A stretch of 63,060 bases of DNA from Planctomycetota bacterium. Lineage in GTDB: Bacteria > Planctomycetota > UBA1135 > UBA2386. The translations under genes were made by a program, and so were the position numbers. Below the pieces are notes generated by a model. The model was not told the origin of the DNA. It made no database searches and worked only from the letters and a program-made list of their open reading frames with translations. Numbering within the stretch: position 1 is the stretch's first letter; each line of letters begins with the position of its first letter. Below, piece by piece: positions 1 to 63,060 of this stretch. Location of the stretch: NCBI GenBank assembly GCA_947501605.1, contig CANMWZ010000024.1, positions 1 through 63,060 on the forward strand. The letters are read 5' to 3'.

Positions 1-2
1 AG

Positions 3-1091
3 CGCGCGGTGCGCAGTCTTCAGCAAGAGCGTCGATTCGGGCTGTTGCACCATCGCACGTTGCGGACCGCGAGCAGCGGCGAGAGCGTCCATGAGATGCG
101 CAAGCCGTTCGTGCTCGCATCCGACGATCCCACCCTGCCGGACCTTGCCGTCGTGCCACTGCGGTTGTCGCGCTACGAGCATTTCCGCCTGCAGGATGGC
201 GAGTTGACACTGTCCCAGATGCCGGAGGCCAACGCCCGCACTGCGATCGGCTTCGTGTTCGTCGCCAAGGCCAAGGTCCAGGCGATGCTGCCGCACCTCG
301 AGCGCCTGTTGATGGCGATCGAGCGCCCCGCGTCGCTCGTACTCACGGACGAAGCGCAAGCGGATCTGCAGTCGGATCTGCCCATCGCATGGACTCGGGT
401 CCTGTCGGTCCAACAGGCGCAGCGTTCGCCGTTCATGGTCCGCGAGCGCGGGTGGTGGACGTGGCGCGGCGTCCAGTGCGGCGAGGACGGAGGCAGCGAC
501 TACTTGCGCATTCATCATCTACCGGGTGACACGGTGCAGATCGTCGGTGGCCATGCGCTGCTCGCGCGCACTCGTCCCGGCAAAGGCAGTCTCGCGACGG
601 TTGCGCTGAAGGACCCGACGCCGACGAGCGTCACGGTGCGTGTGCTGCAGAGAAGTCCTCTGCATGCGCCTGCGGTCACGATGGCGACAGCGTTCGACGA
701 GGTGTTTGTCGACGGTCAGTCGTGGGCGAACTACGACGGGCGCACCGTGACGCTGCCCAATCGCGAGGCGACCTACGCGGTGACGACGCGAACTCACAGC
801 GGTGCCGTGGCGCCGCATGTCCTCACCACCGGCGCCGATCTGCAACACTGCACCTTCGATGCCGAAACCAAGGAGCTCGTGTTGGTCGCTGCGGCGGACC
901 CGGAGCGTCCGACGGATCTACCGTTCACCGCGGTGATCGCCGGTCCGATGCCGTCCGGGATCGAGGGCGGGGCGTTTGTCGACGAGCGCGACCTGCGCCA
1001 CCAGGACCCGAGCGTCGCCGCGCGTGTGCGCAGCGCCGGCGTTGTGATCCGCTTCCGCGCTGGCATCGTGCGGGTGAAGTATGACCAATAG
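3..1091 (+). CDS. hypothetical protein, C-terminal part (5' end lies outside the window)
   Basis: Frame is open from the window start, codon usage is GC3-rich, and the stop overlaps the next gene. No family recognised. Confidence 0.75.
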   Translation, partial: RAVRSLQQERRFGLLHHRTLRTASSGESVHEMRKPFVLASDDPTLPDLAVVPLRLSRYEHFRLQDGELTLSQMPEANARTAIGFVFVAKAKVQAMLPHLERLLMAIERPASLVLTDEAQADLQSDLPIAWTRVLSVQQAQRSPFMVRERGWWTWRGVQCGEDGGSDYLRIHHLPGDTVQIVGGHALLARTRPGKGSLATVALKDPTPTSVTVRVLQRSPLHAPAVTMATAFDEVFVDGQSWANYDGRTVTLPNREATYAVTTRTHSGAVAPHVLTTGADLQHCTFDAETKELVLVAAADPERPTDLPFTAVIAGPMPSGIEGGAFVDERDLRHQDPSVAARVRSAGVVIRFRAGIVRVKYDQ

Positions 1092-1632
1092 GATCGTACT
1101 CTCGTGGTCGTGGGCGGCGCTGCCGGTCGGCCTGCTGTTCGTGGCGTTGCCGTGGATCGCTCCCTGGATCGGGGCGGAGCCCGTGGTCCTGCCCGCGACC
1201 TTTGACGGCAAGGCCGAAGTTGCCGCAGCGCTGCGTGAGCGTCTGCTGGCGCACGATGCGGCCTGCGCGCGCGGGGATGTCAACGCCCATGCCGAGATCG
1301 TCTCGGCGGCCTATCGCTCGGCGTTGCAGCGCACGGCGGCCGCGTTCGACCGGGATCTCGACGCGGCGATGCTGCGCTCTGGCAGCGATGGGGATCGAGG
1401 GCTGGCGCAGCTGCTGACGCGGGGAGCGTGTCGCGGTTTCGCCGACGGCGGTCAGGCGTGCCTCGTTGGTCGGGCTGCGGCCGGGCTGCGCGGCAGTTCG
1501 GGTGTGTTGTTCGTCAAGGTCGGCACGGACTTCCGCATCGAACGCGTCGTGCACATGCCCGGCGTCGACCCGAAGGACGAGGCTGCGGTCGCGGCCTTCG
1601 CCCGAGCGTTGCTGTCGTCGAGCGGATCCTGA
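1081..1632 (+). CDS. hypothetical membrane-anchored protein
   Basis: 183 aa with an N-terminal hydrophobic helix (WAALPVGLLFVALPWIAPW). Overlaps the upstream stop. Confidence 0.65.
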   Translation: MTNRIVLSWSWAALPVGLLFVALPWIAPWIGAEPVVLPATFDGKAEVAAALRERLLAHDAACARGDVNAHAEIVSAAYRSALQRTAAAFDRDLDAAMLRSGSDGDRGLAQLLTRGACRGFADGGQACLVGRAAAGLRGSSGVLFVKVGTDFRIERVVHMPGVDPKDEAAVAAFARALLSSSGS

Positions 1633-1690
1633 CTGGGATCGAGCAGGACGGGCTTCCGCGCGAGGCCGATCTTGGCGATGCTCCGTCACC

Positions 1691-2482
1691 ATGTCGGGGT
1701 GTTCCGTTGTCGTTGGCGCTCGGTGTCTGCGCCTTCTGGTGCTCGCCGTGACGCTGGTTGTCAGTCAGGATGCGATCCCAGCGCAGACGCAGAAGCCGGC
1801 GCCACCAACGCCACGCGCCGCGGCCGCTCCGCGCCAGGATCTGAGCGAGGACGTTCGCCGATTTTGCGGGGTCTTCCGCCTCGCCGACGGCGATGAGATC
1901 GAAGTGCGGGCCGACGATACCGGGACCGGGCTCATCGTGATGCCGCTTGGGCCCACTGGGAGCGCGCGCTTCACCGCAGGCAAGCTGCCGGACCAGCGGC
2001 AGGTAGAAGCCCTGCGTCTCGCCGCGGAACGCAGCGTGAACGGTTTGCTGCCGATGCTGACCGGCCGCGGTGAGGTGGATGCAACTGCCTTCGCGAGCCC
2101 AGCCGCAGCGGCCGCAGTCACGAAGCTCCTCGTTGGTTTGGTGCCGCGCCTGGGTTCGGGGCTCGAACTACGCAGTTGCGGCAGCGATCTGGTTGCGCGT
2201 TGGACCTGGGTGCAAGCGCGAGGCGCCCACGCCAGTCTGTGGCTGAAGGTCCAGTGGTCGAGCGCCGGCAAGATCTCGGGCGTGGTCGAGACCAAGGACG
2301 TACCCCCGTCGCGATGGGCGTTCACCGTCGTTCGCCGCGACTGGGCCGTCGTTCATGGTCCGAACGGTTCGAGTGGTAGTGGTGCGACGCTCTCGATCGA
2401 GGGCAGCAATGCCGGCCGCGCGCTGGTGCTGGAGGACAAGGCCGGCCTCGTCGAATGCGTGTGGGTGCGTGACGTGCGTTAG
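1691..2482 (+). CDS. hypothetical secreted protein
   Basis: ATG 1691 is in frame with ORF 1466-2482. Signal-peptide-like N-terminus (RLLVLAVTLVVSQDAIPAQ), Pro-rich linker, then a globular domain. Start approximate. Confidence 0.65.
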   Translation: MSGCSVVVGARCLRLLVLAVTLVVSQDAIPAQTQKPAPPTPRAAAAPRQDLSEDVRRFCGVFRLADGDEIEVRADDTGTGLIVMPLGPTGSARFTAGKLPDQRQVEALRLAAERSVNGLLPMLTGRGEVDATAFASPAAAAAVTKLLVGLVPRLGSGLELRSCGSDLVARWTWVQARGAHASLWLKVQWSSAGKISGVVETKDVPPSRWAFTVVRRDWAVVHGPNGSSGSGATLSIEGSNAGRALVLEDKAGLVECVWVRDVR

Positions 2483-2641
2483 CAGCCACTCCGCCGGGCG
2501 CGGTCTTCTGGGAAGCGCCATCTGCGACACCCGAGAGCGGCTGGCGAGGACCGCCGCCAATCGCTCGAGTCGGCGGTGTGCTGTTTGGTCGCGCCTTTCG
2601 CCGCGTCCACTTTGGGCGTTGGCTCCGCGTCAGTTGGCTGC

Positions 2642-2705
2642 TCACCCCGTGGCGGAGGCCGGTCACCCCGTGGCGGAAGCCGGTCACCCCGTGGCGGGAG
2701 CCGGT
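2642..2705. repeat. 3 x 21-bp tandem repeat TCACCCCGTGGCGG(A/G)(G/A)GCCGG
   Basis: Units at 2642-2662, 2663-2683 and 2684-2704 with 1-2 mismatches. Intergenic. Confidence 0.9.
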
Positions 2706-2808
2706 AGATGCGGCCGGCCGTGGTGACGGGCTTGCCTGCAGCGGTGCTGCGTTGTTCTCTGTGGGACCCTCTCTGGTTCGGCGCGTCGCAGAGGCGCGCT
2801 TGCACTTC

Positions 2809-5235
2809 ATGACCCGTCGTCCCAACAAGCCCGAGCGTCCTTCCCGTCTGACCAAGGCCAAGAACGAGCCCAACGGTGATGAGTTGCCGATGCTCGAGCC
2901 GATCGACGACGGGATGGAGGCGTTGCCTTCGCTAGAACCCCTCGAGTCGCTCGAGTCTGAGCCGGTGTTTCCCGTCAAGGTCGCATGCGCGAGCAGCGAC
3001 GAAGCCGGCTTCGACACCGCAATCGCGATCGAAGTGCCGGACCTCGACAAGAAGCTGATGGTGGAGGCCGTGGCCGCGCCGCTCCAGTACAGCCTCGCGA
3101 ATGGCAAGGCCAACGTGCGGCACCATCGCGTGCTGGTGCGTTTTGCTGGCGACGCGATCATTGGCAGCGCCGTCAAAGAGCGCTGTGGTCAGATCCTCGA
3201 CGTGGCCAAGGCCCGAAAGGTGGTGGTGCGCCGCGGCTACGGCGATGAAGTCCTGTTCGAGCGCGACGCGCCGCGCGCGACCGTCGCAGTCCGTCGCGAC
3301 GGACTTACCACATCGGTCGAGGTCGACACCGGCGAGCTCGAGAGCGACGACCTCTCGATGGCTCTTCAGGGCGACTTGGTGCAGCTGACCAAAGAAGTGA
3401 AGGGCCAGAAGGTGCAGTTCACGTTCCGCGGCGGCGCGAAGCCCGGCCAGGATCTGCGCAACCTGATCGCGCAGATGACGCGCGACGCCGGTGCCCTGAG
3501 GGCGGCGCTGGGGCAGCGCGTGCTGTTCGACCGCGAGCTCGAGGATCGCGTCAAGCTCGAGGCGAAGGGTGACGTTGCGACCGTGCACGTGACGCCCAGT
3601 GCTGTCGACGCCGAGACCGAGGAGTCGCTTGCGATGAAGCTGTCGGCGCTCGGGGACCAACTGCGCGGCAAGGTCGTCCGGGTGTCCTTTGCCTTGGCGC
3701 CGAGTGAAGGCGTGCGCAGTTCGACGCTGCGCTATTGCACTGCCGGGGCGCCGCAGCGGGTCGAAATCCTGCGCGGTAGCGGCGTCGAGGTGGTGTGGCC
3801 ATCGCTGCTAACCGTGGAGGACCGCGGCGCCGAGACGGTGCTCCAGGTCGTGCAGAACGGCCGCGATCGAGCCGCGATGTTGGCGGTGTTCACGGCGGAG
3901 TGTCGCGACTACGCCCCGGTCATTGCCAACAAGAAGGTCCTGGTTGCTTGGCCTCTGGGAATGGTCGTGGACGAAGCGATCGAATCGGCATGCCTGCAGC
4001 CGCTGGTCGCCCAAGGTGCCACCGCCGTCGCCAGTCTGGTTGCCGGCGAGCGCGAGGTGTTTCATCCGGCCGCTGTGTCGGCCTCAGCCGATGGCGCGAC
4101 CCAGGTCGTTTGCGTCAACACCGAGAGCGGCAAGCCGGCAGAGTTGCAGCGCGCATTCGAGCGTTGGTTGCGGCGACACGGGCCGAGCTTGCACAACGCG
4201 ACGGCGCGGTTGTCCTTCCAAGGCGAGGTGCCTCCCTCGCGTTCGCTGGTTCGCGCGCTCGTCGAGCAATTGACGAAGGCGCAGCCAAGTCGTCTCGAGT
4301 TGGCCGACGGCAGTCGCCGCGACGTGGTCCTTCCCTTGCTCTTGAACGTCGCGGGTGATGCCCAGAGTGGTTGGTGTCTCCGAATGGAGCCAGCCGGTCG
4401 CGACGATGCGCAGGTGCAGCAGGCGATCGTGCGCGAGCTTGCCAATCTCACCGACCTCGGTGGTGCTGCTGTCACGGTTCTGCCATCAGCATTGCAGGAC
4501 GCGTTGATTCACGAGTTGGTGAAGCTCGCGGTGGGTTCTGTCGTGGTTGGTGGTGCCAACCCAGTTCAGGTCTATCCGGGGCTGCTGATGCCGTTGCGCC
4601 AGAAGGGCGGCCTCGGACTGCTGGCGCAGCCGACCGGCGATGCGGCCCTCTCGGTGCGCATGATCGAGCGCGAGTTGCCGCTGATCGAGAAGCGCGACGG
4701 CCCGATCGCGGGACAGATCGTCGAAGTTGCTTGGGCAGGTGCCGGGGCGGCAACAGAACCGTTTGCGACGCTGCTGCGGGCGCTGATTGCGCGCGGCGCG
4801 AAGCAGGTGTTCCTTCGCGACGGCCAAGACCACAGTTCCGGGCGCCGGACGCAAGTGCATCCGGAGATCGTCCCGGAGTTCGTGACCGTGCTGGGCCGCA
4901 AGGACGACGCCGTGCCGCCGCTGTTGATGCTGGGTATCGGCCTCGACGACGCTGCGGGCCACGAGGAGCGCCTACTGCAAGCCCTCGAGGGCCGCAGCGA
5001 GTTGCTCGTTGGCCGTCGCGTGCTCCTCGTGGGGCGGCGCGAAGGCGTGGATGTCCCGTTCGTCGGCGACGGGAAGCTCGTTCTGTCCGTGCGAGACAGG
5101 ATCGCAGCCGCGGCGGCGGCGACATTGGTGTTTGCGGGCAAGGACCGAAGTGGTCGCAGCTACTTCACGGTCGCGCAAAGCACCATCGCGGGGCTCGCGG
5201 TGGGCGCATCGTTTGCCGATCCCCGACCGCGTTGA
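2809..5235 (+). CDS. hypothetical protein with about 8 tandem ~90-aa STAS-like repeats
   Basis: 808 aa from ATG 2809. Repeated beta-beta-alpha-beta-alpha-beta pattern ending in V(L/V)(F/W/Y/H)(E/D/P). Confidence 0.8.
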   Translation: MTRRPNKPERPSRLTKAKNEPNGDELPMLEPIDDGMEALPSLEPLESLESEPVFPVKVACASSDEAGFDTAIAIEVPDLDKKLMVEAVAAPLQYSLANGKANVRHHRVLVRFAGDAIIGSAVKERCGQILDVAKARKVVVRRGYGDEVLFERDAPRATVAVRRDGLTTSVEVDTGELESDDLSMALQGDLVQLTKEVKGQKVQFTFRGGAKPGQDLRNLIAQMTRDAGALRAALGQRVLFDRELEDRVKLEAKGDVATVHVTPSAVDAETEESLAMKLSALGDQLRGKVVRVSFALAPSEGVRSSTLRYCTAGAPQRVEILRGSGVEVVWPSLLTVEDRGAETVLQVVQNGRDRAAMLAVFTAECRDYAPVIANKKVLVAWPLGMVVDEAIESACLQPLVAQGATAVASLVAGEREVFHPAAVSASADGATQVVCVNTESGKPAELQRAFERWLRRHGPSLHNATARLSFQGEVPPSRSLVRALVEQLTKAQPSRLELADGSRRDVVLPLLLNVAGDAQSGWCLRMEPAGRDDAQVQQAIVRELANLTDLGGAAVTVLPSALQDALIHELVKLAVGSVVVGGANPVQVYPGLLMPLRQKGGLGLLAQPTGDAALSVRMIERELPLIEKRDGPIAGQIVEVAWAGAGAATEPFATLLRALIARGAKQVFLRDGQDHSSGRRTQVHPEIVPEFVTVLGRKDDAVPPLLMLGIGLDDAAGHEERLLQALEGRSELLVGRRVLLVGRREGVDVPFVGDGKLVLSVRDRIAAAAAATLVFAGKDRSGRSYFTVAQSTIAGLAVGASFADPRPR

Positions 5236-5465
5236 CCGGTGAGCCCGCGCGGGGCGTTGCCCGAGGAAGCCCGCGACCCCGTTGCTCGAGATGGCTCGGT
5301 GCGGCGGGCTCAAGGGTGGTGGTGTGCTTGCCCGACACGGGCTCGGTCGGGCGCACTGTGCCGTTCTGCGTGCACGGCGGCATGCAGAACGCCACCTCGC
5401 CCGCACCTCCCGCTCTCGGGGTGATCCGCAGAAGACCCCGACCGGAACTCGTCACCGAGGAGCGG

Positions 5466-6368
5466 CTAGCGGAGCCCGCGCAGCGCGTTGGCGTAGCCGG
5501 AATAGAACGACAGGATCGCGGTTGCGGCGGTGAGGACGCCGAGGGCGTAGGCGGCGGCTCCGATCGCTTTGGCAAGCGCCGTGGTCTTGCGTTTGGTGGT
5601 GTCGCGCCGGCGCTGGATCGCGCGCTGCAGCGCCTCCTCGAGCGTTCCGCTGTGCTCGCCCAAGGCTAGCAAGGTCAGCGTCTCGGCGTCGACTGCGAGC
5701 GTTTGCAGGAGGGACTCGTGGAGCCCGCGGCCTTGCTGTAGCAGCGCGTCGGCGAGCTGCAGCCGGTCGCGCACGGCGCCCACGCCGCTGGCGCTGACCG
5801 CGCGCGGGTTGGCTTGCAGCAGCGGCACCCCCGAGGCATAGAGGCTATGGAGCACTTCGAGGTAGGGGAGCTCGCCGAGTTCGCGGATCAGCGGACCGAT
5901 CAGCGGCAATGACAGCGCGCGGGGGCTGCCGTTGGCGATCGCATGTCGGAGCCACAGGGTGAATGCCGCGATCGTGGCCACTACCGCACCCACGACCCAT
6001 GGCAGCCAGTGAGCCCCGAGTTTGGCAGCGATCAAGGAGACCAGGGTTGCGAGAAATAGCAGCAGGGCCGGATACCGAAGCGAGGCGATCACCGTCCGGG
6101 CGAACTCCGCCTGCTGTTCGCGCTGGTCCGCAAGTCGAAGCAAGGCGGCCGGCGATCGGCCTGTCTGCCACGAGGCGACCAAGACCGTTTCCTCGATGGC
6201 GTCGAGCTTCACGCCGCGACGAGGCAGCAGTTGCACCAACTGCCGATCGCCATCGTGCGGGTCCCCGCCGTAGCTGGGCGGGGGGAGACCGGCATCGATC
6301 GCCGACGCGAGATCGCGCATCGCCAGGGCCGCGCGTTCGTCGCGCTTGGGTTGGAGTCGGAACAACAT
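5466..6368 (-). CDS. type II secretion F / PilC-like inner membrane platform protein
   Basis: Two T2SSF-like domains (LASAIDAGLP...; LYASGVPLLQA...LLALGEHSGTLEEAL), LRYPALL motif, three TM segments. Confidence 0.85.
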   Translation of the reverse strand: MLFRLQPKRDERAALAMRDLASAIDAGLPPPSYGGDPHDGDRQLVQLLPRRGVKLDAIEETVLVASWQTGRSPAALLRLADQREQQAEFARTVIASLRYPALLLFLATLVSLIAAKLGAHWLPWVVGAVVATIAAFTLWLRHAIANGSPRALSLPLIGPLIRELGELPYLEVLHSLYASGVPLLQANPRAVSASGVGAVRDRLQLADALLQQGRGLHESLLQTLAVDAETLTLLALGEHSGTLEEALQRAIQRRRDTTKRKTTALAKAIGAAAYALGVLTAATAILSFYSGYANALRGLR

Positions 6369-6428
6369 CGTGGGGTTTGGTGTGCGGGGGTTTTCCGACG
6401 TACGCCAGGCTGTGGTATTGCCGTGAAC

Positions 6429-6911
6429 ATGACAACGCAACCGCCACACGATCCGATTGCAGCCGCCGGTGCTCAGTCACCGCCCGATGCCGATGAGGCG
6501 ATGGTACGGATCGGGGCCGTGTCGGCGCGGTTGCTTGCAGGCGCGGTGAGCAAGCGCACGATGGAGGCGCTACAGCGGACCGTGCACGCAAGCCCAAACG
6601 AGTACCCTTGGCAGGTGGTGAACCAAGTGGTGCTGGCCGAGCCTTGCGATGCGCAGGATCTGGCGCAGCGAGCCCTGCGGGCCCAGCGCGATTGGGTGCT
6701 GCGCGGCGGTCGGGAGAACCCGGGGAAACCTCTTGGGCTCAAGGCGAAGACCGTCGTGGCCAAGCTCGTGGCGCAGGCCCTTTTCCTCTCCCTCTTCACC
6801 GCGACCGTTCTGCTCTTGCTTCTGCTGGTGAAGCACAAATGGCCGGAGCTGACCATCTACGCTGCCCTCGACTGGTGCTATTCCGTCTTCCCGAACCTTG
6901 TCCCCAAGTAG
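6429..6911 (+). CDS. hypothetical membrane protein
   Basis: 160 aa from ATG 6429 with a C-terminal TM helix (ALFLSLFTATVLLLLLLV). Divergent from the T2SSF gene. Confidence 0.7.
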   Translation: MTTQPPHDPIAAAGAQSPPDADEAMVRIGAVSARLLAGAVSKRTMEALQRTVHASPNEYPWQVVNQVVLAEPCDAQDLAQRALRAQRDWVLRGGRENPGKPLGLKAKTVVAKLVAQALFLSLFTATVLLLLLLVKHKWPELTIYAALDWCYSVFPNLVPK

Positions 6912-6934
6912 GGGAAAGATTTGATGGGAGAGTG

Positions 6935-6962
6935 TTGAAATCTCCTGCGGTGTAGGCATACT
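6935..6962 (+). promoter_or_regulatory. putative sigma70 promoter
   Basis: TTGAAA (6935-6940), 16-nt spacer, CATACT (6957-6962) in a locally AT-richer intergenic patch. Confidence 0.5.
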
Positions 6963-6965
6963 CAC

Positions 6966-7257
6966 CAGCCTGGATTGCGCGTGACGCCGGCTAGCCTGGT
7001 TGACGCTGCGCGCGAGCCGGGTGGGTTGCAGCGCAAGCTGCGACCTGCGAAACGCTCTATGTCAAAGACTGGCCTTTCTGACCAAAAGGCCAGGTCGGTA
7101 GCCGAGGTTCGCTTCGGTGGCCGATCTAGCAGACACAAGAAGGGTTGAGGCTGTGTGGTGGAGACCAGTATCCCCCTCCCTAACCGCCCTCTCCATCGCG
7201 TAGCCTCGCCCGCATTCACGGGCCTCAGTTCTGACCGGCTGAGGCCCGACTTTTTTT
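6966..7257 (+). ncRNA. candidate structured ncRNA or cis-regulatory leader (family not recognised)
   Basis: Lies in a 400-bp intergenic gap, bounded by the promoter and an intrinsic terminator. Hairpins with a GCAA loop (7024-7045), a CUGACCA loop (7069-7093) and a UUCG loop (7093-7126). Confidence 0.55.
7219..7257 (+). terminator. intrinsic (rho-independent) terminator
   Basis: Stem CGGGCCTCAG/CTGAGGCCCG followed by AC and T7. Confidence 0.85.
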
Positions 7258-7312
7258 CTGCGGCCCTTCACGGTTAAGGTCCGGCGACCGCTGTCGAAGC
7301 GGCTGCGAATTC

Positions 7313-7918
7313 ATGACTACACCAGGCTTTCGAAAGGGTCGGTCTTCGGGCGGTCGGGGGCCGGCGGCGCGCGACGGCGGCGAAGGCTTCGTCAGCAGTT
7401 CGCTCTTCAGTCAGGCGCAGATCCTGCACTTGATGAAGACTGAGTTCGCCCGCTCTCGGCGCCATGGCTTTCCGCTCGGCTGCATGTTGCTCCAGGTCGA
7501 TCGGGTCACCCAGCTGATCGATCTCTACGGTGCGGACCTGCGTCAGACCCTGCGCCAGACCCTGAGCCAGATGGTGCGCGAGAAGACGCGCGGTGCCGAC
7601 CTGATGGGCCTCATCAACGAGGACCGCTACATGTTGGTTCTGCCCCACACCGCGTTGGAGCCCACGCGGGTTGTGGCCGACCGCCTGCACACGTTGTTCC
7701 GCGAGTACGAGGTGTCCGTCGATGGTCGCGCACTCGATCTGACCGTCAGCGTCGGCTTGTCGGCGACCGGCCAGAGCGAGGCGATGTTCTTCGATACGTT
7801 GGTTGGTCAAGCCGAGGCGGCGCTCGACTTCGCGATCGAGCGCGGCGGCAATCGCATTGCCTCGTTCGGCGAAACCCAACTGCTAGGCAACGACCCAACG
7901 CGCGAGCCCGGTTCCTGA
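7313..7918 (+). CDS. stand-alone degenerate GGDEF-domain protein (probable c-di-GMP receptor)
   Basis: GGDEF fold motifs (EFARSRRHG.PL, LTVSVGL, AEAALDFAIERGGNR). The active site reads NEDRY, while the I-site RxxD (RGAD) is intact. Confidence 0.85.
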   Translation: MTTPGFRKGRSSGGRGPAARDGGEGFVSSSLFSQAQILHLMKTEFARSRRHGFPLGCMLLQVDRVTQLIDLYGADLRQTLRQTLSQMVREKTRGADLMGLINEDRYMLVLPHTALEPTRVVADRLHTLFREYEVSVDGRALDLTVSVGLSATGQSEAMFFDTLVGQAEAALDFAIERGGNRIASFGETQLLGNDPTREPGS

Positions 7919-7921
7919 TCC

Positions 7922-9286
7922 ATGGGCGAGCGACCGTCGATGCGCGTGCTGCTAGTCGAGGACGAGATCTCGATCGCCGTCACCCTCCGTGATGATCTCG
8001 AGGAGGCTGGCCACTTGGTCGAGCACACCGCCGATGGCCAGCAGGCGATCGACATCCTGCAGCAGCAAGCCTTCGATTGCGTGATCACCGACGTTCGGCT
8101 GCCAAGCAAGGACGGGTTGCAGGTCCTACAGGCGGCAAAGCGCGCGCGCCCAGACACCGAAGTGCTGATGATGACGGGCTATGCCACTGTCGAACAGGCG
8201 GTGGAAGCGATGCGACTTGGCGCCGACGACTACATCCAGAAGCCTTTCCTCAACGCGCACGTGCTCGATCGGCTCGCGCGCATCGGTCGCGTGCGTGCGT
8301 TGATCCAGGAGAACGCGCTGCTGCGCCAGGAGCTCGATGGCGGTCGGGGCAGCTTGCCCGGCGTGATTGGCAACAGTCGCGCGATGGACACGGTGATCAA
8401 GACTGTCCGCACGGTCGCGCAGAACGATGCCTCCGTCCTGATCGAGGGCGAGTCGGGTACTGGCAAGGAGCGGATCGCCCGCGCAATCCACACGTTGTCT
8501 CACCGCAAGGACAAGCCGTTCGTAGCGCTTTCCTGCGGGGCGCTGCCTGACACCCTTCTGGAGACCGAGTTGTTCGGCCACGAGAAGGGTGCATTCACGG
8601 ATGCGCAGAAGTTGCGGCGCGGCCGCTTCGAGATCGCATCCGGTGGCACGATCTTCCTCGACGACATCGACGACATGCCGCTGTCGGTCCAGGTCAAGCT
8701 GCTGCGGGTGCTGCAAGAGCGCGAGTTCGAGCGCGTCGGCGGTGAGCAGCTGATCAAGGTCGACATCCGCGTCGTCTCTGCGACCAAAGTGCCACTGATG
8801 GACCTGGTCCGGCAGCAGCGCTTCCGCGAAGACCTCTTCTATCGACTCAACGTCGTACCGGTGCGCTTGCCGCCGCTGCGTGAGCGCGACGGCGACGTGG
8901 CGCTCCTCGCGCAGCATTTCGTCGAGAAGCTCGGTGCTGGCCGGCACTACACCATCAAGACGGATGTGCTCGAGTCGATGCTGGGCTACAGCTGGCCAGG
9001 CAACGTGCGCGAGCTCGAAAACCACGTCGCCCAGGCGATTGCCATGGCCGGGGGCGCCACCGTGTTGAAGCGCGAGCACTTGCTCCCGGTCGACAAGACC
9101 CGCCGCGCGGCGCTCGAACCGCCGACCCAGCTGCAGTCCTTGCGCGAGATCATGGTGAACGCCGAGCGGGAGCACCTGAAAGTCGTGCTCAAGGCAGTGG
9201 GCGGCCATCGGACCAAGGCTGCATCCGTCCTCGGCATCAGTCGCAAAGTCCTGTGGGAGAAGCTGCGCGACTACGGCATCGAATGA
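7922..9286 (+). CDS. sigma54-dependent response regulator (NtrC/AtoC family)
   Basis: REC domain (VLLVEDE, DVRLP, KPF), Walker A GESGTGKE, GAFTDA loop, WPGNVRELEN, Fis-type HTH. Confidence 0.95.
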   Translation: MGERPSMRVLLVEDEISIAVTLRDDLEEAGHLVEHTADGQQAIDILQQQAFDCVITDVRLPSKDGLQVLQAAKRARPDTEVLMMTGYATVEQAVEAMRLGADDYIQKPFLNAHVLDRLARIGRVRALIQENALLRQELDGGRGSLPGVIGNSRAMDTVIKTVRTVAQNDASVLIEGESGTGKERIARAIHTLSHRKDKPFVALSCGALPDTLLETELFGHEKGAFTDAQKLRRGRFEIASGGTIFLDDIDDMPLSVQVKLLRVLQEREFERVGGEQLIKVDIRVVSATKVPLMDLVRQQRFREDLFYRLNVVPVRLPPLRERDGDVALLAQHFVEKLGAGRHYTIKTDVLESMLGYSWPGNVRELENHVAQAIAMAGGATVLKREHLLPVDKTRRAALEPPTQLQSLREIMVNAEREHLKVVLKAVGGHRTKAASVLGISRKVLWEKLRDYGIE

Positions 9287-11394
9287 GCCGCCAGTTGCAT
9301 GCCGCGCTGCGGTGGCTTTCGGTGCTCGCCGCGACGTCGTTGTCGTTGGCGCAGGATCCAGCGCCCGCGCCGCCGGTCGCGGTCCCGTTCGAGACCATCT
9401 TGTGGGTGCCAGCGGAACGCGCGCGCGAGGCCGCGCACTTGGCGGCGGTGCACCAAGCTGGGTTCTCGGCGATCAATCTGGGCCCCGAGGGCGACGCCGG
9501 CCTGCTTTTGGCAAGCGGCCTTGGGTTCTACCTCGATCAGCCGATCGGCAAGGGCTTCCTCGAGTTGCGCGATCGCGATTGGGAGCCGCTGCAGAGGCAG
9601 TATGAGCGCACCCGCGACACCGGCAAGCTCGTGCGACCGCAGTGTCTGCGCAATCACCAGTTGCTCGTCGAACTCGGCGCCCGCGCGGCGGCGGCAGCGG
9701 CGAAACTGCACGCTGCCGCTGGGCCAGCAATGCGCTTCGTGGCGATTGCCGATGAAGCCTCCACGACCCGTCATGGCAACCCGCTCGACGTCTGCCGTTG
9801 CGAACGTTGCCTGAGTGCGTTCCGCGAGTTTGCCATGCAGCGCTACGGTTCGCTGGCGCAGCTCAACGAGGCGTGGGGCACCCAGTTTGCGAGCATCGAA
9901 GCGCTGGAGCCGCTGTCCACCGACCAAGTGCGTCGCCGCGAACTCGGGGGTGTGGTGTTGCCCGAGAACCTCACGCCGTTCGCGGCCTGGCTCGATTTCG
10001 TCGATGAGGGCTTCCGTGCCGCCGTGCAGCACCTCTGCGAGCAGGTGCGAAGCTCCGCGCCCGGAGTGCCCTGTGGGCTCACTGGTCTGCAGGCACCGTT
10101 TGCATTCGGTGGCCACGACTACGCGCGCTTGCTCCCAGGCCTGACCTTGCTCGAAGCCTATGATCTCGGGGGCGCGGTTGAGCTCGCTCGCAGCTTGGTA
10201 CCGCGCGCGCAGCACTGGTCGACGTTGCAGATCCCGACCGAGCTGGAGGCCGATAGCTCGAGCCAGTTGCTGGCGCTCTTGGCCGAAGCCGCTGCGCGCG
10301 GCCAGGATGGCGTCGTGGTGTGGAACGACGAGCGCGTGCTCGCTGCGGACGAGACCCTGACCGCAGCCGGAAAAGCCATGCGGACGGCATTCCAATCGGC
10401 GCGGCCCGCGCTCGATGCCTGCGCGGGCGCCGTCCCTGAGCACGACTCCGTGTGGATCTGTGAGTCCCACGCCTCGGTGCGTGCTTGGTGGATGTTGGAT
10501 TCGGCCAACGACGGCCTCACCTGGGTTCGCCGGTTGGCATCCCACGAAGCCGCGCACAGCACCAGCATGGCGGCGCGCCGCGGCTGGTCGAAGTTGCTGG
10601 CGGACGTCGGCATCGCGCCGCGCTTCCTCGGCGAACTCGAACTGCCAGCGCGGCTGCTGCAGGATCCGCCGCGTCTCCTGGTGTTGCCAGCGTGCATCGC
10701 GCTGAGCGACCGCGCCTGCATCGCGATTGCCGCCTACGTGCAGCAGGGCGGGACGGTGGTCGCGGACCACACGACCGCGCTCTATGACGAGAACCTTCGC
10801 CGTCGAGCGAGTGGGGGTCTGGATGTGCTGTTCGGTATCGAGCAGCGCAGTCTGCGATGGGAGGACCTCGGTGTGCGCGAGGGCAAGGTCCGCGGTGGCA
10901 CTCTGGGCGCGGTTGACGGCAGCCTGCGGGCGCAGGTCGCCGAACGCAGCGGTAGCGAGTCCGTGTTCATCGAGCGCCGATACCGTCGAGGACGTGCCGT
11001 CTACCTCAATGTGCCGGTTTGTCTCTACGCCGGTGTGAGGCTCGAGCCAACTCTCGTCGCGGCGGCCGCCGACCTGCGCAAGCGGATCCGGCAGGTCCTG
11101 GCGTCGGCTCTGATCGTGCCGCGCTGCGAGGTTCGGGGCGAAGGGCTGCCCGCATGCGTACAGCGCAGGTTTCTCCGCGCCCGCGACGGTCGCCGCTTGC
11201 TCGCAGTGCGGATCGACGCCATCGATGCGCCGCCGATCCTGCGTCAACTCGGACAGCAGGGCGCACGAGAAGTGCACCTCATGTTTCCCCAGTCTGTGCG
11301 TCTCGTTTCACTTGCGGGCAAAGAACTGGGCTCAGGAACCGACATCGAGCTCCCGCTCGATGCCTTCCTCGGGCTGTTCGTCGAGGTGCGGTAG
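9283..11394 (+). CDS. secreted GH42-like beta-galactosidase family protein with trimerisation domain
   Basis: Signal peptide, CRCERC metal motif, FREFAMQRYGSLAQLNEAWGT GH42 signature, LLVLP...YVQQGGTVVAD trimerisation domain. ATGA overlap with the upstream gene. Confidence 0.75.
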   Translation: MSRQLHAALRWLSVLAATSLSLAQDPAPAPPVAVPFETILWVPAERAREAAHLAAVHQAGFSAINLGPEGDAGLLLASGLGFYLDQPIGKGFLELRDRDWEPLQRQYERTRDTGKLVRPQCLRNHQLLVELGARAAAAAAKLHAAAGPAMRFVAIADEASTTRHGNPLDVCRCERCLSAFREFAMQRYGSLAQLNEAWGTQFASIEALEPLSTDQVRRRELGGVVLPENLTPFAAWLDFVDEGFRAAVQHLCEQVRSSAPGVPCGLTGLQAPFAFGGHDYARLLPGLTLLEAYDLGGAVELARSLVPRAQHWSTLQIPTELEADSSSQLLALLAEAAARGQDGVVVWNDERVLAADETLTAAGKAMRTAFQSARPALDACAGAVPEHDSVWICESHASVRAWWMLDSANDGLTWVRRLASHEAAHSTSMAARRGWSKLLADVGIAPRFLGELELPARLLQDPPRLLVLPACIALSDRACIAIAAYVQQGGTVVADHTTALYDENLRRRASGGLDVLFGIEQRSLRWEDLGVREGKVRGGTLGAVDGSLRAQVAERSGSESVFIERRYRRGRAVYLNVPVCLYAGVRLEPTLVAAAADLRKRIRQVLASALIVPRCEVRGEGLPACVQRRFLRARDGRRLLAVRIDAIDAPPILRQLGQQGAREVHLMFPQSVRLVSLAGKELGSGTDIELPLDAFLGLFVEVR

Positions 11395-12212
11395 TGAGTC
11401 TTGCCAGCCAGACAACGGGCATGACGGTACTCGGGACCGAGATCTTCGATGTCGATGGCGACAACCGGCCGACGGTTCTGCTCTCCGATCTGCATGTCCC
11501 CGAGGGTGGTGGGCAGGTGGCGCGCTGGCTGGCGACGGTACTGGCCAATGCCGGGGCTCGGCGCGCCCGGGTCCTGGTTCTCGGCGACCTGTTCGACACC
11601 TACATCACGCCGGCACAGCTCCGGGCAGGCATCTGGAAGGAGACCGCCGCGATGTTCGCCGGGGCCGTCCGCGCCGGCGCTGGCATCGCCGTGCTGCACG
11701 GCAACCGCGACTTTCTACTCGGCGACGAATGGACCCGAGCCACCGGTGCGGTGGTCGTGCGCGGTGGAATGCGAATCCGCCTTGCTGGGGTCCGGGCCCT
11801 TCTGCTGCACGGCGACGAGCTGTGTCAGGACGACGTGCCGTACCAGCGGGCCAAGAAGTGGCTTCGGCGGCCGTTGCTGCGCGCCATTGCCCGCCGCCTT
11901 CCGCTCTGGCTGGCACTCCGCGTCGCGGCGCGGGCGCGGCAGCGGAGCCGCCAGGTGATCCAGCAAGGGGACCAGGCGCGGTTTCTGCCGACTGCCGCCG
12001 CGATCCAGCTGGCGCTACAGGCTGAGGTCGAGTGGGTCGTGTTCGGGCACATCCACCGACGGGCCAGGGGGCTCTGCGCCGGCGGAGCCTATTGGGTGCT
12101 GCCTGCGTTCGATGAAGAGGGGGTGCATCTGCAAGCAGGCCAGGAGCTCTCCTACGTCGATGTTCATGGCGCGCCGTTGATGGCGCCGGCCGGGCCGCTG
12201 CCGGGTCTCTGA
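11394..12212 (+). CDS. lpxH: UDP-2,3-diacylglucosamine diphosphatase
   Basis: Metallophosphoesterase motifs SDLH, LGDLFD, HGNRDFLLG, LLHGDELC, FGHIH. Start is GTG 11394 or ATG 11421. Confidence 0.85.
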   Translation: MSLASQTTGMTVLGTEIFDVDGDNRPTVLLSDLHVPEGGGQVARWLATVLANAGARRARVLVLGDLFDTYITPAQLRAGIWKETAAMFAGAVRAGAGIAVLHGNRDFLLGDEWTRATGAVVVRGGMRIRLAGVRALLLHGDELCQDDVPYQRAKKWLRRPLLRAIARRLPLWLALRVAARARQRSRQVIQQGDQARFLPTAAAIQLALQAEVEWVVFGHIHRRARGLCAGGAYWVLPAFDEEGVHLQAGQELSYVDVHGAPLMAPAGPLPGL

Positions 12213-12388
12213 ATCGGGCGACCGACGACGGGAAACCGCGCCCCCAGGCCAGGGGCCCGTTGCAGTAGGGTGGCGGCCTTGGCTATCCTCTGCGGCCCTT
12301 TCTTCCGCCCGGACCCTACGGTCGGCAGACGATCTTTCTCAATCCGTGCCGACTTGAGTATGACTTCCCGCCCCACTTCCGTACGTCC

Positions 12389-13117
12389 GTGAACGCCAAA
12401 GCAGAGGAACCGGCGCCGGACCCGACAGCGGTCGTCGCCATCGACGGTCCTTCGGGTGCCGGCAAGAGCACCATCGCCAAGGCGGTGGCGCAACAGCTCG
12501 GGTTCCAGTACCTCGACACTGGCGCGATGTATCGCGCAGTGACGTGGCACTTCCTCGAGAACCGGTGCTCGCCGGATCAACTGGGTACAGACCGGCTGGC
12601 GGCGGAACAGACGATGCGCCTGGGGCTCGCCAGCATGGAGCTGCAGCTCCAAGTTGGCGGACGCGTGCTGGTGAACGGTCGGGATGTGACCTCGCACCTG
12701 CGCTCGCAGGATGTCGAGTCGCGCGTCTCGGCGGTGTCTGCCTTGCCGTTCGTGCGGGCGTCGATGACGCAGATGCAGCGCGCGGTCGCAGCGGCGGGTC
12801 CCGTGGTCGCCGAAGGCCGCGACATGGGATCGGTAGTGTTCCCGATGGCGCGCTGGAAAGTGTATCTGACCGCCAGCGCCGAGGAGCGCGCGCGGCGCCG
12901 CAAGATCGACTTTGATCAGCGCGGCCGTGACGTCACCTACCAGCAGGTGTTGGAGGAGATCGTAGTTCGCGACCGGCTGGACTCGACGCGGCAGGATGCG
13001 CCGTTGAAGCAGGCGCACGACGCCGTGCTGGTCGATACCACGGGCCTTTCGACCGACGCTGTGGTTCTGTGCATCCTGCAGATCGTCGACCGCGGCGGGC
13101 GACCGCAGCGCACATGA
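12389..13117 (+). CDS. cmk: cytidylate kinase
   Basis: AIDGPSGAGKST, YLDTGAMYRA, VAEGRDMGSVVFP, RDRLDSTR. Confidence 0.97.
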   Translation: MNAKAEEPAPDPTAVVAIDGPSGAGKSTIAKAVAQQLGFQYLDTGAMYRAVTWHFLENRCSPDQLGTDRLAAEQTMRLGLASMELQLQVGGRVLVNGRDVTSHLRSQDVESRVSAVSALPFVRASMTQMQRAVAAAGPVVAEGRDMGSVVFPMARWKVYLTASAEERARRRKIDFDQRGRDVTYQQVLEEIVVRDRLDSTRQDAPLKQAHDAVLVDTTGLSTDAVVLCILQIVDRGGRPQRT

Positions 13118-13860
13118 GCAGCCGTCGCCAAGGCACCCGAGAACCGCGACGGTCGGATGCGACCCCGGCGGGCTACGGCCCGCGCGTCTACGGCCTCAGC
13201 AAGTGGTTGCTGCGGATGTGGGCTCGCGTTTGGTTCCGCCTTCGTCTTGAAGGCATGTCGAAGGTGCCGACCACTGGTTCGGTACTCGTGGTGGCAAACC
13301 ACACGAGCTACCTCGATCCGCCTCTCTTGGCCTGTGGCATGCCGCGCCCGGTGCTTTTTCTCGCCCAGAAGGGACTCGCCAAGTTCCTGCCTTTGCGGTG
13401 GTGGTTGCGCAAGGCTGGCGTGGGCCTGATCGACCGCAACGCCCCGTCGAAGGACGTGTTGCGCACGTTGTCGGACGCCCTCACCAATGGCGCCTGTGTG
13501 GCGATGTTCCCCGAAGGGACTCGCAGTGCTGACGGTCTCGTCGCCCCCTTTCGCTCTGGGGTCGAGTTCCTAGTGCGCCGCACCGGTGCGCCGGTGTTGC
13601 CCGTCGGAATCCAAGGTGCATTCGAGGCCTTCCCGCGCGGCGCGAACTTCCCGCGCCCCAAGAAGTGCATCGTGAGAGTGGGGGACCTCTGGACCTCCGA
13701 GCGCGTGCTGGCCGCTGGCGGCATCGAGGCGTTGCGCCACGAGGTCGCTCGCCTCGCCAAGGCGACGATGCTGCAGACTTTCGAAGCGAAACCTCAGGTC
13801 GGTAACGGTCCGGGAGCGATCCCGGTCGATTCTTCTCCTTCTGCCCGCGGCAGGACGTGA
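13114..13860 (+). CDS. plsC: 1-acyl-sn-glycerol-3-phosphate acyltransferase
   Basis: NHTSYLDP and MFPEGTRS motifs. Conserved cmk-plsC-rpsA context. Confidence 0.9.
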   Translation: MSSRRQGTREPRRSDATPAGYGPRVYGLSKWLLRMWARVWFRLRLEGMSKVPTTGSVLVVANHTSYLDPPLLACGMPRPVLFLAQKGLAKFLPLRWWLRKAGVGLIDRNAPSKDVLRTLSDALTNGACVAMFPEGTRSADGLVAPFRSGVEFLVRRTGAPVLPVGIQGAFEAFPRGANFPRPKKCIVRVGDLWTSERVLAAGGIEALRHEVARLAKATMLQTFEAKPQVGNGPGAIPVDSSPSARGRT

Positions 13861-14015
13861 TCTACGTCCGGTCGTTGGCGAATCGCCGCGCGGGTGTTCC
13901 GCTCGGCGCGAATGTGTGTGGCTCTGTGATGCTCTAACCCGGGATGCAGCCGTCGTGGCTTGCTTCACCGGATCCTCGCAACCCCGTTTTTTCTTCCCCA
14001 ACCCAATCTCGTTTG

Positions 14016-15821
14016 ATGCACGGCAAGCAACTCATCAAGAAATTCATGCTCGCCGAAGAGGAGCTAACAAGGCTCACTTCGGAAGCGCTCGGCAGCACGA
14101 CGCTGGCGGAAATCGACCTCGCCATCAGTAAGACGGTCAACGATCTCGCGCCGAACAAGATCGTCAAGGGCCGCATCGTCCGCGTCCTCGCCGACGGCCA
14201 CGTCGTCGTCGACGTCAGCTACAAGGCCGAGGGCCGCATTCCGCTGGAGGAATTCGGTGACCCCGAGTCGGTGATCGTAGGTGCCGAGATCGAGTGCCTC
14301 GTCGAGTCCATCGAGGACTCAGAAGGCTCGATCACGCTGAGCAAGCGCAAGGCGGACCGCATCCGTGGGTGGGAGAACATCATCAAGACCCACAAGGAGG
14401 GTGATGACGTCAAGGGCATCGTCCTTCGCAAGATCAAGGGCGGTCTGCTCGTCGACATCGGCGTGCCTGTCTTCCTCCCTGCGAGCCAGGTCAACATTCG
14501 TCGCGCGGGCGACATTGGCGACTGGATCGGCAAGGAAATCGAAGCGCGCATCATCAAGATCGACGAAGAGCGCATGAACATCGTCATCTCGCGCCGCAAG
14601 CTCATCGAAGAGGAGCGCGAGACCAAGAAGGCCCAGTTGCTGGCCGAGCTCGAAGAAGGTCAGGTTCGCATGGGTATCGTCAAGAACATCGCCGACTTCG
14701 GCGTGTTCGTCGACCTCGGCGGTATCGACGGCCTGCTGCACATCACCGACATGTCGTGGGGCCGCGTGAATCATCCGTCGGAGATGGTCAAGCTCGACGA
14801 CGAGATCGAGGTCAAGATCCTCAAGGTCGACCGCGAGCGCGAGCGCATTGCTCTCGGCATGAAGCAGAAGTCTGCTTCGCCGTGGGAGAACATCACCGAC
14901 AAGTACCCGGTGGGTTCGCGCATCACGGGCGAGGTCGTCAACCTCATGAGCTACGGCGCGTTCGTCAAGCTCGAGGACGGCGTCGAAGGGCTGGTCCACA
15001 TCTCCGAGATGTCCTGGACCAAGCGCGTCAACCACCCGAGCGAAGTCGTCAAGCAGGGTGACAAGCTCGAGGTCGTCGTGCTCGAGATCGATACCGAGAA
15101 GCAGACGATCAGCCTGGGCATGAAGCAGACCGAGGTCAATCCTTGGGACATGGTCGCCGAGCACTACCCGCCCGGCACGGTCATCCGCGGCAAGGTGCGC
15201 AACCTCACCAACTACGGTGCGTTCATCGAGCTGCAGGAGGGTATCGACGGCCTGCTGCACATCACCGACATGAGCTGGACTCGCAAGATCACGCACCCGA
15301 GCGAGGTCGTGAAGAAGGGCGAGGAGATCGAGTGCGTCGTGCTCTCGGTCGATCAGGAAAAGAAGCGCATTGCGCTTGGCCTGAAGCAGCTGCAGCAGGA
15401 TCCGTGGCAGGGTGACATTCCTGCTCGGTACCACATCGGCGACAGCGTCCCTGGCACGGTCACCAAGATCACCAACTTCGGTGTCTTCGTCGAGCTGGAG
15501 ATGGGTCTCGAAGGCCTGCTCCATATCTCGGAACTTGCCGACCACAAGGTCGACAACCCCGAAGACGTGGTCAAGGTTGGTCAGCGCGTCGAGGTCCGAA
15601 TCATCAAGATCGACGCCGATGAGCGGAAGATCGGCCTCACGCTGATCCAGGCGCACTTCGAGGAAGGCGAGGAAGTTGCCGGCGACGCTGGCACGCAAAA
15701 GGAGCCGGAGCGTCCGGCCCCGACCACGCCGGCTCTTGGGTCGCTTGCCGATCAGCTGAAGGGCATCGGTCAGCGCATGAGCGAGCGCGAGGCGGCTAAG
15801 AAGTCGTCCAGCGACTCGTAG
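14016..15821 (+). CDS. rpsA: 30S ribosomal protein S1
   Basis: Six S1 repeats (FGVFVDLGGIDGLLHITDMSW and similar). Pyrimidine-rich leader lacking a Shine-Dalgarno, highly biased codons. Confidence 0.98.
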   Translation: MHGKQLIKKFMLAEEELTRLTSEALGSTTLAEIDLAISKTVNDLAPNKIVKGRIVRVLADGHVVVDVSYKAEGRIPLEEFGDPESVIVGAEIECLVESIEDSEGSITLSKRKADRIRGWENIIKTHKEGDDVKGIVLRKIKGGLLVDIGVPVFLPASQVNIRRAGDIGDWIGKEIEARIIKIDEERMNIVISRRKLIEEERETKKAQLLAELEEGQVRMGIVKNIADFGVFVDLGGIDGLLHITDMSWGRVNHPSEMVKLDDEIEVKILKVDRERERIALGMKQKSASPWENITDKYPVGSRITGEVVNLMSYGAFVKLEDGVEGLVHISEMSWTKRVNHPSEVVKQGDKLEVVVLEIDTEKQTISLGMKQTEVNPWDMVAEHYPPGTVIRGKVRNLTNYGAFIELQEGIDGLLHITDMSWTRKITHPSEVVKKGEEIECVVLSVDQEKKRIALGLKQLQQDPWQGDIPARYHIGDSVPGTVTKITNFGVFVELEMGLEGLLHISELADHKVDNPEDVVKVGQRVEVRIIKIDADERKIGLTLIQAHFEEGEEVAGDAGTQKEPERPAPTTPALGSLADQLKGIGQRMSEREAAKKSSSDS

Positions 15822-15829
15822 TTGGCGGC

Positions 15830-16927
15830 GTGACAGCCTGCACGGAGCCCGGTCGACGTCCGCACGCGCGGATCGTCGCCGGGCTCTGTGCATTCAGCGT
15901 GGCCGTCGCTGTTAGCGGCTGTGTCACTACCGCCGTCGAGGACGACCCGGTGGCGACCGCCGTCCCTGTGGTCATCGACGTGCCCGTGGCGCCCACCGGC
16001 ACGGACCGGACCCTGGTCGAGTTCTACGACTCGGTGCTAGCGCAGCTGCACGAGGCCCACCAAGACCGCGACCAAGCGCGGCTGCGTTCTCTGGTCGAGT
16101 CCTACCTGCGCGCCGGTGTGCCCGAATGGGCTCGGCAGCGCCTCGAGGGCTTTCGTGCCCTGGCGTTCGGGCTGCAGTTCGAACTGCATGCTGCGCAACA
16201 CACCAGGCTCGAGACTGCGAGTGCGGTGCTGATCGACGGCGCCTCGGATCGGTCGACGACGGCGTCGGCGAGCGCCCCCGATTCCATCGGCGAAGCCGTG
16301 GACTGCCTACTGGTCTTGCCAGCACCGCCCGACGGGCCGTGGTACCTCGGCGGCAGGGGCGATCGTGATCCAGTGTCGTTCCGCTTCGCTCTGGTCATTC
16401 GTGAGCACTTTCTGGACGGCAGCGAGAAGCGGATCGAGGACGCCGAAGTGGTGCAGCTCGACGTGGCGCTCGAGCTCGCGACCGAGTCGCTGCGGTTGCC
16501 AGTTCGACTGGACCTCGGCGCATCGGAGGCCGTGCACCGAGAGGTCCAGATCACCGTCGAGCTATTGCCCGGCTATCTCCAGGTGGGCGAGATGCGGGCC
16601 CCAGTGCGGCGCACCCAGCTCGCAACGGGCCTAGCCCGACAGTGGCCCAAAGGACACGAGGCGATTCGCAAGGCGCCGCTCTTGACCCTTCAGAACGCCA
16701 TGAAGCTCGGCGACCGCGCGCATTTCAAGCACGTGCGTCTGGCGGCGGAGTTCGCCCCGCGCGAGCAGCGGACCGAAGTGGAGAACGCGCTGATGGAGTG
16801 GGTTCGAATCGGCCGGGCTGACCAAGCGTTGGTGGCGATGGCGGCCCTGCACGCGATCGAGCCGCAAGCGACGGCTTCGGTTGGCGATCGCGACGCATGG
16901 CTGTTGTGGTGGGAGTCGCGGCGATAG
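15830..16927 (+). CDS. hypothetical lipoprotein
   Basis: Lipobox-like VAVSGC. Fills the gap between rpsA and tyrS. Confidence 0.75.
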   Translation: MTACTEPGRRPHARIVAGLCAFSVAVAVSGCVTTAVEDDPVATAVPVVIDVPVAPTGTDRTLVEFYDSVLAQLHEAHQDRDQARLRSLVESYLRAGVPEWARQRLEGFRALAFGLQFELHAAQHTRLETASAVLIDGASDRSTTASASAPDSIGEAVDCLLVLPAPPDGPWYLGGRGDRDPVSFRFALVIREHFLDGSEKRIEDAEVVQLDVALELATESLRLPVRLDLGASEAVHREVQITVELLPGYLQVGEMRAPVRRTQLATGLARQWPKGHEAIRKAPLLTLQNAMKLGDRAHFKHVRLAAEFAPREQRTEVENALMEWVRIGRADQALVAMAALHAIEPQATASVGDRDAWLLWWESRR

Positions 16928-16937
16928 AACACCGCCC

Positions 16938-18143
16938 GTGACGTTTCCGCCTGTCGAAGAACAACTTGCCCTGCTCCGCGACGGCATCGTCGATCTCGTC
17001 GACGAAGCCGATCTGCAGAAGCGCCTCACCGAGAGCTGCGCCCAAAAGCGTCCGCTGCGTGTAAAGCTCGGGATCGACCCGAGTTCGCCGGACATCCACC
17101 TCGGGCACACTGTCGTGCTGCGCAAGCTGGCGCAGTTCCAGCAACTCGGTCATTTGCCCATCGTGCTCTGGGGCACGAGCACGGCGATGGTCGGAGACCC
17201 GACCGGGCGCAACAAGACGCGTCCACCGCTCACCCGCGAACAGGTCGAGCAGAACAAGCAGACGTATCGTGAGCAAGTGGCGTCCGTGCTCGACATGAAC
17301 CGTGTTGAGGAACGGGAGAATGGTTCGTGGTTCGACCGGATGTCGTTCATGGACTGCGTGACGCTTGCAAGTCGCTACACCGTGGCGCGAATCCTGGAGC
17401 GCGACGACTTCCAGAAGCGATTTGCCGCGAGCCAACCGATCAGCGTGCACGAGTTCCTCTACCCGCTGCTGCAAGGCTGGGACTCGGTGGAGCTGCGCGC
17501 CGATGTCGAACTCGGTGGCACGGACCAGTTGTTCAACTTGCTGGTCGGCCGCGAACTGCAGAAGCAAACCGGCCAGCTCCCGCAGATCTGCATGACGCTG
17601 CCGCTGCTCGAGGGCACGGACGGTAGCCAGAAGATGTCCAAGTCGCTCGGCAACTACGTCGGCGTACGCGAGGCACCATCGCTGCAGTTCCAAAAGCTGA
17701 TGAAGGTGCCGAACACGCTGCTCGGCAAGTATCTGATGCTTGTGACCGACGTGTTGCCAGCGAGGCGCGAAGAGTTGCTGCACAACCAACTCGAAGCCAA
17801 GTTCGCGCTCGCGCATGCGGTGGTCGCGACCTACCACGGCGACGAGGCCGCGGTTGCCTGCCGCGCGGAGTACGACCGCATGCATCAGCAAGGAGGCCTG
17901 CCGGATCACGTGCCGGAGTTTGTTGCGGACGCGGCGCAGTTGAAGGACGGGTCGCTGTGGCTGCCGGCGGCGCTCGCCCTCGCGGGTCTTTGCAGTTCGA
18001 ACAGCGATGGGCGTCGTCAGATCGAAGGCGGCGGTGTTCGGGTCGATGGCGCGGTAGTCAAAGACGCCAAGTTGACACTGGCCGCTGGTCGCTACTTGCT
18101 GCAGGTCGGCAAGAACAAGGCGGCGCGCGTCGTCGTACCGTAG
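16938..18143 (+). CDS. tyrS: tyrosine--tRNA ligase
   Basis: VKLGIDPSSPDIHLGH, LYPLLQGWDS, GGTDQLFNL, KMSKS, C-terminal S4 domain (LLQVGK). Confidence 0.98.
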   Translation: MTFPPVEEQLALLRDGIVDLVDEADLQKRLTESCAQKRPLRVKLGIDPSSPDIHLGHTVVLRKLAQFQQLGHLPIVLWGTSTAMVGDPTGRNKTRPPLTREQVEQNKQTYREQVASVLDMNRVEERENGSWFDRMSFMDCVTLASRYTVARILERDDFQKRFAASQPISVHEFLYPLLQGWDSVELRADVELGGTDQLFNLLVGRELQKQTGQLPQICMTLPLLEGTDGSQKMSKSLGNYVGVREAPSLQFQKLMKVPNTLLGKYLMLVTDVLPARREELLHNQLEAKFALAHAVVATYHGDEAAVACRAEYDRMHQQGGLPDHVPEFVADAAQLKDGSLWLPAALALAGLCSSNSDGRRQIEGGGVRVDGAVVKDAKLTLAAGRYLLQVGKNKAARVVVP

Positions 18144-18221
18144 CGATCCTGGCTCTGCGACTCCTGCGCCGTTGCCGGTGGCGACCGCCGTAGCCCAGTC
18201 GAGGTTCCGTTGCGCCCCCGG

Positions 18222-19721
18222 TTACTTGCCAGTTGCCTTCGTCTTGCCGTGCTCGATCAGCGGCCACCGAGTTGAGTAGTCGAAGTCCGGCGACTGCTCG
18301 AAATCGTGGCATTGCGTGCAGACGACCGAGGGCGTGCCGTTGCCCACGCGACCCATCTTGCGAGTTGCTGGCTCGCTGGCGTGGGCGCTGCCAGCACCGT
18401 GGCAACGTTCGCAGCCGACGTCGGCGAGGTTGCGCGTGGTTTCCGGCGAGGCAAAGCCGCTCTGGTCGCCGTAGCCGACCACATGGCACGCAACGCAGTC
18501 GGGATACTGTGTGACCGGCCAGCCGTAGCGCGTCGGGTCCTTCTCCGCGCGTTCGAGAGTCTCCCAAGCGTGGCCGTGTTTGCTGTTGCGCCAGAGTTCG
18601 AGATCCTTGGTGTGGCACTCGCCGCAACGGGCGCTGCCGACGTACGACAGACCGTCTGCGAGTGGCGTTTGGCCCGCCATCTTCTCGCGCAGATGCTCCT
18701 CGGCGACGAACACGCGGTGCTTGCGCAAGACCTCACGGACCGCGGGATCCTGACCTGCGAGCGGCTTGGTCTCGCTCGCGCGCAGCGGCACGAGTTCGTA
18801 CTGCGGGATGGCGGCACCCTTCTCGGTACGGCCGAAGTGCAGATCGACCAGGAAGCGACCGCGTACGCCGGGGAACACCACCGGCACGTCGCCGACCATC
18901 GTCGGATGTGCGGGCGGTTCGTGCACCGCGTCGGTGATCCCGATGGCCAAGTCAGGCCGCGGCGCGAGACCTTCGACCACCTTGCGCACGGTCTCTGGGT
19001 CAGCGTGGACGAGAACTACGCGCAGCGTGGCATCGTCCGCACCTTCGAGTGCGCGCTTCCAGCCTGCGGCAGGATCCAACAGGCGCAGTTGCTGCGGGGC
19101 CGCCTTCGCCAGCGACTCGGGCAGCTTCATCGCCAGGGAGGCAATGCGCACTGTCGCGGTGCGCACGGTCTTCTCGACGAATGCTCGCGGCTGCAACTTG
19201 CTGCCGTCGGCGATGAGATCCGAGCCGACGATGGGGGCGTTGTACGCGGCGAGATACTCGCCCCACGAATCGAGCGGGAGTGCCAAGTCGTCGGGCCCGA
19301 GGCCGAGGACGTCGTAGCGAGTCGGCATGCCGAACAGGACTTCGACTGCGGTGAAGGCCTTCTCCAGATCGAGGGGTGTCGTGCCGCCGACCAAGTTGCC
19401 GCCTTCGATCAGCAGATCGGCACCGTGCACTTCCTGGATGTAGGTAGCACGCCGCGGTAGGCCACCTAGCTGGCCCGAAGCGCAACCACAGGGTTCGAGC
19501 TTGCCCTCCATGTTGCCCGAGAGCAGGACGTGGATGCGCTCGCCGAGCACCGGCAACTGCGCCACGGCGGGCGGAGCTGCTGGCGAGGGTCGCTGCTGGC
19601 CTTCTACCTGGATCCCTGCGACTGGTTGGCGGCGTGCACTCTCGTCGCCGCACTGCGCGAACAGGATGATGCCGCAGGTCAACAGCACAGCACAGGGCGT
19701 ACGGATCGAGATGGGCATCAT
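18222..19721 (-). CDS. UshA/5'-nucleotidase-like domain fused to tetraheme cytochrome c554-like domain
   Basis: N-terminal signal, GNMEGKLEPCGC..GQLGGLPRR motif, YVGS..CGECH and three further CxxCH (CVACH, CERCH, CTQCH). Confidence 0.85.
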   Translation of the reverse strand: MMPISIRTPCAVLLTCGIILFAQCGDESARRQPVAGIQVEGQQRPSPAAPPAVAQLPVLGERIHVLLSGNMEGKLEPCGCASGQLGGLPRRATYIQEVHGADLLIEGGNLVGGTTPLDLEKAFTAVEVLFGMPTRYDVLGLGPDDLALPLDSWGEYLAAYNAPIVGSDLIADGSKLQPRAFVEKTVRTATVRIASLAMKLPESLAKAAPQQLRLLDPAAGWKRALEGADDATLRVVLVHADPETVRKVVEGLAPRPDLAIGITDAVHEPPAHPTMVGDVPVVFPGVRGRFLVDLHFGRTEKGAAIPQYELVPLRASETKPLAGQDPAVREVLRKHRVFVAEEHLREKMAGQTPLADGLSYVGSARCGECHTKDLELWRNSKHGHAWETLERAEKDPTRYGWPVTQYPDCVACHVVGYGDQSGFASPETTRNLADVGCERCHGAGSAHASEPATRKMGRVGNGTPSVVCTQCHDFEQSPDFDYSTRWPLIEHGKTKATGK

Positions 19722-20878
19722 GGTCGCGTGTCGTGCAAGGCTACGAGCTCGATCGGCAGGAACGGCCCGTTCGTCGGATCCTTGGCGAGCACCAGCTTGC
19801 CGCGGAACTCGGTGGTGGATGCGCCGGTCCATCGAACGTGAACTCGGCAACTGCGTGGCTCATCGGCTACGGGTTCGAGGGTCACCTCGAATTGGCGGCT
19901 CGCGTCCTGCCCGTTGTCGTCGAGGATCTTGGCGACGACGAAGCCGGGCACGCGCGAAGTGTCGTGGTCCGTCACCAGCACGTACTGGCTGCTCGCACGT
20001 TCGGTGGGCTGGGCTTGGCGCAGGTCGGCACGCAGCGAGATTTTGGCGAACGGGATGACTTCGAGGTCAGGCACCAACGTCGCGGTTGCGGCAAGGTGCA
20101 CGTGGTAGGGTGGATCGAGGTCGGTATCGACTTGGACCAAGGCGCGTAGACTGTCGCCATCGCCGACCCGCGGGGCAAAGCGCACGCGCAAGAGGGTGAA
20201 CCCCTCGCTCGGTTCGAGTGCGACCTGCAAGCGTTCATCGTCCACCCGCGCGTTGCGAAACGTGAGTGTGCGACCGCCTAGGTCGCTCGACAGGGTCAGC
20301 GTCTGCTCCGCTGGCTGTGAGGGCGCGACTCGCCCGAAGTCGATGATCGAGACGGGGCGGACACGCACTGGCGAGTCCACTTGGAAGCGGAACTGCAGCT
20401 GCCACGGTACTCGCTGATTTGGGTCGCGCGCCTCGCTGTGCTGCAGAACAACGACCACGCGGCTTTCGAGCACCTTGGTATCGACGGGTTCGCGCTTGAT
20501 CGTGTCGAGCGTCGTGCGCACGACCAGGACTTCGCCTTCCTTGGGCGCGTTGTTGGGGCTGTAGACCTCAACGGGCCGTTCCGAGCCGTCCTTGGCGCGC
20601 ATCCACAACTCCGTACGTGCGCAGGAGCAATCGACATGCGTCCCCGGCGAGTACCAGCCGGGGCCCAGCGCGGCGCGGACATCGAGGACGAAGTCGTGCT
20701 GCCGCGACTCGCCGTGACGGATCGTGCCGAAGTCATGGACCAGCGTCGGCGGTGGCTTGGGAGTCCCTTCTTGGCGGCGCTGTGCCGGAGGCTGAGCAGG
20801 GGGCGCTCCGTCGCCGCTGCCGCACGCTACGACGAGCAGACTGCAGCAGCCGAAGAGCCAGCGGGGGGGGGTGAGCAT
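19718..20878 (-). CDS. lipoprotein with Ig-like (DUF1573-like) domains
   Basis: Lipobox LVVAC, HDFGTI...HDF, CSCA motif, second IDFGRV repeat. Stop overlaps the cytochrome start (ATGA). Confidence 0.7.
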   Translation of the reverse strand: MLTPPRWLFGCCSLLVVACGSGDGAPPAQPPAQRRQEGTPKPPPTLVHDFGTIRHGESRQHDFVLDVRAALGPGWYSPGTHVDCSCARTELWMRAKDGSERPVEVYSPNNAPKEGEVLVVRTTLDTIKREPVDTKVLESRVVVVLQHSEARDPNQRVPWQLQFRFQVDSPVRVRPVSIIDFGRVAPSQPAEQTLTLSSDLGGRTLTFRNARVDDERLQVALEPSEGFTLLRVRFAPRVGDGDSLRALVQVDTDLDPPYHVHLAATATLVPDLEVIPFAKISLRADLRQAQPTERASSQYVLVTDHDTSRVPGFVVAKILDDNGQDASRQFEVTLEPVADEPRSCRVHVRWTGASTTEFRGKLVLAKDPTNGPFLPIELVALHDTRP

Positions 20879-20953
20879 GCAGGCCGCATAGTACGGCCAC
20901 GGTCGGCGGCAACTCCACGATGGCGACGCGGGAACTGCAGGGAGTACAGGGTT

Positions 20954-20986
20954 CGGGGCCGCGCTCCGACAAGGATCGCGGCCCCG
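20954..20986 (-). terminator. strong GC hairpin (terminator or sRNA 3' stem)
   Basis: CGGGGCCGCG...CGCGGCCCCG 10-bp perfect stem plus inner TCC/GGA. No clear U-tract. Confidence 0.45.
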
Positions 20987-21023
20987 GACTCGGGCAATCG
21001 GGAAGGAATGACGAGGGTGGAGA

Positions 21024-21039
21024 AGCAACTGGCTTGCCA
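21024..21039 (-). promoter_or_regulatory. sigma54 (-24/-12) promoter
   Basis: Minus strand reads TGGCAAGCCAGTTGCT, matching TGGCACG-N4-TTGC with one mismatch. Directly downstream of a sigma54 activator gene. Confidence 0.75.
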
Positions 21040-21168
21040 AGTGTGCCGGAAGTGCGAGTGCGCCGTGCTACGGCGGTTTCTGCTCGACCAACAAGGGCAA
21101 GGCGCAACAAGATGGTGGCGCCGCTGCCATGCTGTTGCGGCGCGCGTGCCATAGTTCTGCGGCTCGGT

Positions 21169-22572
21169 TCAGCTCGGCAGGTTGTGGCGCTTCAGCTTTC
21201 GGTGCAGGGTCGTGTAGTCGATTTGCAAGGCTCGTGCAGCCTTGGCCTTGTTGCCACCGCACTCCCGAATCGTCTCCACCAGGATCTGTGCTTCGAGCTG
21301 GTCTGTTGCTCGACGAACGCGATCGGCCAGCGCGGTGTCCTCGGCGTGCCGTTCACTCCTGCCATCGATCGGCGCGAAGTTGGAGTGCGTGGTCGACGCT
21401 GCGACGGCGTTGTGAGTCGTCACCGTGAAGCCGTCTACGTCGAGTTCGCGTTCTGTGCACAACAGGACCGCGCGGCGAAGTGCATTGCGCAGTTCGCGGA
21501 GGTTGCCAGGCCACGGTTGGGCCATGAGCCACTGCTCGGCCGCAGCCGTCAGCCCTTCTACCTGGCGGCCGAACTCGCGGTTGGCCTCGGAGAGAAAGCG
21601 TCGTGCGAAATGCACAGTGTCCTCCGGCCTCGCTCGCAGTGGCGGCAGCGACAGGGTGAACTCGGCGACACGGTGGAACAGGTCGATACGGAAGCGACCG
21701 GCGCGAACGTCCTCGTCGAGCGCGGCATTGGTGGCACAGAGAAGTCGCGTTTGGAACGGTACTGGTTGGTCGCCGCCGACGGGTACGACGACGCGCTCCT
21801 GCAGAGCTCGCAGGAGCTTGGCCTGGAGGGGCAGCGGTAGATTGCCGAGTTCGTCGAGGAACAGCGTCCCGCCGTCAGCTAGCTGGAAGAGTCCGGCGCG
21901 GTCCCGGTCGGCGCCCGTGAAGGCTCCTCGTTTGTGGCCGAACAGTTGGCTCTCCATCAGCGGTTCCGGCAGCGCACCGCAGTCGATGGCAACGAATGGG
22001 CCTGCTGCAGCCGGCGAGCGCCGATGGATTTCGCGCGCGGCGACCTCTTTGCCGGTGCCTGACTCGCCGACGAGCAAGACCGATAGCGACGGTTGAGTCG
22101 CGACAAGGTCGATGGTGCGCTGCAGCTCTCGAGCCGGGGGCGAGTGCCCGAAGTCCGGTGCTTGCGGCTCCCCGCTCCGCAGTTGTCGAATCTCGCGCTT
22201 CAGCGCCCGTTGCTCGACAGCACGCTGCACTGTCAACAGGAGTCGTTGTGGGTCGTATGGCTTTGACTGGTAGTCGAACGCGCCCTTCTGGATCGCATCG
22301 ACTGCCGTGGCGATGTCCTCGACCGCTGAGAGGAGAACGACGGGCACGTCTGGGTGTGAGCGTCGCAATCGATGCAGCAACTCGATGCCCGCTACTTTGG
22401 GCATGCGGACATCGGTCAGCACCACATCAGGAAGTGTCTCGTCGACAGCGCGAAGTGCGCATTCGCCGTCCTCGGCCTCGGCGACCATGAACCCCGCGTC
22501 CTCGAACAACGAACGCAACACGAAGCGGAGGTCCGGTTCGTCATCGACGACCAGGATGCGTGGCTCGTTCAT
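21169..22572 (-). CDS. sigma54-dependent response regulator (NtrC family)
   Basis: REC domain, GESGTGKE, GAFTGA, LFLDELG, WPGNLRELRN, Fis HTH. Confidence 0.95.
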   Translation of the reverse strand: MNEPRILVVDDEPDLRFVLRSLFEDAGFMVAEAEDGECALRAVDETLPDVVLTDVRMPKVAGIELLHRLRRSHPDVPVVLLSAVEDIATAVDAIQKGAFDYQSKPYDPQRLLLTVQRAVEQRALKREIRQLRSGEPQAPDFGHSPPARELQRTIDLVATQPSLSVLLVGESGTGKEVAAREIHRRSPAAAGPFVAIDCGALPEPLMESQLFGHKRGAFTGADRDRAGLFQLADGGTLFLDELGNLPLPLQAKLLRALQERVVVPVGGDQPVPFQTRLLCATNAALDEDVRAGRFRIDLFHRVAEFTLSLPPLRARPEDTVHFARRFLSEANREFGRQVEGLTAAAEQWLMAQPWPGNLRELRNALRRAVLLCTERELDVDGFTVTTHNAVAASTTHSNFAPIDGRSERHAEDTALADRVRRATDQLEAQILVETIRECGGNKAKAARALQIDYTTLHRKLKRHNLPS

Positions 22573-23855
22573 GGGGTCACGCGTCGCGTGGCTGCCGCGA
22601 CAGCGGGCGTCTTGGTTGCGGATGCGCTGAGCGCCGGCGTCGGCAGCACGAGCACTGCCCGCGCACCGCCGCGCGTGCGTGGGTAGAGGCCGAGATCGCC
22701 ACCCAGTTCGTGAGCGATGCGACGGCTGCTTAGGAGCCCGAGCCCGGTGCCGCTGGTTCGCGTGGTGAAGAAGGGAGTGAACAGCTGGTGGCGCACTTCG
22801 GGGGGCAGGCCCTTGCCTCGATCTTCGACGGCGATCGCGACGATGGACTGGCCACGGCGGTCGAAGCGGCGAGCGCGAACGTCAATGGTGCCTTGGTGTG
22901 GCGAAGCCTGCGAGGCGTTGAGCAGTAGGTTGACCAGCACCTGCAGGAGATGCTCGCGATCGGCGACGACGATGTGGGCGCCGACTTCGGCGACGAAGCG
23001 AAGCTGCTTGCGGCGACCCTCGACTTGCACCAATGCCAGCACCTCGCGGACGACCTCCGCGAGCGGAATTGGGCCGCGAATCGCCTTGCGCGGTCGGCCG
23101 AGATCGAGGAGCGCCTGGATCGTGCGATCCGCCCGTTCGACGCCGCGGCGGATGATCTCGGTGTGCTCGGCAATGGACTCTGGTGTCCGCGCCTTCCGTT
23201 GCATGGAGTCCGCAGCGCCCTTGATGATCGTCAGTGGGTTGCGCAGGTCGTGGGCCACGCCGGCGGCGAGTTCGCCAAGGATGCCCATGCGATGCGCCTC
23301 GACGAGCTTCTGCTCCATGTGAGTGCGCGCGGATTCGGATTCGTGCAGTTCGCCCTTGGTGCGCTCCATCGACGCTTCGAGTTGCCGATGGCTTTCGAGC
23401 ACCAGGGGGATCCACAGCAACAGCCCGTAGGCGAGGAGCACGAACCCGAGCAGGAAGATCGCGCCGCGATCGCATGCAACGCGAAGCTGCTCGGCGAACG
23501 TGCCTGGCTGGGCCAGTTCGAGCAGGGTGAGCACAGCGCTTGCCGATGACGCAAGCGTCAGCACCAAGAAGCCGGCCTCGCAGAGCCGCAGTGGCAGCCC
23601 ACGAATGTGCGGGTGGCGAGTCCCGGTGGTGCGCAGAAACGACCAGAGCAGCGCGAAGAACAGGGGGCGCAGCGCAACTTCGGTGGCGTTCCAGCCAGTC
23701 AGCGCCGCCAGGGCCACCGTCAAGGCCGTGAGCAGGGCGCAATGTAGTAGCGCGCCCGGGAGTGCGGAGAGCGAACTCGGTCCAGGTGCTGCAGCGGGCG
23801 CCGCCATGCCCTTCGTATCGGCTGGCTCGCGCTCGCGGCTGAGGTCCCCGTGCAT
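22569..23855 (-). CDS. membrane sensor histidine kinase
   Basis: About 4-5 N-terminal TM helices, H-box AHDLRNPL, N-box NLLLNA, G1 DRGKG, F/G2 FTPFFTT...GTGLGL. Start may be slightly downstream. Confidence 0.93.
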   Translation of the reverse strand: MHGDLSREREPADTKGMAAPAAAPGPSSLSALPGALLHCALLTALTVALAALTGWNATEVALRPLFFALLWSFLRTTGTRHPHIRGLPLRLCEAGFLVLTLASSASAVLTLLELAQPGTFAEQLRVACDRGAIFLLGFVLLAYGLLLWIPLVLESHRQLEASMERTKGELHESESARTHMEQKLVEAHRMGILGELAAGVAHDLRNPLTIIKGAADSMQRKARTPESIAEHTEIIRRGVERADRTIQALLDLGRPRKAIRGPIPLAEVVREVLALVQVEGRRKQLRFVAEVGAHIVVADREHLLQVLVNLLLNASQASPHQGTIDVRARRFDRRGQSIVAIAVEDRGKGLPPEVRHQLFTPFFTTRTSGTGLGLLSSRRIAHELGGDLGLYPRTRGGARAVLVLPTPALSASATKTPAVAAATRRVTP

Positions 23856-23920
23856 ACCGACGCCCGGTGGCGCGATGCTGCCGCGCGCAGTGGCTGCCCT
23901 GCCGCTGCCGATGCTGCCCT

Positions 23921-23985
23921 GCGGTTGCCTATTCCGCGGCAGCGCCGCGGCGGTTGCCTATTCCGCGGCAGCGCCGCGGCGGTTG
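23921..23985. repeat. perfect 29-bp tandem duplication spanning the amidase stop codon
   Basis: GCGGTTGCCTATTCCGCGGCAGCGCCGCG at 23921-23949 and 23950-23978, plus a partial third copy. Confidence 0.9.
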
Positions 23986-25016
23986 ACCGCCGAGCGCGGC
24001 GACGGCAGTTCGCGAGCGATGCGATCCACCTCGTTCTTCAGGTAGGCGCCCGGGCACTGCGTATTGACCAAGTCGCTGTGACAGAAGACTTGGTCCCGCT
24101 TGACGTCGAACTCGGCGGAGAGCGAGGCGATCAACCGTTCGAGCGCCGCGAGTTCCTCCGCTGTCGGCCGTTGGCCTTCACGGCCGCGGATGAAGTTGCC
24201 CAGCACGCAGATGCCGATGTTGCCGACGTTGTTGTCGCCGCGGGCGTGGGCACCCTGGAAGCGCAGTTCGCGACCTTGCCAGACACGACCCGCCGGATCG
24301 ATCAGGAAGTGGTAGCCAATGTCGCCGCAGCCCTCGGTCTGCATGTGCGTCTTCTGGATCGACCGCAGTTGGCTTGCGGCCGCTGCTGGCGTCTGGCTGC
24401 GCAGCAGAATGGCTGAGTGGTGGACCGTGATGCGATAGATGTCGCCCATCGGGTCGAGTCGGCTTCGGATCGTGGCGCTCGGGTTCCACTCCGTGCGCGG
24501 TCGCGCGTCGCTCATCCTTGCCGGCGCCGGAGAGCCCGCGTTGGCTGCCAGCTTCGGCCTGGCCACCGGGGTCATGTCGTCGATCCGATGTCGGAGGCGC
24601 TCATCCAGGGACAGCTCGCGGGCGCGTGTCCGGTCGTAGGCACCGTCCTGGGGCTGCCCCATGGCATTGAACGCTTCGGCGCGGATGTAGCGCGCAAAGG
24701 CTTCCGCCGACGGCGAGGGCGCCTCACTGCCGTAGAGCACAAGGGCGCTTGCGTCGATCGCTTCTTGCGGACGCTTCCGTTGCAGCAGGACCCAGGCCCG
24801 GCGCAGGTGCGGTGCCGGCTCGTTGCCGCGGGGGGTTGTGTCGAGGTCGAGTTCCGCGTCGTCACGAAGCGGCGCGAACACGTATTCGAACGACAGCACC
24901 GGCGACTCACCGAGCTTGCGCCCGGTGTTGCGCGGCATGGTGCTACACGCAGAGAAGAACGCCAATAGGCAAAACGCGAAGCACAACGCATTCCGCCGCA
25001 GAACGGACATCGACAT
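23958..25016 (-). CDS. N-acetylmuramoyl-L-alanine amidase (Amidase_2/PGRP-like) lipoprotein with TPR-like N-domain
   Basis: Lipobox FFSAC, ITVHHSA, DIGYHFLID, GAHA, NIGICVLGNF, HSD...TQCPG. SD GGAAGGTGG upstream. Confidence 0.9.
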   Translation of the reverse strand: MSMSVLRRNALCFAFCLLAFFSACSTMPRNTGRKLGESPVLSFEYVFAPLRDDAELDLDTTPRGNEPAPHLRRAWVLLQRKRPQEAIDASALVLYGSEAPSPSAEAFARYIRAEAFNAMGQPQDGAYDRTRARELSLDERLRHRIDDMTPVARPKLAANAGSPAPARMSDARPRTEWNPSATIRSRLDPMGDIYRITVHHSAILLRSQTPAAAASQLRSIQKTHMQTEGCGDIGYHFLIDPAGRVWQGRELRFQGAHARGDNNVGNIGICVLGNFIRGREGQRPTAEELAALERLIASLSAEFDVKRDQVFCHSDLVNTQCPGAYLKNEVDRIARELPSPRSAVNRRGAAAE

Positions 25017-25221
25017 CACCGCTACCACCTTCCGTGCGGCACGTCAGGGCCGACCGACCCTGGACCACCGCAACCAGTGGGGCGGAGCCTAGGGCAAGGA
25101 TGGTCTCGTGCCAAGCGTCGGCTCACGGGGCAGGCCAGCTTTGCGACCGGCAGGCGGCGGCATTCATGCCGCCGCCCGGTTCGGTCGATACCTCCCCGGT
25201 TCCGCATCAGAAGGCCTCGGG

Positions 25222-25668
25222 ATGCCAGCACAGCTACTGCTTCGATTGACCGGTCCGCTCGATCAACTCCGCCTCTGTTGGCAAGCGGGGGAGACCATGC
25301 TCGAGTCGGTTCCCTTCGAGATCGACCCCGAATGCACGCGCTACAACGTGCTCCTGGCCCTGCAGGAAATGGTCACCAACGTGCTGCGCCACGCCTACGA
25401 CGGCGACGATTCCCAGCCCGTGGAAGTCCAGTTCACGGTCACGGAAGAGGCGTTTGAGCTCGAACTGCGCGATCGCGGCCCTGCTTTCGACCCACTGGCC
25501 CACGACGTCTCCATGCTGCTGATGGACACGTCGATGCCGACTGCGGCCGGGGGGTTTGGCATCCACATCACGAGGTTGGTCATGGATCGCCTCGAGTACG
25601 CGAACATCGACGGATGGAACACCCTGCGCATGGCCAAGCTCGTGCGCACACCGCAACAGACGCACTGA
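25222..25668 (+). CDS. anti-sigma factor / Ser kinase (RsbW-like HATPase_c_2)
   Basis: LALQEMVTNVLRHAY, RDRGPAFDP, GGFGIHI..LVMD.LEY...GWNTLRM.K. Confidence 0.9.
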   Translation: MPAQLLLRLTGPLDQLRLCWQAGETMLESVPFEIDPECTRYNVLLALQEMVTNVLRHAYDGDDSQPVEVQFTVTEEAFELELRDRGPAFDPLAHDVSMLLMDTSMPTAAGGFGIHITRLVMDRLEYANIDGWNTLRMAKLVRTPQQTH

Positions 25669-25683
25669 CCGTCGGATTCACTC

Positions 25684-27288
25684 GTGTACTCCACCCTTAG
25701 CTACAGCGACCTGCTGGATGACCTCGCCGGAGCACTGGCGAGCGTGCAACTGCGTGTCGTCGACCCCTTGGGGGTAGAGCTCTGGCGAGGACCGGAACGC
25801 CCCACCGCCGCCGACGACCGCGAACTCCGGGTCGACCTTCCTGGCGGTGAGCGGGTGTTGGCGATGCTCCCGATGGGGCTGCCGGCGACAACGGAGACGC
25901 TGCTGCGATCGTCGCTGTCGACCCTGGCTCGCTGCGAACAGCTCGAGCAAGACATGCAGAGCATGAACAACAGCTCCGTGCAGTTGCTGGAGCAGGTGTC
26001 CATGCTGGGCGAGACGCTGCCGCGCCTGTCGATCGCCGACTCGGTAGCTGAACTCGCGAGAACGGTGCTGTTGGCCTGTTCGCAGGCGACCGGGGCAAGG
26101 CGGGCGATCTTCGTCCGGCTGCATGCCCAGGCCGGCGTTGGCGAAGTCGCCGGGCACGTTGAGATTGGAGCCCACGGGCAACCGCTGGCGACGATCTACC
26201 CGAAGGCCGAGCGCATGGCCGCCGACCAAGGCCTGATTGGAGAGGTGCTGGCGCACGGCGATCGGCCAGTGTGGTACTCCGTGCGCGACCGCGGTCCCGC
26301 TGCCGATACCGATTCGCCCGAGTCCTTGGCGCGTGGCGAGGTAATGGCCGTCCCGGTTGCCTGTGACACCAGCGATGACCGCGACGTGCTCGGAGCGATC
26401 CTGCTCTACGACAAGCTCGGCTGCGACTACGCGCACAACGAGCGCGGGCTCGGCTCGGAGGAGTGCCAGATCGCGCTGTCGTTTGCGTCGATGCTCGGCG
26501 CCATTCTCGGCGTGCGGCAGTCGGCGGAGTTCGCCAAGGAACTGAGCATGGCGCAAGCGATCCAGGCTCAGATCCTGCCGTCGGCGCCGGCGCGCGTTGC
26601 CGGCTTCGACGTCGCTGGCGACTACCGTAACTGGGGCGATGTGGGCGGCGACTACTTTGACTATGTGCCCCTTCGCGACGGTCGCACGCTAGCGGTGGTC
26701 GCGGACGTCTCGGGCCACAACCTCGCGAGCGGCATGATGATGGTCAGCGCGCGCGCTACCCTCCGCACGCTGGCGCAGGCTCACGAGGATCCGGGGATGC
26801 TGTTCTCGGAGTTGGCCCGTGGGATGTACCAGGATCTGTCGAAGGTCGAGCGTTTCCTGACCGCAGTTGGAGTGGCGCTGCGTCCGGACACCAACGAACT
26901 CGAGATCGTCAACGCCGGGCACAATCCGCCTCTGCTCTACCGCGCGAAGGATCGATCGGTCACTGGCATCGAAGCGCAGACGACAGTGCTCGGGTTCATG
27001 CCCGAAGCAGACTTCCCGACGACGCGCATCGCGATGGAGCCTGGTGACTGCCTGCTGCTCTACACCGATGGCGTCACCGAGGCGGCCAACTCCGACGAGG
27101 AGATGTTCGGCGACGACCGTCTGGCCTCGGTGCTCGTCACCGCGGCATCGCGGCCGGCGGCCGAGATCATCGCCATGGTCATGGCGGCGGTACACAGCTT
27201 TCGCCGTCCAGGCGAACGCGGCGATGACATCACGTTGGTCGCGATCAAAATGCCAGGGAAGACGAACGGGACCACAGGAGGACGATGA
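25684..27288 (+). CDS. GAF + SpoIIE/PP2C phosphatase (RsbU-like)
   Basis: AQAIQAQILP, VGGDYFD, ADVSGH, NAGHNPP, LYTDGVTEA, DDIT. GAF-like N-terminal region. Confidence 0.92.
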   Translation: MYSTLSYSDLLDDLAGALASVQLRVVDPLGVELWRGPERPTAADDRELRVDLPGGERVLAMLPMGLPATTETLLRSSLSTLARCEQLEQDMQSMNNSSVQLLEQVSMLGETLPRLSIADSVAELARTVLLACSQATGARRAIFVRLHAQAGVGEVAGHVEIGAHGQPLATIYPKAERMAADQGLIGEVLAHGDRPVWYSVRDRGPAADTDSPESLARGEVMAVPVACDTSDDRDVLGAILLYDKLGCDYAHNERGLGSEECQIALSFASMLGAILGVRQSAEFAKELSMAQAIQAQILPSAPARVAGFDVAGDYRNWGDVGGDYFDYVPLRDGRTLAVVADVSGHNLASGMMMVSARATLRTLAQAHEDPGMLFSELARGMYQDLSKVERFLTAVGVALRPDTNELEIVNAGHNPPLLYRAKDRSVTGIEAQTTVLGFMPEADFPTTRIAMEPGDCLLLYTDGVTEAANSDEEMFGDDRLASVLVTAASRPAAEIIAMVMAAVHSFRRPGERGDDITLVAIKMPGKTNGTTGGR

Positions 27289-27662
27289 CGAAGCAACCTA
27301 CGGTTCTGGTGGTCGATGACGAACCGTTCATCTGCCGTTCGCTGTCGTTCGTGTTGCGCAAAGGCAACTTCCACGTAGTCGAGGCTCGCAACGGCGAAGA
27401 AGCGCTTGCTGCGGTAAGGCAGCACCGTCCCGACTTGATCTTCATGGATGTCATGATGCCGAAGCTCAACGGCTTCGATGTCTGCCAAGCGATCAAAGCA
27501 GATCCCGAGTATGCCCATACACACGTGATCCTCTTGACTGCCAAGGGTCAGGACAGTGATCGCGAGGTTGGCTTGCAGGCTGGTGCGAACGAGTACATGA
27601 CGAAGCCGTTCAGCCCGACCAAGATCCTGGAGCGCGCGCGGGAGATTCTGACGAAGCTCTGA
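27285..27662 (+). CDS. single-domain response regulator
   Basis: VLVVDDE, MDVMMPKLNG, LTAKG, TKPFSP. No output domain. Confidence 0.95.
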   Translation: MTKQPTVLVVDDEPFICRSLSFVLRKGNFHVVEARNGEEALAAVRQHRPDLIFMDVMMPKLNGFDVCQAIKADPEYAHTHVILLTAKGQDSDREVGLQAGANEYMTKPFSPTKILERAREILTKL

Positions 27663-27679
27663 TCCGGGGCTCAGGACGT

Positions 27680-28690
27680 TCACGCGGCGCAGACGAAGTC
27701 GCGGCCCTCGACCTTTCCGAGTTGGGCGAGTCGCTCTCGGACGAGGGTGCGCGGGCCATGGTTGGCGACGCTGACGACGATGATCCGGCCTGCGAACTGC
27801 ATCACGGCGGCTGGCGGCACCACGAGCGCAGAGTCGATGCGTTGCCCGAGTTTGCGCGGGTCGAGTTCGACGATCGCTTCTGGTCGTCGTCCGAGCCGTA
27901 GCAGCTCGTGACGCAGTCGCCGGCCCGTGTCGCCGTGGCCCCAGAGCACGTAGCGGTCGTGGGCATGCAGCGGACCGGCGCAGAGATGGAAGGCCCTCAA
28001 CTCGGTCATTCGCTGCTGCCCGTAGCGCGCGTCGATGGTCGTTGCGGTGAGTGGTCCGCGGCGCCAGCCATGCAGGATGCGTGGCACGATCGAAAGGCGA
28101 TGCCCCGCATGGAGCAGGCGCAGCAGCAGGTCCCAGTCTTCGGCCCAACCGCGGTCGCAGTAGCCGTGTGCCTTGAGCACCTCAGTCCGCAACATCCACG
28201 TCGGATGCAGCAGCGGGCACTCGATGAAGCGATCCCGGTAGACGTCGTGTTCCGTGCGTATGGTGCGCAGCCATGCAGTGTAGGCCGCGAGGCCGTTGCC
28301 AAACATGCCCGCGGGAAATGCGCGGACATGACATCCGGCGCCGGCGAGCTTCTGTTCGCGCTCCATCAGTTCCACCTGCAACCTCAAACGGTCGCGATGC
28401 ATGATGTCGTCTGCGTCCATACGCGCGGTGAAGGCCGCAGTGCAGTGATGCAGGCCGCGCTGCAGCGCACCGACCAAGCCCAACGACGGTCCCTCGTGGA
28501 CTTCGAACCGGTCATCCTGAGCCGCAGTGTGCCTAGCGATCGCCCGAGTGTCGTCGCTCGAGCCGTCGTCAATGATGTGGCAGCGGAAGTCGGGGAAGCT
28601 CTGGCGTTGCAGGCTGCGGAGGCATGCCGACAACGTCGCCGCGGCATTGCGCGCAGGGAGGAGCACATTGACGCGCGCGGATGGACGCAT
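27680..28690 (-). CDS. glycosyltransferase family 2 (B3GNTL1/QTGAL-like architecture)
   Basis: VLLPARN, IDDGSSD, RMDADD, HPTW, AEDW. C-terminal WG.G.TGRRL...DPRKLG...EGRDF domain. Confidence 0.88.
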   Translation of the reverse strand: MRPSARVNVLLPARNAAATLSACLRSLQRQSFPDFRCHIIDDGSSDDTRAIARHTAAQDDRFEVHEGPSLGLVGALQRGLHHCTAAFTARMDADDIMHRDRLRLQVELMEREQKLAGAGCHVRAFPAGMFGNGLAAYTAWLRTIRTEHDVYRDRFIECPLLHPTWMLRTEVLKAHGYCDRGWAEDWDLLLRLLHAGHRLSIVPRILHGWRRGPLTATTIDARYGQQRMTELRAFHLCAGPLHAHDRYVLWGHGDTGRRLRHELLRLGRRPEAIVELDPRKLGQRIDSALVVPPAAVMQFAGRIIVVSVANHGPRTLVRERLAQLGKVEGRDFVCAA

Positions 28691-28787
28691 GAAACCGATG
28701 GCGAAGTGCGTCACTGCACCAGTGGGGCACCGCGCGCGCAAGCGTGGGGCTGCGGGCCCACCCAGAAGGCTCTACGATCCTGCCCCA

Positions 28788-30197
28788 ATGAACGCCGCGA
28801 ACCGCCAAGAGGGGCTGCCCTCGACACCCGCGCTGACACGTGCGGTGGACTCGATGTCGCAAGGATCGGTCGGGCTCACTGTGTTGCGCACCGGTCTCCC
28901 GCTGGCGATCGCCATGGCGAGCCACGCCATGATCAACCTCGTTGACCTGGCGCTGGTCGGGCAACTGGGCAAGGAAGCGGCGGCCGCGGCGCACATTGCT
29001 TCGGTCGTCAACTTCGTGCCCATGATCGTTGGTAACTCAATCTCGGTCGCGGCCATGGCGGTGCTGTCGCAGCAACTGGGGGCCGGCGAACAGGGCCGGG
29101 CGAAGGCGTTTGCGCGCGCGAGTCTCCGGTGGATGTTCGTGGCTGGGGCCGTGGTCTCGGTCCTGAGTGCGTTGCCGGCGGCGATATGTGTGGACAGCAT
29201 CGGCAGCGAGGGCTCGGTGCGGAGCGATGCCATCCACTACCTTGTCGTCAGCAACCTTGGCTGCTTGCCGATGTTCGTCTTGATGCAGGCGACTGCCGTG
29301 ATGCGCGCGGCTGGCGAGACCGCAGCGCCGTTGTTCGTCCTGCTGTTTGCCAACGGCCTGAACCTCGTTCTCGACGTCGTGCTGTTGTTCGGATGGGAGG
29401 CGGCCGGCATCCCGGCAATCGGGGTCACTGGTGCGGCCTACGCGACGGTCGCGTCGCGCGCGGTCGCGGCAGTCGTGGCGCTGTGGTGGTTGCACCGCCC
29501 ACAGCATCGCTTTGGCGTCCACATCACGATTGCCAAGGAGCGAACTCCGGTCGCCGCACGATTGCTGCATGGCGCCTGGCCGCAGGTGGTGCAGATCGGG
29601 CTGCGCGCTGCTGTGGTCTGGGGCATCACGGCCATGGTGCAACGGCGGCTCGGTGACGATGGCACTGCGGCGCTGGCAGTGACGACGCGCCTCGACACGT
29701 TGGTGCTGTTTTCGGCCCTTGGCTTCGCTTCGGCCGCGACCACCGTTGCGGGCCGCGCGGTCGCAAGCGGCGAGATTCGACGCGCGCGGGCAGCAGGGCT
29801 GCACGCGGGGCTTCAGGCCTTCCTGTTCGGCAGCGCCGTGGTGTTTGCATTCCAGCAGACGGCAGAACCGATGCTGCGCGCGTTCGTGCCCGCGGCGGGG
29901 CCGCCGGTGGTAGCTGCGGGGATGCTCTACGTGAGTGTCGCCGCAGTGGCGCAGCCGTTTGCCGCTTGCGCGCTCGGTGCGATGGGTGCACCGCATGGCG
30001 CGGGCCGCATGCTCGGGCCGCTTGCGGTCGATCTAGTCGGCTTCGCGGCGCTGCTGGTGTCGCTGCTGTGCGCCGCGCAGCTGGAACTCGCTTCGATCTA
30101 CCTCGTGCTCGTTGGTGGTGCGGCGGCCTTGGCGCTGCTGCATCTCACCCTGGTTGCGGCCGGCTCCTGGCCGCTCCGTCGGACCGTGACAGATTGA
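28788..30197 (+). CDS. MATE family transporter
   Basis: About 12 TM helices, NLVDLALVGQLG, MRAAGET..PL, NLVLDVVLLFG, GVTGAAYATV. Confidence 0.92.
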   Translation: MNAANRQEGLPSTPALTRAVDSMSQGSVGLTVLRTGLPLAIAMASHAMINLVDLALVGQLGKEAAAAAHIASVVNFVPMIVGNSISVAAMAVLSQQLGAGEQGRAKAFARASLRWMFVAGAVVSVLSALPAAICVDSIGSEGSVRSDAIHYLVVSNLGCLPMFVLMQATAVMRAAGETAAPLFVLLFANGLNLVLDVVLLFGWEAAGIPAIGVTGAAYATVASRAVAAVVALWWLHRPQHRFGVHITIAKERTPVAARLLHGAWPQVVQIGLRAAVVWGITAMVQRRLGDDGTAALAVTTRLDTLVLFSALGFASAATTVAGRAVASGEIRRARAAGLHAGLQAFLFGSAVVFAFQQTAEPMLRAFVPAAGPPVVAAGMLYVSVAAVAQPFAACALGAMGAPHGAGRMLGPLAVDLVGFAALLVSLLCAAQLELASIYLVLVGGAAALALLHLTLVAAGSWPLRRTVTD

Positions 30198-30232
30198 CCG
30201 AGCGTGCCCCAGGCTGAACTGCCAAGATGGCA
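30187..30232 (+). promoter_or_regulatory. paired palindromic upstream sites before dnaK
   Basis: TGACA-gat-TGACC (30187-30199) and TGCCA-aga-TGGCA (30220-30232), about 70-110 bp upstream of a sigma54-like promoter. Confidence 0.55.
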
Positions 30233-30297
30233 CCATTGGCTTTGGGGAGGTCTCATACAACCCAAGCTGGTGCCTTGACTTCGGTCGGATGTGCTCC

Positions 30298-30313
30298 CGG
30301 CACGCCGTTTGGT
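30298..30313 (+). promoter_or_regulatory. sigma54-like promoter of dnaK
   Basis: CGGCACG-CCGT-TTGGT has correct -24/-12 spacing but GG instead of GC at -12. Confidence 0.5.
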
Positions 30314-30361
30314 TGGCGCCAGCCTTCCCGCAAGCGCTGCAGGTCCTCAGGAGCCATACCA

Positions 30362-32257
<1,896 letters not shown>

Positions 32258-32263
32258 CCAAGA

Positions 32264-32296
32264 GCTCGGCGAGGCTTCTGTTTCGCCCCGCCGAGC
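32264..32296 (+). terminator. hairpin after dnaK (possible terminator)
   Basis: GCTCGGCGAGGC/GCCCCGCCGAGC stem. No U-tract. Confidence 0.35.
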
Positions 32297-32401
32297 GCCG
32301 ATGCTATGGTCCCGATCCCCGCGAGCGGCGGGACTAGGCCGGTTCCTGCGATCGTTGCGCGGGCTATGCGCGGCCGTGCGGCAGATCCCGGTGACTAGGC
32401 G

Positions 32402-33355
32402 ATGATTTCGGTTCGCGACCTACGGAAACAGTTTGGTTCCACTGCGGCCGTCGACGGCCTCTCTTTCGAGGTGTCGCGCGGCGAAGTCTTGGGCTTCCTC
32501 GGCCCCAACGGCGCTGGCAAGACCACGACCATCCGCGTGCTGACGTGCTTCCACCCGGCGACCTCGGGCGAGGTGCGGGTGGGGGGCTTTGATGTGCGAA
32601 CGCAGGCGATCGAAGTGCGCCGCTGCATCGGTTACCTGCCGGAGAACGTACCGCTCTACCCGGACCTGCGCGTCGACGAGTATCTGCACTACCGCGCCGC
32701 CTTGAAAGGTGTGCCGCGCAAACAGCGCAAGAGCAACGTCGAACGCGCAATGGAGCGAGCTGGCGTGCTCGAAGTCCGCAACAAGCTGGTGGGGCACGTG
32801 TCGCGCGGCTACCGCCAACGCACCGGACTTGCCGACGCGCTGGTCGCCAATCCGCCGATCCTGATCCTCGATGAGCCGACGTCGGGCCTCGATCCCAATC
32901 AGCGCCGTCGCATCAAGCAGCTGGTCAAGGACCTCGCCCAGGAGCACACGATCCTGTTCAGCAGCCACATCCTCGCCGAGGTCCAAGACGTGACTTCGCG
33001 CATCGTCGTGATCCACCGCGGCAGGCTCCGAGCCGACGGCACGGCCGCCGATCTGATCGCGAAGGGCAGTTCGCGCACGTTGCGTGTCGAAGCCCACGCC
33101 GATGCCGAGACCCTGCGGCGCGCCCTGGTGCCGATTCGGGGTCTGTCGGCGCCGCGCACGACCGACCTCGGCGATGGCACCACGCTGCTGCTCGCCGCGA
33201 TCGAACAGCAAGGGGATCTCCGCGACGCCGTGGCGCAGGCCCTGGCCGCGGCCGGAGTGCGAGTGCGCGAGCTGCGCGTCGAGTTGCCAACCCTCGAAGA
33301 GTACTTCTACTCCGTGACTGAGGGCGCAGACCGCTCCGAGGAGGGGGTCGCATGA
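32402..33355 (+). CDS. ABC transporter ATP-binding protein (GldA-like)
   Basis: GPNGAGKTT, VSRGYRQR signature, LILDEPTSGLDP, SSH. Confidence 0.95.
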   Translation: MISVRDLRKQFGSTAAVDGLSFEVSRGEVLGFLGPNGAGKTTTIRVLTCFHPATSGEVRVGGFDVRTQAIEVRRCIGYLPENVPLYPDLRVDEYLHYRAALKGVPRKQRKSNVERAMERAGVLEVRNKLVGHVSRGYRQRTGLADALVANPPILILDEPTSGLDPNQRRRIKQLVKDLAQEHTILFSSHILAEVQDVTSRIVVIHRGRLRADGTAADLIAKGSSRTLRVEAHADAETLRRALVPIRGLSAPRTTDLGDGTTLLLAAIEQQGDLRDAVAQALAAAGVRVRELRVELPTLEEYFYSVTEGADRSEEGVA

Positions 33356-34119
33356 ACGGCACTCTCGTCACGCTGAAGAAGGAGCTGATGTCCTACTTCT
33401 ACAGCCCGGTGAGCTACCTGATCGCCGTGCTGTTCTATCTGTGGCGCGGCTACGAAGTGCGCTCGACGGTGCGCGCATTCGCGGTCTATCAGCTCGACCA
33501 GGACTTGCTGCCGTCGGCCTGCTTCGGCCTGACCAGCACGTTCTTCATGGTGCTCTTGGTGCCTGGAGTGCTGACCATGCGCTGCTTCGCGGAAGAGCGT
33601 CGCAGCGGTTCGATCGAGACGTTGCTGACGGCGCCGATCCGCGATGTCGAGGTGGTGCTCGGCAAGTGGCTTGCCGCGGTCGCGTTTTACTCGCTGCTGT
33701 GGCTGCCGACCGTGCTCTTGATGTGGGTGTTGACGCTGCCGCCGTTCCTCGACACGCACCTCGAGTTCGGGCCGGTGTTCACGTCGTACTGCGGGATGTT
33801 CCTGCTGTCGTCGATGCTGCTGGCCTACGGCTGCTTCGCTAGTAGCTTGACCGACAATCTGCTGCTCGCGGCCATCGTCGCCATCCTGTTCAACCTTGGT
33901 CTGCTCAAGCTGCCCGAGTTGCTGCGGCAAGAGCTCGGCGCAACGGCGCAAGAGCCATTGGTCGAGCAGGTGTTGTCGAAGCTCGACGTGATGGGCAACT
34001 TTGGTCAGTGGTGGGCACGCGGTCTGGTCGACACGAGCCAGATCTGGTTCTACCTCGGCGGCACGATGTTCTTCCTGTTCTTGACCGTGCTGAGCTTCGG
34101 TGCGCGGAGGGTGGCATGA
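33352..34119 (+). CDS. ABC-2 type permease (GldF-like)
   Basis: KKELMSYFYSP, LTMRCFAEERRSGSIETLLTAP, VLGKW. Six TM helices. Confidence 0.92.
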   Translation: MNGTLVTLKKELMSYFYSPVSYLIAVLFYLWRGYEVRSTVRAFAVYQLDQDLLPSACFGLTSTFFMVLLVPGVLTMRCFAEERRSGSIETLLTAPIRDVEVVLGKWLAAVAFYSLLWLPTVLLMWVLTLPPFLDTHLEFGPVFTSYCGMFLLSSMLLAYGCFASSLTDNLLLAAIVAILFNLGLLKLPELLRQELGATAQEPLVEQVLSKLDVMGNFGQWWARGLVDTSQIWFYLGGTMFFLFLTVLSFGARRVA

Positions 34120-35708
34120 AGCTCCGCGCTCTCGGCATGTGGGCCAATCTGCTGCTCGCCGGCATCCTGATGTTGGCGGTGTGGCTGTTGATGATCTGGG
34201 TCGGCAGTCGGCCGGCGCTGAAGCGGCTCTACGATTTCACCCCGCAGCAGCGCAGCACGATCGACCAGGTCTCGATCGACCTGCTGAAGGAACTCGGCGC
34301 CGAGGGGGTGAAGATCGAGTTCCACACCTTCTTCGAACGCTCCGGCCAGTCGCCGCAGGATCCGTTCCAGTTCCAGCGCCAGCGCATCCTCGACCGTTTG
34401 CGAGAGCTCACGGGCATGCTGCTGCGGCAGTACGCGTTCCATGGCGGTGACGCAGTTGCTGTGCGGGACCACGATCAGTACGGCGACATCGCCGCCACGC
34501 GCGACGCGACGCAGAAGTTTGGCGTCGCGGAGACCGACGTAATCGTTGTGGCCGTGCAGCAGCCGGGTCGGCCGCCGCGCCATCGCACGTTGTCGCTCGA
34601 AGGCGATCTCGGCGTGGTGGAGATCCCTGAGCTGCGCCAGTCGCAGTCGCCGTTGCCGGGCACGATGGTGCCAATCTTGAAGGACTACAAGGGCGAGGAA
34701 GCGCTCTCGTCGGCGTTGAAGAGCCTGCTGCTCCAGGGGACGCCGGTGGTCTACTTCCTGAACGGCAACTCGCTCGACTTGGCGCCCCCGACCTCCACGA
34801 CGGGCGCCTCGTATTCGCAGCTCAACCAGATGCTGCGAGCCTCGGGCTTCGAGGTTCGAGAGCTTGACCTCGGCCGCCTCGGCGCGGTGCCCCAGGACGC
34901 CGCAGTGGTCGCGATTCTGGAGCCGCGCCGTGACTGCGCCGACATCGAAGTGCGCGCGCTGCACCAGTACCTCCGCCGCGGTGGCCGCCTATTTGTCGAT
35001 TACTCCTGGGCGGCCCAGCCGGACTGGAACCCGAGCGGCGGCGAACTTGGCCGGCTGCTGGGATTCGAAGTCGCACCCCAACCGGTCTACCACTTGATCG
35101 TCGATCCGAAGTGGGGCCAAAACGTTCGGGGTCTGGACGGCGACCCGCGCGTCAGCAAGATCGACTTGTTCTTGAATGGCAATCACCCGGTAACACTGCG
35201 TCTCGCGCGTTCCACTCAGGTGTTGCAGATGGACCAGGTTCGGCCGCTGGTGTTGCGCGACGACGTGCCGCAGGGCATTCGCCGCGAGCCGTTGCTGTAC
35301 ACCGGGCCTCAGGGCTGGCTCGCCGTGCCCGATCGCGATGGCTACCCGGACACGCACGCGCCGGGCGTCGACAGCGCCTTGCAGGTCTTCACGGTCGGCG
35401 CGGTGATCGACGTCGATGGAGAGAAGGGCAGCGACGGCAAAGTGCGCAACGGCGCCTGCATCGTGACCACTGGCTTGTTCTGCAACAACCTTGGCATGGC
35501 ACTCAATTCTTCGCTCGCGAGCAACATCTTCAATTGGCTCTGTGAGCGGCGAATCCTGCTCGACATTCGGGGCAGCACCTACGTGGCGCGCCACCTCACG
35601 TTGAAACCGCAGCAGGACGAACGCATCTGGTGGCTGCTCGTGGTCGCCGTACCTGGCGCGTTCCTGGGGCTTGGCATGCTCGTCGCTTGGCGGCGGAGGG
35701 ATCGCTGA
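34116..35708 (+). CDS. GldG-like ABC auxiliary component
   Basis: N- and C-terminal TM helices, GEEALSSAL..L...PVVYFLNG, YLRRGGRL, NIFNWL. Operon position. Confidence 0.85.
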   Translation: MKLRALGMWANLLLAGILMLAVWLLMIWVGSRPALKRLYDFTPQQRSTIDQVSIDLLKELGAEGVKIEFHTFFERSGQSPQDPFQFQRQRILDRLRELTGMLLRQYAFHGGDAVAVRDHDQYGDIAATRDATQKFGVAETDVIVVAVQQPGRPPRHRTLSLEGDLGVVEIPELRQSQSPLPGTMVPILKDYKGEEALSSALKSLLLQGTPVVYFLNGNSLDLAPPTSTTGASYSQLNQMLRASGFEVRELDLGRLGAVPQDAAVVAILEPRRDCADIEVRALHQYLRRGGRLFVDYSWAAQPDWNPSGGELGRLLGFEVAPQPVYHLIVDPKWGQNVRGLDGDPRVSKIDLFLNGNHPVTLRLARSTQVLQMDQVRPLVLRDDVPQGIRREPLLYTGPQGWLAVPDRDGYPDTHAPGVDSALQVFTVGAVIDVDGEKGSDGKVRNGACIVTTGLFCNNLGMALNSSLASNIFNWLCERRILLDIRGSTYVARHLTLKPQQDERIWWLLVVAVPGAFLGLGMLVAWRRRDR

Positions 35709-37477
35709 TGGGATTGCGCACTCTGTTGTCGCTGTCGTGCGTGGTCGCAGCACTCGCAGCCGTCCTCTACCTCACGGAAGCAAAGCCCACAGAAGAGGGC
35801 AATGTCGCGGTGCCGCTGCTAGGTAGCCACAAGCTGTCCTCGGTGACGCGCATGGCGTGGAAGTTCACCGACGAAGAGACCATCGAGATGCGCCGCGAGC
35901 CAGGCGGTTCGTTCCGCTTGACGCATCCAATCGAGGACTTGGTGGCTCAAGACCACTTGGTCAACGTGGCCAATACCTACGAGAGTGCGATGCTCGGCGA
36001 AACGCCGCTGCTGGACACCGCCGACAATCGCCGCAAGACTGGGCTCGACCAGCCGCGCCTCGTGCTCGACATCGAGTTCTCGGACGGGCAGAAGGAGCAC
36101 ATCGAAATCGGCGCCGACGGTCCGTTGGGCAGCGATCTGTTCGTGCGCCGCGACGGCACGATCTTTCGTGGCGGCCAGTCGCTGCTCACAGCGCTGCACA
36201 AGGGCATTGACGATCTGCGCGAACGCCAGGTGTTCAGCACGCCGCCACAGGCGGTTACCGAGGTTGTTGTCGATCGCAAGCAGAAGAGCGGAGAGCGCGA
36301 GGTGATGCGACTTGGGCGCGGCGGTGACGGCTGGCGTCTCCTCGAGCCGATCCGGGCGCGGGCGGCAACCAGCGCCGCCAACTCCTTCGTCGGCAACATC
36401 GTGGCAATGCGCATTGACACGTTTGTCAGCGGCCCGATCCGTCTGCCGGAAAGCGCTCCTGATCTCGTGCTCACCTTGAAGGGTGGGGCGCGCGACGAAG
36501 TGGTCAAGCTCTGGCTCGACGCGCAGCAGAACCTGTTCGGACGCCTTGAGGATCGACGCATCAGCTTTCAGGCGATGCATCAGCAGTATCTGCGGACGTT
36601 CACCGAGACCGCCGACGAGTTGCGCTCCCGCATTCTGGTGCCGATGACGGACATCTATCACGAGATCACCACGATGATGGTGGCTCTGGGCGAAGATGAG
36701 CCTCGCCTCGTGCTGATGCGCGACACGCCCGACTCGCCGTGGCAGTTCCGCGAACCGTTGCAGGGCCTCGCCGAGCCGCAAGCGACCAACGAACTGATCA
36801 CCGCGATCAACAACCTGCGCGCGGTGTCGTTCTTGCCGGCTGGTACCAAGCCCCAGGACTGTGGCTTGGGCACGGGCGCATGGATCCTGATGACGCAAGC
36901 ACTCGGTCAGGAGAAACCGCACTTGCTGAAGCTCGGCAAGGATGACGTCCGCGACGAGATCCAAGTGACTTACGTGTCCCTGCAGGACAGTCCAGACGAG
37001 ATCGTCGCTGTGCCGCGCGGCGCGGTGGCCGTGATCCGCCGTCCATGGACCGACTACGTGCCGCGTCGCATCTTCTCGATTCAAGAGGCGGTGACGAAGG
37101 TCCACCTGGCGCGGCGCGATGGCACGGTTCGACAACTGCGCACCGGGGACGACGGCAAATGGACGGGGTCCAATGGCGCGGCTGTGCGCGACGAACTCGT
37201 GGCGGAGATCGTCGATCGAGTGCGCGACCTGCAGGGCAAGCAAGTCCGTCTCCTTCGCACGTTGAAACGCAGCGAACCGGACTGGCCAGACGATCCAGAC
37301 TGGTCGATGGTCACCGGCCGCAACTACGACCCTGACGACGGCGTCGGGTTTGGCGGTCTGGACGTCTACGATCGGCCGGGCAAACCGCTCTACGTGCGGA
37401 GCCGAACGGGCCTGACCGAGATCGTCTACGAGTTGTCGACAATCGACAGCGACAACCTCCGTCAACTCTGGCTGTAG
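35708..37477 (+). CDS. DUF4340 domain protein (repeated domains)
   Basis: N-terminal anchor, repeated WRLLEP / GLDQPRL / LRERQVF units. Usual fourth gene of GldAFG-like operons. Confidence 0.8.
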   Translation: MGLRTLLSLSCVVAALAAVLYLTEAKPTEEGNVAVPLLGSHKLSSVTRMAWKFTDEETIEMRREPGGSFRLTHPIEDLVAQDHLVNVANTYESAMLGETPLLDTADNRRKTGLDQPRLVLDIEFSDGQKEHIEIGADGPLGSDLFVRRDGTIFRGGQSLLTALHKGIDDLRERQVFSTPPQAVTEVVVDRKQKSGEREVMRLGRGGDGWRLLEPIRARAATSAANSFVGNIVAMRIDTFVSGPIRLPESAPDLVLTLKGGARDEVVKLWLDAQQNLFGRLEDRRISFQAMHQQYLRTFTETADELRSRILVPMTDIYHEITTMMVALGEDEPRLVLMRDTPDSPWQFREPLQGLAEPQATNELITAINNLRAVSFLPAGTKPQDCGLGTGAWILMTQALGQEKPHLLKLGKDDVRDEIQVTYVSLQDSPDEIVAVPRGAVAVIRRPWTDYVPRRIFSIQEAVTKVHLARRDGTVRQLRTGDDGKWTGSNGAAVRDELVAEIVDRVRDLQGKQVRLLRTLKRSEPDWPDDPDWSMVTGRNYDPDDGVGFGGLDVYDRPGKPLYVRSRTGLTEIVYELSTIDSDNLRQLWL

Positions 37478-37521
37478 CAGGTCCTCGGGGCCGCCGTATC
37501 GTCCGTCGTCGAGTTCTGCCG

Positions 37522-38010
37522 ATGCAAGCGCCCAAAGCTCTTCGCCACTGGTTGTTCAAGTCCGAGCCTTCGGTCTACGGTTGGCAGCACTTCGAAGCCG
37601 AGCGGCGCACGTTCTGGACCGGCGTACGCAACTACCAGGCGCGCAACCTGCTGCGGGATGAAGTGAAGATCGGCGACGGCGTGCTCTTCTACCACAGCAA
37701 TGCGAACCCGACGGCGATCGTTGGCCTCGCCCGGGTCATCGCCGGCGGCAGCCCCGATCCAACGCAGTTCGACCGCAAGAGTCCCTACTACGACGAAGGC
37801 AGTTCTGCGACCGAGCCGCGCTGGTACGGGGTCGAGATCGAAGCCATTGCACCCATCGCCCCGCCCCTCACGCGCGATGCCTTGAAGCTCGCGGGCGCAC
37901 TGGCCGGCATGATGCTCCTGCAGCGCGGTTCACGGTTGTCGGTGCAGCCCGTTACTGCGGCCCACTGGACCTGGATCTGCAGGCTGGCCGGCGTAGCGGA
38001 CAGATTCTGA
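37522..38010 (+). CDS. EVE domain protein
   Basis: WLFKSEP, WTGVRNYQARN, GDGVLFYHS, RLSVQPV. Confidence 0.95.
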   Translation: MQAPKALRHWLFKSEPSVYGWQHFEAERRTFWTGVRNYQARNLLRDEVKIGDGVLFYHSNANPTAIVGLARVIAGGSPDPTQFDRKSPYYDEGSSATEPRWYGVEIEAIAPIAPPLTRDALKLAGALAGMMLLQRGSRLSVQPVTAAHWTWICRLAGVADRF

Positions 38011-38054
38011 GCGACGGCTGGGTTCCGTGGGCTACATGGCTGCGGTCGGGTCGC

Positions 38055-38060
38055 TACAAT
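38055..38060 (+). promoter_or_regulatory. -10 box for a probable leaderless clpS transcript
   Basis: TACAAT followed by 7 nt then ATG 38068. No SD. Confidence 0.55.
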
Positions 38061-38067
38061 CGCGCTG

Positions 38068-38376
38068 ATGACCGTCCTCCCGCGCGCCGCCACCAAGGAG
38101 AAGACCAAAACCGAGACGCGGACCAAGACCGCGGTCGCGCGACCTTGGAACGTCATCGTGCACGATGACCCGGTCACCTTGATGACTTACGTGACACGCG
38201 TCTTCATCCAGGTTTTCGGCTATCCCGACTCGAAGGCGCAGCGGTTGATGATGGAGGTCCATCGCGAGGGGCGCAGCATCGTCTGGACCGGGGGCCGCGA
38301 GCAGGCCGAGGTTTACGCGCAGAAGCTGCAGGCTCACCACCTCAAGACGAGCCTCGAACAGGTGGATGCCGAATGA
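38068..38376 (+). CDS. clpS: ATP-dependent Clp protease adaptor ClpS
   Basis: PWNVIVHDDPVTLMTYV, LMMEVHREG, REQAE.Y. Confidence 0.93.
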   Translation: MTVLPRAATKEKTKTETRTKTAVARPWNVIVHDDPVTLMTYVTRVFIQVFGYPDSKAQRLMMEVHREGRSIVWTGGREQAEVYAQKLQAHHLKTSLEQVDAE

Positions 38377-38960
38377 TGTGGGCTGCGCGCGCTGATGACG
38401 GTTACTTGGTCGGCGGACTGACGCGCGATTGCCTGGAGACGTTGCGCGGCGTGCCGATGCTGGTCGAGAGCTCGGATCCACGCGTCCGCGAACGATTGCT
38501 GCCCGACACCTACGACTCTGCGGAGGACGAACAGCAGTGGCGCGAGCATTCCACGCCTGAGCTCGAACGCCTGTTCATGTCGCGTCTGCAGATCGTGCGC
38601 AAGGACCTCGCCGCCGTCCGCAAACTCGAAGCGATCGACCTGTGGGTCCTGCTGCTGCCGGACACGCATGCGAACGCGTGGTTGGCGAGCCTCAATGCTG
38701 CTCGTCTAGCGTTGTTTGTACTCAATGATCTCGACGCGCGGCATCTCGAGCGCGATGGCGACTCGCTCTGCACCGACAAGCAGCGCGAGGCCGTATGGCG
38801 CATCCAGTTCCTCGCCGAGATTCAGTGCATCCTGATGGGCGAGATGGAATCGATGGACGACCTCGGGGATCCAGAAGACGGGGACGACGAGGAGCACGGC
38901 AAGGGAGCCGACATCGACCACGGTCCGATGCACGACGGTCCGATTCCGCCGCTGTCGTGA
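38373..38960 (+). CDS. DUF2017-like protein
   Basis: RLLPDTY, W.....PEL, AWLASLNAARLAL. Translationally coupled to clpS. Confidence 0.75.
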   Translation: MMWAARADDGYLVGGLTRDCLETLRGVPMLVESSDPRVRERLLPDTYDSAEDEQQWREHSTPELERLFMSRLQIVRKDLAAVRKLEAIDLWVLLLPDTHANAWLASLNAARLALFVLNDLDARHLERDGDSLCTDKQREAVWRIQFLAEIQCILMGEMESMDDLGDPEDGDDEEHGKGADIDHGPMHDGPIPPLS

Positions 38961-39120
38961 GTGCACCAAGGGGAAGGGCACGCTTGGTCACAGCCGCTCT
39001 CTCCGTCACAAGCCCCATCGCCAGGTGGACGTGATGTCCGCGTCAGGCGACCGAGGGGACTCGAGCTTCGGGGTGCAGCCCGTTGGCAAGGGCGGGAGCT
39101 TGCGGATGCGTCGCGAGGCC

Positions 39121-42090
39121 TCAGCGATCGCGATCGCGGACGTCGTCACCCTCGTCCGCTTCGGCCGAGCGCGCCTGCATCGCTTCGTCGTCGTCGACCT
39201 CGCTAGCGCGGTGCGTGCCTGCGGCCGGGACTGGGCCCAGAGCTCCGCGCGGCCCACGCAGGTCGAGTACTTCGAAGGGCAGCGTCGTGGACTCTTCCCC
39301 GCAACGGATGCGAACCGCGAACTGACCGGCGCGTTGGCCCTGCTGTCGGCGCCCGCGCCCCGCATTGGCGAGAAAGTCGCGCACTCCGGCGCCGGCGCCG
39401 CCGCCACCTGGGCCGCCTTGCGGCCTCGTCGCACTCCACCGGACCTCGTGGTAGCCGGCCAGGGCGTCTTCTTCATGGCGAAACAGCACACTGCCCGCCG
39501 CGTCGAGGACTTCGACGACGACCTTGCCGCTCCGATCTTCGCTCGCGTACCAGCGGAACGTGGCGACCGCGAACGGATTCTCGATCGACCAGCTGCGCGC
39601 CCCGACGTAGCCGCGCGAGAAGGGGCGCGCGAACACGGCGCCAGGACTGGGCGGCAGCACCGTGAACGCACGCTGGAGGCTTGAGGTGTCGAGTGCGGCA
39701 AGCCCGCGACCATCGAGGGCCCAGATGCCACGACCGTGCGTGCCGACGAGCACGTGGCGCTCCCGCGGTTGCACGACGAGATCATGCACCGCGACGCGTG
39801 GCAGGCCGCTGCCGAGGGCATTCCAGTGCGCCCCGTCATCGAAGGAGCAGTAGATGCCCATTTCGGTACCGACGAGCAGCAGGCTCTCGTTGTCTGGGTG
39901 CTGGCGCACGACGTTGATGGGCTCCTGAGGCAGATCATTGTGGATCTGAAGGAAGGTCTCGCCGCCGTCGTTGGTGCGGAACAGCAGCGGCTCGCGCCGA
40001 TCTTCGCGGTAGCCAGTGAAGGCAACGAACGCGACTTCCGGATCGTGCGGCGAGGCCTCGACGCGCGCGACCCAGAGGCCCTGTGCCGAGGCCGGCATAG
40101 TTGGCGTCAGGTCGATCCAGTGGGCACCGTCGTCGTGGGTCCGCCAGACTTTTCCGTCATCGGTGCCGACGTAGAGCAGGCCGCACTTCTTGGGGGACTC
40201 GGCGATCGTCGTGATCGTGCAGTGCGGGACGTCACCTTGCTTCTTGTCGGCGTCGTTGGTCGTCAGGTCGAAACTGATCGTGGTCCAACTTGCCCCGCGA
40301 TCGCGCGAGCGATGCACGAACTGGCTACCGACGTAGACGGTGTGCGGTGCGTGCGGCGACAGCACGATCGGCGTGTTCCAGTTGAAGCGCAGGGGCTGCT
40401 GGCCCTTGGCCGCTTGTGGTCGAATCGAAGCGCGTTCGCCGGTGCGAAGATTCTGGCGCGACATGCCGCCGAACTGGCTCTCCGAGTAGACGACGTCGGC
40501 ATCGCTAGGGTCGATCGCCACGTAGAACCCGTCGCCGCCGTCGATGCGATACGCGGCATCGGCAGCGATTCCTGTGGGCGACTGGATCGGGAAGCCCCAG
40601 GTGCCATTGTCTTGCAGACCGCCGTAGATGCGGTACGGCACCCGATCGTCGACGGCGACGGTGTAGAACTGCGCGATCGGCAAACGCGCGACGTGGTCCC
40701 AGGTCGCGCCAGCGTCCCACGTCACCGCGAGCCCGCCGTCATTGCCAAGGATGGCATGATCGCCGTTGCGGGGATCGAGCCAAAGCGCGTGGTGATCGAC
40801 GTGCAGATTGCCGTGGTAGGCGGGCGGTGCGTTGCGGCCGCGACCTTCGCCTGGGGTGAACGTCTTGCCGCCGTCGGTGGAGCGGAACACCGGGACTCCG
40901 AGTACGTAGACCTTCTGGTCATCCTTCGGGTCGATGCGGACCTGGCCGTAGTAGTAGCCGGGCTGACCGCCGACGGGCGAGGTGTTGGTCTTACGCCAGG
41001 AGGCGCCGGCGTCGTCGCTGCGATAGACCTCACCACCGATCTGCTTTCGGCGACTTCGCCGCTGCGGGTCCTGGGCCTCATCGTTGGCGCCACTCTCTGC
41101 CTGTTGCCAGAGCGCGAACGCGAGGGGATCGGCGAGTGTTTCGGCGTCGGGACCGGTCCCCTTGCCGCGGTCGTCCGCGTCGTCGGCGAGCGGCACTGCG
41201 ATCTCGGGTAGAACCGGGTCGGCCTTGGGCTCGGCGGCGGGGGACGTGTCCGCATTCAGATTCTCGATCGTCGCGTAGAGGATGCGCGGGTCGCTCGGGT
41301 AGATGCTGAGGCCGATTCGACCGAGGTCGCCCTGGGGTAGGCCCTTCGTCATCTCGACGAACGTCGTGCCACCGTCGGTCGACTTCCACAACCGGCTGCC
41401 CGGGCCGCCTTCGACGAAGTTGTGTGGCCGGCGACGGCGCTCGTAGGACGCGGCGTAGATCACGTCCGGATTGGTCGGGTCGATCGCGACGTCGACAAAC
41501 CCGACGTCGTTGGACACGTGGTGCACCCGCTGCCATGTCTGGCCACCGTCGAGGGTGCGGTAGAGCCCGCGATCTTCATTGCTGCGATAGAGTGCGCCGA
41601 GCGCAGCGACAAACACGATATCGGGGTTGGTCGGGTGCACGGCGATGCGGCCGATGTGCTCGGTCCCGTCGAGTCCGAGGTGCGTCCACGTGGCGCCGGC
41701 GTCTGTCGACTTGTGTACGCCGTTGCCCCAGTAGCTGCTGCGCTGGTTGTTGGCTTCGCCGGTGCCGAGGTACAGCGTGTCGGGTTGGGACAGAGCGATG
41801 GCGAGGTCGCCAATCGAGATCGAGTAGGCATCCTGGAACTGCGGCGCGAAGGTGAGGCCACCGTTGATGGTCTTCCACAGGCCGCCACTGGCGCTGGCTG
41901 CCCAGTACACGGCAGAGTTCTGCGGGTGCACCTCGAGGTCGACGATGCGACCGCCGAACGCCACCGGCCCCAGTTCCTTCCAAGGCATCTGCTGGAGCAC
42001 GTTCTTCTGCAAGTGTTCTTGGTCGCCGGTCTGCGCCCACAGCGGAGCCAAGAGTGCGGAAGCGAAGAGGATGCGAGTAGGAATGTTCAT
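39121..42090 (-). CDS. secreted BNR/sortilin(VPS10)-repeat glycosyl hydrolase-like protein
   Basis: Signal peptide, many SxDxGxTW Asp-boxes, GGLQDNGTW, GGDGF, RFNWNTP, THGRGIW. Confidence 0.88.
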   Translation of the reverse strand: MNIPTRILFASALLAPLWAQTGDQEHLQKNVLQQMPWKELGPVAFGGRIVDLEVHPQNSAVYWAASASGGLWKTINGGLTFAPQFQDAYSISIGDLAIALSQPDTLYLGTGEANNQRSSYWGNGVHKSTDAGATWTHLGLDGTEHIGRIAVHPTNPDIVFVAALGALYRSNEDRGLYRTLDGGQTWQRVHHVSNDVGFVDVAIDPTNPDVIYAASYERRRRPHNFVEGGPGSRLWKSTDGGTTFVEMTKGLPQGDLGRIGLSIYPSDPRILYATIENLNADTSPAAEPKADPVLPEIAVPLADDADDRGKGTGPDAETLADPLAFALWQQAESGANDEAQDPQRRSRRKQIGGEVYRSDDAGASWRKTNTSPVGGQPGYYYGQVRIDPKDDQKVYVLGVPVFRSTDGGKTFTPGEGRGRNAPPAYHGNLHVDHHALWLDPRNGDHAILGNDGGLAVTWDAGATWDHVARLPIAQFYTVAVDDRVPYRIYGGLQDNGTWGFPIQSPTGIAADAAYRIDGGDGFYVAIDPSDADVVYSESQFGGMSRQNLRTGERASIRPQAAKGQQPLRFNWNTPIVLSPHAPHTVYVGSQFVHRSRDRGASWTTISFDLTTNDADKKQGDVPHCTITTIAESPKKCGLLYVGTDDGKVWRTHDDGAHWIDLTPTMPASAQGLWVARVEASPHDPEVAFVAFTGYREDRREPLLFRTNDGGETFLQIHNDLPQEPINVVRQHPDNESLLLVGTEMGIYCSFDDGAHWNALGSGLPRVAVHDLVVQPRERHVLVGTHGRGIWALDGRGLAALDTSSLQRAFTVLPPSPGAVFARPFSRGYVGARSWSIENPFAVATFRWYASEDRSGKVVVEVLDAAGSVLFRHEEDALAGYHEVRWSATRPQGGPGGGGAGAGVRDFLANAGRGRRQQGQRAGQFAVRIRCGEESTTLPFEVLDLRGPRGALGPVPAAGTHRASEVDDDEAMQARSAEADEGDDVRDRDR

Positions 42091-45000
42091 CGGGAGCCCT
42101 CCTGCGTGCGCATTGGCATGGTGGCGGCATCGTCGTCGCCATTGCGCTCGTGCATGCCGGGATCGGGGTGGAGGCGGAAGGCTTCGACCTGCGTGTTCTT
42201 GCCGACGACGAGACGCGCGGAATAGTCGCCTGGTTTGGCGAGGCGGTTGCTGATGCGCGCGTCCCAGCGCAACACCTGAAGGCCACTGCGGGCAGCCCCT
42301 TCGACGGCTGCGATCTCTTTGCCCGTCACGTCATGGATGGTGACCTTTGGCGCCGGCTCGGGCGGGCTCGCGAAGTACACATAGAGCGCCACGCCGTAGC
42401 CAGGATTGGGTGCGCGGAAACCGCGATTGCCCGACAGGGAGCGCGAGGTCATGCGCCAGAGGATTGCGTCCTCGGGCGGAAAGAGATGGCCTTCGGCCGC
42501 TGCCGCAGCAGCGTCGAACGCGCGCAGTGGCGCGATGTCGACCGTGAACACGCCGCGCCCGTGGGTCGCGGCGATCAGGTCGCCGTCGCGATCGTGCACG
42601 AACAGGTCGCGGACGGCGACGGTCGGGAGGTCCTTGCCCATCGTGTGCCAGTGTTCGCCTCGGTCCAGCGAGACATAGGCCCCGAACTCCGTGCCGAGAA
42701 ACAGCAGGTTCTCGTTGCGAGGATCCTCGGCGATGGCATGGCACGGCTCGAAGCTCGGTAGGCCATCGCTGAGCGAGGTCCAGGTTGCGCCCTTGTCCTC
42801 CGACACGAAGACATAGGTGCGCAGGTCGTCGTTGCGGTGGCCGTCGAGCGTGACGTAGACCCGTCCGTCCTTGTGGTAGGAGGGTGCTAGGTCACTGACG
42901 TAGCGTGCTCCTGGCATGCCGGGCAGGTTTTGCTGCCGTTGCGTCCACTGGCTGCCGACCTCGCCATGCCAAATGGCGCCATCGTCAGTGCCGACATAGA
43001 TGCGATCGCGCACCAACGGCGACTCGGCGAGGGCTGTTGCCGTGCCCTCGTCCGTGAGCGCGAGCACTGGCGACACGACGGTTGCCGTCATGCCGTTGCT
43101 GTTCTTGATCGGCGTCAGCTCGCTGCGGGTTCGGCGATTGTCGAGGTGCGCGTAGCGGTCGCTGCGGTACAGGAAGTTGCCAGCGCTCCACAGCACGAGG
43201 CGGTTGTGCGGCGACAGGCAGAACGGCGAGTCCCAGTTGAACTTCGCCGTGCCTTCTTTCGGCGCTTGGCGCGCGATGCGGACCTGTTCGCCACTGCGCA
43301 GATCGACGAGTCCAAGGGCGCCGTTTTGGCTCGTCGCATAGACGATCCAAGGTTCGACCGGGTCGCACTGTGCGCCAAACCCGTCGCCGCCATAGATCGT
43401 GCTCCAGTCCTCGAACGTGATGCCTTCCCGATTGCGCGTGCGCGAGGGACCGACCCAAGTGCCGTTGTCCTGCAGGCCGCCGATGACGTTGTAGGGCACG
43501 CTGTTGTCGGCGATGACGTCGTAGTACTGCGATGCACAGAAGCCCTGGTGGACCTGCCACGACGCACCGCGGTCAAAGCTCTCGTTGACGCCGCCGTCGC
43601 AGCCGGCAAGCACGTGATTGCTGTCGTTCGGGTCGATCCATAGCGCATGAAAGTCGACGTGGATGTCCTTGTTGATCGACTCGAACTTGGCGCCGCCGTC
43701 CTTGCTGGCCCAGAGCGAGGTGCCGACGGCATAGAGGTTGGCGGGGTCGTTGGGATCGACGCGGATCACGGAGTAGTAAAAGGGGCGCTCGGTCAGGCTG
43801 TTGAGACGCACGTAGGAAGTTCCGCTGTCGTCGCTGCGGAACACACCGCCGGTCTCATAGCCAGAATCACCCTGGTACTTCTGCTTGTTGGCGGACTGGC
43901 CGAACAGTCGACCGCTGTAGGGACCGTTGCCGCCGCCGAGCACGCTGTCTGCCGAGCGCGTGGCGAAGGTCACTTCAGCCACCGCGGTCGTCTCGCCGCG
44001 TACGTAGGTGATCGTCACCTTCTGGCCGCCTCGCGAGTCGCGTACGAGTTCGATCAAGTCGGCGTAGCTCTTGATCGGCTCCTCATCGACCTTCACCACC
44101 CGGTCGCCCTTCTGCAGTCCACCTTGGGCTGCTGGACCGTCTTCGGTCAGTTGCGTCAGCACGGCACCGGGTGCTTCGTCGGTGCCATTGTCGCCTTCGG
44201 ACCCGACGCCAAACACCGCGCTTTGCCGCGGCTGGCGGTTCTGGCGCTGTTGCTGCTGTTGGCGCTCCTCTTCGGGGAGCTCGTCGTCCTGGGCGCGGTC
44301 CTTGCGGTCGCCCTTGGCCCAGCCGCTGCGCTCGGTCTCGACGATCAGGTAGACCGCGCCGTCAGGACCGACATCGAGGCCAGAGCGGCCCCATACGCAA
44401 CTCGGCAGTCCGGTTGCGGCGCCGCCTTGCTGCCGCGTCCACGTGGTGCCCGCGTCGGTCGACTTCCAGAGTCCCGAGCCCGTTCCAAAACGAACCGCCG
44501 GGTCATTGTCGTCGAAGCGATTGCGCAGGCGCTCGTAGGTGCAGGCGTACAGCGTGTCGGGGTTCTTGCCGTCGAACCGCACGTCGATGGCGCCAGTCTT
44601 GGCGTCGACGAACAGCACTCTCTCCCACGTGGTGCCGCCGTCCTTGGTGCGGAACACCCCGCGCTCGTCGTTCTCGCCCCAGAGTTTGCCGAGGGCTGCG
44701 ACGAACACGATGTCGGGGTTCTGCGGGTGGATCTCGACATGGCCGATCTGAAAGGTGTCGCGCAGACCCATGTGGGTGAACGTGGCACCAGCGTCGACGG
44801 ACTTGTAGACGCCGTCGCCCCACTGCACGGAGTTGCGCGCGTTCTCTTCGCCGGTGCCGACCCAGAGGATGTTGCTGTCGCTGGGTGCGATCGCAACATC
44901 CCCGATCGAGGCGCTGCCAAACGAGCCCGACACATTGGTCCAAGTCGTGCCTGCGTTCTTGGTAGAGAACACCCCGCCGCCGGCGGTGCCGACAAACCAG

Positions 45001-45293
45001 GTCGTCGGCTGCTGCGCAGCTACGGCGAGATCGGTGATCCGACCCATCGGGTTGGCGGGACCGAGATTGCGCCATGACAAGTCGCGCACCATCTCGGGGT
45101 TCGATTCGAACTTCGCTCGCGGCCGGACGCGACGTTGGCCGCGTTGACCTTCGGCTTCGCCGGTGGGTTCTTGAGTCGGTTGCGGCGCCGGCGCGGACTC
45201 GTCGCTCTGTGCGGGTGGCGACGGGGTCTCTTGGGCGCGCAAGGCGGCAGCATGGGAGACGGCGAGCAGCAGCAGGAACGGGGCGCTTCGCAT
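42087..45293 (-). CDS. secreted BNR/sortilin-repeat protein with inserted PDZ domain
   Basis: Paralogue of the neighbouring gene. PDZ insert (FGV...GAVLTQLTEDGPAAQGGLQKGDRVVKVD). SD GAGG before ATG 45293. Confidence 0.88.
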   Translation of the reverse strand: MRSAPFLLLLAVSHAAALRAQETPSPPAQSDESAPAPQPTQEPTGEAEGQRGQRRVRPRAKFESNPEMVRDLSWRNLGPANPMGRITDLAVAAQQPTTWFVGTAGGGVFSTKNAGTTWTNVSGSFGSASIGDVAIAPSDSNILWVGTGEENARNSVQWGDGVYKSVDAGATFTHMGLRDTFQIGHVEIHPQNPDIVFVAALGKLWGENDERGVFRTKDGGTTWERVLFVDAKTGAIDVRFDGKNPDTLYACTYERLRNRFDDNDPAVRFGTGSGLWKSTDAGTTWTRQQGGAATGLPSCVWGRSGLDVGPDGAVYLIVETERSGWAKGDRKDRAQDDELPEEERQQQQQRQNRQPRQSAVFGVGSEGDNGTDEAPGAVLTQLTEDGPAAQGGLQKGDRVVKVDEEPIKSYADLIELVRDSRGGQKVTITYVRGETTAVAEVTFATRSADSVLGGGNGPYSGRLFGQSANKQKYQGDSGYETGGVFRSDDSGTSYVRLNSLTERPFYYSVIRVDPNDPANLYAVGTSLWASKDGGAKFESINKDIHVDFHALWIDPNDSNHVLAGCDGGVNESFDRGASWQVHQGFCASQYYDVIADNSVPYNVIGGLQDNGTWVGPSRTRNREGITFEDWSTIYGGDGFGAQCDPVEPWIVYATSQNGALGLVDLRSGEQVRIARQAPKEGTAKFNWDSPFCLSPHNRLVLWSAGNFLYRSDRYAHLDNRRTRSELTPIKNSNGMTATVVSPVLALTDEGTATALAESPLVRDRIYVGTDDGAIWHGEVGSQWTQRQQNLPGMPGARYVSDLAPSYHKDGRVYVTLDGHRNDDLRTYVFVSEDKGATWTSLSDGLPSFEPCHAIAEDPRNENLLFLGTEFGAYVSLDRGEHWHTMGKDLPTVAVRDLFVHDRDGDLIAATHGRGVFTVDIAPLRAFDAAAAAAEGHLFPPEDAILWRMTSRSLSGNRGFRAPNPGYGVALYVYFASPPEPAPKVTIHDVTGKEIAAVEGAARSGLQVLRWDARISNRLAKPGDYSARLVVGKNTQVEAFRLHPDPGMHERNGDDDAATMPMRTQEGSR

Positions 45294-45400
45294 CTTCGGT
45301 CCTCGGGGCAAGGGCGCAGGGTGGGCGAGCATACGGTCCGACCCCGGCGCGTGTTGGGGCGAGACGGGATCCGCAACGAAGGCTCCGCTAGGCTGAGAGC

Positions 45401-47395
45401 ATGGCAACGAGATTGGTGCGAACCATCAGCGTGCTCACATGCGGTGTGGCGGCACTGTGCGCGCAGGATCCGAGGCCGCCTGCGTTCGATCTTGCCGAGG
45501 CGCTGCGGCGAATGCAGGACGACTCCTGGCTCCATCGCCCGCCGCTATCGGGGGAACGTGCGGTGCAATCCAGCAGCTTCGACCGGCGCAGCCTCGACGG
45601 CGCGAGCCAGCATGACACGTGGTATGCCAACGACGACCGTGGCAACTACGTCCGCGTGCACGAGCGCGACGGTAACCAAGAGCACGTCCTGTGCGAGGCC
45701 GTGGGAGGAGGTGTCATCACGCGCATCTGGTCGGCCAATCCGTCCGGAACGCTGTTTGTCGACCTCGATGGCGAGCGTGTGTGGAGCGTCGATTTCGCGC
45801 AACTCTGTAGCGGCAAAGTGGCGGGACTCGGCGAACCGTTCTGCGGCATGCGCGCCCGCGGCGGCAACTGCTACTTGCCGATGCCGTTCGCAAAGTCGGC
45901 GGTGATCTCGGCGTCGGCGTCAGACCTGTACTACCACGTCGACGTGCTGCAGTTGCCCGCGGCGACCGAGGTCGCCACCTTTGCACCCGCGCAGATCGAC
46001 GCCCAACGCGCGCAGCTGGCGGCGACGGCGGCGGCGCTGGCGCGCCCGTCCGTGGGCGTTTCGTCCGCCGATGGCCTTGGCGCGAGTCACGTGATCGAGC
46101 CCGGTCGAGTCGTGTCCTGGATCGCGGTGTCGGTGCCCGAGCCAAAGCCACTTGCCGATCTCGGACAACTGCTGCGCCACTTCGTGCTCGTGGTGCGCTG
46201 CGGCCGCGAGGAGACGGTGCAGGTGCCGCTCCTCGACTTCTTTGCTGGCGGCGCCGACTGGCGGGCGCACGAGGGGCACTACCTGCACATCGCTGCCGAC
46301 CGCACGGCCCGTTGTTCCTTGCCGATGCCGATGCCCGACGGCGGCAGCATCCGAATCGTGCAGCGCGGGGACGTCGAAGGCTTCCAACCCACGATCTCGG
46401 GGCTTGGCTACGCCGCCTACGGAGCAAAGGCCGATGACCTGCTGTTTCACGCCTCGTTCCAGTCGCGGCGAGGCATCTCGACGAGACCGTTCCACGACCA
46501 CGTGGTCCTCGACGCCCGCGGCGGTCCCGGGCGGTTCGTGGGTTGCTCGCTGCTGGTGAAGAACCCCCACCGCGCGTGGTGGGGCGAAGGCGACGAGAAG
46601 TTCTATGTCGATGGTGAGGCCTTTCCGTCGACCTTTGGCACCGGCACCGAGGACTACTTTGGCTACGCCTGGTGCGATGCGAGCGTGTTCCAATCGGCGC
46701 TCCATGGGCAGGTGCAGTGCGACGGTCCGATCAACTATGGCTTCACGTCGGTGCATCGCGTCCACCTGCTGGACATGGTCCCGTTCCAATCGACGTTCCG
46801 CTTCGACCTGGAGGTCTGGCACTGGGTGCCCGATTTGCAGATGGACTACGCGTCCGTGGCCTACTGGTATGCCGGTAAGGGCGCCGACTCGGGCTTGCCG
46901 CCGGTCCCTGGCAGCGAGCAACTCGCGCTCGACCGATTGGCCGTGCCAAAGGTGCTGCATGTCGAAAAGGCGATCGAGGCCGAGCGCCTGCGCGTAGTCA
47001 CGTGTTCGGGCGGCACCACCAAGGTGCAGGAGACGTGGTTTGTCGAAGAGCTCTGCAGCGACGACTGCCAACTGTGGTGGATGGATGCGAAGGAGGGCGA
47101 TGTACTCACGTTGACCGTGCCCGTCGCCGTTGCCGGCCGCTATCGAGTGAAGGCTGCCTTCGTGCGCGCCCAGGACTACGGCATCGTGCAATGCGCCATG
47201 GGTGGCACCGAACTCGGACAACCGCTCGACCTCTACGCCGCCACCATCGGTCGCACCGGGCCGGTTGAGCTCGGGGTCATAGCCCTGGCGGCTGGGGATG
47301 CGATGTTCTCGCTGCGACTGGTGGGAGCCAACGCGGCGGCTGTGCCGCGGCACATGGTTGGGCTCGACTACCTGTTACTGGAGGCGCTCGAATGA
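45401..47395 (+). CDS. DUF2961 (GH172-like) secreted glycoside hydrolase with C-terminal CBM-like domain
   Basis: SSFDR, GVITRIWSANP, CYLPMPF, WWGEGDEKFYVDGE..PSTFGTGTEDYFGYAW, SVAYWY. C-terminal IEAE...GLDY jelly-roll pattern. Confidence 0.88.
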   Translation: MATRLVRTISVLTCGVAALCAQDPRPPAFDLAEALRRMQDDSWLHRPPLSGERAVQSSSFDRRSLDGASQHDTWYANDDRGNYVRVHERDGNQEHVLCEAVGGGVITRIWSANPSGTLFVDLDGERVWSVDFAQLCSGKVAGLGEPFCGMRARGGNCYLPMPFAKSAVISASASDLYYHVDVLQLPAATEVATFAPAQIDAQRAQLAATAAALARPSVGVSSADGLGASHVIEPGRVVSWIAVSVPEPKPLADLGQLLRHFVLVVRCGREETVQVPLLDFFAGGADWRAHEGHYLHIAADRTARCSLPMPMPDGGSIRIVQRGDVEGFQPTISGLGYAAYGAKADDLLFHASFQSRRGISTRPFHDHVVLDARGGPGRFVGCSLLVKNPHRAWWGEGDEKFYVDGEAFPSTFGTGTEDYFGYAWCDASVFQSALHGQVQCDGPINYGFTSVHRVHLLDMVPFQSTFRFDLEVWHWVPDLQMDYASVAYWYAGKGADSGLPPVPGSEQLALDRLAVPKVLHVEKAIEAERLRVVTCSGGTTKVQETWFVEELCSDDCQLWWMDAKEGDVLTLTVPVAVAGRYRVKAAFVRAQDYGIVQCAMGGTELGQPLDLYAATIGRTGPVELGVIALAAGDAMFSLRLVGANAAAVPRHMVGLDYLLLEALE

Positions 47396-47667
47396 AGCAG
47401 CGACGCAGCTCGTTTGTGTGTCCAAACTGCGGCGCCGACGTTGTTGGCGGTGCCCGGGCCTGTCGTGAGTGCGGCAGCGATGCGCGCACCGGCTGGCAGT
47501 CGGGCGAGGAGATCGACTATCAGGGCGTCGACATCCCGGACGGCTACGGCGGCGAGAGAGACGAGACGCCGCGCGCCGCGGCGCGGGTGCGACGTTACGG
47601 GGCCACGGTCGTGATCGTGCTGCTCGTGCTCGCGCTTGCCGTCGGTTCGGTCCTGCGATGGAGTTGA
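47392..47667 (+). CDS. small zinc-ribbon membrane protein
   Basis: CPNCG...ACRECGSD..TGW and a C-terminal TM helix. ATGA overlap. Confidence 0.8.
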   Translation: MKQRRSSFVCPNCGADVVGGARACRECGSDARTGWQSGEEIDYQGVDIPDGYGGERDETPRAAARVRRYGATVVIVLLVLALAVGSVLRWS

Positions 47668-47695
47668 CTGGCCGCGGCCGCCGCGTGCCGCGGTC

Positions 47696-48964
47696 TCACT
47701 CGTGGCGCAGGGCTTCGACCGGATCCATGTTGGCTGCGCGCCACGCTGGGTAGATGCCGAAGACGACGCCGACCAATGCGGAGATGCCGAACGCGAGCAC
47801 GACGTGGACCGTGCGGATGATGGTCTTCTGCGCGAAGAACTCGGTGATGCCCCAGGGCACGACCATGCCGAGTGCCACGCCGATCAGGCCACCCAGCGCT
47901 GACAGAACTGCCGCTTCGACGAGGAACTGGAAGACGATGTGCTTCTTCTTGGCGCCGAGCGCCCGGCGAATGCCGATCTCGCGGGTGCGTTCGGTCACCG
48001 TCGCGAGCATGACGTTCATGATGCCGATGCCGCCGACCAGCAACGAGATGCTGGCGATGACGGCGAGCACGAGATTGAACATGCGCTTCTGTCGTTCTTG
48101 GTCGCGCAACAGTTCGAGCGGCACGGTGATCTCGAGATCGGCCTGCTGCTTGTGGGATTGGCCGAGCATTTCGCGCAGCACGGCTGCGGTCGGCTCGACT
48201 TCGCTGGCGTCCTTGACCTTGACCTTGATCTCGTGCAGCTCGACGCGCTCGTTCTTGAAGGAGCCGCCGGACGAGGAACGGATCTCGTCGCCAAAGCGCC
48301 GGCGCGAACTGGTGATGCCCGTGAACATGCACTCGTCGTAGGTCGTGCCCTGCGGGCCGGCGGCGCGGCCCTGGTACTCCAAGACGCCGACGACGCGAAA
48401 ACGGTCTTCGCTGCCAGCCAGCACGGTTTGGTCGATCGGGTTCTCGAGCGGAAACAAGTGTCGGGCGAGGCTCGAACCCAGCACGCAGGCGTTGCTCTGG
48501 TAGGTGATGTCGGTGTCCGTGAGCCAGCGACCCTCCTCGATGTGCATGTTCGCGACGTCGAGAAAATCGGGCTGCGTGCCGACCACGACTGTGCTCTTGA
48601 AGTTCTCTCCGCGAGTGACGTTGCGCGGGATCTCGCGCACCTCGACGACGGTGGCGTGAGGCAGAGTGTTGCGAACGCGCGTTGCCTCGGCGTAGAGCAA
48701 GCCGAAGGCCATGGCCTGGAATGAACTCTGCGTGCTGCTCTGGGCTGTGTCGGGGGGGCGCGTGCTGCGCAACAGGATGTTGGTGACGCCAAGGGCGCGG
48801 AAGCGCTGCAGGGCTTCGTCGCTGGCGCCTTCGCCGACGGCGAGCATGGCGATGACCGAGGCGACTCCAAACAGGATGCCGGCGGTGGTCAGCGTGCTGC
48901 GCAGCTTGTGCAGCATCAGGCTCTTCAGGCCGAGCCGAATGGTGCGGACACTGTCGCCGATCAC
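47696..48964 (-). CDS. MacB/FtsX-type ABC permease
   Basis: [58 protein letters not shown]. Confidence 0.95.
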
Positions 48965-49710
48965 GCTGGCACTCCGTTGGCTTTGCCGCGCTCGGTTTCC
49001 GTCAGGCTCTCGATCACGCCATCCTTGAGCCAGAGCACGCGATCGGCGCGTTCGGCGACCTTTGGGTTGTGGGTAACGATGACAATGGTCACGCCCTCTT
49101 GGCGCAGTTCGTCGAGCAGGTCGAGGATCTCACGCTCGGTGTTGCTGTCGAGGTTGCCGGTCGCTTCGTCCGCGAGCAGGAACAAGGGGTCGTTCATCAG
49201 CGCTCGGGCGATGGCAACGCGCTGTTGCTGGCCACCGGACAGCTCCATCGGCTTGTGCAGCAGACGACCACCAAGGCCCACTCGGTCGGCGAGCTTCTCG
49301 GCCTTCTTGCGCGACTCCGGGCCCACCCGGTTCTGGTAGAACAGCGGCACTTCGAGGTTCTCCAGGACCGTCAACTGCGGGATCAGGTTGAACGACTGGA
49401 AGATGAATCCCAGCTCCTGTCCACGCACATCGGAGAGCGCGTCGTCATCGAGCTGCGAGACATCGCGGCCGCCGACGAGGTAGTGGCCACTGGTTGGGCG
49501 GTCGAGACAGCCAAGGATGTTGAGCATGGTGCTCTTGCCCGAACCCGAGCGTCCCATGATCGCCAGGTAGTCGCCGGCGTGAACCTGCACCGACACCCCG
49601 TTCAGTGCCTTCACGACATTGTCGCCCATCTTGTAGTGACGATGGACCTCACGGAACTCAGCGATGACACGCCGCGTGTCGGCCGCGATTGGCTCGGGGT
49701 TGGGCTGCAT
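48961..49710 (-). CDS. ABC ATP-binding protein (MacB/LolD family)
   Basis: [43 protein letters not shown]. Confidence 0.95.
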
Positions 49711-49713
49711 GAC

Positions 49714-51942
49714 TCAGCGATTGCTTTCCGTCGGGGCGCCGCCGCCCGGGGCCCCGCCACCAGGGGCGCCACCGCGTCCGCCCATCATGCTGCGCATCTG
49801 CTGGCGCATCGCCTCGTACTTGGTCCAGGTTTCACCGAGACCCTGCACCGCGGCCAGCACGGCCGGCTCTTCGAGCATTGCCGACAGCGATCGGCGGTTG
49901 TCGATCTCTTCGTGGCGATCGGGGAACTTGTTCTTCAAGAAGGTCTGGATCTCGCTGCCGAGTTGGCGGTAGTCCGCCATCTGGGCCTGCAACTCCGGCG
50001 TCATGCTCGGCATGCCGCCGCCGCTGCCACGGCTGCCTCGCCGATCCACGGCTGTGCCTTCGGCCGTAGCGGTCCCGCCGGCTTGCGTCGGGGGTGTTGG
50101 TGTTGCGCCGCTATCGGTTGCGGGCCTGCTCGTGGACGGCACTTCGGGCATCGGCACCGCGGGCTGTGGCAAGCTGGGAGGCTGCACGCTCGGCGGCAGG
50201 GTGAGGTAGACGACGTCGCCGACGTCGAGGCCCTTGGTGATCACCACGTGTTCGGAGTTGTGCTGGCCGATCTCCACGGGCGCGGCTACCGGACCATTGG
50301 GTCCGCGTTTCCAGACGTAGTTGGCCGAGCGATCGCGACGCACGGCCTGCAGCGGCACGGCGAGAACGTCCTTGAGGTGGTCGACAAGGATCGTGACTGC
50401 TCCGGCCATGCGCGAGCGCAGCATGCCGCCGGTGTTCTCGCCGTCGAGTTCGACGACTGCGGTGTAGACCTTGCGATCGCTGTTCATCCAGCCGTTGTTG
50501 CTGTCGGCCTGCTGCGCGATTCGGATCACGTGGCCAGCGAACGACCGATCGGGGAAGGCTTCGATGTCGAGGTGCGCGTTTTGGCCGGTGCGAACCTGAC
50601 TGACGACGGCTTCCTGGACCTTGACCAAGGCCTGCATGCGCGTGGTGTCAGGGAGCACGATGAGATCCTGGCGATCGCGGACTTGGATGCCTTCGCGGAT
50701 CGCTTCCGAACCTGAGCGACCGCGTTCTTGGCGGGCGTAGATGACGAGGCCAGGCGTTGGGGCGTAGACGATGGCGTTCTTGATCTGGCGCTCCAGGTTG
50801 TCGAGGCGGTCCTTGGCCAGTTGGTACTCGGCGAGCGCACTCTTCAGGGAACTGTCCGCCTTGGTGACTTCGGCTTCGTTGGTCGCCAGCACGCGTGCGA
50901 GTTCGAGACGCGCGTTGTCGACATCCTGCGTCAGCTTCTCCTTCACCTTGAACAGTTCGTAGCTGACCAGAAGGTCGAGGTCGTTCCAGGAGAGGCCCAC
51001 TTGCGAGAGTCGCCGTTGGAACTCGATTTCGTCCTTCTCCAGCTCGTTCTCGGTGATGAACTTCTTGTTGGCGAGCCGGCGACTGTGGCCGAGGTAGGTC
51101 TCCTGGAACTTCAGGTCAGCCATCGCCAGTCGGATCTTGTCGACCTGCTGGAGGACTTTGTTGGACAGGTCGCCCATGTCGCGGCCGACTGCATTGTTGC
51201 CATCGGCGTCGACCAGCAACTCGTTCACCTTCCCGACCAACGGGGCATAGCGTCGCGGGTCGATCTGGCTGATTGCGCTGCGGTTCTCCGCCGCCGCCAG
51301 GGTGGCCGCATCCGTCGCTGCGAGCACCGCCTTCGTGTCGGCGCCGCTGTCCACACTGGGCTCGCGCGCGTCGTTCTTCACTGCTTCCGTGGCAGCGCTG
51401 GCCAGAGGCGTCGAGACCAAGTCCGACAGCTTCTTGACCATGTCGGAGTTGCGGCCGCGAGCCGGATCGGCAGTGTTGGCGGCAATGCGACCGAGGAACT
51501 TCTCGAGTTCCATCTCCGCGATGCGCAGGTTGCTCTCGGCGGTGCGGCGCTTGGCCGTCAGTTCCTTCTGCTGAATCTCGAGGGCCTTCGTGGCCTGCGC
51601 GAGACTGGCTTCGGCCTTGGCGACGGTGATCCCCTGGTTGGCGCGCTTGTCGACCAACTCGCTGGCGTCGAGTTCCACCAGCTTCTCGCCCTGCGCTACG
51701 ACTCGACCCTCTTCGATCAAGAAGATGATCGTCGCTTGTCCTTCGACTTCGGAGCGCACGACCGTCTCGCGCTGGGCTTGTAGTTCCGCGTTCTCCTTGA
51801 CGGTGATCTGCAGATCGCGCCGTTCGACGGTCAGCAGGCTCGGGTCCTGGCCGGTGGTGGTGGCCTCGCCGCTGCACGAGGCCAGGGCAAAGAGGGTTGC
51901 TAGGGCCGCGACTGGCTGGTGCATGTAGTTCATCGTCGTCAT
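49714..51942 (-). CDS. periplasmic adaptor (HlyD/MacA-like) lipoprotein, unusually long
   Basis: Lipobox LASC, IEEG..V.QGEKLVELD, long coiled coil, YAPTPGLV, V.IG.HN...V.I.KGL..GD.V, Pro/Gly-rich tail. Confidence 0.88.
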   Translation of the reverse strand: MTTMNYMHQPVAALATLFALASCSGEATTTGQDPSLLTVERRDLQITVKENAELQAQRETVVRSEVEGQATIIFLIEEGRVVAQGEKLVELDASELVDKRANQGITVAKAEASLAQATKALEIQQKELTAKRRTAESNLRIAEMELEKFLGRIAANTADPARGRNSDMVKKLSDLVSTPLASAATEAVKNDAREPSVDSGADTKAVLAATDAATLAAAENRSAISQIDPRRYAPLVGKVNELLVDADGNNAVGRDMGDLSNKVLQQVDKIRLAMADLKFQETYLGHSRRLANKKFITENELEKDEIEFQRRLSQVGLSWNDLDLLVSYELFKVKEKLTQDVDNARLELARVLATNEAEVTKADSSLKSALAEYQLAKDRLDNLERQIKNAIVYAPTPGLVIYARQERGRSGSEAIREGIQVRDRQDLIVLPDTTRMQALVKVQEAVVSQVRTGQNAHLDIEAFPDRSFAGHVIRIAQQADSNNGWMNSDRKVYTAVVELDGENTGGMLRSRMAGAVTILVDHLKDVLAVPLQAVRRDRSANYVWKRGPNGPVAAPVEIGQHNSEHVVITKGLDVGDVVYLTLPPSVQPPSLPQPAVPMPEVPSTSRPATDSGATPTPPTQAGGTATAEGTAVDRRGSRGSGGGMPSMTPELQAQMADYRQLGSEIQTFLKNKFPDRHEEIDNRRSLSAMLEEPAVLAAVQGLGETWTKYEAMRQQMRSMMGGRGGAPGGGAPGGGAPTESNR

Positions 51943-53558
51943 TCAGCGGTGCGTGGTGCGGGAACGTCCAGAGCGGGGTCGAAACGCAGGCCTTGCGACT
52001 CGAACAGCAGTCCTTCGAGGTCTCGCATCAGTTCGATGCGGGCGATCGAGTAGTCGACGATTGCGGCAGTCTGGCTGAGTTGGGCCAGCAGCAGCGAGTC
52101 CTTGGCGTCGAGCACGTCGAGCGCATTCGTGCGGCCGGCGGAGTAGAGCTCCGTCGTGCTCTCAACGCGCAACTCGGCGACCTTCAGGGCATCGACCTGG
52201 ATCGTGTAGCTGTCGAACGCTGCCTGGATGTTGCGCAAGGCGGCGCGGATCTGGCCGCCGATGCTGTCTTGGCTCTGCTCGCGGGCGCGGATCTGCACAT
52301 CCAGCGTGATGAGCGACGAGCGATAGTTGTTGCGCTCGAGGTAGCGGTTGAGGGCAAGGTCGAGGCGGAAACCCGGCGACCACTGCACGTTCGACCAATC
52401 TGGCTCGATGCTGTTGCCGCCCACCGACGGGACCGAGAACGAACCGGTGAAATCGAGTCCCATGCGCAACGCGTCCTCGGCGACAGCGACTTTGCGCGCG
52501 GCGTCGGCGACTTGGTCGAGCACGGTCCGGTGGTCGTAGCGGCGGTCGAGCGCCAGTCCGACGGCGGTCGACTCATCGATGCTCAAGGCCAAGACGCCGC
52601 GCTTCACCAGCTCGGCCAACTCGTTGGCATCGAGCGACACCTGTGCCGTCACCGGCAGACCGAGCGTCAACTTGAACTGGTCCAGCGCGGTCGCCAGCTG
52701 GTTCTTGGCGCGCACGCGGTTGTTGCTGGCAGTGAGTTCGCTCTGCCGTTCGCGGCCGAGATCGCTGATGGTCTTGCGAGTAGCGTTGAACTCCTCCTCG
52801 GTGCGTTCGCGCGAGGTGCGGACCGACAGGTAGTTGGCCTCGACGTTGTCGAGGTTGCGCATCTGCTGCACCACGCCGTAGTAGGCGCTCACGATCTGCG
52901 TCGCGAACGTGGCGCGGAACCGCTCGAACGTCCGCATCTGGTAGATGACGTTGCGTTCGGCTTGCGTGAGCGGTTCGCGTGCGATGCGTTGACCCGAGCC
53001 GCGCAACAGCGGTTGCGTCACTGTGAGATTGAGGATCGAGCTGCCGTCGAACGCATCGCCCTCGATCACCGAGCGCAGGAACGTGTCGACAAAGCTGGCG
53101 ACGAGCGACGTGCCCGAGGTCGAATCGACGGCCGCGCCAAGATTGGAGCCGACCGACAGGTCCGCCCGTGAGTCGCTACCCTGGCCGTTGATCCCGACGT
53201 CGATCACGCCCGCGTAGCGAACCTCGAAGTCCCGGTGCACGCGGGTGAGGTCGAGGGCGGCCAAGTAGAGCTGTTCCTTCTGGCGCTGGAACTCGCGGCT
53301 GTTCTCCGCGGCGACGTCGAGGGCCTGCAACAGCGTCAGCTCGACGGGCTCGGGCGTGTCGAGCAATCGCTGGCGCAAGGTGTCGACCGGCCGCACGATC
53401 GGCATGGACTTCTTCTGACCGGTGACCTGTTCGGCGGCCTCCTCGAGGATCGGGTAGATCCGGCTGTCGACTTCGTCCTTGCTGCCGGCCGCTGACCAGC
53501 AGCCGGCGAGCAGGAGGGTGACGAGCGGCGTGGAGAAGGGGAGGTGACAACGCATCAT
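51939..53558 (-). CDS. TolC family outer-membrane efflux lipoprotein
   Basis: Lipobox LLAGC, LTLLQAL..A.ENSRE, QPLLRG, ALDVLDAKDSL. First gene of the exporter operon. Confidence 0.9.
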   Translation of the reverse strand: MMRCHLPFSTPLVTLLLAGCWSAAGSKDEVDSRIYPILEEAAEQVTGQKKSMPIVRPVDTLRQRLLDTPEPVELTLLQALDVAAENSREFQRQKEQLYLAALDLTRVHRDFEVRYAGVIDVGINGQGSDSRADLSVGSNLGAAVDSTSGTSLVASFVDTFLRSVIEGDAFDGSSILNLTVTQPLLRGSGQRIAREPLTQAERNVIYQMRTFERFRATFATQIVSAYYGVVQQMRNLDNVEANYLSVRTSRERTEEEFNATRKTISDLGRERQSELTASNNRVRAKNQLATALDQFKLTLGLPVTAQVSLDANELAELVKRGVLALSIDESTAVGLALDRRYDHRTVLDQVADAARKVAVAEDALRMGLDFTGSFSVPSVGGNSIEPDWSNVQWSPGFRLDLALNRYLERNNYRSSLITLDVQIRAREQSQDSIGGQIRAALRNIQAAFDSYTIQVDALKVAELRVESTTELYSAGRTNALDVLDAKDSLLLAQLSQTAAIVDYSIARIELMRDLEGLLFESQGLRFDPALDVPAPRTAE

Positions 53559-53712
53559 GGCGATCGGGGGGAGCTGCCTAGCCACAAGTTGGGCGGGCAT
53601 TTACGGCTGGACTCGATCACTTGGCCAACTGTTTTTTCTCGTGCGGCATGGAGCAGCGCTTAGCATCTCCGCCCTGGTTGGCGGTTTGGCTACTGGTTTG
53701 GTTCCAGGGGGC

Positions 53713-54378
53713 ATGGTTTCCATCTTGATCACCGCGGGTCCAACTCGCGAGTACCTCGATGACGTTCGATTCTTGTCGAACGGCAGCACGGGGCGCATGG
53801 GGTTCGCCCTGGCCGAGGCGGCGATGCAACAAGGTCACGAGCCCGTGCTTGTTCTCGGGCCAGTCGAATCGACCCCGCCGCAGGGCGTGCGGGTTTTGCC
53901 CGTGACGTCGGCGCTCGAGATGCGCGATGCGGCGGAGCGATGCTTCGCCCAGTGCCAAGTTGCGATCGCCGCGGCGGCCGTCGCGGACTGGCGACCGGCC
54001 CATCGGAACCCTGGCAAGCCGAGCCGTCAGGGCGCTCCGGTCGGGGTCGAACGGCTCGAACTGGTACTGAATCCTGACATCGTTGCGGGCCTTGCGGACC
54101 ACAAAGGCGACCGCGTCGTCGTCGGATTTGCCCTCGAGTCTGCTGCGGCCTCGATGGATCAGGCGGTCGCGCGTGGGCGGGACAAGCTGCAGCGCAAGCA
54201 GCTCGACCTGTGCATTTGCAACCGCTCTGACGCGATCGGTAGCGCTGCCAGCGAGACCGTCCTGCTGTTCTCGGACGGAAGTCGCCGCGACTTCGGTCCG
54301 CAGGACAAGTCGGTGACTGCGGCGGCGATCGTCCGCATCGCCGTTTCCCTTTACGAGCAGCGGCAGAGGTCCTCGTGA
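53713..54378 (+). CDS. coaB: phosphopantothenate--cysteine ligase (stand-alone CoaB half of CoaBC)
   Basis: LITAGPTREYLDDVRFLSN.STG.MG, AAAVADW, NPDIV, VGFALES. No flavoprotein CoaC domain. Confidence 0.9.
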   Translation: MVSILITAGPTREYLDDVRFLSNGSTGRMGFALAEAAMQQGHEPVLVLGPVESTPPQGVRVLPVTSALEMRDAAERCFAQCQVAIAAAAVADWRPAHRNPGKPSRQGAPVGVERLELVLNPDIVAGLADHKGDRVVVGFALESAAASMDQAVARGRDKLQRKQLDLCICNRSDAIGSAASETVLLFSDGSRRDFGPQDKSVTAAAIVRIAVSLYEQRQRSS

Positions 54379-54466
54379 CCCTGCGCCGCCGCCTACATCC
54401 GGGCCCGGTGCGAAGGCGCAACTGGGCCATCGATACCAGCATCGAGCAACTGCAACTGGGGGCCCC

Positions 54467-57196
54467 GTGGGCAAGAGCAAGAGCACCAAGTTCGTTCCGG
54501 TAGAACAGGCGCCGACAGGTCACATGTCGGACGGCGCTCGCGAGTTGGTCGCGCTGCTGTTGTCCGGCCTCGCCCTGTACTCGCTGTTGTGTCTGGCGAC
54601 GTTTCACACCGCAGACCTCGACCAGCCAATCCCGGTCGGCGGAGGTCGCAACCTCGGCGGTACCTTCGGCTACTACCTGGCTGGCGGTTTCACCTATGTG
54701 CTGGGCTACGCCTCGGTGGTGCCGTTCCTGGCATTGCTCGGCTGTGCCATTGCGTTGTTTCTCCATCGCACCGTGGAGCGCGTGTGGTTGAAGTCGATCG
54801 GCGCCCTGACGTTTGCCGCGATGCTCTCGCTGCTCCTGGCGGCGCCAACTGGCCACGGCAGCATGGGCGCAGCACTCGGCTACACCGCAATGACGCCGCA
54901 GGGTCCTGGTGGCGCGTTCGGAGCCAATCTGTCGCCGCGGCTCTTCGACGTGTTCGGCGGTCCCGGGCGCGTGCTGTTGCTGGCGTTTGGTGCGCTGCTG
55001 TCACTGCTGGTGGCCACGGAGTGGATGTTCTCGCAAATGCTGATGCGCGCAGTGGCGACGCTGCGGCGATCTGTCGCTCGGCTGCGGCAGCGTCGACCGG
55101 CCTTGGCCTGGGGTGTGTCGGGGGCGATGGACGCCGAGGACGAAGTTGCGAAGCAGCCGGTTCGGACCAAGCCAGCGGCTCCGCCATCCCGCAAGCCAGG
55201 GACCAAGGTGGTCGCCCCCGCTATCGACGATGATGAGGACGCCGAGGATGCACTCGGCGACGGCGACAAGGAGCGCGATGACAATGCCGCCGCCGTCTTG
55301 CCCGCGTTGCGTCCGAAGCGGGGCAAGCAGAAGCCGCCGTTTTCAGAGGTCGACGACGAGGATCTCGACGACGAGCCAGTCGACGCATCGGGTGCGGCCA
55401 AGAAAGGCAAGCCGGCGGACAGCGCCAAGGCCGACTCGGGCAAGGCCAGTCCGCAGAAGGCCACAACCGCCAAGGCGCCCGCCAACGACGAGGCCGAGCA
55501 GCCGCCGCGTCCGCTGGAGCCGCCCAAAATCGTGGTCCCGATCTCGCGGCCAAAGATCGTCAAGGCGCCGCCAAAGCCGAAGCCCGTGGCGCAGAGCGAC
55601 CTGCCATTCGACGCGGCCTACCCCTATCCACCGGTCGAGCTGTTTCGCGAAGCCGAGACTTCCGACGTCGGTGCGACCGCTGACCAACTGCAGAAGGGCG
55701 GTGAAGCGATTGCGGCGAAGCTGCGGAGCTTTGGCATCGAATCCCAGGTCGTCGCGGCTTCGATCGGCCCCGCCGTTACGCAGTATGAGCTGCGCCTTGC
55801 CGACGGGATTCGCGTCAACAAGGTCGCCGGCTACTCCGACGACTTGGCGGCGGCACTCAAAGCGTTCTCGGTGCGCGTGGTCGCACCGATTCCGGGCAAG
55901 GACACGATCGGCATCGAGGTGCCGAATGCGACGCGGCAGAAGGTCTTCATGCGCGACCTCCTCGAGCAGTTTGGCCGGTCGGAAGACCTCGCGGTGCCGC
56001 TGTATCTGGGCAAGGATGTCGCTGGCAATCCGATCGTCGAGGATCTGGCGCGAATGCCGCATCTTCTGATCGCCGGCACGACCGGCTCGGGCAAGTCGGT
56101 GTGCATCAACGCGATCCTGTTGTCGATCCTGATGACGCGCACGCCAGAACAGGTCAAGCTGATCCTGGTCGATCCCAAGATGGTCGAGTTGCAGGCCTAC
56201 AAGCAGGTGCCCCATCTCTGCTGCGAGGTCGTCACCAACATGAAGAAGGCGCCGGCGGTGCTCCAGTGGGCCGTCGACGAGATGGAGAACCGCTACACGA
56301 TGTTGTCAGCTGCGGGCGTCAACCACATCAAGAGCTACAACCGCCTCGGTCAGCAAGAACTAGAGAAGCGGATGAAGCGTGAGGTCGAGCCCGATCGCAT
56401 CCAGTTGCCGTACATCGTTATCGTGATCGACGAGTTCGCTGACCTGATGAACGTGGCGCAGAGCGAGGTGGAAGAGTCCATCCAGCGCCTCGCACAGAAG
56501 TCCCGCGCCGTCGGGATGCACGTCATCCTGGCGACGCAGCGACCGAGCAGTGAGGTCATCACCGGCATCATCAAGGCCAACTTGCCCTGCCAGATCGCCT
56601 TCAAGGTGAACCGCAAGATCGACTCGCGGGTCATTCTCGACAGCAACGGCGCCGAGAAGCTCCTGGGGCATGGTGACATGCTCTACGTGCCACCAGGCGG
56701 CGGCGCGATGACGCGCGCGCAGGGTGCCTTCGTCAGCGATGACGAAATGCAGTCGGTGGTCCAGTTCCTGGAAGAGCACGGCCAGCGGCCGGACTTCCTG
56801 CCGGACTTGGTCCAGACGCAGTCCACGCACAACAAGGGCATGGAGCATCGCGATGAGCTCTACCGCAAGGCGGTCGAGGTGATCCTCGGCCAGCAGCGCG
56901 GGTCGGCGACGTTGCTGCAGCGCGCGCTCGGGGTCGGCTACACCCGTGCGACCCGCCTGCTCGAGATGATGGAAGAAGACGGTCTCGTTGGCGCGTTCGC
57001 CGGCAGCAAGTCGCGCGAGGTGTTGATGACGTTCGAGGAGTACTTGGCGCGAGAGGTCGCGATCGCCGAGGAAACCGCGAACCGTGAAGCGGGTGAGGGT
57101 GGCGATGCAGGGTCCGTTCTCGCCGAGGGGCCCGGTGCAGAGGCCGCAGCTTCGGACTTGCATGACGACGACGCCGGGGTCTCGCCGACGGCGTGA
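54467..57196 (+). CDS. ftsK: DNA translocase FtsK
   Basis: N-terminal TM domain, linker, alpha domain, PHLLIAGTTGSGKS, IDEFADLM, LATQRPS, GAEKLLG.GDML, gamma domain LLQRALGVGYTRATRL. Confidence 0.97.
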   Translation: MGKSKSTKFVPVEQAPTGHMSDGARELVALLLSGLALYSLLCLATFHTADLDQPIPVGGGRNLGGTFGYYLAGGFTYVLGYASVVPFLALLGCAIALFLHRTVERVWLKSIGALTFAAMLSLLLAAPTGHGSMGAALGYTAMTPQGPGGAFGANLSPRLFDVFGGPGRVLLLAFGALLSLLVATEWMFSQMLMRAVATLRRSVARLRQRRPALAWGVSGAMDAEDEVAKQPVRTKPAAPPSRKPGTKVVAPAIDDDEDAEDALGDGDKERDDNAAAVLPALRPKRGKQKPPFSEVDDEDLDDEPVDASGAAKKGKPADSAKADSGKASPQKATTAKAPANDEAEQPPRPLEPPKIVVPISRPKIVKAPPKPKPVAQSDLPFDAAYPYPPVELFREAETSDVGATADQLQKGGEAIAAKLRSFGIESQVVAASIGPAVTQYELRLADGIRVNKVAGYSDDLAAALKAFSVRVVAPIPGKDTIGIEVPNATRQKVFMRDLLEQFGRSEDLAVPLYLGKDVAGNPIVEDLARMPHLLIAGTTGSGKSVCINAILLSILMTRTPEQVKLILVDPKMVELQAYKQVPHLCCEVVTNMKKAPAVLQWAVDEMENRYTMLSAAGVNHIKSYNRLGQQELEKRMKREVEPDRIQLPYIVIVIDEFADLMNVAQSEVEESIQRLAQKSRAVGMHVILATQRPSSEVITGIIKANLPCQIAFKVNRKIDSRVILDSNGAEKLLGHGDMLYVPPGGGAMTRAQGAFVSDDEMQSVVQFLEEHGQRPDFLPDLVQTQSTHNKGMEHRDELYRKAVEVILGQQRGSATLLQRALGVGYTRATRLLEMMEEDGLVGAFAGSKSREVLMTFEEYLAREVAIAEETANREAGEGGDAGSVLAEGPGAEAAASDLHDDDAGVSPTA

Positions 57197-57307
57197 GAAG
57201 TCGGCGGCCCATGCATCGAAGTGCAAAGTTGTCCACCGCTGCGGTCCGCGCGCGCGTGCGGAAATGCGTCGTAGGTGGCAAAACTCGCGTGCGCAGCGCC
57301 TTGAGGC

Positions 57308-57323
57308 TGGCACGTCATCTGCT
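57308..57323 (+). promoter_or_regulatory. sigma54 (-24/-12) promoter of the FtsK-like gene
   Basis: TGGCACG-TCAT-CTGCT has the invariant GG and GC at the correct spacing, 47 bp before ATG 57371. SD AGGGAGGG follows. Confidence 0.7.
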
Positions 57324-57370
57324 TAGATTGCGCGCTACCTAGAGTCCTAGCCGGGCTCAGGGAGGGCCTG

Positions 57371-59323
57371 ATGACCGTGAACAGCCTCGCCGGTGCGTCC
57401 GTCGATGTCCGCCTGCGCCGTGCCGTTTGGTATGCGCCGCTGGTGCCGATCGCAATTTCGATCTTCGCCGTCTCGGCGTTGGTGTCTTACCACCTCCGTG
57501 CAGGCGCCATCATGGAAGCGCGCACGGTGGCGCAGAGCTTCATCATCGGCATCTACCAGTTTCTGGGCTGGGTGCCGTCCTGCATGTTCTTCGGCCTCGT
57601 GCTGGCCTGGAGTTCGATCTGGTGGGTTGCCGGTTCGATCGAAGCCCCCGGCAAGAAGTTGGCGCGCGTGTTTGCGTTGACGCTGGCGCTGGCGGTCTTC
57701 GGCAATCTTGATGAGCCGGGTCTGCACACCGGGGCGCTCGGTGCGTTCCTGGGCGGTGGCCTGGTCAGCATCTTCGGTTCGTTCCTCAGTCACCTGCTGT
57801 TGGCACCGCTGACGTTCTTCGCGCTGCTGCTGGCGACGGACTACTTCTGGATGAGCTTCTTCGAGCGTCGAGCCTTCGAGCGCGCGATTCCACCAACCCA
57901 AGTCGCAGCGGCGGGGTGGCACACCAGCCAGGACGTCGGCGTCGAGGCCGATGTCACGGAAGAGTTCAAGTCCTTGGCGCGGTTGATGCCGGCGACCGGG
58001 CCCCTACAAGGCGAAGCCCCTCACTACCCGCCGCAGGATGTCGAGCAGGCGCTCGATCGCTTTTTTGACGGCGGTGAGGCCGCAGCCGTTGCCGCAGAAG
58101 CTGCGTGGACGGCCGCGCTCGAGATCGAGGCCGAGGATGCCGCGAACCCGATCGACCAGCGCGCCGATCAGGCTGCCGTCGGCGGTGAACCGGAGGAATG
58201 GTCGAGGTTGTCGTACTTCGAGCGACGGCAGTTGCGCGCCGAACGCGACGCGCAGCGGGCGCCAGCCCTGAACGCTGCGGTCGACGACATGGATCGCGCC
58301 GCTGTCGTGCCGCAGTCAGTGGAAGAGGCGGCGCCGTCCGTCGCGATCCTGTCGGACTTCGACCGCAAGGAGATCGAGAACGCCATCGATTCGGGGGCGG
58401 CAGCGGAAGCGGACTACGCGTTGCCGCGTCCTGTCGCGAGCGGTAGCGCGGCGGGCACTTCGGATCCTGTCCCGAGCCAGGCTCCAACTCTCGATGACGA
58501 CGAGTTCAGCGTGGCGGCGGCGGAGCTGAACAGCGTTGCGATTCAACCAAGCTACCCGCCCGCTCTCCGTGAGTCTGCGGCGGCGTCCCTCGACGAGGCG
58601 GCGTCGGAAGATGCGGCGGCTACGAACGCCGCGAGCTTGGTGGCTGCGGGCGACGACGTGGTCCGCGTTCCCGTGCTCGATGAGTCGTCGCTGCGCCAAG
58701 CTCTCGGATTCGCTACGGATGCCGAGGCTGTTGCCGAATCGGCGGCCGGCGAATCGGATCCCGACGCATCGGAGAGCAGCGATGGCGTGGCTCCAGACGA
58801 CGGCGGTGCGACGGAACCCGTTCGCTACGAAGTCCACACCGAGCCACTGTTCGCGACTCCGGCGGCTGCCTTCGAGGTCGAGGAGGGTGCGGACGAGGAT
58901 GCCGACGAGCCTGCCAGCGGGATCGATCCGGATGCCGCGCCGGAGAATCTTGTGCGTCTCGAGCGCCCGCGAGGGTTCCTGGCTCCGGTGGTGGCCTACG
59001 ATAGCGAAGAGGTCACGCATGCGTCCGCGGCCGCTGCAGCCGACGATGACGACGGTGTGGCTTTTGACCATGAGCGTCTGGTTGCGATCCCGCGGCCGCT
59101 GGAAAGTCCGCGCCAGCAGAGTCTGTTCGTGACTACTCTCGATGACTCGTTGGTCCGCGAGGCCGTCGAGATGCTCACGTCCACACGGCGCGCAAGTGCA
59201 GCAATGCTCCAGCGCAAACTGCGGATCGACTACAGCCAGGCGATGGAGCTCCTGGCCTTGCTGGCACACCGAGGAATGCTCGAACTTGCAGGCGACGGCA
59301 CGCAGGGCCGCGTCGTCACCTAA
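57371..59323 (+). CDS. FtsK-like protein: membrane domain + acidic linker + gamma domain, no ATPase motor
   Basis: N-terminus resembles the FtsK TM region (GALGAFLGGGLVSIFG...LLLATD). C-terminus DSLVREAVEML...RASAAMLQRKLRIDYSQAMELL aligns to the gamma domain. No Walker A/B. Confidence 0.85.
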   Translation: MTVNSLAGASVDVRLRRAVWYAPLVPIAISIFAVSALVSYHLRAGAIMEARTVAQSFIIGIYQFLGWVPSCMFFGLVLAWSSIWWVAGSIEAPGKKLARVFALTLALAVFGNLDEPGLHTGALGAFLGGGLVSIFGSFLSHLLLAPLTFFALLLATDYFWMSFFERRAFERAIPPTQVAAAGWHTSQDVGVEADVTEEFKSLARLMPATGPLQGEAPHYPPQDVEQALDRFFDGGEAAAVAAEAAWTAALEIEAEDAANPIDQRADQAAVGGEPEEWSRLSYFERRQLRAERDAQRAPALNAAVDDMDRAAVVPQSVEEAAPSVAILSDFDRKEIENAIDSGAAAEADYALPRPVASGSAAGTSDPVPSQAPTLDDDEFSVAAAELNSVAIQPSYPPALRESAAASLDEAASEDAAATNAASLVAAGDDVVRVPVLDESSLRQALGFATDAEAVAESAAGESDPDASESSDGVAPDDGGATEPVRYEVHTEPLFATPAAAFEVEEGADEDADEPASGIDPDAAPENLVRLERPRGFLAPVVAYDSEEVTHASAAAAADDDDGVAFDHERLVAIPRPLESPRQQSLFVTTLDDSLVREAVEMLTSTRRASAAMLQRKLRIDYSQAMELLALLAHRGMLELAGDGTQGRVVT

Positions 59324-59394
59324 GAGGCTGGCAGGTCGTAGCGACCGCCTAGCAGCACCGTTCGGCACTTTGTGCAGCGCAGCCCTCAGTCAGT

Positions 59395-59442
59395 CCACTC
59401 GCAGGGTTGGCCATCCGCAGGGTTGACCATTCGTAGGGTTGG
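59395..59442. repeat. 3 x 16-bp direct repeat CCAYYCGYAGGGTTGR upstream of dnaB
   Basis: CCACTCGCAGGGTTGG / CCATCCGCAGGGTTGA / CCATTCGTAGGGTTGG, contiguous. Confidence 0.85.
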
Positions 59443-59544
59443 ATCTTGCGTCGGGGTCGGCCGGCGGTAGATCGGACCGGCTCGATTTCTCGAACGCGCA
59501 GATTCCAAGGCGCAGCATCTTGATCGCACGGAGGCGGTAGACAC

Positions 59545-60894
59545 ATGGTCGATTTCGGGTCCTCTCTGGACGGGCGCGGCGTGCCGCAGAATCTTGAAGC
59601 CGAGCGCTCGGTCCTCGGTGCGCTGCTGCTCCACGCCGATGCGGTCTGCGACGTCGGATTCCTCAAGGCGGAGGACTTCTATCTCCCCAAGCACCAGCAC
59701 ATCTACACGTCCATCCTATCGACCTTCAATTCGCGCAACGCGACCGACCCGATCGTGGTCGAAGAAGAGCTCGATCGTCAAGGCGTGCTGCAGGAAGTCG
59801 GAGGGCGCGGGCAGCTACTGGACCTCCTCGAGAGTGTCGTTTCGGCTGCCGGCATCGTCTACCACGCCGAGATCGTCCGCGAGAAGTCGATCCAGCGAAG
59901 GCTGCTCGAGACGTGCCTCGATGTTGCGCGCCGTTGTTACGAGAACCAGGCGGCGGCCAAGGACCTGCTCGACGAAGCCGAGCGCCAGATCTTCGAGATT
60001 GCTCGGATGGACAAGTCGAGCGAGGCATCGAGCATCACCGACATCTTGCAGCAGACCTTCGAACGCATCGACAACCTGCGCGCCCGCAGTTCGCGCGTGA
60101 CCGGACTGCCGACCGACTACCTCGATCTCGACGACATTATGGGCGGCCTGCAGCCTGGGGAACTGATCATCGTCGCGGCGCGCCCGTCGATGGGTAAGAC
60201 CTCGTTCGCCCTGAACCTGACCGAGCGCGTCGCGAGCAACAAGCACTCGGTTGCGTTCTTTTCGCTCGAAATGTCGAGCCAGCAGGTTATCCAAAACATG
60301 CTCTGCTGCCGGGCGCAGATCGACGGCCAGGCGATGCGCAAAGGTCGCATCACCGACCAGCAGTACCGTCGCCTGCAGGAAGAAGCGGCGACGCTCTACG
60401 AGGTGCCGATCTTCGTCGATGATTCGCCGGGCCTGACAATCACGCAACTGCGTGCCAAGTGCCGCCGCCTGAAGCAGAAGCACAGCATCGAGATGGTCGT
60501 CGTTGACTACCTCCAACTGATGGCCGCCGGTGGCCGCGTGGAGAGTCGCCAGCAAGAGATCTCGACGATCTCGCGCGGTCTGAAGGGCCTCGCCCGAGAA
60601 TTGTCGGTGCCGGTGATCGCGCTGTCGCAGTTGAATCGCGACGTAGAGAACCGCGATGATCACCGTCCGCGCATGAGCGATCTGCGCGAATCAGGCGCGA
60701 TCGAGCAAGACGCGGACGTCATCGTTTTGCTGCACCGAGACGAGTACTACAAACCCACCGAGCAGAACGCTGGTCTTGCCCAGATCATCATCGCCAAGCA
60801 ACGCAATGGGCCGACCGGTGACGTCACGCTACGGTTCTTCCGTGAATTCATGCGGTTCGAGAACTTCACGCGGCGTGCCGAGCCCATGCAGTAA
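59545..60894 (+). CDS. dnaB: replicative DNA helicase
   Basis: PQNLEAERSVLG, AARPSMGKT, FSLEMS, VDYLQL, LSQLNR, DLRESGAIEQDAD, AKQRNGPTG. Confidence 0.98.
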   Translation: MVDFGSSLDGRGVPQNLEAERSVLGALLLHADAVCDVGFLKAEDFYLPKHQHIYTSILSTFNSRNATDPIVVEEELDRQGVLQEVGGRGQLLDLLESVVSAAGIVYHAEIVREKSIQRRLLETCLDVARRCYENQAAAKDLLDEAERQIFEIARMDKSSEASSITDILQQTFERIDNLRARSSRVTGLPTDYLDLDDIMGGLQPGELIIVAARPSMGKTSFALNLTERVASNKHSVAFFSLEMSSQQVIQNMLCCRAQIDGQAMRKGRITDQQYRRLQEEAATLYEVPIFVDDSPGLTITQLRAKCRRLKQKHSIEMVVVDYLQLMAAGGRVESRQQEISTISRGLKGLARELSVPVIALSQLNRDVENRDDHRPRMSDLRESGAIEQDADVIVLLHRDEYYKPTEQNAGLAQIIIAKQRNGPTGDVTLRFFREFMRFENFTRRAEPMQ

Positions 60895-60898
60895 CCGA

Positions 60899-63060
60899 GT
60901 GGCGGTTGCGCGAGCATTGGAGTGGACCGGGCGTGCGACCGCCGCGTCGTGGTTGCTTGGCCTTTTGGTCGCCACGCTGCCGGCCCACGCTGCGCCGTCC
61001 CTGGTGACTCCGGCACCGATTGCTCCAGCCTCGGCGGACTCTCTGCCATCCGACTCTCTGCCATCCACTGGTGAGCAAGATCCTGAGCAGGGACCGCCGC
61101 CGGTCGTGCAGGAACCACTCGGTCCACCGCCGCCGCCCAGGGACAAAGGTGTCCAGGGTCCAGGGAGCCAGGAGCCGGGCACGCAAGACCTTGGCGCCGA
61201 AGTGCTGGTCGACGAACGGGCACGCACGCTGCTTGGCCGCATCGTGCATGCCATTCGCGTGCTTCAGGTCTCGCGCGAGGCGATTCGGCCCGCGCCCGAA
61301 CAGGTGGCCGAGGAGATCTCGCGCGGTCTGCGCTCGCATCAGGGCCAGAAGCTCGAGTTGCGCAACGTCACGGCCGACATCGGCAGCTTGTGGTACGAGC
61401 GCCGCATTGCCGTGCGTGCATTCGTGCAACCAGTGGGCGAAGAGGTCGATCTCGTTCTCGTCGTCGAGCTGGAAGTGCAGGTCTACGAGCGGGTCGAGTT
61501 TCTCGGCCTGCAGAAGTTCCCGCGCAGCGAGGTCGATGCCTTGCTCGGCCTCTACCCGGATCGACAGGTGACCAGCACCGAGTCACAGGCGATGCGCAAC
61601 ATCTTGCTCGCCAAGTACCGCCGTGCGGGCCTCGCGTTCTGCAGCATCGATCTGGTCGAGCGCGAACCAGCAGAAGGCGAGAGCAGTGGCGAGCGGCCAC
61701 GCAAGATCGTGACCTTTCGCATCGATGAAGGTCCCGCTGTCACGGTGGGGACGGTGGAGTTTCGCGGCAACCTGTCGTTCCCAGGCGTGCACTCGACGTT
61801 CTTCAGTACGGGCGACTACCTCGTGCGCGAGTCGCGGATGCAGTGCGCACCAGCGGGCATGATCGGCGGCGGCGGACCGTTCTCGCGCGAGATCCTCGAG
61901 GAAGACGTCGATCGCTTGCAGCTCTTCTACCGCAGCCGTGGATTTCTCGACGCCGTGGTCACGGTCGCCGACGTGCGCTTCCGCGAAGGCCGGAGTGTCG
62001 TCGACCTCGACTTCGTCGTCGTCGAGGGGCCGCGCTATCGAATCCGATCGATCCAGCTGTCCCATGTCTCGCGCACGGGGCCTGTGGCGCCTGAGCACGT
62101 GCAGTACTCACCGGACCTGATCCTGCCGTTGCTGATCAGCAGCGTCGGCGACTTCTACGACCACACGAGCATCCGTCGGGACCAGCAGGCGATCGAGGAC
62201 TTCTACGGCGACCGCGGCCACCCGAAGGCGTCCTTCCCTGGCATGGACCGGGTTCCTGGTGCCTTCAAGGTGAGTTGGCCAAAGGAGCATTACGACCATC
62301 AGGCCGGCGTGGCGTTGGTGTTCGAGATCGACGAGGGCAGCGAGAAGACGCTGCGCGACGTGCTGGTGCGGGGCAACTCGAACTCACGTGACCACGTGAT
62401 CCGCCGCAAGGTCCGCGCGCTGCCTGGCGAGCGTGTCGACATGACCCAGGTGAACCGTTCGATCCAGTACCTGAATCGCACGCGCTTCTTCCAGGACCAG
62501 TTCACTTTGGCGGGACCGCGTTTTGAGTTCATGCCGGTGCCAGGTCGCGAGGATCTGCTGGACCTCGCAATCGATGTGACCGAGGCCGAGACGGGCGAGG
62601 TGCGGTGGGGCGTTGGCGTGAGTTCGGGGGCGGGCGCGCAGGCGACTCTTCAGTTCACGAAGCGCAACTTCGATCTGTGGAGTCCACCGTCATCCTGGAA
62701 CCCGATCACCGTGTTCGAGGAGATTCTCGATAACCGCGCGTTCCATGGCGGCGGTCAGAACCTCGACCTGCTGCTCGCACCTGGCACGCAGATCAGTCAG
62801 TTCCAACTCGGGTTCACCGAGCCTGACCTGTTCCGCGAGTACTTCGAGACCACGGAGCTGCGCATCAACGGGCGCCGCACGCTGCGTTTCCGCGATGGTT
62901 ATCGCGCCGACACGCTGGGCATCGACGTGGGGCTGTCGCGCTACCTGACCGACGAGTTCAGCCTTGGCGTCTCGGCGCGGCAGGAGACGACCAATGTGCG
63001 CGACATCGCGCCCAACGCCACGAGCCTGGTCTACGACGCCGAGGGCAGCACCGAGATGCG
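60899..63060 (+). CDS. bamA: outer membrane protein assembly factor BamA (truncated by the window end)
   Basis: Frame is open from GTG 60899 (start approximate) and absent from the ORF track because it has no stop in the window. Signal peptide, POTRA repeats (FRIDEGP..TVGTVEFRGN, FYRSRGFLDA, VRGNS..RDHVIRR) and barrel start (TGEVRWGVG...KRNFDL). Confidence 0.9.
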   Translation, partial: MAVARALEWTGRATAASWLLGLLVATLPAHAAPSLVTPAPIAPASADSLPSDSLPSTGEQDPEQGPPPVVQEPLGPPPPPRDKGVQGPGSQEPGTQDLGAEVLVDERARTLLGRIVHAIRVLQVSREAIRPAPEQVAEEISRGLRSHQGQKLELRNVTADIGSLWYERRIAVRAFVQPVGEEVDLVLVVELEVQVYERVEFLGLQKFPRSEVDALLGLYPDRQVTSTESQAMRNILLAKYRRAGLAFCSIDLVEREPAEGESSGERPRKIVTFRIDEGPAVTVGTVEFRGNLSFPGVHSTFFSTGDYLVRESRMQCAPAGMIGGGGPFSREILEEDVDRLQLFYRSRGFLDAVVTVADVRFREGRSVVDLDFVVVEGPRYRIRSIQLSHVSRTGPVAPEHVQYSPDLILPLLISSVGDFYDHTSIRRDQQAIEDFYGDRGHPKASFPGMDRVPGAFKVSWPKEHYDHQAGVALVFEIDEGSEKTLRDVLVRGNSNSRDHVIRRKVRALPGERVDMTQVNRSIQYLNRTRFFQDQFTLAGPRFEFMPVPGREDLLDLAIDVTEAETGEVRWGVGVSSGAGAQATLQFTKRNFDLWSPPSSWNPITVFEEILDNRAFHGGGQNLDLLLAPGTQISQFQLGFTEPDLFREYFETTELRINGRRTLRFRDGYRADTLGIDVGLSRYLTDEFSLGVSARQETTNVRDIAPNATSLVYDAEGSTEM

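Follow-up and report, generated by a model that had tools for sequence, protein, structure and literature searches.

A small RNA gene of uncultured Planctomycetota that matches no Rfam family and presents a nearly invariant C-rich loop

The window analysed here, a stretch of 63,060 nucleotides from the assembly of an uncultured Planctomycetota bacterium, carries on its forward strand a predicted non-coding RNA of about 290 nt (6968-7258), both ends of which are predicted, and which RNA-library contigs cover from 6994 onward. Upstream of it lie a large ORF of about 800 aa without a Pfam match (2578-5235), a T2SSF/PilC-family gene recognized by translation and Pfam (5466-6449, reverse strand), which diverges from the RNA locus, and a forward-strand ORF of 160 aa (6429-6911) that matches no Pfam or NCBIfam family and is syntenic in 54 of 86 loci. 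The 160-aa protein is conserved and has a hydrophobic C-terminal segment; its synteny with the GGDEF operon extends to family f10, in which it seems to be longer. Downstream, on the same strand as the RNA, a degenerate GGDEF-domain gene (7313-7918; PF00990 and TIGR00254) is followed by an NtrC-type sigma54 activator gene identified by Pfam/profile match (7922-9286). The GGDEF motif itself is replaced (NEDRY here) and the RxxD I-site is kept, as it is in 77 of 78 homologous proteins, whose catalytic motif is likewise replaced; the protein is probably a c-di-GMP receptor. In the family to which the window belongs this protein has a short G/R-rich N-terminal tail (MTRPGFRKGRPGG-like), and in several lineages its gene precedes an NtrC-type activator.

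The RNA is an independent gene with its own promoter and terminator and no conserved ORF. Its sigma70-type promoter (6935-6962, forward strand), with a -35 element TTGAAA at 6935-6940 and a -10 element CATACT at 6957-6962, was the one site returned by a motif search that gave 0.2 sites in shuffles, and TTGA(A/C)A with a CATGAT- or CATACT-like -10 element recurs ahead of homologues. The predicted transcript opens with a lineage-specific 5' domain (6968-7141), which covaries in its long forms and consists of a long stem (about 6968-7022), a GNRA hairpin (7024-7045), a GCGAAACGC mini-hairpin, a hairpin with a CUGACCA loop (7069-7093) and a UUCG hairpin (7093-7126). It is followed by a conserved, covarying core hairpin (7142-7211), which in the fold of the window sequence comprises 22 bp and a 25-nt C-rich loop (7165-7189). 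Within this loop lies the core CCCUCCC(U/C)AACCGCC (7174-7188), the presumed seed or binding site, predicted to be 92% unpaired in the same fold. An intrinsic terminator with a conserved CUGACC loop (7219-7258, with the hairpin at 7219-7248 and a U-tract after it), recognized by motif search and covariation, ends about 55 nt ahead of the GGDEF gene ATG at 7313. As a whole, the RNA region folds far better than chance (z = -5.85, with 0 of 100 shuffles as good).

The initial annotation of this DNA, made from the letters of the sequence, had named a sigma70-like promoter, the long stem, the GNRA, CUGACCA-loop and UUCG-capped hairpins, and a textbook terminator some 55 nt before the GGDEF gene, and each of these is borne out, at the place given, by motif search or fold. 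It had also proposed a closing pair between 6966-6971 and 7148-7153, which fails because 7148-7153 belongs to another helix; forcing the pair costs 13.5 kcal/mol. The C-rich tract had been seen (7171-7195), but its place as the loop of a long hairpin, and the most conserved part of the RNA, had been missed.

Covariance models of Rfam 15 at gathering score gave no match anywhere in the window, in agreement with the earlier view that the sequence bears no signature of RNase P, tmRNA, SRP, 6S or a common riboswitch, and a scan of the window in E-value mode gave chance-level matches only, up to E = 10. Eighteen homologue loci likewise yielded 0 matches at the gathering threshold and only chance-level matches in E-value mode. 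The families so excluded comprise, as far as they are curated, Rli31, RsaE, Pxr, IhtA and the riboswitches. This is a real small RNA gene of uncultured Planctomycetota, and it matches no Rfam family. That it is instead a diverged housekeeping RNA (6S, SRP, RNase P or tmRNA), a telomerase- or retron-like template, or a gene for a small peptide is extremely improbable, and these readings are largely refuted. The housekeeping RNAs are accounted for elsewhere in the genome, where RNase P, SRP and tmRNA were found together with a full-length 6S-like match below the cut-off. The loop contains CCCUAACC, which we take to resemble a telomerase template, but there is no TTAGGG tandem repeat and the relevant base is C in other lineages; for a retron-like template, no reverse transcriptase gene was found among the neighbours examined. 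A 29-codon ORF does start at 7059 in the window, but only 4 of 25 long forms share its ATG. As a separate observation, the 6S-like match (G000:C67:2020-2210, reverse strand, locus L172; 37.7 bits, E 7.6e-6, below the Rfam cut-off) is probably a diverged 6S RNA of this lineage.

The core stem covaries strongly, which answers the test of homologues that had been suggested with the initial annotation. Among 53 sequences, 11 of 17 pairs have two-sided changes and none of 500 shuffles reaches the covariation score, and 92.8% of cells are paired, as against 40-52% in slid controls; the terminator has two-sided changes in 8 of 12 pairs (37 sequences), and in a phylum-wide set of 70 sequences all 15 stem pairs vary, with two-sided change in 291 cells versus 114 when shuffled, all of these being counts that include kin, and hence are non-independent and not probabilities. 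In contrast to the stem, the loop core is invariant in 14 of 15 columns across several deep Planctomycetota lineages, in the same 70 sequences, which were gathered by the loop motif or a motif-weighted model, so that the invariance is partly due to selection; the negatives of a broader model (38 of 40 genomes) limit this effect and do not remove it. A stem that varies with compensation while its loop stays fixed argues for a trans-acting sRNA that works through the loop.

The remainder of the RNA is more plastic. Among 21 long-form homologues, 18 of 25 consensus pairs of the 5' domain have two-sided change, and in other lineages the domain is replaced or absent; by this comparison of sequences, its hairpins are lineage-specific additions. 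The CUGACC terminator loop is found in 61 of 75 U-variant loci versus 1 of 41 C-variant loci, and CUGACC occurs twice as a loop in the long form. Predicted lengths in the U-variant set range from 151 to 429 nt (66 loci), and the shortest homologues, at some C-variant loci, are about 85-110 nt by reading of the loci and consist of little beyond the core hairpin and a U-tract.

One genome per species was scanned for an exact 19-mer, which gave 66 loci, nearly all in Planctomycetota assemblies; two loci from that scan, L095 and L121, look like chance matches and were set aside. BLAST with positions 6900-7320 matched 36 of 36 genomes of the same family, one of them weakly and only in the 5' part, and 46 of 61 genomes overall. 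The 17-nt loop, at no more than one mismatch, is present in 54 of 55 f1 genomes, 8 of 8 f7, 2 of 3 f8, 1 of 1 f3 and 1 of 1 f6, and families f10 (5/135), f9 (1/40) and f2 (1/4) gave only mismatched loop matches without the hairpin. Where it is found, the loop is mostly present as one exact copy per genome, and one genome has two. Across the phylum, a covariance model of the hairpin was positive in 21 of 150 genomes, with 18 matches outside the class, in every one of which a hairpin bears the loop, altered by one U-to-C change, and a U-tract or terminator comes after it. With a 20-nt pattern, matches were obtained in 54 of 400 phylum genomes, versus 4 with the reversed control. When 40 genomes selected as negatives were scanned with a broader model, 38 gave no match at E<=0.5 and two gave weak ones (E 0.03-0.4). 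On a nusG tree, a quick version with weak deep support that was used only to recognize several separate clades, RNA-positive genomes fall in several clades and negative families are nested among them. The RNA is also found in metagenomes, where 66 of 80 fetched pattern matches score at least 37 bits and at least 118 pattern matches were listed.

Seventeen RNA runs from 10 studies contain part of the window stretch. Four of the 19 runs listed were examined, and in three of them, each from a different study, RNA-library contigs extend over the RNA from position 6994 onward; two runs also contain related homologues. Transcript ends, strand and level cannot be read from such contigs, and the libraries may include DNA. 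The contigs of run X8 cover downstream genes only. In run X4, contig depth, a measure that cannot rank genes, is higher over the RNA than over the GGDEF gene, and two contigs of this run, from one study, end at 7243. No contig of the four runs covers 6300-6970, although such a hole proves nothing. Contigs bridge the terminator into the downstream region in 3 of the 4 runs, which is the main evidence for some read-through, although DNA in the library could also explain it.

Transcription through the terminator would be expected of a cis-acting attenuator or riboswitch, controlled for example by c-di-GMP or a protein, for the degenerate GGDEF-sigma54 activator operon, which the initial annotation had offered beside a novel sRNA. 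The arrangement of the locus also favours such an element, since the GGDEF gene is downstream of the RNA at 78 of 86 loci of the first round, at 28 of 42 distant ones and, within 400-nt flanks, at 47 of 80 from metagenomes. The two nevertheless dissociate in both directions. There is no GGDEF gene nearby in 14 of the 42 distant loci, no GGDEF-like gene at E<=1e-18 in any of 19 RNA-bearing genomes from eight other families, and in several families convergent or unrelated genes follow the RNA; conversely, all 34 of 34 genomes of family f10 have a GGDEF match, and the upstream ORF, the GGDEF gene and the activator are kept in order, but the RNA is missing from the syntenic loci among those listed and 7 of 7 genomes gave no model match. 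In some genomes the RNA and the GGDEF gene are separated by other, inserted genes. The downstream operon probably has a promoter of its own, with a -10-like hexamer TAAGGT at 7275-7280 (forward strand), and the corresponding motif [GC]TAnnnT is found between terminator and GGDEF start in 30 of 48 loci, as compared to a shuffle mean of 6.6 and a maximum of 13. In the window sequence, no competitive antiterminator was found: the terminator pairs form with probabilities of 0.94-1.0, a fold in which it is blocked is 13.5 kcal/mol less favourable, and the best alternative leaves the conserved loop untouched. Rfam scans of the window gave no match to a c-di-GMP riboswitch family, what is conserved in the RNA is a flat loop rather than a pocket formed by a multi-junction, and many lineages lack the 5' part with its several hairpins. 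Because RNA and gene dissociate both ways, the operon has its own -10-like motif, and no antiterminator competes, the linkage looks like old synteny rather than cis control, and an attenuator or riboswitch is very unlikely. The proposal of a novel sRNA, on the other hand, has gained from the covariation, the conservation, the absence of an Rfam match and the RNA-library contigs.

Some details of gene order at these loci are recorded here for their own sake. The inserted genes were seen at locus L022 (genome G023) and locus L042 (G012), and the one in L022 is, judged by eye from its sequence, presumably tyrosyl-tRNA-synthetase-like. At locus L038 (G041) the divergent gene upstream of the RNA, adjoining the GGDEF-sigma54 activator operon, looks like rpoN by its N-terminal likeness.

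The promoter of the RNA overlaps a second element. Positions 6921-6950 (forward strand), flanking the -35 element, hold a degenerate copy of a GTGG(A) repeat array with an 11-bp period, a candidate DnaA or MraZ site that matches with two mismatches in the window and strongly in homologues. At no more than one mismatch, TGTGGAWAA occurs in 41 of 78 homologue promoters versus 0 of 118 control promoters, all controls being from the window's genome; GTGG at -12 and +10 around the -35 element shows the same bias, with one at the scored positions in 55 of 78 homologues versus 2 of 30 control promoters, and spacings of 11 and 22 dominate in the homologues. DnaA box arrays with 2-bp spacers fit the 11-bp period, as described in PMC6070618 (the box consensus used here was the 9-mer TT[A/T]TNCACA, arrayed with 2-bp spacers over the promoter), and so do the direct GTGG repeats of MraZ, spaced about one helical turn apart according to bioRxiv 10.1101/2022.02.09.479790. 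DnaA was at first preferred on spacing, but the mraZ promoters of 4 of 4 relatives have GTGG at spacings of 10-11, and spacing therefore does not separate the two. Against DnaA are the two mismatches of the window site and the scarcity of DnaA-type boxes upstream of dnaA itself (0 of 6 genomes, and 9 of 29 in a later set); against MraZ, the mraZ promoters of the four relatives do not contain the 9-mer, and MraZ was not found in genome G049, whose RNA promoter has a perfect DnaA box. Control of the RNA promoter by DnaA or MraZ, both of which point to the cell cycle, is a further proposal, and a weaker one than those made below on the mode of action. Three observations on these regulators belong here: none of the 3 f99 genomes searched (G609, G570 and G482; 90-94% complete) gave a DnaA match at E<=1e-40, and yet the RNA is present in them; in the window's genome an mraZ promoter with GTGG repeats (G000:C4:12560-13165) heads a near-complete division and cell wall cluster; and the 568-nt gap between dnaA and dnaN (G000:C25:25327-25895) contains no DnaA box at up to one mismatch.

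Since the sole fixed part is an exposed, CCUCC-bearing loop on a stand-alone RNA, an anti-Shine-Dalgarno base-pairing sRNA is the simplest reading, and that the RNA acts in trans, its loop pairing with G-rich ribosome-binding regions of mRNAs, is somewhat better than an even proposition. The RNA would be transcribed from its own sigma70-type promoter and end at the intrinsic terminator, and the long stable stem would hold the C-rich loop open. The conserved, unpaired motif (UCCC/CCUCC) in that loop would then offer an anti-Shine-Dalgarno core, CCUCC, to G-rich stretches at or near the ribosome-binding sites of several mRNAs, and the pairing would most likely block initiation without Hfq, as staphylococcal RsaE does; Rsa RNAs are described as Hfq-independent in PMC2790875. 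Neither Hfq nor CsrA was found in the window's genome, which is 91% complete. The analysis shows the sequence and structure of the RNA, its conservation, its independence of the gene beside it and its presence in RNA libraries; the transcript ends, the base-pairing mode, the translational repression and every target are here what we infer.

A search for targets was made in one genome scanned whole, with crude gene calls of our own (3543 genes). The most favourable pairing there is with nusG (-29.2 kcal/mol, first of 3502 genes), but this candidate was rejected, as the pairing is already weakened in the same genus and the site is not kept across 80 genomes; average nusG pairing is -15.9 kcal/mol in RNA-positive and -12.7 kcal/mol in RNA-negative genomes. 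In a gene for an OmpA-family lipoprotein, a seed match of 8-10 nt covers the Shine-Dalgarno site. This match is present in 8 of 27 f1 genomes and in a single f7 genome, and in none of 6 RNA-negative genomes; it is missing from the other 19 f1 genomes, and the gene is a candidate target for a subclade only. Other candidates were discarded: the spoVG leader pairs no better in RNA-positive than in RNA-negative genomes (-19.6 versus -19.2 kcal/mol, 31 genomes), in only 4 of 55 cases does the 5' coding region of the GGDEF gene do better than its synonymous shuffles, an RdgC-like gene has TAGGGAGG over its Shine-Dalgarno site in the window's genome and only 1 of 5 relatives, and dnaA, dnaN and mraZ of the window's genome pair within background. 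Of 29 dnaA leaders, 14 have a complement of at least 8 nt on the sense strand and 3 on the antisense strand, a difference that strand composition could explain, and the positions are scattered and unaligned; the leader in genome G339 (locus L552) has an 11-nt perfect complement of the C-variant loop inside a small leader hairpin, a single case among the 29. Other dnaA leaders of family f69 have shorter GCGGUUG matches at differing positions. Seed matches of at least 10 nt number 3, as compared to 0-10 for shuffled seeds, which is no excess, and a complement-plus-start-codon pattern in 80 genomes showed no excess over its reversed control among the matches listed. Among the targets searched, none is conserved as widely as the loop, and fifteen nearly invariant bases exceed what a changing set of mRNA targets would normally fix, which counts against the pairing reading.

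Near-total invariance of the loop over deep lineages, together with no conserved mRNA site, would be explained if the loop paired with an RNA that is itself invariant, ribosomal or otherwise housekeeping, and so modulated translation globally. With RNase P, SRP, the 6S candidate and tmRNA the duplexes are broken and reach only -17 to -21 kcal/mol, within the range of ordinary genes, figures that cover non-rRNA partners, as marker motifs found no rRNA operon in the assembly. No exact complement of 12 nt or longer was seen among the tRNAs listed, and that entire families have lost the RNA speaks against its being essential; such pairing with a fixed RNA is judged very unlikely.

One copy of the core hairpin resides in a phage. 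Viral contig IMGVR_UViG_3300038548_000477 (L340:1462-1542) contains it at 43.3 bits, the only match of that scan; four viral pattern matches, L341-L344, were motif-selected and score 16-28 bits, and were left out of the counts. In this contig the hairpin is flanked by head-morphogenesis and scaffold genes, which run on the other strand; a small ORF for a BamE-like lipoprotein comes after it, and a CUGACC motif lies directly upstream. Such a copy could act as a mimic or, on a late transcript, as a sponge.

The contrast between an invariant loop and no conserved complement also suits a protein-binding decoy or scaffold RNA, the loop of which would be the site of a conserved C-rich-RNA-binding protein; the RNA would titrate this protein as CsrB does its own, or as Rli31 does SpoVG. 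CUGACC, which forms two loops in the long form and recurs beside the phage copy, may be a second, lineage-specific site. SpoVG is encoded in the window's genome, and SpoVG is reported in PMC4959528 to bind the C-rich loop of Rli31 in vitro. Its distribution does not follow that of the RNA: SpoVG matches over the cut-off come from 32 of 42 genomes with the RNA and from 22 of 38 without it, and none was found in the RNA-positive families f3, f6, f8, f20, f54 and f91, so that SpoVG was rejected as an obligatory partner (80 genomes). A Csr/Rsm sponge was rejected as well, the fold having no GGA loops and CsrA, like Hfq, not being found in the window's genome. Moreover, each RNA has one C-rich loop, whereas known sponge RNAs repeat their binding site. 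A decoy or scaffold is on balance a tentative alternative, clearly less probable than a base-pairing sRNA. With regard to SpoVG itself, matches occur in 55 of 80 Planctomycetota genomes, G040 has eleven weak SpoVG-like matches, and the homologue in the window's genome (G000:C47:7526-7876, reverse strand; L348) has an internal insertion with two CxxC motifs and an acidic tail.

The literature on small RNAs of Planctomycetes/Planctomycetota, on the motifs and on related systems yielded no description of this RNA, although large motif catalogues held in supplements or subscription journals could list it. The control of division in Planctomycetota is an open question, and an sRNA behind a DnaA- or MraZ-type array would give a concrete handle on it. 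Table 1 of PMC9029176, an Rfam-based survey, gives only 8 annotated sRNA families for the Planctomycetes-Verrucomicrobia-Chlamydiae group. With this RNA the group gains another family, unusually deeply conserved and already provided with a covariance model. It is puzzling that 15 nt of the loop stay invariant when no mRNA complement is conserved with them, and the presence of a copy in a phage suggests that this loop is worth hijacking. A more speculative proposal, and one we hold doubtful, would join these strands: an ancient riboregulator of several uncultured Planctomycetota lineages, under DnaA or MraZ control, linking the status of replication or division, through one invariant loop, to the translation of a set of mRNAs for the envelope and the cell cycle, or else to a conserved protein that binds RNA, and captured as a loop hairpin by at least one phage for use as a mimic or sponge.

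Four known systems resemble the RNA in part. Rli31 of Listeria monocytogenes, as presented in PMC4959528, likewise combines a long hairpin, C-rich in its apical loop, with a terminator hairpin after it; its host encodes SpoVG, and its real targets have been elusive. The Rli31 loop is complementary to the spoVG leader at 14 of 14 positions, whereas the window RNA has no complement there, and the window RNA further differs in its want of an Rfam match, its large and variable 5' domain, its phylum, and a SpoVG that does not tightly co-occur; membership in an Rli31-SpoVG module was rejected on both the complementarity and the co-occurrence. Pxr of Myxococcus xanthus, in the account of PMC5684412, is a stem-loop sRNA that adjoins the gene of an NtrC-type activator; its host lacks Hfq, its function rests on one loop and its targets are unknown, but it lies downstream of the activator and has a predicted sigma54 promoter, whereas the window RNA lies upstream of the operon behind a sigma70-type promoter and does not match the Rfam Pxr model. 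CcnA of Caulobacter crescentus shares a C-rich loop as the active part and a tie to the cell cycle, which the promoter array also suggests here; according to PMC8959179, CcnA is located at the replication origin, is presumed to be CtrA-dependent, and has ctrA and gcrA as demonstrated targets, whereas here the regulator is proposed from motifs. The UCCC-motif sRNAs, namely RsaE and RNAIII of Firmicutes and CyaR of Salmonella, have, as described in PMC2790875, an unpaired, conserved, UCCC-bearing C-rich motif able to pair with the Shine-Dalgarno sequence, although theirs are short, repeated UCCC boxes, as compared to a single 15-nt invariant loop here, and neither sequence nor model matches. Set beside these systems, the RNA would most simply be an sRNA family that is new to the catalogues but of a known kind, that of the base-pairing sRNAs with a C-rich loop.

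Follow-up and report, generated by a model that had tools for sequence, protein, structure and literature searches.

Immediately downstream of ftsK, the window (the whole stretch of planctomycete DNA that was analysed, 63,060 nucleotides long) encodes a protein of 650 aa, P0001, that by its sequence is derived from FtsK and assembled from known parts, yet is without the motor. An FtsK-type membrane domain is joined by an acidic linker to a diverged gamma winged helix, and in the family to which the window belongs (f1) a conserved clamp-type motif precedes gamma. That P0001 is a membrane-anchored partner of FtsK which tethers clamp-loaded DNA is a reading to which we give an even chance. A motor-less FtsK family, retained next to ftsK by at least 21 to 23 families, makes a new candidate for the machinery with which planctomycetes divide in the absence of FtsZ.

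Locus and domain architecture

The reading frame of P0001 (57371..59323, forward strand), characterised by Pfam, an AF2 model and profile searches, is intact from ATG to TAA and directly follows a complete ftsK, as the earlier note had described. This ftsK (54467..57196, forward strand) encodes the 4TM domain, a linker, the alpha/beta motor and a gamma domain with an intact G-Y-T-R-x-x-R helix, and the 4TM, alpha, SpoIIIE motor and gamma regions were all matched by Pfam. Upstream lies a coaB-like gene (53701..54378, forward strand; Pfam DFP), a conserved neighbour. Downstream of P0001, the replicative helicase gene dnaB (59545..60894, forward strand) is followed, as in f1 generally, by a bamA-like gene with POTRA and Omp85 matches (60776..63058, forward strand), which extends past the window end and whose start is provisional. 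The order is accordingly coaB-like, ftsK, P0001, dnaB, bamA-like, with gaps of 174 nt between ftsK and P0001 and 221 nt between P0001 and dnaB. A scan of the locus for promoters and terminators gave 0 promoter-like and 2 terminator-like sites, which is chance level. No match to FtsZ or FtsQ was found in the genome of the window (91% complete), in which two FtsW/RodA and MreB are present; FtsQ, FtsW/RodA and MreB give no hint about the partner of P0001. The host was correctly taken to be an FtsZ-less bacterium that keeps FtsK.

Residues 1-172 (57371..57886, forward strand) make up the membrane domain, which by profile-profile comparison is homologous to that of FtsK: hhalign of 34 orthologous N-termini against 30 FtsK N-termini gave a probability of 99.2% (E 2e-19, 159 columns). 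The FtsK-like multi-TM N-terminus proposed earlier is borne out by this comparison, although the Pfam model FtsK_4TM itself matched P0001 only weakly (E 0.87). The same model was above its cut-off in two of five relatives scanned (P0021 and P0022) and slightly below it in a third. AF2 predicted the domain as a confident helical bundle with pLDDT mostly >90. A fold search with the membrane domain alone returned generic helical bundles only (best Z 7.2, rmsd 7.0, 146 aligned), and in a simple hydropathy analysis only 2 windows of P0001 rose above 1.6, too few to count the membrane helices.

The linker (57887..59113, forward strand) is acidic, rich in Ala, Glu and Asp, and predicted to be disordered from its composition and AF2 pLDDT. 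Counted over residues 173-585 (413 aa), it contains 90 Ala, 44 Glu and 42 Asp, and Lys and Arg make up 6% of the residues as against 17% in the FtsK linker. Most of it has pLDDT <50, with one helix near 275-310. Among 61 orthologues the length of the linker ranges from 141 to 771 aa, and short islands are conserved: GVE...L near 190-203, RLSYFERR at 279-286, RGFLAP at 536-541 and IPRP at 573-576.

The motor had been described as replaced by about 420 aa of low-complexity Asp/Glu/Ala-rich sequence, and the 413-aa linker agrees with this. The Pfam scan that had been proposed as a check found FtsK_gamma in P0001 and neither FtsK_SpoIIIE nor the alpha domain, and NCBIfam gave no match at all. A custom motor profile had 0 matches among 289 orthologues and 0 in the six frames of 57197-59545. 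Matches to a Walker-A regular expression in 14 of the 289 orthologues (none in P0001) were rejected, as the motor profile gave them no backing. Because it has no RecA-type motor with Walker A and B, P0001 falls outside the FtsK translocases, and a paralogue without the alpha/beta motor is therefore expected not to translocate.

A clamp-type motif precedes gamma

Between the linker and gamma, residues Q582-F586 of P0001 (59114..59128, forward strand) read QQSLF, directly after R581, and constitute a putative binding motif for the beta-clamp, DnaN. Within about 45 residues before gamma, QxxLF was found in all 25 f1 paralogues and, among the 137 gamma-bearing orthologues from databases, in 113, compared with none of 133 FtsKs. 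It occurred in 0.3% of shuffled windows, with a mean of 0.22 for the shuffled f1 set. In the model of P0001 the motif segment is extended and has low pLDDT. The pattern is frequent by chance (189 matches in 3490 coding-like ORFs of the window's genome), and the real evidence is therefore its conservation inside an otherwise hypervariable linker; by that evidence, QxxLF in the f1 paralogues is a conserved clamp-type motif.

When 20 hand-picked QxxLF matches from the same genome were scanned, only DnaE (QKMLF), DinB (QGSLF) and MutS (QKELF) were textbook clamp partners, and their motifs stand at sites typical of clamp motifs. Position 2 is non-aliphatic in these three proteins, like that of the paralogues, where among 140 motifs it was Q in 67, G in 29, M in 14, R in 9 and K in 8. 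Both sets depart here from the general consensus Q-phi-x-L-F, which has an aliphatic residue at position 2. According to the preprint bioRxiv 10.64898/2026.05.27.728225, positions 1, 4 and 5 of this consensus weigh most, and these are the invariant positions of the paralogue motif.

Outside f1, QxxLF stands right before gamma in only 5 of 47 paralogues (f7 3/3, f19 2/2; 7 of 47 with a looser pattern), so that clamp binding cannot be a role of the whole paralogue family. Anywhere in the non-f1 linkers, the motif was present in 11 of 47 against 0.43 expected, a significance overstated by the relatedness of the proteins, and LF alone in 35 of 47, where 14 were expected and kinship inflates the significance likewise.

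The complex between the DnaN of the window's genome and residues 560-650 of P0001 was predicted along with three controls. The complex score was 0.67, whereas the best of the controls reached 0.01; of 157 solved pairs 116 come up to the mark used for this score, and of 215 mismatched pairs 2 do, counts that are approximate with our own alignments. At least 92% of contacts were in agreement between runs and the partner pLDDT was at least 69. The motif is predicted to lie in the canonical peptide pocket of DnaN: the modelled Q582-F586 contact G173, L176, P241, V246, V357 and M359, which align with the E. coli clamp pocket residues G174, L177, P242, V247, V360 and M362 (PMC3716654). The loop between alpha2 and alpha3 of gamma, residues 617-620, also touches the clamp in the model, which could explain the f1-specific R618. 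Since many clamp-peptide complexes have been solved, the model may be a recall of any QxxLF peptide, and speaks for likeness, not binding. From motif conservation and model together, DnaN appears to be a better-supported partner than XerD, and it is one that the earlier note had missed.

The gamma domain and its possible partners

The winged helix of P0001 (59141..59320, forward strand) is a diverged FtsK gamma domain that retains Q614, R615, R618 and I619. Pfam FtsK_gamma matched residues 591-638 with 38.6 bits against a cut-off of 30.6, the profile match to gamma domains in PDB had an E of 1.5e-14, and AF2 modelled the winged helix at 590-650 confidently. The best structural match was gamma of P. 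aeruginosa FtsK, 2ve8 (Z 9.5, rmsd 1.5, 60 aligned), with other winged helices within 1 Z, and the top ten rows from Foldseek were all FtsK gamma, yet none at E<=0.001. The C-terminal gamma winged helix that had been recognised in the sequence is in this way corroborated, and its recognition helix is indeed altered, reading IDYSQAMEL in P0001 and VGYTRATRL in FtsK.

E. coli residue numbers were transferred by the PDB alignment. The positions of G1294, R1297 and R1300 are D620, Q623 and E626 in P0001; the three residues were retained in 73, 72 and 72 of 73 FtsKs compared with 21, 14 and 15 of 72 paralogues. In helix 2, Q1288 was present in 62 and R/K1289 in 68 of the 72 paralogues. A KOPS-blind E. 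coli FtsK mutant is defined by R1300, E1303 and E1306 (PMC2680272; background on gamma trimers is found in PMC3384302), and the corresponding residues of P0001 are E626, A629 and A632. Sequence-specific KOPS reading is unsupported for P0001 because of these substitutions: by its residues, gamma of P0001 is without the KOPS-reading face. A KOPS scan of the window's genome, which counted GGGNAGGG 195 times on G-rich and 114 times on C-rich 20-kb windows, was uninformative, as GC skew itself confounds it.

The gamma domain might still serve as a direct tether from membrane to DNA, binding DNA in a KOPS-like or non-specific manner and anchoring the chromosome without translocation. Such a function would be in line with the retained fold and helix-2 Q-R, with the net basic gamma core of the f1 paralogues (mean +3.0), and with the nine of 72 orthologues (f12, f42, f61, f95 and one f103) that keep G1294, R/K1297 and R/K1300 together. 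Within f1, however, 23 of 25 paralogues have none of these three residues and the other two have one, the KOPS-blind positions are substituted as described above, and the wing Arg R1320 is replaced by G in 19 of 25. We consider a direct DNA tether unlikely.

A KOPS-blind gamma could also stimulate or sequester XerD at the membrane, in which case the two jobs of FtsK gamma would be split between two genes. In E. coli, gamma contacts XerD through Q1288, R1289, R1292, I1293, G1294 and N1296 (PMC5052618, Table 1), and four of the six are identical in P0001. R1292 was found in 24 of 25 f1 paralogues and in none of 22 f1 FtsKs, and XerC-like and XerD-like genes were found. The partner side speaks against this role: among 24 planctomycete XerD-like proteins (readable segments of 31 loci), E184 of E. 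coli XerD was retained in one and Y187 in none, and position 184, which is Arg/Lys in 12 of the 24 and Arg in the genome of the window, is highly variable within f1. Moreover, outside f1 none of the six commonest states at the R1292 position is Arg. The XerD-facing surface may be conserved for other reasons, since it contacts DNA in FtsK and, by prediction, DnaN here. A XerD activator or tether accordingly seems quite improbable to us. Of the original suggestion of a membrane tether to DNA or XerD, the membrane tether is plausible, KOPS-specific DNA reading is unsupported for P0001 and the XerD part is weak.

Distribution, origin and selection

The paralogue profile matched 33 of 36 f1 relatives, and the three genomes missed are 69-89% complete. 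At the 25 f1 loci, dnaB immediately followed the paralogue in 24 and ftsK immediately preceded it in 20; dnaB was still next in four of the five loci where ftsK was not adjacent. When 401 genomes from the phylum were searched with a gamma profile, second gamma domains appeared in many families. From these genomes 52, mostly chosen for at least two gamma matches, were searched again, and 40 loci were fetched. A motor-less gene, usually right after ftsK, was found in 13 families outside the order, and contig-edge fragments in two more. The collected set contained 72 paralogue gamma domains from 23 Planctomycetota families. In 60 single-gamma ftsK loci from 53 families (one of them without downstream DNA) no paralogue was found downstream, a preselected sample that does not represent a frequency.

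The gene rimO followed ftsK in five of seven scanned single-gamma loci and, of 27 loci scanned outside f1, it came next after the paralogue in 19. Because rimO prevails outside f1, we infer that the order ftsK-paralogue-rimO is ancestral and that the link to dnaB is specific to f1. The ftsK-paralogue-dnaB synteny, whose conservation the earlier note had proposed to test, is thus a property of f1, and in the other families rimO is the usual next gene. In the ESM Atlas, three close clusters consist of hypothetical proteins with FtsK_gamma only, mostly from Planctomycetota. The relatives are labelled as hypothetical proteins, as 'Ftsk gamma domain' or, mistakenly, as DNA translocase FtsK.

A tree built on concatenated alignments of the membrane domain and gamma (100 rows, 226 columns) separated 40 paralogues from 60 FtsKs by one branch with an SH-aLRT of 98; it is a quick tree with long branches, from which one FtsK row without an N-terminal match had been removed. 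The subgroups f30/f93/f103 and f42/f61/f95 were present on both sides of this tree, and a FastTree of the FtsK motor (119 rows) had a weak backbone. A single old duplication of ftsK is the likely origin judging from the quick tree.

Pairwise comparison of five genomes from the genus (10 pairs) gave dN/dS values of 0.03-0.25 in the membrane domain, 0.13-0.27 in motif plus gamma and 0.31-0.61 in the linker. The higher values for the membrane domain against a genome of another genus, G018 (0.46-0.62), are probably caused by dS saturation. The dN/dS comparison that had been suggested therefore points to purifying selection, as neither folded part comes near a value of 1. Contig pieces from an independent DNA run cover most of the P0001 ORF with no substitution listed, and the assembly is matched by contig sets of one DNA library and three RNA libraries. 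The RNA-library contigs, from three studies, span parts of the ORF; they give neither strand nor level, the window's DNA may itself stem from two of these samples, and they are no proof of expression.

The earlier note had itself named decay or misassembly as what absence from close relatives would point to. A low-complexity, very variable linker and the frameshifts that interrupt a few assembled orthologues (L056, L100 and L119) would fit a duplicate in decay or a misassembly. Since the gene is carried by most f1 relatives, the 23 families lie on one branch that mirrors the FtsK subgroups, both folded parts are under selection and the independent contigs concur, we find this explanation barely credible.

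A different weighting of the same data would make P0001 a partner or regulator that acts mainly by its membrane domain, co-assembling with FtsK, recruiting division or peptidoglycan proteins, or limiting the assembly of motor hexamers, while the C-terminal head would be of lesser importance and free to drift from lineage to lineage. It is the membrane domain that recurs across families and is most constrained, the gene adjoins ftsK in most lineages, and both the DNA-reading residues and the motif differ among families. The N-terminal domain is the division-essential part of E. coli FtsK (PMC12283558), and in Chlamydia, which has no FtsZ, the divisome is nucleated by FtsK (PMC11975371). On the other hand, motif plus gamma are strongly constrained in f1, and ftsK and the paralogue are apart in five of 25 f1 loci. 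As an explanation this seems rather unlikely to us; it is compatible with a clamp tether, and both can hold.

Proposed role of P0001

The clamp-tether reading of P0001 may be depicted as follows. An old, vertically kept duplicate of ftsK would have dropped the ATPase motor and would act as a passive membrane tether. The FtsK-type membrane domain would bring P0001 to the membrane site of FtsK, and the acidic linker would reach across to the nucleoid and not itself adhere to DNA. The QxxLF motif is predicted to bind the peptide pocket of DnaN, with gamma loop 617-620 as a second contact, and the head would catch clamps at or behind replication forks. Replicating or new DNA would be held at the membrane or division site in this way, coupling replication to FtsK-driven segregation in a cell that lacks FtsZ. 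In the ancestor, gamma itself was probably the DNA tether, which it could still be in a few lineages, and f1 appears to have shifted to a clamp-based grip.

In its fullest form, an integral membrane, clamp-binding FtsK derivative would tether the replisome or nascent DNA at the FtsK site and serve as a dedicated coupler of replication to division, a proposal that we put forward tentatively and hold to be a little short of an even chance. A functional clamp motif would provide a direct physical link from DNA replication to the membrane or division site. The gene would also illustrate a route from translocase to tether, by which the motor was dropped and the partner of the head changed. According to PMC12283558 and PMC12288469, ftsK is essential and the sole universal division gene in planctomycetes. 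The 'Saltatorellota' preprint (10.1101/817700) reports that FtsZ and the majority of division genes have been lost, and its supplements might list a second ftsK-like gene. The literature searched, which was largely open-access and included PMC12283558, PMC12288469 and PMC13220808, described no motor-less FtsK paralogue and no membrane-bound FtsK-derived clamp partner. A membrane-embedded clamp receptor would, if true, be of a kind not found described in that literature.

Relation to known systems

P0001 shares with FtsK/SpoIIIE (PF13491, PF17854, PF01580, PF09397) the membrane domain and gamma in the same order, and is encoded directly after ftsK. It differs by the missing alpha/beta motor, a diverged DNA-reading helix, a longer acidic linker and the QxxLF before gamma, which none of the 133 FtsKs has at that place. 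The engineered E. coli FtsK[blind] and XerC-gamma constructs resemble it in having a gamma minus the KOPS residues with Q1288, R1289 and R1292 retained; those constructs bear a motor or are fused, whereas in the lineage of P0001 the partner residues of XerD are unconserved.

RodZ, RocS and Noc are membrane-anchored adaptors to DNA or the cytoskeleton with a head of the helix-turn-helix type, and RodZ is found near ftsK-rimO in other bacteria. No sequence relationship between these proteins and P0001 was seen. HTH_25 was not found in the genome of the window, and across 68 planctomycete genomes RodZ_C was found in none and MreB in 66, irrespective of the paralogue; since RodZ_C is missing with or without the paralogue, this says nothing on replacement.

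DnaE, DinB, MutS and UmuC have in common with P0001 an extended Q-x-x-L-F motif, for which the same DnaN pocket is predicted, but these are soluble enzymes of DNA synthesis and repair and P0001 is a non-catalytic membrane protein. The closest functional analogue is E. coli CrfC, a clamp-binding factor that can organise nascent DNA for partition (PMC6374313). Like P0001 it has a short clamp motif, and it keeps nascent DNA together. CrfC is a dynamin-like GTPase described as having no typical membrane-binding motif, whereas P0001 would be an integral membrane protein without enzyme activity, and the likeness is one of function, with no homology claimed.

Xer interface and FtsK gamma in Planctomycetota

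In E. coli XerD, the residues E184 and Y187 contact the gamma domain of FtsK, as described in PMC5052618. A comparison of the XerD-like proteins from loci L191-L220 and L124 showed that E184 and Y187 were missing from most of these planctomycete proteins, and position 184 (E. coli numbering) was an Arg or a Lys in half of them. Because the XerD-like proteins mostly lack these two residues, the phylum may use a different interface for Xer activation.

Matches to the FtsK-gamma profile were present in 391 of the 401 phylum genomes. The same profile search gave no match in G067 and G129, two single-contig genomes of approximately 9.4 Mb that belong to one family (f17), in which FtsK gamma has possibly been lost or has strongly diverged.

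In G072 of another family (f22), two small ORFs of approximately 143 aa were located directly 3′ of ftsK (L116:3990-4955). Both carry stand-alone gamma-like winged helices, the domain scan found no match to the membrane domain in either, and the pair is possibly another gamma duplication.

Three orthologues of the motor-less FtsK paralogue (L056, L100 and L119) were split in their assemblies by frameshifts in the linker, and the L053 orthologue ended early in the gamma wing; these may represent either assembly errors or real changes.

Other features of the genome

The octamer with the strongest strand skew in the whole genome harbouring the window was GGTGGTGG (312 occurrences in G-rich windows versus 55 in C-rich ones), which resembles a Chi-type motif. 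Codon bias may be the source of this skew.

Translations of the window also revealed an ordinary dnaK (30227-32257) and, on the minus strand, an ABC/TolC-type efflux gene set (47696-53600).

Elsewhere in the genome, a gene at L272:837-1922 (contig C10), 3′ of a coiled-coil-like ORF, encodes an actin-like protein of 361 aa that matches MreB_Mbl weakly (E 1.7e-16). It is distinct from the true mreB, and its product is possibly a filament protein of the MamK or saltatorellin type. The N-terminal RKRQQFLF of a DUF72 protein (L255, contig C9:97312-98352) is a clamp-type motif in the style of the paralogue's, and hints at a role in DNA repair. A divergent DnaA-like protein, with weak matches to DnaA_N, the ATPase and the C-terminal domain, is encoded at L260 (contig C3:127282-128571), separately from the dnaA adjoining dnaN in locus L221.
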